Shown here piece by piece: positions 1-33,973 of a stretch of DNA of 33,973 bases (its first letter is position 1; each line of letters begins with the position of its first letter). The translations under genes were made by a program, and so were the position numbers. The notes beneath the pieces are model-generated. The model did not search any database. It saw only the letters and a list, made by a program, of their open reading frames with translations, and was not told the DNA's origin. This DNA comes from Armatimonadota bacterium (lineage in GTDB: Bacteria; Armatimonadota; Armatimonadia; Armatimonadales; Armatimonadaceae). Where the stretch lies: the NCBI GenBank assembly GCA_043754515.1, contig JAYUUO010000178.1, forward strand, positions 1 to 33,973, in the 5' to 3' direction.

Positions 1-1
1 G

Positions 2-136
2 ACGCGCGAAATGGACGGGCTGAAAGGGCACCGCAACGTCGGCGGGGTCCGGGCGTCTGTGTACAACGCGTTCCCGCGCGCGGGGTGCGTCGCGCTCGCC
101 GAGTTGATCACCGACTTCGCGCGGCGGAAGGGTTAG
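2..136 (+). CDS. serC: 3' end of phosphoserine aminotransferase (partial, runs off the window start)
   Basis: Frame from nt 2 reads [44 protein letters not shown], matching the SerC C-terminal LKGHR-x-VGG-x-RAS-x-YNA motif. TAG at 134-136. Confidence 0.9.
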
Positions 137-157
137 GCGGGAGGAGAGCGGGAGGTG

Positions 158-1717
158 ATGACTACCGCGTCAGCGCAAAAGGTCGCCACGGATTTGTTGC
201 GCGGCGACGGTAGCGACACGAGTGCGTTCGTAGCCGCTACTGTACAAGGCACGAAAAGCAACGAACAGGTTGTCGCACTCCTTCTGGATTTGTGTCAGGT
301 GGAAGAAGACAAACGACGCAACCGTTGCGAGCGGCTGTTAATCTACGCCTTACCGCTGTCTTTTTACGCATATTTAGCCGTGGCCAAATTTTATCCAGGG
401 AGCATCGAGGTCGGCCGATTCGGTGCCGCCGGCCTCGCGTTCGCGGTGATCTTTGGCGCGTTAAATCAGTGCAATGCTATTCGTCAATCCGCGACGCGTT
501 GGCAGGTGCAAGCCGCTCTAGCGGTGTGTCGGGCCGCGCCACGGGATACCAGAAGTCTAGCGATGCTCCTTGATCTACTCCCCGCCAACTTCGTGAGCGT
601 TCCGCATTGGAGGGAGGGGCTGAAAGAGGTATTCCCCGTCTGCGCCTCGTCGTTGTGGGACGCGGGCGACGATGCCGCCCTCGCGCTCGACCCATCGCGG
701 CACAAGCGGCTTCGGGGCACGTTAAACGCGCTCTGGGGCGGTAGCCGCGACCTGTCGGCGGGCGAGGCGGACTTTTGCGCGGCGGCGGCGCGGGCACTGA
801 CACTGACGGGGGATTTGACGGCTTCGCGAATAATGCGACGAATCGCTACGTCCAAGAGGAGTGGTGAAAAACGGGCTTTCGTGTCGGATCTCGCGAAAGA
901 TTGCCTGCCCCTGCTCGCCAGACGCGGAGCCGACAGGCGCGTCACCTTTGGAAAGTTCCGGGCCTTGCTCCATGCGCCTGGCAAAGCGATTGATCCAGCC
1001 GCTTTAAATGATCTATTGAACACCATCGGGCCGGAGGCGACTCAAGAAATACTCCGACGTTACGTGAGGGATATGAACGGCAGGTTTCAACTTAACCGGA
1101 TTGTCGCTAAATCGGTAGTAGTTGCGTCGCTTCTTCTCGCCGTGGCCCTCTGGACGCACCCTATACCTGCCGCCGACATTCACCCGGCATTTATTGTGTT
1201 CCCCCTCGTTTGCGGAACCGTATGGCTCGTAAGTTCATCGGACCCGAGGACAGGAGTCTCGAAGCTTCGGTTTCAATCCGTTCTAAACCACTCCGCTGGG
1301 AGTAGTAGTCGGACGCTTCTCGCCGATATTCTCGACATGCTCGCGCAGAAAAGTTGTCGTGGATTAAACACAGCCCGTGTAGCTAAGACCTTAAATGCTC
1401 TTCAACCAGGCGACAGCGTTTATTTCAAGTCGCGTCATCTCGCCTTTCTCCGCGACGTCGCGAGGAAGTGGTTGACCGATCCCGAGCCGCGGGAATGTAG
1501 TGCCGAATTAACGGCGGGCGCAATCTACGCGCTCGGCATCGCGGGCGACGAGAAGGCGATCCCGCTGATGGAACGTTATCTGCGCGACCAGCACCACGAG
1601 AACACCCCGCTCCGCGCCGCCGCGCTCAACGCCCTGCGCCGGATCAACGACGCGAAACAGTGGGCGAGTCGGTGGCAATCTGGGATCAGAGGTAACCAGT
1701 GGGATCGTGTTGAGTGA
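158..1717 (+). CDS. Hypothetical membrane protein with two copies of a [2 TM helices + helical HEAT/ARM-like] unit
   Basis: Long ORF with GGAGG-rich RBS upstream (start GTG155 or ATG158). Two hydrophobic hairpins. C-terminal HEAT-like segment AIYALGIAGDEKAIPLMERYL...LRAAALNALRRI. Confidence 0.7.
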   Translation: MTTASAQKVATDLLRGDGSDTSAFVAATVQGTKSNEQVVALLLDLCQVEEDKRRNRCERLLIYALPLSFYAYLAVAKFYPGSIEVGRFGAAGLAFAVIFGALNQCNAIRQSATRWQVQAALAVCRAAPRDTRSLAMLLDLLPANFVSVPHWREGLKEVFPVCASSLWDAGDDAALALDPSRHKRLRGTLNALWGGSRDLSAGEADFCAAAARALTLTGDLTASRIMRRIATSKRSGEKRAFVSDLAKDCLPLLARRGADRRVTFGKFRALLHAPGKAIDPAALNDLLNTIGPEATQEILRRYVRDMNGRFQLNRIVAKSVVVASLLLAVALWTHPIPAADIHPAFIVFPLVCGTVWLVSSSDPRTGVSKLRFQSVLNHSAGSSSRTLLADILDMLAQKSCRGLNTARVAKTLNALQPGDSVYFKSRHLAFLRDVARKWLTDPEPRECSAELTAGAIYALGIAGDEKAIPLMERYLRDQHHENTPLRAAALNALRRINDAKQWASRWQSGIRGNQWDRVE

Positions 1718-1748
1718 CTGCCCACGATCGCTCCACCGCTGATTTCTT

Positions 1749-2378
1749 TTAGAGGAGTTGTTGCACTGTTCGCAGGACGGGTGGGCGCGGTTCCGTAAAG
1801 ATCCACTCCCATCCCAGAGCGACGCCGTTCATCGTCTGCAAAACGAGCGGTTCGTTCTGCAGGACGGATTCCACATATCCGGTATCCGTTTTACGGAGCA
1901 CGCGTATGGTTTGCTTAGGCTGGTTGATGTACACGATTTCCGCCACGCTAATAGTCCGGTAATCGGTTTCGGTGGCGTTTATATCTGAGGGGCGGTCATT
2001 GGGCGAGATAATTTCGATCACAAGATCGGGCGCCCCGATCGTAGCTTTGCGCGTGATAATGTCCTCGCGGGGCCTGCGAACGAAAAAGAAGTCCGGCATA
2101 CGCCCCTTGAACTCTCCTATCAGCACGGGAGTACGCGTTCCAAGAACCGTGCCCACGGCCTTCTCCTGTGCATAAATATCCAGCACATGAAGTATCCATA
2201 AGTTTAGTTTCTCGTGTTCCAGTTGTACCATCGGTTTCTCCACAATCGTGCCGTCAATCAGTTCATCGAAGTCTTTCGGCCCGGATATTTCGAGCCATTC
2301 GTTGAACGTGATCGGGCGCGGATAGACAAACCGGGTGACCGTTTCTTCCACGCGTTCGCGGGTTAAAGTTAGCGACAT
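1749..2378 (-). CDS. Uma2 family (DUF820) PD-(D/E)XK endonuclease-like protein
   Basis: Typical Uma2 motifs ELIDG, H...., RMPDFFF, GAPDLVIEIISP. AAGGA RBS upstream. Confidence 0.88.
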   Translation of the reverse strand: MSLTLTRERVEETVTRFVYPRPITFNEWLEISGPKDFDELIDGTIVEKPMVQLEHEKLNLWILHVLDIYAQEKAVGTVLGTRTPVLIGEFKGRMPDFFFVRRPREDIITRKATIGAPDLVIEIISPNDRPSDINATETDYRTISVAEIVYINQPKQTIRVLRKTDTGYVESVLQNEPLVLQTMNGVALGWEWIFTEPRPPVLRTVQQLL

Positions 2379-2399
2379 TTCGGTATTCCTTGCGATAGT

Positions 2400-3185
2400 C
2401 TATCGCATCTCCTGCCCGCCGGTGACGTTGATCGCCTGCCCCGTCATGTACGCGGCGTCGTGCGAGCACAGAAACACCATCACACCCGCTATGTCGGAGT
2501 ACGTCGCGCCGCGCCCGAGTGGCACCTGCCCCTCGTACTTAGCGCGTACCTGCTCGCGGGTCAACCCTTGCATTTGCGCGTACTGGTCGAACAGCGAGTC
2601 CTGCCAGAGCGTGCCGTCGAGCAGATTGCCAGGGCAAATGGCGTTCACGCGCACACCGTGCGGGGCAAGGTCGAGTGCGATACTCTGCGTCAGTCCGATC
2701 CCGCCGAACTTGGACGCCGCGTACGCCCCGTTGCGGAACGAGCCTTTTTTACCGGACTTGGAGTTTATCTGCACGATCGAGCCGGACCTCTGCGCGACCA
2801 TCACCCGCGCCGCCGCCTGCGCCGACAGGAAGTAGCCGGTCAGGTTGACGTCAATCACGCGCCGGAAGTCTTCGGCGGACAACTCGGTCACGTCGCCTGC
2901 CTCAAGTATCCCGGCGTTCGCGACCAGAATATCGAGCCTGCCGAAGTCGGACACGGCGCGGTTGACCATCTGTGCGCACGACTCGTCCGAGGTCACGTCG
3001 GCTCGTACTCCAAGCACCCTGCGCCCCGTCTCGCTAGCAATCTTCGCGGCGGTGACTTCGGCTTTTTCGGCGTTAATGTCGGCAATCAGCACGTCGCACC
3101 CCTCTTGCGCCAGACGTAGCGCGAGGGATTCCCCGAGGCCCTGCCCCGCTCCTGTCACGATGGCGGATTGATTAGAAAGTCGCAT
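2400..3185 (-). CDS. srlD: Sorbitol-6-phosphate 2-dehydrogenase (SDR family)
   Basis: TGAGQGLG NAD site, NAG, YAASK catalytic motif. QINSKSGKKGS...SKFGGIGLTQS..LDLA..G..V...GNLL is characteristic of SrlD/SorD. Confidence 0.85.
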   Translation of the reverse strand: MRLSNQSAIVTGAGQGLGESLALRLAQEGCDVLIADINAEKAEVTAAKIASETGRRVLGVRADVTSDESCAQMVNRAVSDFGRLDILVANAGILEAGDVTELSAEDFRRVIDVNLTGYFLSAQAAARVMVAQRSGSIVQINSKSGKKGSFRNGAYAASKFGGIGLTQSIALDLAPHGVRVNAICPGNLLDGTLWQDSLFDQYAQMQGLTREQVRAKYEGQVPLGRGATYSDIAGVMVFLCSHDAAYMTGQAINVTGGQEMR

Positions 3186-3813
3186 CAGTCGTTTTGTCCT
3201 TGAGTATGCCGAGTAGAGTTTGAACCAGATCGCCTAGATCACCCAGTATAGTAAATCCTTGCAACAAGTCCTGCGTGATTATTTTCGTGTCGCGGTCGAG
3301 TATCGCGAAGTACCAGAGCATGCCGGACGTAATCGCGCCCCATAACACCCGCGAGCCGGATTTATGCCACTTATCGAGCGCGATCATTTCGGCGACGAGT
3401 TGCGCGACTCCGTGGCCCATATCGCCGTCTTTTGCTTCGACAACGAGGAGCGAACGCGGTGCGCGAACGAGGTAGTCGAGCCGACCTTTGAGTTGCGGGG
3501 CGACGTTGATGTTGTATTCAATACTGAGTCGCAGTTTCAGATACGCTACGACTTCAAGCAGAATAGGCGCGACCATTGTCTCGCGCCGCCCGGCCTCGTT
3601 GCCCAGCCGGATGAACGGCAACCACCGCGCGAACCGTGCTCGTAGGTCATCCGCCCAGGGCGGAACCCTGTCGGCATAGGGCAGACTCAACGCGCCCACC
3701 TCAAAGGTATAACCGAACGCGGCGGCTACGTCATCCGGCTCAGCGCCTAGCTTGAAATAGTCGTGGAACGAGGTGACACTCGCTGGGAGAAGAGGCGGGT
3801 TTTCAGCGTTCAT
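3172..3813 (-). CDS. Hypothetical PD-(D/E)XK-fold (restriction-endonuclease-like) protein
   Basis: NEAGRRE..VAPIL, GRLDYLV...LLVVEAK, QL.AEM, GAITSG..W.F pattern. Start ATG3813 (alternative GTG3825). 3' end overlaps the srlD start by 14 nt. Confidence 0.7.
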   Translation of the reverse strand: MNAENPPLLPASVTSFHDYFKLGAEPDDVAAAFGYTFEVGALSLPYADRVPPWADDLRARFARWLPFIRLGNEAGRRETMVAPILLEVVAYLKLRLSIEYNINVAPQLKGRLDYLVRAPRSLLVVEAKDGDMGHGVAQLVAEMIALDKWHKSGSRVLWGAITSGMLWYFAILDRDTKIITQDLLQGFTILGDLGDLVQTLLGILKDKTTDATF

Positions 3814-3834
3814 AAATGGTGGCACCTTGCCCGC

Positions 3835-5316
3835 TTATTGTACCGCTTCGCGCAGGAGTTCGGCTTCGGCTTCGTGTGTCCAGAATTGGCCATCCTTCAA
3901 CTTAGAGTAGACGTTCGGCCTGACCGTTTTCAGATCCGCGAGCGCGGTCAGCGGCAACGACTCTATCTGCGGGAATATCACGGTCTTCCCGGAGAAGCGC
4001 GAGTTCTTAACGCCGTCCAAACCTTCTTTATACGCGTCCATCCCACCGACGGCCGCGACCGACGCGCCGGTATCGAGCCGCCCGTGTTCCATCAGGTCGC
4101 GGGTGCGGCGCATGTCATCAATCGTCGAGCCGGAAGTGCCCACGATTCGCACGTTTTTGAGCACGATGTCATTCATATCCAGCGTCGCCATTGTGCCGCG
4201 CGCGACCCCGGCGAACACGTTTATCACGCCGCTTCGAGCGAGACGTGGGAAGCCGTCCTCAATCGCCTCAATGCTCGGCACCATGACCACGATGTCATCG
4301 TAGCCATTCGGCGCGAGGGCCGCGTGATCCGGCGCGCTGTCGCGGACGTTACTGTAGACCATTCCGACGCCGCGGCCCCGCGCCATCTCGCCCAGCCGCG
4401 ATTCCAGCGCGGCAAGGCGGTTATCGTTGCGGTCGGTGCAAACAATCCGCGCGGGCGGGTTCGCGAGTTGCAAAGCGCGCTGGACGTGCATCTGCCCCAT
4501 AGGACCCGCCGCCCCGATGAACCAGGTGGTACCGCCCGGCTTCAGGTCGCTACGCGTGTTTTCTTCCTCGCTGACGAATAGCCACCCGTCGTAGTGGATG
4601 CGCCCCACGTCTACGCGCACGGGTCGGGTGAACCGCCCCTTGCCGGAGAGTCTGATGACGACGTTGTGTTCGCCGCGCGGTATCCCGGCCAGTAGATCCT
4701 CGAATATTTCGGGGGAGGGCGTAGGGGGAAGGATGATGTCAGGCATGCTCGGGGGTTGCGTCCAGTGGTACGCCGCCTCGACGCACGCCCACGGCTCGAC
4801 CAGCGCGGCTTCGGCATAACCAGTCTCGTCTTTGACCGGGAGCAGGTAACAGCCCTCATCGCCTTCCAGCACTTCCGGCCCCACTAATCCGAACTGCGCC
4901 ATGCCGCCCGTCAGCGCGTAGCCATACGCGAGGTTCCGGCCTTTGTAGTAGACATCCGCCTGCACGATAAACCTCTGTCCCGGCTGAAAACGCCCCGCCA
5001 TGTCAGCACCCGCTTTGACGACCGTGAGCGCGACCTCGTGCCCCATCACAACCGGATTATGAAGTAAGTCACGCCCGACCAGCCGCGGATGCTCCGCGCC
5101 GAGGTTGACTATCTTGATGTCGGAGTAGCAGATTCCCACCGCGTCGTGACGCACCACGATCTCGTTCGCGGCGGGTTCGGGGAGGGTAACGGTCTCCGGG
5201 GCACCATTCTTACCGACGTTTTCTAGTCCCGCGCCGTAGAGATGCCAGCGTTTGGTCTTGAGGGGGGGCGTTTCGGGAACGTGCTTATAGGCGGCGTACG
5301 AGTCGAGGTCGGTCAT
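3835..5316 (-). CDS. Zinc-binding medium-chain dehydrogenase, L-sorbose-1-phosphate reductase (SorE)-like
   Basis: Catalytic Zn ligands in GICYSD, MGHE and LVEP. Rossmann motif FIGAAGPMG. No structural-Zn Cys cluster. GGAG RBS precedes ATG5316. srlD lies in the same run. Confidence 0.78.
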   Translation of the reverse strand: MTDLDSYAAYKHVPETPPLKTKRWHLYGAGLENVGKNGAPETVTLPEPAANEIVVRHDAVGICYSDIKIVNLGAEHPRLVGRDLLHNPVVMGHEVALTVVKAGADMAGRFQPGQRFIVQADVYYKGRNLAYGYALTGGMAQFGLVGPEVLEGDEGCYLLPVKDETGYAEAALVEPWACVEAAYHWTQPPSMPDIILPPTPSPEIFEDLLAGIPRGEHNVVIRLSGKGRFTRPVRVDVGRIHYDGWLFVSEEENTRSDLKPGGTTWFIGAAGPMGQMHVQRALQLANPPARIVCTDRNDNRLAALESRLGEMARGRGVGMVYSNVRDSAPDHAALAPNGYDDIVVMVPSIEAIEDGFPRLARSGVINVFAGVARGTMATLDMNDIVLKNVRIVGTSGSTIDDMRRTRDLMEHGRLDTGASVAAVGGMDAYKEGLDGVKNSRFSGKTVIFPQIESLPLTALADLKTVRPNVYSKLKDGQFWTHEAEAELLREAVQ

Positions 5317-5377
5317 GGCAGATTTCTCCAAAAGGAAGGCGCGGACGGCGACTGCTCGCGCCCTCGTTATGCCACTG

Positions 5378-5383
5378 ATTATA
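5378..5383 (-). promoter_or_regulatory. Sigma70-type -10 box (TATAAT) for the sorE-like/srlD cluster
   Basis: Perfect TATAAT on the minus strand about 60 nt upstream of ATG5316. Confidence 0.55.
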
Positions 5384-5403
5384 CCGCGATGCCGTCCGAA
5401 ACT

Positions 5404-5440
5404 CGCGCCGACCGTTTTCGTTTTGTTTCCAGTCGGCGCG
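5404..5440. terminator. Inverted repeat, probable intrinsic terminator downstream of csbD
   Basis: CGCGCCGAC (5404-5412) / GTCGGCGCG (5432-5440) perfect 9-bp stem with T-rich flanks, 12 nt after the csbD stop. Confidence 0.6.
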
Positions 5441-5451
5441 TTTGTTTTCGT

Positions 5452-5712
5452 TTACGCCTTGTGGTTGGCGTGGTTCAGCGCGTCGTGTGCCTTGTCGAGT
5501 AGGTTGCCGACGCCTTCTTTGACGTCCTCGACCAGGTTATGCGCGCCCTGCTTGACTTCGCCGACTACCTTCTCGGTCTTGCCTTGGACCTGCTCGGCGG
5601 TTCCTTCGGCCTGAAGCCCGGCGTCGCCGGTCGCTTCGCCGACGGCAACCTTGCCCTGGCCGATCACGTCGTGGGCGGTTCCTACTACTTTATCGTGCAG
5701 TGGGTCTGTCAT
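5452..5712 (-). CDS. csbD: CsbD family general stress protein
   Basis: DKVVG...G..K.AVGEATGD..LQAEG.AEQVQGK.EK.VG..K pattern, 86 aa. Confidence 0.85.
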   Translation of the reverse strand: MTDPLHDKVVGTAHDVIGQGKVAVGEATGDAGLQAEGTAEQVQGKTEKVVGEVKQGAHNLVEDVKEGVGNLLDKAHDALNHANHKA

Positions 5713-5804
5713 TTTCTTGCTTTCTCGTCGCCACCTATCCGGCGGCGTATCCGTCCATACAATACCTGAAAACGCGGGGCGAGAGGCGCGGTTCCCAGCG
5801 TGTT

Positions 5805-6041
5805 TTAAGAAGCGTCACGGCGGTCGGTGCCGTTCATGGGATCGTGCCGACTTTTCTGGCGGTTCTGGATCACGCTGACGATGCCCTGTCCGGCATAGAA
5901 TGAAAGCATGACGGCGACGCCGAACTGAACGGACTGCGACCAACTATACTCGCACATACGAATGCAGAAGATAGATGCGAGTACGGCGAGCGTAGCACGG
6001 TAGACCTGGAATAGTAGTTCGTTAAATGACAAACGGGTCAT
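5805..6041 (-). CDS. Small hypothetical membrane protein (78 aa, 2 TM)
   Basis: MTRLSFNELLFQVYRATLAVLASIFCIRM...VQFGVAVMLSFYAGQGIVSVI gives two hydrophobic stretches. Fills the gap between csbD and lipA. Confidence 0.5.
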   Translation of the reverse strand: MTRLSFNELLFQVYRATLAVLASIFCIRMCEYSWSQSVQFGVAVMLSFYAGQGIVSVIQNRQKSRHDPMNGTDRRDAS

Positions 6042-6133
6042 GAGATGGGGGGTAATGCCTTTCGTCGTGGCGTGGACGGCCACAAGCAGTATAGGGCAAT
6101 TTGCGTGCCATTTCCCGCGCCGGTCGCGAAATA

Positions 6134-6161
6134 CTTGACGCACCCTATTCTTGACGCACCC
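6134..6161 (+). repeat. 12-bp direct repeat CTTGACGCACCC x2 overlapping the lipA -35
   Basis: Copies at 6134-6145 and 6150-6161 (16-bp period). Confidence 0.85.
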
Positions 6162-6179
6162 CACGGACGGCGATATGCT
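6151..6179 (+). promoter_or_regulatory. Sigma70-type promoter of lipA (probably leaderless)
   Basis: TTGACG (6151-6156)-N17-TATGCT (6174-6179), 6 nt before GTG6186. Confidence 0.7.
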
Positions 6180-6185
6180 GTAATC

Positions 6186-7181
6186 GTGGATAGCAATACC
6201 TTAACCCCCTCGGATCCCGGCACAATCCAGCTCGAACGCAAAGTCGTTCGGCGCATCCCGGAGTGGCTCACTATTAAAGTACCGCGCTCTAAAGATATTG
6301 GCGGTGTCGAGAACCTGATGCGTGGGGAGCGGTTGGTGACGGTATGCGAAGAGGCGCGCTGTCCAAACCTGGGCGAGTGCTGGAGCAAAGGCACCGCGAC
6401 CTTCATGGTGATGGGCGACACCTGCACGCGTTCCTGCCGCTTCTGCGCCGTGAAAACGGGTAAGGGGCTGCCGCTCGACCCCGACGAGCCGCGCCGACTC
6501 GCGGATGCCGCCCGCTCCCTGGGTCTGAAGCATGTCGTGGTGACATCGGTCAATCGCGACGAACTGTTCGATGGAGGGGCGGAGCATTTCGCCCGCGTGA
6601 TCGAGGCACTGCGCGAGGCCGTCCCCCAATCCACTATCGAAGTGCTGACGCCCGACTTCCGGGGTCGGCGGTTCGCCATAGAAATCGTCTGCAAGGCGCA
6701 CCCGCACGTTTTCAACCACAACACCGAAACGGTGCCGCGTTTGTATCGCACGGTGCGCCCGCAAGCCAAATATGCCCGCTCATTGGACTTCTTGCGCGCC
6801 GTCAAGGAGATCGCACCTACGATTTTCACGAAGTCCGGGATCATGCTGGGACTCGGTGAAACGGAGGACGAGGTGATCGCGGTGCTATCCGACTGGAAGG
6901 ATGCCGGGGTGGACGCGGTGACCATGGGGCAATATTTGAAGCCCGGCAAGGGCTACCTGGATGTGGTCGAGTATCTGCACCCTTCGCGGTTCGAGCGGTA
7001 CAAGCAGATCGCGGAGGAGATGGGGTTCCTATACGTCGCGTCCGGTCCTTTCGTCCGCTCCTCATACAACGCGATTGACTTTTCCGACAAGTTCCTGCGC
7101 CCGTCCGAGATTACAGGAGCACCGCGCATACCCGCGACCCCGGGGTTGCGCCGACTTGACCTGCCGCTTGCCGTTCAGTAA
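6186..7181 (+). CDS. lipA: Lipoyl synthase (radical SAM)
   Basis: CEEARCPNLGEC auxiliary cluster motif, CTRSCRFC radical-SAM motif, FNHNTETV, VRSSY. Start reassigned to GTG6186. Confidence 0.96.
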   Translation: MDSNTLTPSDPGTIQLERKVVRRIPEWLTIKVPRSKDIGGVENLMRGERLVTVCEEARCPNLGECWSKGTATFMVMGDTCTRSCRFCAVKTGKGLPLDPDEPRRLADAARSLGLKHVVVTSVNRDELFDGGAEHFARVIEALREAVPQSTIEVLTPDFRGRRFAIEIVCKAHPHVFNHNTETVPRLYRTVRPQAKYARSLDFLRAVKEIAPTIFTKSGIMLGLGETEDEVIAVLSDWKDAGVDAVTMGQYLKPGKGYLDVVEYLHPSRFERYKQIAEEMGFLYVASGPFVRSSYNAIDFSDKFLRPSEITGAPRIPATPGLRRLDLPLAVQ

Positions 7182-7237
7182 CTCGGTTGTTCCCAAGAGG
7201 GCGCGTTAGCCACCCGCGCGGATGAAAGATCACCACG

Positions 7238-10200
7238 ATGAGCCGTCCCCGCAAGTCCAGAAGGCTGTCCCCGCTTTACTTCTGGCAACGCCTCGTCTGT
7301 TACACAGTGGTCGTCATTCCGCCAGCCTTCCTGATGGGGCGGATGGCGTACGGCGTTCTCGACCGTCTCGACGCGATTCTAAAACAATCTACCCCGCTCG
7401 CCGCCGCGCTCGCCTCCGGTTCGCTACGTCACGAAGTGCGCGTCGGCTCGCTAACGCCGCTACCATCCGTCCGGGATTTGTGGCGGGACTACCGACATCC
7501 CGAAAAGCTGGGCACCATCCCTATCATCGCGGACGACGTGTCAATCGCGAGAGGGAGAACCCTCGCCGGGTCGGGCGAACTCGCGTACATGCGGCGGGTA
7601 CGCCTGTATCTTTCCGTCCCCGCACTTCTCTCGGGCAGGGCGAACGCCGCCGTCACACGCATTGAGGTGGAATCCCCGCGCCTCTATCTGATACGGCACA
7701 AAGACGGGTCATTCAATGTGCAGGAGTTGGTGCGGGAGGAGAAGAAGCCCGCCGGACCGCCGCTTCTGACCACCGTCGTCGTTTCGGATGCCGCCGTCCG
7801 CTTCGAGGATCGAGCGACGCGTTTCCCACTCCCGCAGATTAATGATCTGTACCCCGTAGACGCGACCGTCGTGATCGGGGGGCGGTCACTCCACTTTGAT
7901 GTGTCCGCCGTTCCGAAGGCGGGCACGGTGACCGCGCGGCGGCTGGGCGGTGTGGTAACCGCTTCGGGGTCGGCGGCGCAGGGCAAACCCGGCACGCGCC
8001 CCGACGCCTCGCTCCCTGGTGACCCGCAGTATAGCGTGCGTGCCGCCATCCCTTCCGCAGACGCTACCTACTTTGTACGCTATCTATTCGGCGCGATCCC
8101 GAACGTTTCCGTGAAGAAAGGGCGCGCCCGCGACGCGACGGTGACGTTGGTCGGGCCTACGGTCGGGCAGGTTAGCGGCGCGCAGGCGCACATCCCGAAG
8201 ACACTCCCCCCCGCCCCATTTGTATCGTTCCAAGCGCGCCTCGCCGGAGGAAACGCCGACATCAATGGGCTTCCAACCCGGATCAGCGACGCGGGCGGCT
8301 CGGTGCGCTATGTCAGCGCGGGCGATCTGCTCTTCTTCGATGCCACCGCGAGCGCGTTCGCGGCACCCGTCGCTCTGCGCGGGAGCGTCTGGCATCTCTC
8401 CCGCCCCCCGGCACAAGGCGGGATGGAGCTATCCGTCAAATTCGACGCGCCCCGCGTCCCACTCGCCCGTGTCTTACCCGCGTTCAAGGCGAACCCCCCG
8501 AAGGGGATCAGCCTCACGGGTGTCGCCTTCGCCTCGGGTTTCGTCTACGGTAGGGTGTCGGATCCCGCCGCGACCGCCTCGGTCGGCATCCCGGTCGTCG
8601 CCGTGAAGGGGGTGACAACGCTCCGCAACCTGGCCGCCGATTTGACTTACGGCAGCGGGACGTTGCAGGCTAGTCGGGTGACCGCGCGGACGGACCTCGG
8701 CGGCGCGGTCGCCGCTAGCGGTCGCGTCCGGTTTGCGCGAACCCCTCGGGACGGCGCGACGCTCCGACTTCTGCCGCCGAGCGAGGTTACCACTCAGTTC
8801 ACGCTCCGCGCGGACGGCGTGCCGCTCGGCAATGTCGCCACGCTGGCCGGGTTGAATCAGAACAGGTCGAAACTGACCCTCGCCGGTTCCGCGCGGGTTG
8901 CCGTCACGGGAGGGAGCCGGGGGACGCATGTTTTCCTGACCGGTGATGTGGGCACGAGCGGGTTGAACGTTTCTGGCATCCCGTTCACCGTCGGCGAGGC
9001 GCGCGTGGTGCTACGTGATAACACGCTCCTGACGCCGTTCGCGCGGTTCGAGTCCCCGGTGGTCGGGAGCCTGCGCGTGAGTGGAAACTCGCTGTCCGTC
9101 TCGGCGGCGAACGGCAAGGCTCCGCTCGCGCTACGGTTCACCACCGACGCGCTCGACGCAGGCCGGATCGCACATGCCTTCGGCGTGCCGGATGTCGGCG
9201 GGGTTGTCAACGCGGAGGGAATGGTGACGGGTACGCTGTCGTCGCCACAACTTCATCTGGCGCGCTTTTCCATAATGAACCCGCGCTACAAGTCCTACGA
9301 CCTGCAATCCGTCACGGGGTCGAACTTGATCGCCACGAAGGAAGCGATCGTTATCGCGCCCGAATCACCGGTCACCGCGCGGCGTTTCCCGGCAACGCTC
9401 CGCGTGTCCGGGCGGGTCCAGGACTTCCTGTCCGCGTCCCCCGGCGGGAAGGTCCGCCCGCGCCTCGCGCTGGATACCCGTGTCACCGATCTGGATTACT
9501 CCACCGTACAACCCTTCCTGCCGAAGCCTAAGGCTGGGACGCCGGGGTTCGCGGGCACACTGACCGACGCCTCCGCGCACATCACCGGTTTCGCGGACGC
9601 GCCCCATGTCACCGCGCAAGGGTCGCTCCGGCGCATCCTGATCGGTGAATACCCCGTCGAGTCGGGGGAGTTCCGCCTGACGTTCGCCGACGGACTGATC
9701 ACAATCCCCTCGGTAACCGTGAAGGCGAGCGTGGGAACCGTCACCGCGAAAGGCACCATCACGCGCTCGGGGTATGTGTACGGGTTCTTCGACGCGCCCG
9801 CGCTGGATCTGTCGCGCGTGTCGTACCTGACGCAGAAGTTCGCGACACTCGGCGGGATCCTCGCCGTGGGCGGCAAATTCAGCGGCACGCGAGATCGCCC
9901 GGTGATCACGACCACGATCCGGAACTCGGACATCGTGGTCGCCGGAACCCCGCTCAACAATTTGAACGCGACGAATATCCGCTACATCGCGAACCTGGCG
10001 GCGGACGTGCAGCGGATCGAGGTGCCGAGCGTTTCCCTGGAGCAGAAGGGCGGCACGCGCCTGGTGGTGGAAGGCGGGTCTTACGACTTCAAACATAAAG
10101 GGTTCGCGGGGACGGTAACCCTCCGGTCTGAGAGCGCGGAGGCGTTCCTGAACTCGATAAGACAATCCGCCTTCGCGCAGACCACGAGCGGCAAACAGGC

Positions 10201-12712
10201 TATCGCGGGTCTGGATGCATTGCCAAGCCCTATAGACGCCGTGTTCCCCGCCGACAGAACCGACCCCCTCTCCGGGAAGACGGTGGCCACGAATCATCTC
10301 TTCGTGTCGGGGAACGCGAGCGACAAAGGGCTGGCAAACTACCGCGTGCGGGGCGAAATTTACGCGCGGGGTGTCCGGGCAGGTCAATACGGCGCGGACT
10401 CGGTGCGCATAGCACTTGACAAAGGGCGTGAGGTCACCGTGCCCGCTGGACAGCCCAACATCGGCATAAATATCCAAGCCAATAAGCTCAAGATCGCGGA
10501 TTTCGTCGCGGATCAGTTTCTCGCTAGCGGCTCGTTGGTAGGAGAACTGGCGACCGTCGGGAGAGCGCGTCTGATCTCTCGCGCGAGTACTATCGAGGCT
10601 TCCGGCACCGCTGGGCTGGGCGAAGGGGGGCGCGTAAATGCTCTGATTGACTCGAACTCCGTTCCCTTCGACCTGATCCGCGCTTTTGTTCCTGGCCTAC
10701 CGCTGTCCGGTAGTTTAGCGGTGAGTATTCTGGCGACAGGAAATACTAAGACTCCTGACGTGAGAGCATCCATTGAGGGGCAGAACATCGTGGTTTCGCC
10801 GCCGACCACAACTGGCGTGAAGGACGCTACAACCCTGCCCTCTGCCGGGGCGGCGACACCCGTCGGCACGGTGCCTCCCCCCGCGAACACAGTCGTTCTG
10901 TCACTGGTACGCGCCATCGCCCGGATCAACACGGACAAGGTCGGCAAGCGTTTCCTCGAAATCTCCGACGCGCAAGTGTCCCGCGAGGGCGGCGGGCAGT
11001 TGCAAGCCGACGCCCGCATCCCGTTCTCGTATACCGCCCCGTTCATCCCGCCGACCGAGCCACTCGCGGTACATCTCCAATTCCCACAGCAGGAACTTAA
11101 GGCGATTTCACTGCCCGCCATCAACGCGGTCGCGGTGATGGAGCCGATCAAGAAGGCGAAAAAGGGGACGAAGCCCGAGGAATTGCCGGGCTTCACGAGT
11201 GGCCTCGCCGAAGGGGAGATCGCGTTAGGCGGCACGCTACGCGAGCCGAACTTGACTGGCTTGATCAGCGTCAAGGGTGCCGCGTATCGGTTCAAGAAGG
11301 CATTCGGCAGGGAGTCGCTGAACGCTGTCTCGGACGCGGACGCGACCATTACATTGACAGGTTCGCGCGTGCGTGTTGACTCGACGATCAAACTAGCGAA
11401 GCCGAACGGAGGGCACGGCGATAACGGCTCGCTGAGTCTGAACGGCGACGTCACGATCAGCGAACTCGAGACCCTTCTGGGCGCGCTGAGTAACAGTACG
11501 AAGGTGGGAACGGAGGCGGCTCCGAAACGCAACTTCGGTGCTGGCACATCAGTGAATATGGTCGCCACGTTCGCGAACCTGGAGCCGGTGGAGAACGGTT
11601 ATTTCGGCATGAAGGAATCGTTCCGGGGTAAAATGAACGGCAAGATAGCCGTGACGGGCACGGTGAGCGAGCCGACTATCGCGACGCCGCGCGGCACGCC
11701 ACTCCGCCTCGAAAACATGCGCCTCGTCCCCCCCGCGCAGAAGGAGCAGGACATCGTTGCTCAGATCCCGGTAGACGCAGCACCATTCTTCGACATAGAG
11801 ATTGACGCGCCGGGCAAGAACACGATCAACGCGGGGGGGATCGTCTCCGTTGACGTGTCTGGCTCGGCGCGCGTCACCGGGTCTTTGGGTAGGCCTTCCG
11901 TTCAGGGGGATTTTCTGACCGAGGGCGGAGCCCTACAATATCTACTCGGTCGCTTCACGATAGACAAGGGTGGGCGGGTCACGCTGGTTTACCGGGGCAA
12001 TTCCGGGTACGTGGACTTCGACGAGAACGACCCGGTGACAGCGCGAACCACCGCTTATCTCCGCCCCGGTGAATCGTTGCAGACGGGGACGCAGTCACGG
12101 GGCGGCCCACCGATCGCCTCAACCCAGCCCTCGGCCGAGGGGCGTGGCACGCGCTACAAGATCACCACGGAACTCGCGGGCCGCTTCGCCTTCGGTGCCT
12201 CCGCTACTCCGTCCAGCAACACGTTCAAGATCAGCCCTTCGTCCGACCCGCCCCTGACGCCGACCGAAATCTACTCGCTCCTTCTCCCTAGGGCACAGCT
12301 CGCCAGCGCAGCGTCCGGCGATTTTTCGCGATTCAGTCAGGATATAGCGAACAACATCATCAACAACAGTGTCATCCCTGGACTATTCACGCCCATTGAG
12401 GATCGTCTGGCGAGTACGTTCGGGCTGGAGCAGTTTTCCGTAGACTACTCGACCTCGGCCCCGATTACATTTACCCTGTTGAAGCGACTACCCGACCCAC
12501 TCGAGCGTTTCCTGATCACCTACACACGCTCGGTCCAGAGCGGGGGTGGAACGCGGGCCGGGGGGCAGGTTCCCTACACGGCGGGTCTGCTTTTCGAGTT
12601 GTACCAACTGCGGTCCCGGCCGGACAAGCCGGTGCCGCGCATCCAGTTCGGCGTCTTCACCAACGAGCAACAGGATCTCTCCGGCAACCTGCGCGCCACC
12701 ATCGCCTACTGA
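7238..12712 (+). CDS. TamB/AsmA-like large beta-taco repeat envelope protein (1824 aa)
   Basis: N-terminal TM anchor, AsmA-like L.R..DGSFN motif, repeated G..G....P beta units (VTGTLSSP, FSGTRDRP, LGGTLREP, VTGSLGRPSVQG). C-terminal LSS.PPL...EI.SLL and FGL..F DUF490-like end finishing in an aromatic residue. Confidence 0.8.
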   Translation: MSRPRKSRRLSPLYFWQRLVCYTVVVIPPAFLMGRMAYGVLDRLDAILKQSTPLAAALASGSLRHEVRVGSLTPLPSVRDLWRDYRHPEKLGTIPIIADDVSIARGRTLAGSGELAYMRRVRLYLSVPALLSGRANAAVTRIEVESPRLYLIRHKDGSFNVQELVREEKKPAGPPLLTTVVVSDAAVRFEDRATRFPLPQINDLYPVDATVVIGGRSLHFDVSAVPKAGTVTARRLGGVVTASGSAAQGKPGTRPDASLPGDPQYSVRAAIPSADATYFVRYLFGAIPNVSVKKGRARDATVTLVGPTVGQVSGAQAHIPKTLPPAPFVSFQARLAGGNADINGLPTRISDAGGSVRYVSAGDLLFFDATASAFAAPVALRGSVWHLSRPPAQGGMELSVKFDAPRVPLARVLPAFKANPPKGISLTGVAFASGFVYGRVSDPAATASVGIPVVAVKGVTTLRNLAADLTYGSGTLQASRVTARTDLGGAVAASGRVRFARTPRDGATLRLLPPSEVTTQFTLRADGVPLGNVATLAGLNQNRSKLTLAGSARVAVTGGSRGTHVFLTGDVGTSGLNVSGIPFTVGEARVVLRDNTLLTPFARFESPVVGSLRVSGNSLSVSAANGKAPLALRFTTDALDAGRIAHAFGVPDVGGVVNAEGMVTGTLSSPQLHLARFSIMNPRYKSYDLQSVTGSNLIATKEAIVIAPESPVTARRFPATLRVSGRVQDFLSASPGGKVRPRLALDTRVTDLDYSTVQPFLPKPKAGTPGFAGTLTDASAHITGFADAPHVTAQGSLRRILIGEYPVESGEFRLTFADGLITIPSVTVKASVGTVTAKGTITRSGYVYGFFDAPALDLSRVSYLTQKFATLGGILAVGGKFSGTRDRPVITTTIRNSDIVVAGTPLNNLNATNIRYIANLAADVQRIEVPSVSLEQKGGTRLVVEGGSYDFKHKGFAGTVTLRSESAEAFLNSIRQSAFAQTTSGKQAIAGLDALPSPIDAVFPADRTDPLSGKTVATNHLFVSGNASDKGLANYRVRGEIYARGVRAGQYGADSVRIALDKGREVTVPAGQPNIGINIQANKLKIADFVADQFLASGSLVGELATVGRARLISRASTIEASGTAGLGEGGRVNALIDSNSVPFDLIRAFVPGLPLSGSLAVSILATGNTKTPDVRASIEGQNIVVSPPTTTGVKDATTLPSAGAATPVGTVPPPANTVVLSLVRAIARINTDKVGKRFLEISDAQVSREGGGQLQADARIPFSYTAPFIPPTEPLAVHLQFPQQELKAISLPAINAVAVMEPIKKAKKGTKPEELPGFTSGLAEGEIALGGTLREPNLTGLISVKGAAYRFKKAFGRESLNAVSDADATITLTGSRVRVDSTIKLAKPNGGHGDNGSLSLNGDVTISELETLLGALSNSTKVGTEAAPKRNFGAGTSVNMVATFANLEPVENGYFGMKESFRGKMNGKIAVTGTVSEPTIATPRGTPLRLENMRLVPPAQKEQDIVAQIPVDAAPFFDIEIDAPGKNTINAGGIVSVDVSGSARVTGSLGRPSVQGDFLTEGGALQYLLGRFTIDKGGRVTLVYRGNSGYVDFDENDPVTARTTAYLRPGESLQTGTQSRGGPPIASTQPSAEGRGTRYKITTELAGRFAFGASATPSSNTFKISPSSDPPLTPTEIYSLLLPRAQLASAASGDFSRFSQDIANNIINNSVIPGLFTPIEDRLASTFGLEQFSVDYSTSAPITFTLLKRLPDPLERFLITYTRSVQSGGGTRAGGQVPYTAGLLFELYQLRSRPDKPVPRIQFGVFTNEQQDLSGNLRATIAY

Positions 12713-12749
12713 CGCTCACCGGCCTGCCGACGCCGCCCGCGCGAGGGGG

Positions 12750-12755
12750 TATAAT
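12750..12755 (+). promoter_or_regulatory. -10 box (TATAAT) upstream of the ECF operon
   Basis: Perfect TATAAT in the intergenic gap about 105 nt upstream of ATG12861. Confidence 0.5.
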
Positions 12756-12860
12756 CACTCCGTCCCCGCGCACGCGACGCGCGACCGGGAACTAACTATC
12801 GCCCCTCCCGCGCATGAACCAAAGACGGGTATTCCCCGCTCGGGCGCGAGGGGCAGAAAA

Positions 12861-13514
12861 ATGGCGGCGTTCCCGATTTTGAGCAGTTGGAACTGGTTGG
12901 GCAAAGGGCGGGCGGTGGCGAGCGATTCCGTCACGAAGGGTGGCGCACGCGGGGGCACCGAACGAGACCGTCTTCTCGCTTTTGAGCAGATGATTTTCGC
13001 GGACTGGGAGCGGTTTCACCGGTACGCGCTACGGCTTTGTCAGGGGCGCGTGGACGACGCGGAGGACCTGCTCTCCGAAAGCATGCTCGATGCCTTCAAG
13101 GCGTTCGAGAACTACCGGGGCGACGGGTTCGACCGGTGGTTCTTCCGCATGATCACTAACAACCGCATTGATATGGCGCGCCGCGCGAAGGTCCGCCGCG
13201 CGGAGAGCCTCGACACGGTATTTGGGGATGCCAACAATGAGGCGCAGGGGCGTGACGTGCCTGACGACGCTCGTAACGAGCCGTCGCGACAGATACTCGA
13301 TCCCCTCTATTCGGAGCCGATCGCGAAGGCTCTGGACGCTCTGCCGGAGGATTTCCGCGCCGCGGTCTTGCTGTGTGACGTCGAGCAGATGGACTACGCC
13401 GAGATCGCGATCACGCTTGGGGTTCCCATCGGCACCGTCCGCTCCCGCATTCACCGGGGTCGCCACCAGATGCGCGAGACGCTACTCAAATCGGGATGGA
13501 AACTGGGCGATTAA
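12861..13514 (+). CDS. ECF sigma factor (RpoE/SigE-like)
   Basis: Region 2 DAEDLLSE...AF...F.RWFFRM..N. Region 4 LP..FR.AVLLCD....Y.EIA..LG.P.GTVRSRIHRGR. GAGGGG RBS before ATG12861. Confidence 0.92.
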   Translation: MAAFPILSSWNWLGKGRAVASDSVTKGGARGGTERDRLLAFEQMIFADWERFHRYALRLCQGRVDDAEDLLSESMLDAFKAFENYRGDGFDRWFFRMITNNRIDMARRAKVRRAESLDTVFGDANNEAQGRDVPDDARNEPSRQILDPLYSEPIAKALDALPEDFRAAVLLCDVEQMDYAEIAITLGVPIGTVRSRIHRGRHQMRETLLKSGWKLGD

Positions 13515-13547
13515 CAAGAAGGATGGCGCGGGAAGGCGAACTAAAAC

Positions 13548-14108
13548 ATGATGCACGAACCGAAATATTCCGCCGAAGACGTGTCCCGACTCCTCGACGG
13601 CGATTTGTCCGCCGAGGACGCTGCTCGACTGGTCGGCTCCGCGGCCCAGAACCCTTCGCTCCAGAGCGAGCTTGAGGAAATCCGGGTGACACGTGCTTTG
13701 GTGCGTCAGCACGCCGCCCAGCTCGCGGGCGGCGGCGAGACCACGAGGCTCCGCGTCGGCGCGCGGTTCCGCGCGGCGGTCGAAGCCGAATCGTGGAAAG
13801 AGCGGGGCGGACGGCCGAGTTCACCATTTTGGAACCTGTCCGCGTGGCGGCCCGTGCTGGTGACAACTCTTGCGGCGGCTAGCGTCGTCGGCCTTTACTT
13901 CCTGACCCCACTCTCCCCCGGAGGGCCGTTCGCCGCGCCCGGCGCGGCGACGCCGGGCGACGCGGAAATGTCACTACTCTTTGACCTGCACGACGCGCAG
14001 GGGGCACCGCGCTCCTCGGTGGACATGGCGTTGCAACACCACTATACGGCGCGTGCGCAAGCCGCTCTGCTAGAGCGCGCGGACGCGGCGGTGGAGCACA
14101 GTCTGTAG
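13548..14108 (+). CDS. Membrane-anchored anti-sigma factor (RseA-like)
   Basis: N-terminal VSRLLDGDLS anti-sigma domain motif, single TM (VLVTTLAAASVVGLYFL), directly after the ECF sigma. Confidence 0.78.
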   Translation: MMHEPKYSAEDVSRLLDGDLSAEDAARLVGSAAQNPSLQSELEEIRVTRALVRQHAAQLAGGGETTRLRVGARFRAAVEAESWKERGGRPSSPFWNLSAWRPVLVTTLAAASVVGLYFLTPLSPGGPFAAPGAATPGDAEMSLLFDLHDAQGAPRSSVDMALQHHYTARAQAALLERADAAVEHSL

Positions 14109-14116
14109 GGAGTGCC

Positions 14117-15247
14117 ATGACGACCCCGCCTTTCCACTGGTCCGTCTTTGCCGCGTCGGGAATCCTGCTCGGGATCGGGACGGTCTCACTCGTGCATCAA
14201 CTGCGCCCGCGAGCCGCCGCCCTTGCCCCGTCGCCCGCGGACACAACACGCACCGCGTCTGATGCGTTGCCGACGCTCTCCACTAAAACGGACCCCGCCG
14301 CCGCCGCTCTGTATCAGCGATCGCTCGCTGCAGAGCGCGAGGTGATCATCACCGCGCGCGTTTCGGCGACGCGCTGGAATGACTCGAAGGCCGCCCCGTT
14401 CGTGTTCGACTTGATCGAAGACACCGGCAATCGGTACCGCATGACGTACGTTTCGCCGAAAGCCGTCGCGGGGCGCGTCCTCGTTTCCAACGGCAAAACG
14501 CTATTCCAGTACGAGCCGACGCGCAACCTGATACTGAAGCGGCCCGCGCCAATCCAGTCCCAGGCGACCGAGGAGCAGGTCCCACCCACGACCCGGTGTA
14601 GCTTCGCGCTGGGGGATGCCCCCGAAACCGTGGCGGGACGCCCGGTCACTCTGGTGACACGCCGCGCGGTGCCGGGTGGCGTGACGCGCGAGAAACGCTG
14701 GGTGGATGCCGAGACGGGTCGAACCCTGCGGCATGAGCAGTTCGACGCGAAGGGGGTTCTGGAGCGGCGAGTCGAGTTCAAGAACGTGTCCTTCCCCGGC
14801 GCGGTAGCGGACGAGACGTTCGCCCCCGATTTCCCCATCCATACACGCGTGCTGAGCGCGGCCGTTCGCTCTCTGCCTGCGGACGATATAACGAAACGCT
14901 ATAATCTTCCGATGCGCGCGAACCGGTTCACGCTCCGGACCGTCCTAGCCTCCCCGGCACATTCTTCGCTGACCAGCAGCATAAGCGGCCATCAACTCCT
15001 TTACAGTGACGGGCGAGAATCGCTTTCGGTTTTCGTGGTGCCCACGCGGGACGCCGAGCAACTGCGCCCCAGTGCCGGATGGGTTCTTCTGCCGAACGAG
15101 AGACAGCCGCTGATGACGCGATCCGACCGCCGTACGGACGGCACCGCCGTCGCCTGGATCCGCGACAACCGCTGGTACATAGCCGTATCCCGGATGCCAC
15201 TTCAGACGATGCTCCCCATCGTCCGCGCGCTAGTTCACCCTCGGTGA
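14117..15247 (+). CDS. MucB/RseB-like (LolA-fold) periplasmic regulator
   Basis: N-terminal hydrophobic segment. YRMTY.SP....GR..VSNG....YEP, ETVAGRP, WVD.ETG..LR.E..D..G, F.PD and C-terminal LYSDG..SLSVF are RseB/MucB hallmarks. Confidence 0.82.
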   Translation: MTTPPFHWSVFAASGILLGIGTVSLVHQLRPRAAALAPSPADTTRTASDALPTLSTKTDPAAAALYQRSLAAEREVIITARVSATRWNDSKAAPFVFDLIEDTGNRYRMTYVSPKAVAGRVLVSNGKTLFQYEPTRNLILKRPAPIQSQATEEQVPPTTRCSFALGDAPETVAGRPVTLVTRRAVPGGVTREKRWVDAETGRTLRHEQFDAKGVLERRVEFKNVSFPGAVADETFAPDFPIHTRVLSAAVRSLPADDITKRYNLPMRANRFTLRTVLASPAHSSLTSSISGHQLLYSDGRESLSVFVVPTRDAEQLRPSAGWVLLPNERQPLMTRSDRRTDGTAVAWIRDNRWYIAVSRMPLQTMLPIVRALVHPR

Positions 15248-15248
15248 C

Positions 15249-15278
15249 TTGACAAGGCGCGTGGCCGACCCTTACTAT
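15249..15278 (+). promoter_or_regulatory. Sigma70 promoter of the NrtR-type gene (probably leaderless)
   Basis: TTGACA (15249-15254)-N18-TACTAT (15273-15278), 7 nt before ATG15286. Confidence 0.7.
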
Positions 15279-15285
15279 GTGTGTC

Positions 15286-16014
<729 letters not shown>

Positions 16015-16044
16015 CGGGGTCCAAGCCGGAATTTGCCAACAGCA

Positions 16045-18555
16045 TCAGCGGGGCGTCGCCTTCGTCCCGCCGATCGTACGCTCGAACAGGGCGAATATCC
16101 GCTTGTACTCATCCACCCACGACGCCGGTTCAGTAAATGCGTGTGACTCTACTGGGTAGATCGCGGTCTGAAAATGATCCGTCTTCCCAAGCTCAATCAG
16201 ACGCTCGGTGAGCCGTACGGTGTCCTGAAAGAAGACGTTGTCGTCGCGCATTCCGTGGCATAACAACAGATCCCCCTTAAGCCCTTCCGCGAAAAAGATG
16301 GGAGAAGAGCGTCTGTATGCCGCCAGGTCATCCTGCGGCAGACCCAGAATCCGCGAGGTGTACCCGTCGTTGTACTTCGACCAATCCGTCACGGGGCGGA
16401 GCGCGGCACCGGCGCGGTACACGGTCGGCTCTTTGAACAATGCCATCAGCGTCAGGAATCCGCCGTACGAACCGCCGTAAATGCCGACCCGCGCGGGGTC
16501 AATCTTGCGGGTATTGACGAGCCAGCGCACGCAGTCGGTCACGTCATCCAAATCCTTGTCGCCCATGTTCTTGTAGATGCCCGTTCTGAAATCGCGCCCG
16601 TAACCCGCCGATCCCCGGTAGTCAACGTCGAGAACGGTGTAGCCGCGCTCCGCCAGGAAGTGGTGGAACAGGTACTCGCGGGGGTACCCCGACCAGCCCT
16701 CATGCGCGTTTTGCAGGTAGCCAGCCCCGTGGACGAACACGACGGCGGCACCCGCCGCTCGCGTCCGGCTCGTCGGCGTGAAAAGGCGGGCGCGCACCGT
16801 CACGCCGTCACGCGCCGTGATCGAGACCACGGGCACGTCGCGCCATGGATACACCGAGAACTCTGGGACCGGCGAGACAGTGACCCGTCGCGGTACCGTG
16901 TCAGGCTTCGTGCCCATGAGATAAAGTTCGGGCGGCTTGTTGGTGTACGAGTGGATCACGGCGAGAGAGTTCTGATCCGGGGACAGCGTCGCCGCGTTCC
17001 AGCCAGGGAGCGAGCGGGTCAGGTCCGTGCTCTGTTTCGTCGGCAAGGAATAGCGAAAGAAATGCCGCTGGGAAGTGTCGCCCCCGGAAGACGTGAAATA
17101 CAGCCCGGTTCGCGTGTCGGCACTCGTCGAACCGGCCGACGCGCCGGGACTCCGGGTTTGTGCCCCGACGGGCATCGGGTTCGGCGGGTTCGGGTAGACG
17201 AGCAGGTCGCTCACCTCGCCACCGAGGATAAACTCCCTGCGCTCACCCAACGCCGTATCCGGCGTGAGGACGAGTCGCGACTTCCCCGCCGCTTCCCGGC
17301 AAAAAAACTGCCCACCGCCCGGGAGCCATCCGTAAGTGTCCCAACCCGGATCGCCTATCCAGGCGTCGTCGTGGGAATCGTCTGCTATCGTCGCGGCACC
17401 AGTAACAGGGTTCACGTTCAGGATCCAGCGGTCGTGCCAGTCCCGGGCGACAACAAGCAGGGCGATCCGCTCACCGCTCCGGTCGAACCGGGCATCGCGA
17501 TAGGTGACGGGCCGATCCTTCAGTTCGGTGGGGAGAAGGACCGGGGTTGCCTTCCCCGTCCCGATATCCAGTAGCACATACCGGGTCGGGGAACTCTTTT
17601 CCCACCCGACGTTTGGTCGTCCCTTGCGTGCCGACACGAACCCATCGTCATTGATATACCGCGGGATCACGCTGGCGGGCACCGATTGATCGGCATCTTC
17701 CTTGCCGATCCCCAGCAACACCGTCTGCCGCGTTCCGGTCGGCACCAGGTACTCCATCGAGATCTTGAGATCCGCCGCATATTCACCCCGGTTCAGGTAG
17801 AAGGGCTTTCGGATTTGCGAGTCCTCACGCTTCTTTTTTTTGTTCTCGACCCGCTCCTTCTCCCGCGCGGAAGCACGAATAGAGTCGAATAACTCGCTCT
17901 CTACGGCCTCGTTAATTTGGGCTAGCGTGCCTTTCGCGGCGGTCGGCGTTTCCGCGCCCGGTGCGGGCCGTATGTCGGTCAGTTGCTGGATTGTGCTCCA
18001 CTCCGCGCCGCCTTCATGGTTCAGCATACCCACGCTGTAGAAGTTGTCCCCGATCCGGTACGCGATCTTCCTCCCATCCTGGGTTGCGAAACACGGCGCG
18101 CTTTCCTGGAAACCTGGCGTATTCGTGACCTGCGTCGCCTTGCCCTGGATGTCCGGGTAAATCCAGATGTCGCCGCCCCTTTCGTAGACGCATTCGGAGT
18201 GCCCACCGTCAATATGCCAGTTGGCGGCCTCGGGATCGAACGGGGGCGGAACTTCTTGCTCTGCCTCCTCTGTCAAGCGTCGGGGCCTCGCGCCCTGGGG
18301 ATCGTTTTTCGCGAACGTGTACCAGTGAGTCGGTTCCCGGCGCGGTTCTCCCGGCTCCTTCCAGCGGAAGTAGACACGGTTCGAGTCGAGAGACCAGCGG
18401 ACATCGGTCGGCTCGGTGCCGTATAGTTCCGGTCCGCGCATGATCCGTTCGAGGGACAACGGCTCGTGTGCCGATTCTTTGTCGGATGCTGCGTGCGAGG
18501 CGAGCGGAAGGAGAAGAGCAATGAGGAGAGACGGAGCGATTCGGCGTGCGGACAT
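16045..18555 (-). CDS. Secreted S9 family prolyl oligopeptidase / dipeptidyl aminopeptidase
   Basis: Signal peptide (ASHA), beta-propeller region, VHGAGY, DYRGS.GYG, nucleophile GGSYGG, HG..DDNV, YP.ESH triad. Start reassigned to ATG18555. Confidence 0.92.
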   Translation of the reverse strand: MSARRIAPSLLIALLLPLASHAASDKESAHEPLSLERIMRGPELYGTEPTDVRWSLDSNRVYFRWKEPGEPRREPTHWYTFAKNDPQGARPRRLTEEAEQEVPPPFDPEAANWHIDGGHSECVYERGGDIWIYPDIQGKATQVTNTPGFQESAPCFATQDGRKIAYRIGDNFYSVGMLNHEGGAEWSTIQQLTDIRPAPGAETPTAAKGTLAQINEAVESELFDSIRASAREKERVENKKKKREDSQIRKPFYLNRGEYAADLKISMEYLVPTGTRQTVLLGIGKEDADQSVPASVIPRYINDDGFVSARKGRPNVGWEKSSPTRYVLLDIGTGKATPVLLPTELKDRPVTYRDARFDRSGERIALLVVARDWHDRWILNVNPVTGAATIADDSHDDAWIGDPGWDTYGWLPGGGQFFCREAAGKSRLVLTPDTALGERREFILGGEVSDLLVYPNPPNPMPVGAQTRSPGASAGSTSADTRTGLYFTSSGGDTSQRHFFRYSLPTKQSTDLTRSLPGWNAATLSPDQNSLAVIHSYTNKPPELYLMGTKPDTVPRRVTVSPVPEFSVYPWRDVPVVSITARDGVTVRARLFTPTSRTRAAGAAVVFVHGAGYLQNAHEGWSGYPREYLFHHFLAERGYTVLDVDYRGSAGYGRDFRTGIYKNMGDKDLDDVTDCVRWLVNTRKIDPARVGIYGGSYGGFLTLMALFKEPTVYRAGAALRPVTDWSKYNDGYTSRILGLPQDDLAAYRRSSPIFFAEGLKGDLLLCHGMRDDNVFFQDTVRLTERLIELGKTDHFQTAIYPVESHAFTEPASWVDEYKRIFALFERTIGGTKATPR

Positions 18556-18611
18556 GTACAATTGTAGAAGGAACATCCGGCTACCGCAACTCTCGGAGTA
18601 TACTCGTGTTC
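18556..18611. promoter_or_regulatory. Compact divergent promoter region with two palindromic -10 boxes
   Basis: TACAATTGTA (18557-18566): minus-strand TACAAT is 5 nt before the S9 ATG. GAGTATACTC (18596-18605): plus-strand TATACT is 7 nt before the HIT ATG. Confidence 0.65.
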
Positions 18612-19070
18612 ATGTCAACAGTTATACACTCCCGCGTCCGCGCCGCGCAGGACGGAACCGACCCCGCCGTCATCTGCCGGATGCCGTCCGGCTGGGCGAT
18701 CATGGGCGATTCGCAACTGCTCCGGGGCTACTGCCTACTCCTGCCCGACCCGGTAGTGCCCCACCTCAACGCGCTGACGGGGGCGGCGCGGACGCGGTTC
18801 CTCGCGGACATGGCGATCATCGGCGACGCCCTGCTGGAAGTCACGAACGCTGTGCGCTGTAACTACGAGATACTCGGGAATCTTGATCCGGCGTTGCACG
18901 CGCATATCTTCCCGCGATATGCCAGCGAGCCGGAAGAGTACCGCTCATTGCCGCCGATGTTCTACCCCGCCGGGGAGCGAGCCGCCGTCCCGTTCGACAG
19001 AGAGCGCGACCACGACCTGATCGCACTTCTCGCCGCGCACATCGCCCAGCGTTCGGGCGAACCCGCGTGA
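18612..19070 (+). CDS. HIT family protein
   Basis: GYCLL, HLN.L, NYEILGN..P.LHAHIFPRY (first His of the HxHxH motif replaced by Ala). Confidence 0.85.
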   Translation: MSTVIHSRVRAAQDGTDPAVICRMPSGWAIMGDSQLLRGYCLLLPDPVVPHLNALTGAARTRFLADMAIIGDALLEVTNAVRCNYEILGNLDPALHAHIFPRYASEPEEYRSLPPMFYPAGERAAVPFDRERDHDLIALLAAHIAQRSGEPA

Positions 19071-19131
19071 AATATCGCCAACCATTCGCCGCGCCCGCGC
19101 TACTTGCTCTGTGAAAGCGAATGATTGACCG

Positions 19132-19728
19132 ATGTTGCTGACTAACAACCCGAACCCGCGCTCCGGCGACACATCCGCGTTCGATCAGATCTACGCGCTG
19201 TTTGCCCCCCGCGTGCTGGCGTATCTACTCCAGCTGAACAGGGGGAGCCGCGCCGAAGCCGAAGACCTAACGCAGGACACGTTCCTCGCGGCGTATTCGG
19301 CGCGGAGCGAGTACGCCGGAAACAACTCGCTCGCCTGGCTCTTCGGGATCGCCCGACGTCGGCAACGCGACGCGTTCCGCGCCTCAACTACCCGGTCGCG
19401 CACCGCTCCGTTAGATCATGCCGAGTCGGTAGCCGCCGGAGCCGCGCTCGACGGAACCGCGACACGCCGTATCGCTCTCACGAGTGCGCTCGACCGCTTA
19501 GAAGCCGTAGACCGGGAGGCGGCACTACTCATCGTGGTGCAAGGGATGTCGTACGCGGACGCGGTGAAAATCACCGGCGAGCCGGTCGGTACGGTGAAGT
19601 GGCGCGTCCATGCCGTCACGAAGCGACTGCGCAACCTGCTTTCCGGTGCGTTCGCCGAGGAGTACCCGATAGAAATCAGAAAGGGGACAGACTCCCGTGC
19701 CGAACCCAAGCAAACCGCTATTATCTGA
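19132..19728 (+). CDS. ECF sigma factor
   Basis: EAEDLTQDTFL.A, AWLFGIAR, REA.LL...QGMSY......G.PVGTVKWRVH. Confidence 0.9.
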   Translation: MLLTNNPNPRSGDTSAFDQIYALFAPRVLAYLLQLNRGSRAEAEDLTQDTFLAAYSARSEYAGNNSLAWLFGIARRRQRDAFRASTTRSRTAPLDHAESVAAGAALDGTATRRIALTSALDRLEAVDREAALLIVVQGMSYADAVKITGEPVGTVKWRVHAVTKRLRNLLSGAFAEEYPIEIRKGTDSRAEPKQTAII

Positions 19729-20794
19729 CGCCGACGCTCAAGCGATGACCGAGTTGGCGTCCGGCAGACTTGCGCCGCTCGCCGCGCTCCGGTTGCGCGC
19801 CCGGATGGCCCGCTCGCCCGAGCTAGCGCGGGAGTTTGCCGAGACCAAAGCCCTGTTTACCGACCTGCGGGAACTACGTTCGGAGCGACCCTCACGGTTC
19901 GCCCCCGACTGGCTCACCGCCGACACCGAAACTGGGCACCCTCTTAAAGGGAACGCGTCACCAACCGTTTGGAATCTGGGAGGATTCGCGATGAACCGAC
20001 GTGCCGTTATCGCCGCCACCGCGACATTATCACTGCTCTGTGTAACCGGAGGATACGCCGCCGTGCGCTACCTGTACTCGTTTGACAACCTTGACGCCGG
20101 ACATGGCCGCGTTTGGAGTGCAGACCGTCACTTCACCGGCCAGGTCAAGTTCACCGACGCCGACGGCGTTTCGCGAGGTTCCTACGGCGGGAGCGCGACG
20201 CCGGGAAGTGTTACGATGAACGGCAAGACCTTTCCGAAAGAAGCGGCCTCCCCCGACATTACCGTGACCGTGACCGTGGACGGCGAGGTGTTCCCGCTGA
20301 CCTGAGCGGGAAGGCACGAACTGCGGTCGAAGTCGGGCAAGTTCCTCGGCACGGAGGAACTGGTACCGGAAACGCCCGTCGAGCGCGAGGCGTGGCGCGT
20401 CAAGCATGACCGGGAGAACGGCATCGAGCAGCCCCTGCGCATGAACTACGGGGAGCGAGATGGCTACGGGCAGGCGGTCGGCTACTTCGGAGACCGGCCC
20501 AATCGCGTGACGTGGAAACTTTGGGGCGAAAACGTGGTCGTTCGGTTCTATGACATTAACACCGGAAAACAGGTCTACGAAGGCAGAGGCATCAAACGTG
20601 GACGACACTATCCGTGCCGAGCAGAAGCGCGAACTCTCTCCGGAAGCCTCCCGGATAAGCCGACATTCACCTGGACGATCGGTGATGGCGGGGTGGCGCG
20701 GAGCCGGAAGATGGGCGAGGACATCCGGTTCGTTCTAGGTAACGGGATACAACCTCGGGCGGAGATAGTGCCCATTGGCACTGGCGCGAAGTAG
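19697..20794 (+). pseudogene. Anti-sigma factor with extracytoplasmic domain, interrupted by an in-frame TGA (20303-20305)
   Basis: ORFs 19697-20305 and 20441-20794 share a frame, and the linker reads openly: FPLT*AGRHELRSKSGKFLGTEELVPE...QPLRMNYG. Degenerate anti-sigma N-terminus plus one TM. Overlaps the sigma gene end. Confidence 0.72.
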
Positions 20795-20817
20795 CGTTGC
20801 CGCGCGGCGGGGAAGGC

Positions 20818-20826
20818 TGGTACCAT
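20818..20826 (+). promoter_or_regulatory. Extended -10 (TG-n-TACCAT) upstream of the lysozyme-like lipoprotein
   Basis: TGGTACCAT, 11 nt before ATG20838. Confidence 0.45.
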
Positions 20827-20837
20827 AGCGTCCGTAA

Positions 20838-22220
20838 ATGACGATGCCCTCCCTTCCCCGCCGCGCGTTCCTGCTCTCCGCGATCAGTCTGCTCGCAACC
20901 GTTTCCTCCTGCGCCGGGGCGAAGCAGGACACTCCCCCGCCCCCGGCCTTTACCGACGCCGAGCGGGAAGTCGTCCGCCGCTACTGGAACGCCGCCGACC
21001 GGTACACGATCCTTCCGGCACCCGGCGCGATGCCGCGTCAGAACATCACCGTGGAAGGCTCGACGTGGTACTGGTCCTTCGTCCGCGCCGTCGCCGCGCT
21101 TAAGAAGACGGATCCCGCTACCGCCCTGACCTGGCAACGGTGGTGGGACGCGTTCTATGCCGCGCAAAAGGCGCAGGCGGTTGGCGCGGCGACAGTTCCC
21201 CCCGATCCCGGTCCGGCTCTGGACGCACTCATCACCGCCGTCGGTTCCCCCTGTCCCGCGCTTTTCGAGCGGGTGACACCGACGCGTTACACAGTGACGT
21301 TCTCGCCCGCCGACGCGCCCGCGCCCTTCGTCTACGAGGACGCGATTGACTTTGCCGCGCGGCCAGCCTATTACGCCTACTACCGGCAGAAGAACGGCGT
21401 GATCCGCGCGGGGAAGCACGTCACCGAGTATGCCGGCGACGCAAAAAAACGAATTGACGCGCTGTTCGCGAAAGCGGGCCGCTCGCCTTTCGAGCAACAT
21501 GTTCTACAGGCGGTTTCGCGCTACGAGGGTGGGTTCGAAGCGATCAACACCTATGACACGGGGTTCGTATCGGTCGGTTTTTTGCAGTTCATCACGGCGA
21601 TTGACGGCACTGGCTCACTCTCGGAGGTGCTACGGCAGTATAAAACCGACGCGCCGATCGGGTTTCAGGGGGACTTCCGGCGGTTTGGTATAGACGTCGC
21701 GGCGGACGGGGTCGTGGTCTGTGTTGACCCGGCAACCGGTAGCGAAGCACGCGGCGCGGAGGCGGTTCGCCGCTTGATTGACGATAAACGGCTGACGGCG
21801 GTTTTCGAGCGTGCCGCGGCGGGCGACGGCTTCCGGCTCGCGCAGGTCGCTGTCGCCCGCTCCCACTACTGGCCCGCCGATGACATGATCACGCTCGCCC
21901 TACCCCTGCCGCCGATCCGGGTCGGCGATGTCATCCGATCGGAAGCGGGAATCGCGACGCTAATGGACCGCAAAGTCAACCGGGGCAACATCCGTGATCT
22001 TTCGGAAGTGGCGCAACGGGTCGTCACAGACAAAGGAATCCGTGACCCGCGCGATCTGGCAAAGTACGAGCGTATGCTGGTCGTGGCAATGAAGTATCGC
22101 GGTGACTTCCTTGCGGATCTGACGCTGACCCAACCGCCGCCGAACCCCGCGACGCCCGCCGCGCCGGGGACAAGCCGCTCCCGTTCGGGCGGTAGCCTCC
22201 CCGAAACACGTCGGCGTTGA
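20838..22220 (+). CDS. Tat-signal lipoprotein with a putative lysozyme-like (glycoside hydrolase) domain
   Basis: PRRAFLL twin-Arg motif, VSSC lipobox, Pro-rich linkers. SRYEGGFEAINTYDTGFVSVGFLQF resembles the lysozyme-superfamily E...G..Q core. Confidence 0.6.
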   Translation: MTMPSLPRRAFLLSAISLLATVSSCAGAKQDTPPPPAFTDAEREVVRRYWNAADRYTILPAPGAMPRQNITVEGSTWYWSFVRAVAALKKTDPATALTWQRWWDAFYAAQKAQAVGAATVPPDPGPALDALITAVGSPCPALFERVTPTRYTVTFSPADAPAPFVYEDAIDFAARPAYYAYYRQKNGVIRAGKHVTEYAGDAKKRIDALFAKAGRSPFEQHVLQAVSRYEGGFEAINTYDTGFVSVGFLQFITAIDGTGSLSEVLRQYKTDAPIGFQGDFRRFGIDVAADGVVVCVDPATGSEARGAEAVRRLIDDKRLTAVFERAAAGDGFRLAQVAVARSHYWPADDMITLALPLPPIRVGDVIRSEAGIATLMDRKVNRGNIRDLSEVAQRVVTDKGIRDPRDLAKYERMLVVAMKYRGDFLADLTLTQPPPNPATPAAPGTSRSRSGGSLPETRRR

Positions 22221-22246
22221 CAGAGTGCGTCCCCTTTCCGTACAAT
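22217..22246 (+). promoter_or_regulatory. Sigma70 promoter of the OppA-like gene (probably leaderless)
   Basis: TTGACA (22217-22222, overlapping the upstream TGA stop)-N18-TACAAT (22241-22246), 5 nt before ATG22252. Confidence 0.72.
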
Positions 22247-22251
22247 CGGTC

Positions 22252-23913
22252 ATGGATACCCCCCGATTCGTTTCCCGCCGCCACTTTCTGCGCTGGTCGC
22301 TCCTGGTCTCGGGCGTGCCGCTACTCGCCGGTTGCGCCAAAGAAGCCACCCGATCAACGTCCGGCAACGTCACCGCGCTGATCACGAGAAGCCCCGCGCC
22401 GGGCGTACTCCGGTACGCCTTGCGCGAGGAGCCGACGACGCTGGACCCGCATCAGTGCTTCAGCGACGGGACCTGGGATCTGCTACATAACACCTTCGAG
22501 GGGCTGGTGGTCTACGACGAGAACAACCGGATCGTTCCGCTTCTCGCCGAGTCGCTCCCCACTGTCAGTGCCGACGGGAAGACCTACACGTTCAAGCTGA
22601 AGCCGCGGGTCCGCTTCCAAGACGGCAACTCACTGACCGCGCCTATAGTGCGCGAGAATGCGCTCCGCATCCTGTCGAAAGCACTCGCCTCGCCTCGCGC
22701 GACGCTGACGCTCGACGATGTGACGGGGGCAAAGGAGTACATAGCAGGTAAAACGACCGACATTCCCGGCATCCAGGTCGTGGATGATTACACGATCCGC
22801 TTCGTGTTGACAGAACCCCGCGCCTACTTTCTCGACAAGATCACCACCTTTTTGATCGTCTCGCCCGCCGCGATCGCGAAGGCACCGAAGAACGAGCGCG
22901 GAGTCGCCGAACTCAATCCGGCCACCGCCATCGGGACGGGGCCATTCAAAATAGCGGAATACGTGCGCCAGAGCAAGGTGATGCAGACGGCGTTCGACGA
23001 CTATCACAGCGGGAAGCCGCCCCTACAGCGCATCGAACGACCGATCACGATAGACGCGAAGACGAACCGCAACCTGTACGATGCCGGTAGTTTGGATCTG
23101 TTTTTGGAGAGCGTGGCGGATTACGAGGGCGATAAGGTATCGCCCCGGACCAGAACCGAGATCGCGGAGTGGCCCCAGGCCGGTGTTTTTTACGTGACGC
23201 TCGGCCAGAAGAAGTCGCCCCCGATGCAGGATCAGCGGGTGCGGCAGGCGTTGTCACTGGCGATCAACCGCGATGAGATCGCGAAGAACGCGCTCGTGGG
23301 GATGCTGCCGCCCGCGAACGGTTTGCTCGCGCCGGGATTGATGGGTAGCAACGCGCGGGAGGTCACCCCGGACGCGTTGAAGTACGACCCAGACCGCGCG
23401 AAGAAACTGCTCGCCGAGGCCGGGTACACCGCCCAGAAACCGCTCGCCTTCACGCTCCTCTACTCCGAAGGCTCGGTCACGGCGTCCAAAGTATGCCAGG
23501 TGCTGAAGGAGCAGTGGGCAGGGATCGGGGTCGAGGCGACGCTTCAAGAGCAGGAGTGGGGCACGCTCCTGAGCCGGATGCGGGGCGGCGAGTTCGACGC
23601 GATGTACTCCGGCTGGGCGGCGTCCCCCGACCCGCACGGGACGCTGTGGAACCTGCTGTCATCCGCGTCTCCCAACAACTACGGTGGTTACAAGAGCAAG
23701 CGGTTCGATGACCTGTGTGACGCCGGGGATCGGGAGACCGACCCGGCGAAGCGGGGCGAGTTTTACCAGAAGGCGGTCACCGTCGCGCTGGAGGAGGCTC
23801 CGATCCTGCCGGTTGTGTTCGGCAACCAGGTGCGCCTGATCCGCGCTTACACGAAGGGGATTCGCTATAACCTGGGCGGGATGCTCGCTCATACGACGGC
23901 GACGACGGGGTGA
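22252..23913 (+). CDS. ABC transporter peptide/nickel substrate-binding lipoprotein (family 5, OppA/DppA-like)
   Basis: SRRHFL Tat motif, LAGC lipobox, EPTTLDP, FEGLV, DGKTYTFKL, IGTGPFK, RVRQALSLAINR. Confidence 0.92.
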   Translation: MDTPRFVSRRHFLRWSLLVSGVPLLAGCAKEATRSTSGNVTALITRSPAPGVLRYALREEPTTLDPHQCFSDGTWDLLHNTFEGLVVYDENNRIVPLLAESLPTVSADGKTYTFKLKPRVRFQDGNSLTAPIVRENALRILSKALASPRATLTLDDVTGAKEYIAGKTTDIPGIQVVDDYTIRFVLTEPRAYFLDKITTFLIVSPAAIAKAPKNERGVAELNPATAIGTGPFKIAEYVRQSKVMQTAFDDYHSGKPPLQRIERPITIDAKTNRNLYDAGSLDLFLESVADYEGDKVSPRTRTEIAEWPQAGVFYVTLGQKKSPPMQDQRVRQALSLAINRDEIAKNALVGMLPPANGLLAPGLMGSNAREVTPDALKYDPDRAKKLLAEAGYTAQKPLAFTLLYSEGSVTASKVCQVLKEQWAGIGVEATLQEQEWGTLLSRMRGGEFDAMYSGWAASPDPHGTLWNLLSSASPNNYGGYKSKRFDDLCDAGDRETDPAKRGEFYQKAVTVALEEAPILPVVFGNQVRLIRAYTKGIRYNLGGMLAHTTATTG

Positions 23914-24035
23914 CGGCGCGGCATTAGCCGCACATGGGGATGAAGTATGTTAGCGGGATGGGTGAAGCATATACCGGCTCGGCAGAAACGGGGTCGTTGG
24001 TGCTGGGGCTTTGGGGAGCGGTCGGGAGGATCAAC

Positions 24036-24719
24036 ATGGATGATCTGAAAGGGGCGTTTGAAGAACTCATCAGTACGATGCGGCGATCCGGCTTCGCCTA
24101 CCCTGAAACGCTTCGGGAAGGGTTGTCGGAAGCGGAGGTTCTGGACCAAACGTCTGAACTACCATTCGCTCTACCTGACGAGGTTGTATGACTATACGCT
24201 TTATGCAATAGAACAGACGTTGATATTCATAGCAAATTACTGCCCGTCGGTTTTTTTGGCGGGCACCGAATGCTCACGTTATCCGAGTCCCTATATTGGT
24301 ATCATTTTTTCGCTGAAATCGCTGTTGACGATGATGCACTTCGGGTTACCTGGTTTCCGCTGTTCACGGATACGTATCGTTTCATGTTTGTTATGACGGA
24401 AGAGAGTGACGGTCGTAATGCCCCCTTGATTGATATTGAAGGAGAGGACAGAAGTGGAGTACTGATCGTCTCAGGAATCAAGGAGCTTTTCATATTCTGT
24501 ACCGGGCTGATAAACGCGGGTGCATTTCACCCCGATCTGAATGGTAAGGAGCGTGGGAGGGGGGCGATGTTGGTGAATCAAGACATTTACAAAAAGGTTG
24601 TCCCACTGTACGACGTTGACGTTGCAATATATTGGGACGGTAACAAATGGGTTAGCCAGCAGGCCGTTACACTCGATTCGCTCCCTGTGAGTAGCCAGTC
24701 CATAGACACCCACTTCTAG
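24036..24719 (+). pseudogene. SMI1/KNR4 (SUKH) family immunity-like protein interrupted by an in-frame TGA (24189-24191)
   Basis: GGAGGA RBS + ATG24036. Reads LREGLSEAEV......PFALPDEVV*LYALCN...FFGGHRMLTLSES...WFPLF in one frame, the SUKH pattern. Visibly lower GC than neighbours. Confidence 0.72.
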
Positions 24720-24907
24720 GAACGAACGCATACAGCTTCTGCTCGGGGAAGCGGCGTGCCCCGGCTATTGCGCGATGTCCATATTCAGAGTATGATTTTC
24801 TAAGCCACCGATAAGCATGGCAGAGTCTTAGTCGTACTATAAAAGGCCCCGTCTCTGTGTCCGGCACATTCCTCACGCGGCACAGGCACCTCCCCGGAGA
24901 AGATCAC

Positions 24908-25795
24908 ATGGAACTGTTTCAACTGCGGTATTTCGCCGCCGCCGCCCGGCGCGAGAGTTTTAGCCGCGCCGCCGACGAATGCTCCGTCTCGCAGCCGAGC
25001 CTATCTCTACAAATCGCTAATCTGGAGAAGGAAGTCGGCACCCAACTTTTCAACCGGCAGGGCAGATCCGTTCGTCTCACCGACGCCGGGCGCACCCTCG
25101 CCGAGTATGCGGAACGGATTCTGCGCGAGGAGGAGGAAGCCCGCCGCGCCGTACGCGCCGTGGTCGGGCTGGAACGCGGGCGGCTTGCCATCTGGACGCT
25201 ACCGACGCCGGGACAAAACCTGCTCCCGAAGCACCTGGCGACGTTTCGGCTCGCGCACCCCAACATCGAAATCACGGTACATGAGTCCGTCCCGGCGCGA
25301 ACGGTAGGCGAGGCAGTGACGGCGGGGATCGCAGACATCGGGTTCGTTCACCTACCCATTCCCGTGCCGGATCTGGCGATGCGGCACCTGTTCACCGAAG
25401 AGTTAGCACTGGTTGTCCCGGCAAACCATCGGCTCGCCGCGCCGGACGCTCCCGCGCCCGGCCTGGCGGATCTCGCGGAGGAAGACTTCGTGTGGGTGCC
25501 GCAAGGGACGACGCCCGAACACCCGATCTACGCCGCGTGTCTCGCCGCCGGATTTACGCCCCGAATCGCGTGTGTATCCGGGTCGGCGACTGGCATGCAG
25601 AAGATGGTCGCGGCGGGTCTTGGTATCGCCTTGTTGCCCCGCCTCGCGTTGCTACCGCCCGACGGCGTGACGGTGGTCGAACTCGCCGCGCCGCGCCCGA
25701 CACGCACCATTGTCGCGATCTGGCGCGAACGTGACGGGCTAACCCACGCCGCGAGCGCATTCCTCAAAGAGGTGGTCAAGGGTCTGGCCCGTTAG
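24908..25795 (+). CDS. LysR family transcriptional regulator
   Basis: MELFQLRYF.A.A...SFSRAA....VSQPSLS.QI..LE.EVG..LF.R..R.V.LTDAG, with VAAGLGIALLP. GGAGA RBS. TACTAT at 24835-24840. Confidence 0.95.
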   Translation: MELFQLRYFAAAARRESFSRAADECSVSQPSLSLQIANLEKEVGTQLFNRQGRSVRLTDAGRTLAEYAERILREEEEARRAVRAVVGLERGRLAIWTLPTPGQNLLPKHLATFRLAHPNIEITVHESVPARTVGEAVTAGIADIGFVHLPIPVPDLAMRHLFTEELALVVPANHRLAAPDAPAPGLADLAEEDFVWVPQGTTPEHPIYAACLAAGFTPRIACVSGSATGMQKMVAAGLGIALLPRLALLPPDGVTVVELAAPRPTRTIVAIWRERDGLTHAASAFLKEVVKGLAR

Positions 25796-25800
25796 TCGTC

Positions 25801-25820
25801 GGCGGGCTACGGTAGCCGCC
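25801..25820. terminator. GC-rich hairpin between convergent lysR and parB-like genes
   Basis: GGCGGGCTA-CGG-TAGCCGCC imperfect stem. No U-tract. Confidence 0.35.
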
Positions 25821-25833
25821 GCCCCACGCAACC

Positions 25834-27036
25834 TCACGGTGCCATACGTAGTTTGACGGCCTGCGCCTCGAACTTGGGTTTGTACATCGGGCACTTGTAC
25901 GACTTCGAATAGTCTTTCGGGTTCTCGGCTTCCGCGATGAAAACCTTGGTGCCGATAATGCCGCACTTCTCGTAAGCGCGGTCGTAGTTGCCGCAGTCGT
26001 AGCAACGGCGCAGAATGGTCCAGCAGACCGAGCAGCGGAGCGAGCCGATCAGTTCCACCCGGCCGCAGAGCGGGCAGTGGATGTATACCTCGCGGAATCC
26101 GAAGTCTTTGTTCGCGAGCGACTCGCGCAGTTTCATATTGAAGCTTTCGAGTTCGCGGGCGAGTTCGGCAGTGGTGGCGAGCAACTGATTCATCTGCTCG
26201 GCAGCCAGAAACTCGCCGATACGGTCGTCGAGCATCTCGCCGAAGCCGGACGCGTTCTTTTCCAGTGTCTTGAGGTGCGTCTCGGCGGTGACGGCGCGGT
26301 ATGGGCGTTTACGCTCCTCGCGGGCACCGAGCGAGCGTAAAATCTGCTCCGTCACCGAGACCGGGACGCGTAGGAACGCCTCTTTGCGTTGCGGGAACTG
26401 CCGGATCGCCCCGACGATCTTGTCAAGATCGGAGACGTTTAGCTTCTCCTGCTTGACCTTCTGAGCAAGGCGAAGTTGCGCCTGGGCGTCGTCGTTCATC
26501 GCCAGCAAAACGCGGGCATGTCCCTCGGTGAAGGCACCTTCACCCGCGCCGGGACGCGCGATCAGTTCCTGCTGGATTGCGATGGGGAGTTCGAGCAGTT
26601 CCAGCCCGCGACGGATAGTGGTCTCGGAAAGGCCCAGCATCTTCGCGACGCGGTCGTAACTCATGAACTGGAGCAGGGCTTGCATCGCCCGCGCCCGCTC
26701 CACGGGGTTCATGTCCTCGCGTTGCAGGTTCTCTAGGAGCGAGTCGGCGGCGGCTTCCTCGTCCGTCAGGTTTTTGACGAGCACCGGGATCGTGGTTAAA
26801 CCAGCCATTTGCGAGGCGCGGAACCGCCGCTCCCCCATCACGATCTCGTACAGCCCGTCGTTACGCCCGACCATGGGCCGCACCACAATCGGTTGCAACA
26901 CCCCCCGTTCCCGGATGGACGCCGCTAGTTCGTCGAGCGAGTCCTGATAGAACGTGCGGCGCGGCTGAGACTCGTTCGTACGAATCTTATCGAGCGGCAT
27001 ATTTTGTGCGTTTGTGGCCTGCGCCGTAGTTGCCAT
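25834..27036 (-). CDS. ParB/Spo0J family protein with a C-terminal Cys-rich (8 Cys) domain
   Basis: QPRRTF, L.ELAASI...GVLQPIVVR, GERRFRA, ENLQREDMNP.E.A, HTH, EGHARVLL. Tail CPLC-x11-CSVC-x6-CYDC-x9-C-x23-C. ATG27036 after AAAGG (alternative GTG27069). Confidence 0.88.
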   Translation of the reverse strand: MATTAQATNAQNMPLDKIRTNESQPRRTFYQDSLDELAASIRERGVLQPIVVRPMVGRNDGLYEIVMGERRFRASQMAGLTTIPVLVKNLTDEEAAADSLLENLQREDMNPVERARAMQALLQFMSYDRVAKMLGLSETTIRRGLELLELPIAIQQELIARPGAGEGAFTEGHARVLLAMNDDAQAQLRLAQKVKQEKLNVSDLDKIVGAIRQFPQRKEAFLRVPVSVTEQILRSLGAREERKRPYRAVTAETHLKTLEKNASGFGEMLDDRIGEFLAAEQMNQLLATTAELARELESFNMKLRESLANKDFGFREVYIHCPLCGRVELIGSLRCSVCWTILRRCYDCGNYDRAYEKCGIIGTKVFIAEAENPKDYSKSYKCPMYKPKFEAQAVKLRMAP

Positions 27037-27114
27037 AATCACGTAACCTTTTTTACCCGCCGCCTTCACGCGCGGATGTACCCCGTATCCATTATGGCTT
27101 TTTGTCGCCAGATT

Positions 27115-27864
27115 TTAAGGCTTGGGCGGGATTTGCGCGAAACTTACCGCATCCGACGCCCCGAAGAGCGGCGTGAATATCTCAGACAGCCTCGTAAGGT
27201 ACCGGGCGACCATCGGAAGTCCGAGTGTCGGGCGTAATAATCCGAGTATTTCACGACCGAAAAGTATCAGATCGCGTGTGGACTTCTGGTTCGGGGTGCG
27301 GTCTTGCAGGTAAAAAAGTACCAGCGAGAGATGCGCGGCATAAAAAAGCGTGGTAATCTCGGCGGACTGATCTCGCTTCGGCGTGTCCGAGGCACCAACC
27401 ACTACCTGCGCGAACACCCCCCGAACCCGGTCTCTTATCTCGGCGGTCGCCCCCCCAAGCACCTGCGTCGGCGCGTCCGGCGACAGCCCCGCCCCGAAAA
27501 GCGCGGCGAGCGCATCCCGGTGCGGCGCGAGCCGCTCCAGGTCGGCGATCTCGATAGCGGCCCACCGGTGCGCGAGACTTGACTTCGGCAACCGGTCGGC
27601 CTCGTCTATAAGTTCCTGCGCAAGCCGGTCGTAAAGTGCCAGCACCATGTCCTCTTTACGGGCGAAGTAGCGGTAGGCAAGCCCCAGGGAACAGCCCGCC
27701 TCGGCGGCGATGTCGCGCATCGTCGCCCCGGCAAACCCCTGACGCGCGAAAAGCGCGAGGGCGGCCTCCAGTATCCGCTCCCGAGTACGCTCGCCCTTAC
27801 GGACTTTGCGTGCTTCGGTGTCATGCGCGTCAGCCTCTAATTCCTCGACGGTTAGATTTTCCAT
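27115..27864 (-). CDS. TetR/AcrR family transcriptional regulator
   Basis: TRERILEAALALF...GF..ATMRDIA.EAG.S.GLAYRYF..KE HTH. Confidence 0.93.
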   Translation of the reverse strand: MENLTVEELEADAHDTEARKVRKGERTRERILEAALALFARQGFAGATMRDIAAEAGCSLGLAYRYFARKEDMVLALYDRLAQELIDEADRLPKSSLAHRWAAIEIADLERLAPHRDALAALFGAGLSPDAPTQVLGGATAEIRDRVRGVFAQVVVGASDTPKRDQSAEITTLFYAAHLSLVLFYLQDRTPNQKSTRDLILFGREILGLLRPTLGLPMVARYLTRLSEIFTPLFGASDAVSFAQIPPKP

Positions 27865-27878
27865 AAGCGGCACGAATA

Positions 27879-27953
27879 ATGAACACGTTCAATTCCACTT
27901 GACATGCACCAAATGACGCGGATACCATATCTAAGAAAGATGAACGTGTTCAA
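27879..27953. promoter_or_regulatory. Pair of palindromic TetR-type operators flanking a sigma70 promoter
   Basis: TGAACACGTTCA (27880-27891) and TGAACGTGTTCA (27941-27952) are exact reverse complements. Between them lies TTGACA (27899-27904)-N18-TACCAT (27923-27928). Confidence 0.8.
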
Positions 27954-28033
27954 AAAACTAAAAAGTGAACAACTTGTCGTTTATCGTACCACGTCCTGCG
28001 GCACGGTCGCAGGAAGAGTGAAGGAAAACTATC

Positions 28034-28465
28034 ATGCAACCAATCGTCGTTACTTATCTCGTATATCTCGCGATCAGCGTCACGCTCACCGTATGGGTAG
28101 CGCAAACACTTTTCAAGAACGGGCAGGTATTTCTGGTCGAGGTCTTTCAGGGAGACAACACGCTCGCCGACAGCGTCAACCATCTGCTCGTCGTCGGCTT
28201 TTACCTGATCAACCTGGGCTACGTCAGCCTGATGCTCAAGATCGGCACGCCCATCGGTGGGGCGCAAGACGCCATTGAGGCGTTGTCGGTCAAGATCGGC
28301 ATGGTGCTACTGATCCTGGGCGGGATGCACTTCTTCAACCTCGCCGTATTCAACAAGTTAAGGAACGCGAAACTGAACGAAGCCCGCCTCGCGCGACCTG
28401 GCGACATGACGCCTCCTCCCGGAGTCAGCCGATTCCGACAGACGCTCGGAGACATGGAGCCGTGA
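28034..28465 (+). CDS. Conserved hypothetical integral membrane protein (3 TM)
   Basis: YL.YLAIS..LT.WVA.TL..NG.VFL...F.G...LADSVNHLLVVGFYL.NLG...LS.KIG.VLL.LG.MHF.N. AAGGA RBS. Divergent from tetR. Confidence 0.85.
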   Translation: MQPIVVTYLVYLAISVTLTVWVAQTLFKNGQVFLVEVFQGDNTLADSVNHLLVVGFYLINLGYVSLMLKIGTPIGGAQDAIEALSVKIGMVLLILGGMHFFNLAVFNKLRNAKLNEARLARPGDMTPPPGVSRFRQTLGDMEP

Positions 28466-28493
28466 ATAAGGGGGCATTGACAGCGGCGGGCGG

Positions 28494-29966
28494 CTAGCGG
28501 TCTATCAGCGCGGCGACGATGGCGTCCTGCGCCCGCCGCGCCTCCGCCGCGCTTCCCGCGTGGTTCATTAGGATCGAGAACACGAGCCGCTCGCCCGACC
28601 GCGCCGTGACATAGCCCGAGAGCGACGACGCCCCGAACAGAGTCCCCGTCTTCGCCCGCACCCTCCCCTTCGACGCACTATCGCGGAAGCGGCCCCGGAT
28701 CGTCCCGTCTACCCCGCCGATAGGCAGACCGTCCCAGAACGCGTCGCGCTGGTCGCGGGGCATCCGGGCGTCCGCATAGGCAAGCATCGCACCGATCAGT
28801 CGCGCGGTGACCGTGTTCTGTAGCGACAGCCCCGATCCGTCCGCGATGTTCAGACCGCCGCGATCCACGCGCGCCGCGTCCAAGAACGACTCGACACGGA
28901 CCCGCCCGCCCGCAATGCTGCCAGGGGAACCCGGCTTGACGGCGTGCCCGATTGCTTTTAGAAGTGCCTCGCCGTATAGGTTATCGCTCGGTTTCAGGAA
29001 ATCCTTGAGCAGTTCGGCGAGCGGTTTAGATTCGCCGAACGTGATCTCCATGGCACCCAGCGGCGTCGCCCCCGACTCGATCCAGAGCGGTGTGTTAACA
29101 ATGACCCCCGCCTTGGCGAGTGCCAGCACGAACCGTGACGCGGCGAAGCGGGCGGGGTCTTCTACTGTTATCTGCTCACTGACTTCTTTCGCCGCGGCTG
29201 GAGTCGTGCCAGTGATGACTATCCGGTTCGTGCCACGCGCCCGCCCGAAGGCAACGTCCGCCACGGCTCCCCCGGTGGCAGAGGTAGTGCGGATGTCGCA
29301 CGCCACCGTGAAAAACGTCTCCTCACCGGCGAGACGCCCATTAATTGTTACCGATACCGGGTCACCCGTCCGCGCCCCGGCGCACACCGCGACCGTGACG
29401 ACGTTCTCGTCACAGTTCACGCCGGACACCTGCGGCGAGTAATAATACGGTTCGTCGTCCCATTGCCAGCCATTGCCTAGCCGCTCTTGATCAAACGCGG
29501 TATCGTCGGCAACGATGCGCCCGACCACCCGCCGCGTTCCGGCTCGGGCGACGGCTCGCGCCATCTCCTCCAGACGCTCCGAAGACAGCGACGGGTCCCC
29601 GGAGCCGCGCAGATACAAGTCACCGGCGAGCGTCCCGGTCGCGTCAGGCTTCACGGTCGAGAGAACAGTGGTGCGGAAGGTAAAGGCGGTGCCCAGGTCG
29701 TGGAGCGCGGTCAACGCGGTGAGAATCTTCTCATTGGACGCCGGCACCAGCGCGAGATCAGCGTTGTGCTCGTATAATACCTTGCCGGTTCGTAGTGACC
29801 GGACGAGAATACCGACCGAGGCGTGCTGAAACGCGGGACGGGCGACCACTATTGCCAGACGTTTCCCGAGAGCGGCATCCGCGACGACCACCGGCGGTTG
29901 TGCGCGAGTCAGTGAGGTAACCAGGAATAAGAGCGCACCCAGCGGTGCGGCGATGCGAGCCTTCAT
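28494..29966 (-). CDS. dacB: D-Ala-D-Ala carboxypeptidase/endopeptidase (PBP4, peptidase S13)
   Basis: PASNEK (SxxK), G.GDPSL, SDN (SxN), DGSGLS, G.DGT, AKTG. Signal peptide. TATCAT 7 nt before ATG29966. Confidence 0.93.
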   Translation of the reverse strand: MKARIAAPLGALLFLVTSLTRAQPPVVVADAALGKRLAIVVARPAFQHASVGILVRSLRTGKVLYEHNADLALVPASNEKILTALTALHDLGTAFTFRTTVLSTVKPDATGTLAGDLYLRGSGDPSLSSERLEEMARAVARAGTRRVVGRIVADDTAFDQERLGNGWQWDDEPYYYSPQVSGVNCDENVVTVAVCAGARTGDPVSVTINGRLAGEETFFTVACDIRTTSATGGAVADVAFGRARGTNRIVITGTTPAAAKEVSEQITVEDPARFAASRFVLALAKAGVIVNTPLWIESGATPLGAMEITFGESKPLAELLKDFLKPSDNLYGEALLKAIGHAVKPGSPGSIAGGRVRVESFLDAARVDRGGLNIADGSGLSLQNTVTARLIGAMLAYADARMPRDQRDAFWDGLPIGGVDGTIRGRFRDSASKGRVRAKTGTLFGASSLSGYVTARSGERLVFSILMNHAGSAAEARRAQDAIVAALIDR

Positions 29967-30038
29967 GGCATCCATGATAACACGCCAGTCGTGCCGATGG
30001 GACGCGACTCCCGCTCGTGGGATATAACAGGATAGCCT

Positions 30039-30977
30039 ATGCCAACCGCCGACCGACGCGCCCTTTACCTCGCCGTGCTAACCATGATGACCTGGGGGGC
30101 ATCGGGGTCGTTCGTCAGGCTTCTTGCACATGACCTGCGCCCCGCGACGCCGTTCGTGCCCCTCGCCATCCTCGGCGGGCGTCTGGCGGTGGCATTTTTC
30201 GCGTTGCTCCTGTTCCTCGTGCTGTCCCAACCGCGCCAATTCCGAAACGAGATAATTCCCTCCCTGCGGCACGGCGAAGTGTGGGTCGGGGGCGGGCTAC
30301 AGTTTATATACTACCTACTCGCCGTGTTCGCGTTCACGTACGCCCCCATCAGCGAGATCGCGCTCTGCGCGTCTACCGCGCCGCTCTGGGTCTTGCTCAT
30401 TCGCCGCATCCGAGGGAACGCCACTTCGCCAACGGAAATGGTCGGAGCAGGGGTGTCACTCGCGGGCGTGGCGGTGATCGTCCTCCCCCATCTGCTTCAT
30501 CCCGATTTCGGAGCGGCGATGAACCCGTTCCCGCACCGGCTATGGGGGAACGCGCTGTCGCTCGTCTCCGCCGTCGTAACGGCGGTATACGCTCTGTTCC
30601 AGCGTCGCTACACACAGCGCGGTACCCCGATAGAGGCGCGGGCATTGACACTCGTCACCCTCGCCCTCGGCGTTCCGCTCGCGTGGTTCCTGAAGCCTAT
30701 TCCCACCGCCGTCCTGCTCCAGCCTTCAACCGCTGGTCTGCTCGCGGGGCTGGCGGTGATGTCCACGGTGCTCCCGACGCTCGCCTTCGCCGTCGCTTCC
30801 CGCCGCCTACCGCCTGTGACCACCGCGACCGTCGCGCTACTGCTCCCGGTATTCGCGACGAGTTACGCGGCGATTGCGCTCCATGAGATTCCGTCATGGA
30901 CTCTTGTGCCGGGCGGACTGCTGGTGATGCTAGGGCTGGTGATGATCTTGCGCCGACCGGCGGCTGGTCCCGCCTAA
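30039..30977 (+). CDS. DMT/EamA family transporter
   Basis: About 10 TM in two EamA repeats (WGAS, R...A, TAPLWV; PVFA...A...LHE). Confidence 0.88.
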   Translation: MPTADRRALYLAVLTMMTWGASGSFVRLLAHDLRPATPFVPLAILGGRLAVAFFALLLFLVLSQPRQFRNEIIPSLRHGEVWVGGGLQFIYYLLAVFAFTYAPISEIALCASTAPLWVLLIRRIRGNATSPTEMVGAGVSLAGVAVIVLPHLLHPDFGAAMNPFPHRLWGNALSLVSAVVTAVYALFQRRYTQRGTPIEARALTLVTLALGVPLAWFLKPIPTAVLLQPSTAGLLAGLAVMSTVLPTLAFAVASRRLPPVTTATVALLLPVFATSYAAIALHEIPSWTLVPGGLLVMLGLVMILRRPAAGPA

Positions 30978-32482
30978 AGCGCGATTCGCACGGTCACCGT
31001 TGCCTCATCAGCGTACGCCCCGACGCGAAACTTCCAGCGCGTGACCTCCATCAGCCAGCAAGAACCGGGGACAAAAAGCGTGACCAGCCCGTAAATGCCC
31101 TGCGGCTCGCCCTCGCGCCGCGCGGTGCCGCTCACGGACACGGCGATCACGTTCTCTCCTTCGCGTAGCTCCACTTCAAATGACGCCGTACCTAGTGTTC
31201 TTGTCTGATTGCCCTCCGGGGTGGAATCCGAATCGCTCGCGCGGACGCCGTTGATATACACGGTCACCCCCTCGCTACAAGCGGCGAACTGTAGGGTGCC
31301 AGACGCGCCGACCGGCGACTCGATCCGCGCCCGATACCAGCCGTTTTGCTCGCCGCCGACGCCGAGCGTGTTTATCGCGGTCGGCTCCTCTATCTGGAGC
31401 CAGTCCGAGTCGTCGAAGTCGAGCGCGGCGAAGTCCGTATCGTTTGCGGCTTGCCATACGGCGGGCGGCGGCGGGGCGGTTATTCCCGGCACGGCGATGT
31501 TGATCGCGGTCACCGCGCCTTCCGTATCAAGGCTATACAGGGTGTGCGTACGACCGGGCGCGACTTCCACGGTCGCGAAATCGTCGTCATGCTCCGTCAC
31601 GTCGTCCGGGCCAATAATCACCGGCGCGTTCTCGTTGTCAAGAGGTAAGAAGGTGCGACCGGCGAGTTCCGTAGGCAGGGCGATGATCTGCGAGACTCCC
31701 ACGGGGTACATGAGCGGCGCGTCGCTGAAAGTGATCGAGATCGATTGCCCGCGCTCCGAGCCGTGGAACAGCACCACCTCTTTCGTTTCGCCCGGTTCCC
31801 CGTACACGAACACGCGCGCCCCCTCGAACCCGGACGGTCGGATATGCGCGGAGAGGATCTTCGCGTCCGACTTGACAAGACCAACGTACGACGCGAGGAA
31901 CTTGCCGCCCTCGACTGGTCCGCCGACGGGCGCGTCATGCACATAGGCGAAGATCTCGCGCGGGCGGAGCGTGATGTCGGGCAGGAAGGGCGGAACGTAG
32001 CCCGAAACGGTCTCGGTGTCGGAGGCGTTCTCGACGAACACGACCGCGCCGTTCTGCTTCGTCGCCACCTCGGACACGCGCAGGCCGGGACTCGCCTTAA
32101 GCGATTCGCGGTGTTCGCCGCCCGCTAATATATGCGCGAAGGACGCGGCGAAAAGCGCGGCGCGTCGGGCGGCGAACCGTGCCCGTGTGAACGGCGCGTC
32201 GCCAAAGACAAACTCAGTGGCTCCCTCCGCGAACGCTTTCAGGGCGTCGTACTCGACGTCGCTATACGGAGTTCCCGCAGGCGCGTCAGTCCGCACAATC
32301 ACGGGTATGCCTTGCGCGTCACACTCGGCGGCGAAGTCCGGGTCCGGTCCGGGAGGCACCACGACGGAGTTCATGCCGCACCGTCTGGCTTGCGCGATGC
32401 GGGTCGCCCACTGATCGCGGGGAACGGCGGCGGGGTTTATTGTGGCGGCAAGCAGAATAGGTGGGGCGGGGATGTTACTCAT
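30974..32482 (-). CDS. GH35 beta-galactosidase-like protein with a collapsed catalytic domain and beta-sandwich/jelly-roll domains
   Basis: PRDQW..RI..A...GMNSV resembles the GH35 N-terminus. FDDSDW, GWYR..I, VYING, LREGENVIAV, GIYG.V resemble a galactose-binding-like domain. TATAAT 7 nt before the ATG. Confidence 0.6.
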   Translation of the reverse strand: MSNIPAPPILLAATINPAAVPRDQWATRIAQARRCGMNSVVVPPGPDPDFAAECDAQGIPVIVRTDAPAGTPYSDVEYDALKAFAEGATEFVFGDAPFTRARFAARRAALFAASFAHILAGGEHRESLKASPGLRVSEVATKQNGAVVFVENASDTETVSGYVPPFLPDITLRPREIFAYVHDAPVGGPVEGGKFLASYVGLVKSDAKILSAHIRPSGFEGARVFVYGEPGETKEVVLFHGSERGQSISITFSDAPLMYPVGVSQIIALPTELAGRTFLPLDNENAPVIIGPDDVTEHDDDFATVEVAPGRTHTLYSLDTEGAVTAINIAVPGITAPPPPAVWQAANDTDFAALDFDDSDWLQIEEPTAINTLGVGGEQNGWYRARIESPVGASGTLQFAACSEGVTVYINGVRASDSDSTPEGNQTRTLGTASFEVELREGENVIAVSVSGTARREGEPQGIYGLVTLFVPGSCWLMEVTRWKFRVGAYADEATVTVRIAL

Positions 32483-32651
32483 AGCGTTGATTATACACTA
32501 CACGCCTGCTCACAGTTTCGGGGAACGTTCTCCGACTTTGCTCGTGGTCAGGATCAGTTGCTCACGGCGGACGGCGAGCGGGTACCGGTAGGCCGCGGGC
32601 GAACACGCTCCGCCGCAGGTACGCTTTGCCACCCGTCGCTCGGGCGCACAT

Positions 32652-33590
32652 CTACCTATGCCCGGCGAGGAACGCTTCCACCGCGTCGCGGGTAGGGAGT
32701 CCGGCGCGATTGCCATAATGCTGAATCCGCAAGGCGACCGCTGCCTGCGCGAACGTCGCCGCTTCAATAGCAGATTTGCGCTCGCGATACGCCCACAGAA
32801 ACGCGCCGTGGAAGCAGTCCCCCGCCCCGCACGTGTCGGGGACATTTTCCACGGGGAACGCGGGCAGATGAACCGGCTCGTCACCGCCCTCGTCGCGGCA
32901 CCCGATCACCACGCCGTCGGCCCCGAGCGTCACCCCGGCTACCGTCACGCCGAGTTGCAGGAGCCGTTTAACCTGCTCAATAGGATCATCCTGGTATTTG
33001 ACAAATGCCCCCGCGCCGCCGACTTTTGACGCGATCACGATGTCACAGCAAGAGAGCAACGGTCGCTTCTCTTCGCGGAAAGAGCCGAGGTCGAGCGAAA
33101 CCATCGTCCCAGACTCGCGAAGGACGTGTATCGCTTCGGTTATGGCCTGTGCATCGCGCCCATCAATGTGGAGCAGTCCACAACCGCGCAAGCCGCTGGT
33201 CTGTTCACGGGAGAGAGTGGGCAACGACCCGTCGTTCCAGTTCGTCAACGCGCGGGAGCCATCCGAGCCGCTCAGCACCACGAGCGAGCGTGGCGTACTC
33301 GCGCGGAGGTAAGACACGAGAAGCGTGACGTCTAGTTCCTCCGACAACTCCCGCCGAACTATTCGCCCCACGTCGTCCTCGCCGATCACACCAGCGAATA
33401 GCGGAGCAGTATTCATGCCGCGCCGCGCCATCGCCATTAGCGCGACCGGCACGGGACCGCCCACCTGCTCAAAGTAGTGTGACGCGGTTGACTTACCATC
33501 CCGCTCCCACCGGTCGGTTACGGCGACATGATCCAGCCCCACGATCCCGATTCCGACAACGCGGTGCTCACGCCAATCGCTTGTGTCCAC
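32652..33590 (-). CDS. PfkB family carbohydrate kinase
   Basis: GGPV..A...MAR.G, G.IG.D..G, VTLGADG, DTCGAGDCFHGAF PfkB signature 2. TG-n-TATACT 6 nt before GTG33590. Confidence 0.92.
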   Translation of the reverse strand: MDTSDWREHRVVGIGIVGLDHVAVTDRWERDGKSTASHYFEQVGGPVPVALMAMARRGMNTAPLFAGVIGEDDVGRIVRRELSEELDVTLLVSYLRASTPRSLVVLSGSDGSRALTNWNDGSLPTLSREQTSGLRGCGLLHIDGRDAQAITEAIHVLRESGTMVSLDLGSFREEKRPLLSCCDIVIASKVGGAGAFVKYQDDPIEQVKRLLQLGVTVAGVTLGADGVVIGCRDEGGDEPVHLPAFPVENVPDTCGAGDCFHGAFLWAYRERKSAIEAATFAQAAVALRIQHYGNRAGLPTRDAVEAFLAGHR

Positions 33591-33637
33591 GTTCAAAGTA
33601 TAGCACTTTCCAATGTGTTGTAGAATGGAGCACCGAA

Positions 33638-33973
33638 ATGCGACTGCCCAGGTTTATTGCGAACAAAGAGCTTCTGATTCGGTACGTGAATCCCATCGCT
33701 CGATGGTCGCCGTTCTTGTAACACTGCTTCTAACTTTTGTCAGGCTGGAAATCACAGGCACGCTGATTATCCGGCATTTCGTTGACTCCGCCGTCGCCGG
33801 AAAACCTATAGCGCTTCTGATGAGGACGGCGTCCGCTTTTGTCGTAGTAGCCTTGTTGACTCAGGGGGGCGGGATCGCGGAAGCCTATGTGGCGGAATGT
33901 CTCGGCTGGGTGACCACCAACCGTATGCGCCGCGATCTTATGCAACACTGCCTGTCGCTTGACATGGCCTTCC
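33638..33973 (+). pseudogene. 5' part of an ABC exporter (fused permease/ATPase) with a frameshift near 33692-33694; runs off the window end
   Basis: GGAG + ATG33638 gives MRLPRFIANKELLIRYVNP. The -1 frame continues HRSMVAVLVTLLLTF...IIRHFVDSA...AYVAECLGWVTTNRMRRDLMQHCLSLDMAF, a typical ABC transmembrane type-1 N-terminus. Confidence 0.7.

Follow-up and report, generated by a model that had tools for sequence, protein, structure and literature searches.

A chromosomal ParB paralogue of Armatimonadota with an eight-cysteine domain and a sigma-28-type promoter motif common to pilM

A 33,973-nucleotide stretch of DNA from an Armatimonadota bacterium (hereafter referred to as the window) encodes a ParB paralogue in which an intact CTPase-fold domain and an altered helix-turn-helix (HTH) domain are followed by a helical segment and a domain with eight cysteines. 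The CTP motifs of the paralogue are invariant, a canonical parABS system is present elsewhere in the same genome, and the gene is preceded by a conserved promoter motif that is also found upstream of pilM. This putative sigma-28-type promoter, common to type IV pilus genes and missed by the first-pass annotation, is the best clue to function; co-regulation with pilus genes is distinct from a demonstrated pilus function. The family adds a putative chromosomal clamp that is conserved and has a third HTH specificity code; its predicted dimerisation module is new and its metal domain unclassified. The promoter evidence indicates when the protein is likely made. It also yields a sigma-28 promoter consensus and an outline of the regulon in a phylum that has been little studied, among it families in which no flagellin was found.

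No fusion of ParB to an eight-cysteine domain was found among the available entries of a ParB-fold survey (bioRxiv 10.1101/2025.10.10.680097; PMC12704722); in its six supplements the word zinc is absent and Armatimonadales appear once, in a count table. Listings of the openly accessible literature on Armatimonadota ParB, on ParB with sigma-28 or pili and on ParB with Fe-S contained no description of such a protein.

Table 1. Positions in the window of the paralogue gene, the parts of its product and the upstream motif
Feature	Position	Strand	Remarks
ParB paralogue ORF	25834..27036	minus	400 aa, no internal stops
ParB N-terminal CTPase-fold domain	26722..27009	minus	residues 10-105, invariant motifs
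HTH/DNA-binding domain	26404..26718	minus	residues 107-211; specificity positions E138, G144, E149, G172
Helical hairpin 247-310, predicted homodimer interface	26107..26298	minus	after low-confidence linker 240-246
First Cys half C321, C324, C335, C338	26023..26076	minus	predicted NZF/RanBP2-like zinc ribbon
Second Cys half C345, C348, C358, C382, Y385	25882..26004	minus	CX2CX9CX23C; weak HiPIP-like [4Fe-4S] likeness
Sigma-28-type promoter motif GCCTTAAA-N15-GCCATAAT	27091..27121	minus	ends 55 nt before ATG

The paralogue and its homologues

A Pfam search of the protein identified ParB_N (E 1e-33) and HTH_ParB (E 9e-17); no match was obtained beyond residue 211, and ParB_C is absent. The general TIGR00180 was the only NCBIfam model passed. 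The GERRFRA and ENLQR motifs and the recognition helix SETTIRRGLELL, named in the first-pass annotation, are all present in the translated reading frame. Its cysteine pattern was correct in the number of cysteines and in their spacing (2-10-2-6-2-9-23, nucleotides 26076-25891) except for the first gap, which is x10 and not x11. ParA families are absent from the window, and a genome-wide parS scan gave no match on its contig, in agreement with the reported lack of parA and canonical parS. The LysR and TetR regulators named as neighbours were found as well; they were rejected as a functional clue, the end of tetR being located upstream only in the three genomes of the organism's own genus. An Rfam search of the window gave no match. 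At 23934-24719 of the window, in a stretch of low GC content (0.52 at 24001-25000), there are two short same-strand reading frames without a Pfam match, perhaps one split gene.

Five ParB genes were found in the genome (six matches). A canonical parB coding for the ParA motif and a KSR helix lies behind parA on contig C222, and parS-like sites are present on contigs C222, C281, C282, C303, C304 and C14, C303 being the dnaA contig. The gene in the window is, as had been supposed, a non-canonical paralogue and not the only ParB of its genome. A second copy on contig C302 is 64% identical to it and has the same cysteine domain. The paralogue on contig C64 belongs to the same clade and has no cysteine domain, and the fifth ParB gene, on contig C99, is located among phage-like genes. 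The six-frame scan of the 5.1 Mb genome of the source organism detected the cysteine pattern in the window gene and in one paralogue only. The gene is scattered in position, its distance from dnaA varying between ~0.14 and 3.8 Mb among complete genomes, and linkage to the origin or terminus was rejected.

Several observations were made around these genes. The second copy (L013:7507-10524 on C302; also L067, L068, L070 and L084) is head-to-head with an extra ParA gene, downstream of which there is a gene for a small helical protein without a Pfam match, ribbon-helix-helix-like by eye; at L084 this unit is two genes away from the canonical parAB. A family of 210-330 aa proteins without a Pfam match follows the second copy in 12 loci (L068-L079) and has further members at L449 and, in the window's genome, at C197:24305-25120; some members have a sigma-28 motif of their own (L068, 15.4 bits; L449, 19.8 bits). 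The C64 paralogue (L015:206-1207) has the same HTH type, a low-complexity linker and a helical tail, and its gene is without the sigma-28 motif. For dnaA (C303:10789-12210 and f2 genomes) the profile matches are split within open frames of 545-966 aa, which may reflect an intein or an insertion.

All named homologues belong to Armatimonadota. Among 80 loci kept, 23 matched over the full length and the rest over the N-terminal half only. The last 100 residues matched in 137 of 401 Armatimonadota genomes. The strong matches are ParB fusions in eleven families (f1, f2, f6, f7, f13, f15, f19, f22, f26, f33 and f43); families f5 (27 genomes), f11 (47), f24 (13) and f27 (20) gave no match to these residues. 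The weaker matches retrieved were of two kinds: the domain alone, as a protein of ~75-80 aa whose gene is in most cases convergent with relA, and the domain at the N-terminus of GDPD enzymes. A profile search of 1.84 billion representatives yielded 78 matches, of which ~44 are the eight-cysteine domain in the same three architectures or as fragments, and the remainder are generic zinc-ribbon repeats. Small stand-alone cysteine-rich relatives, suspected in the first-pass annotation, occur in both sets of matches. All eight cysteines are invariant in 120-121 of 121 homologues, a count biased by the use of the C-terminal region in choosing them, and none is missing from any of the 69 rows when families are aligned with one another. 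Conservation of the cysteines, a condition of the first-pass reading, is supported.

Some of these loci have features of their own. In family f25 the stand-alone domain is convergent with relA/spoT; the loci L087-L093, L097 and L098, and L094, L096, L099 and L100, have stand-alone or GDPD-fused forms, the domain preceding the glycerophosphodiester phosphodiesterase in the latter. The proteins L080:5261-7576, P0126 and P0127 have an N-terminal extension of ~350 aa that consists of a helical part and a proline-rich linker and has no Pfam match.

In a quick tree of 65 rows, the 23 cysteine-bearing proteins and the C64 paralogue group in a single clade (SH-aLRT 99) that excludes ParB and Noc, with branching roughly by family. 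Inheritance is vertical and single-copy in most families. With canonical ParB/Spo0J (TIGR00180; 1vz0, 6sdk, 6t1f) the paralogue shares ~40% identity over the first 210 residues, the CTPase fold with GERRxRA and ENxQR, the HTH, a flexible linker and, by prediction, C-terminal dimerisation. It differs in the lack of the ParA motif, of a parA neighbour and of ParB_C, in the glutamate at the R173 position, in the extra cysteine domain and in its separate clade.

The cross-family alignment showed P25-R26, G68-E-R-R-x-R-A74 and E102-N103 to be invariant, with the CTP motifs present in 69 of 69 rows. According to the accessible part of the PNAS survey (PMC12704722), sequence is no reliable predictor of nucleotide choice in ParB folds, and 17 of 28 purified ParB folds bound no nucleotide. 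Both canonical Armatimonadota ParBs have the ParA-binding motif [LIF]G[KR]G[LIF], which none of the 23 cysteine-bearing proteins contains.

HTH specificity positions were mapped onto Caulobacter ParB. The quartet RTAG reads parS, QKKR reads NBS, and Caulobacter R173 is described as conserved in all ParBs, as far as the available part of that work goes (PMC7383237). In the paralogue the quartet is E138, G144 (mostly S among homologues), E149 and G172. The R173 position, E138 here, is occupied by Glu in 58 and by Asp in 7 of the 69 rows, and by Arg in none. Of six shared DNA contacts the paralogue retains three (G135, S137 and R175, the last in 65 of 69 rows). Conserved basic residues have newly appeared at R142 and R143 (Arg or Lys in 69/69), and with R175 they keep the face basic. 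At the same time acidic residues were gained at E138, E146 and E149, and DNA binding may therefore be weak or lost. A new DNA target, as first proposed, is plausible.

Footprinting for palindromes in 69 locus flanks revealed none common to more than four loci. The genome's top palindrome, CAAAAC-NN-GTTTTG, with 48 copies compared to 0.2 expected, was rejected as a binding site: it is part of a dispersed, species-specific repeat and occurs in one of five other genomes. Other top palindromes of the genome were rejected as belonging to hairpin repeats and a CRISPR array. The array has a 61-nt period (C143:37 onward and C138:55-116); the dispersed intergenic hairpin repeats (C33, C84, C112 and others) form two families, with 48 and 25 copies of their respective core palindromes.

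The upstream sigma-28-type motif

The regions upstream of the ParB-Cys genes share CCCTnnA-N15/16-(G/C)C(G/C)ATAAT, from which an Armatimonadota consensus CCCTnnA(G)-N15/16-(G/C)C(G/C)ATAAT was written. The motif scored above 14 bits in 41 of 67 upstream regions, compared to 0.6% of shuffles and none of 67 reverse strands (all in sample), and is conserved in most families. In the window its -35 box overlaps the stop codon of tetR. The window motif resembles the published sigma-28 consensus (-35 TAAA, -10 GCCGATAA; PMC8325347, in part). In the same part of that source, promoters of this class precede pilus and c-di-GMP genes in WhiG/FliA regulons, as for the type IV pili of Rubrobacter, and no ParB-like member of the Rubrobacter WhiG regulon is named.

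The motif is not uniform across the family. It is weak in f26 (0/2) and f43 (0/1) and was found in only one of 14 second copies. The stand-alone (11) and GDPD-fused (4) cysteine domains gave 0/15 above 12 bits. In f15 no sense strand exceeded 14 bits (0/10), and a strong site was detected on the opposite strand in all ten. At L049:7184-7399 and other f15 loci this strong motif faces away from the gene, toward a 71-aa reading frame with CxxC.

A genome-wide matrix scan was barely enriched (81 matches vs 70 above 14 bits, 8 vs 1 above 20 bits) and pointed to pilM. When a matrix trained on the ParB genes was applied to pilM in 30 genomes, a test out of sample, the motif was detected in all 18 genomes from carrier families (17/17 without the window's genome, which had prompted the test), in 1 of 12 others and on 4 of 30 reverse strands. 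A reciprocal matrix, built on pilM alone and seeded with the published consensus, exceeded 12 bits in 27 of 41 main-copy regions, 2 of 41 reverse strands and 1 of 18 dprA regions; the window's own site scored 10.5 bits with it. None of the six pilB/pilC homologues of the window's genome had a site above 12 bits directly upstream, and they may lie inside operons; a site before the C305 ATPase, seen in an earlier scan, was absent from this one.

A fixed pattern was then matched in 20 genomes and gave 198 matches, compared to 46 for the control. A downstream reading frame was called in 91 of the 120 loci retrieved, and 44 of these 91, chosen by eye, were scanned, in addition to BLAST clusters. 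The pattern precedes genes of flagellin (3), FlgM (4), PilB-type ATPases (3), PilM (3) and the window-type ParB (3), as well as those of PilC, CheW, MCP, FlhA, FlgF/G, HDOD, GGDEF, HD, anti-sigma and STAS proteins. Many other downstream genes are unrelated and may be chance. As expected of a general sigma-28 promoter, the pattern occurs also in genomes without the ParB-Cys gene.

The window's genome encodes a WhiG-like sigma factor (TIGR02479, 240 bits at a cut-off of 189.6). All 51 carriers have such a factor, compared to 42 of 150 other genomes (201 in all, in which kin are not independent), and carriers without flagellin keep it as well. Searches for flagellin were negative in the organism's own family (8/8 genomes) and in f7 (7/7), both of which keep the ParB-Cys gene. 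A flagellar role was rejected on this ground, and the regulon in these two families would so be a pilus one. In contigs from RNA runs two short pieces of the gene were covered, one from a diverged relative, from which neither expression nor a start site follows. Another sigma factor, SigB-like and with a C-terminal domain resembling a degenerate GGDEF by eye, was noticed in five genomes (L253, L220, L221, L223 and L228); in the window's genome the gene of this fusion (C10:10780-12180, L253) has a sigma-28 motif upstream.

Dimer module and cysteine domain

The AlphaFold2 model of the paralogue (mean pLDDT 87, pTM 0.56) has helices at 251-310 and an ordered cysteine domain. In a dimer prediction with two copies of residues 215-400, a value of 0.73 was obtained, compared to 0.00 for the best control, and the confident interface comprised the hairpin only. 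Of 30 solved pairs 20 attained the mark used, as did 1 of 23 single chains; these counts hold only roughly for the 215-400 job. Contact agreement in the dimer runs was at least 54% and pLDDT at least 69. The idea that the cysteine domain replaces the dimerisation domain was not borne out, as the helices before it are predicted to dimerise; the dimerisation function is probably kept, through this hairpin. With the interface so confined, the clamp ring (architecture after the accessible part of PMC10770331) would on this prediction be geometrically complete even in the absence of the cysteine domain.

When folded alone, the cysteine domain had a pLDDT of 86. No significant match to it was obtained when Pfam, NCBIfam and PDB were searched by sequence. 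A Foldseek check suggested at the outset was carried out and returned none at E 0.001, which does not imply a novel fold. A structure search gave Z of at least 2 for 12 of 48,161 chains, all far below Z 8. The first 29 residues overlay NZF/RanBP2 ribbons with an rmsd of 1.0-1.7 over 28-29 residues, but with Z of 2.1-2.6, and stand-alone forms had weak Zn_ribbon Pfam matches below cut-off. The first half probably binds Zn.

The second half aligned with the [4Fe-4S] subunits of two glycyl radical enzymes, HpdC (2y8n_B; Z 2.9, rmsd 2.3, 43 aligned, 30% identity) and BssB (4pkf_B; Z 2.4). Subunits of this type are HiPIP-like and use CX2CXnCXnC (PMC13450708 and PMC12358834, both in part), a motif that can bind a single Fe instead (PMC12358834, same part). 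The motif, which in HpdC and BssB ends in C-x2-aromatic as it does here, is present as C345-x2-C348-x9-C358-x23-C382. The context is different, however, the Z values are low, and hhalign against 13 HpdC sequences gave probabilities of only 5% and 8%. None of 150 cysteine-anchored shuffles had a higher global score against the HpdC N-half, but the first ligands are out of the expected register. We somewhat favor two Zn in the domain; an Fe-S cluster of the [4Fe-4S] type in its second half is possible, if doubtful. If such a cluster is bound, a CTP switch would be coupled to redox sensing, which was not found in the literature searched. A role of the domain as a metal or redox sensor is plausible. 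The far-reaching version, a first ParB-type CTP clamp with [4Fe-4S] and a zinc ribbon in which oxygen, redox state or iron would gate a sliding-clamp regulator of a sigma-28 piliation switch across the phylum, we consider quite unlikely.

Possible functions

ParB clamps have been repurposed in several systems: Noc acts in division, KorB and BisD in plasmid or ICE control and VirB in virulence. We tentatively propose, with confidence just short of even, that the paralogue is a CTP-gated clamp switched on with type IV pilus genes through a WhiG-like sigma-28 factor, and that it regulates genes or chromosome state in piliated cells. The WhiG-like factor would transcribe the ParB-Cys gene together with pilus genes. 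The dimer, held by the 247-310 helices, and the N-terminal gate would close a ring as in ParB, KorB and VirB. It would bind CTP, load at its own site, read by the E-S-E-G helix, then close, slide and act on transcription or chromosome state without ParA. The cysteine domain, with metal bound, would protrude at the base of this ring and act as an interaction module that contacts a partner, with Zn probably in the first half and Zn or [4Fe-4S] in the second, and may sense metal or redox state. KorB, VirB and BisD are CTP-clamp gene regulators, whose ParB-type architecture the paralogue likely reuses for the same purpose, and KorB was the top structural row (Z 15.5, rmsd 14.7, 194 aligned). In contrast to these three, which have no cysteine domain, the paralogue is chromosomal and vertically inherited, and no operator was found for it.

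The acidic substitutions in the recognition helix and the failure of palindrome searches to reveal a binding site would also fit a CTP switch without specific DNA binding, a PadC-like scaffold for pilus or polarity proteins that docks via the cysteine domain; NZF-like ribbons are interaction modules, and the promoter motif is common to pilM, pilB and pilC. We regard this as rather unlikely, since the HTH scaffold, R142, R143 and GHAR are strongly conserved across families, as fits a kept DNA or ligand surface, the ParA motif is absent, and no conserved linkage to pilus genes was seen among the loci compared.

A general nucleoid or cell-cycle factor resembling Noc, for which the sigma-28 promoter would mark a developmental stage unrelated to pili, is unlikely. 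Noc (TIGR04285) is of the same architecture class, an orphan chromosomal ParB duplicate without the ParA motif and with changed HTH specificity, and gave the paralogue its best NCBIfam score, 175 bits, though at a cut-off of 315. Vertical single-copy inheritance in most families and the anti-sigma, STAS and c-di-GMP genes of the regulon agree with such a factor. The paralogue, however, lies outside the Noc clade, has the quartet E-G/S-E-G instead of QKKR, and differs in its cysteine tail and sigma-28-type promoter motif, and the gene is missing from many families. Noc has an N-terminal membrane-binding helix; many homologues of the paralogue start ~10 residues before the ParB domain, and such short N-termini would probably leave no space for it.

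Type IV pili can take up DNA, and at 8 of 60 loci, which belong to three families, the gene is downstream of comEC. A role in competence or DNA uptake is nevertheless very unlikely, because the ParB-trained matrix at a threshold of 15 bits detected no site before comEA (0/18) or dprA (0/18), a result on which a competence regulon was rejected, a separate promoter motif precedes the ParB-Cys gene also where it follows comEC, and linkage to comEC is missing in the other families, the window's genome included. That the protein is the ParB of a second partition system with the extra ParA, next to which the second copy stands here as in 5 of 60 loci, is highly improbable, since the gene of that ParA is already followed by one for a small partner, the main copy never adjoins it, and the ParA motif and a fixed distance from dnaA are both lacking.

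Two genomes of genus g13 contain inserted DNA that is flanked on both sides by the 3' end of the gene (L102:5515-5706/8393-8585 and L104:5592-5715/7239-7362). At L102 a large serine recombinase gene and an HTH_17 gene lie beside the 3'-end copy. In both genomes the 3' end of the ParB-Cys gene resembles an integration site that is restored upon insertion.
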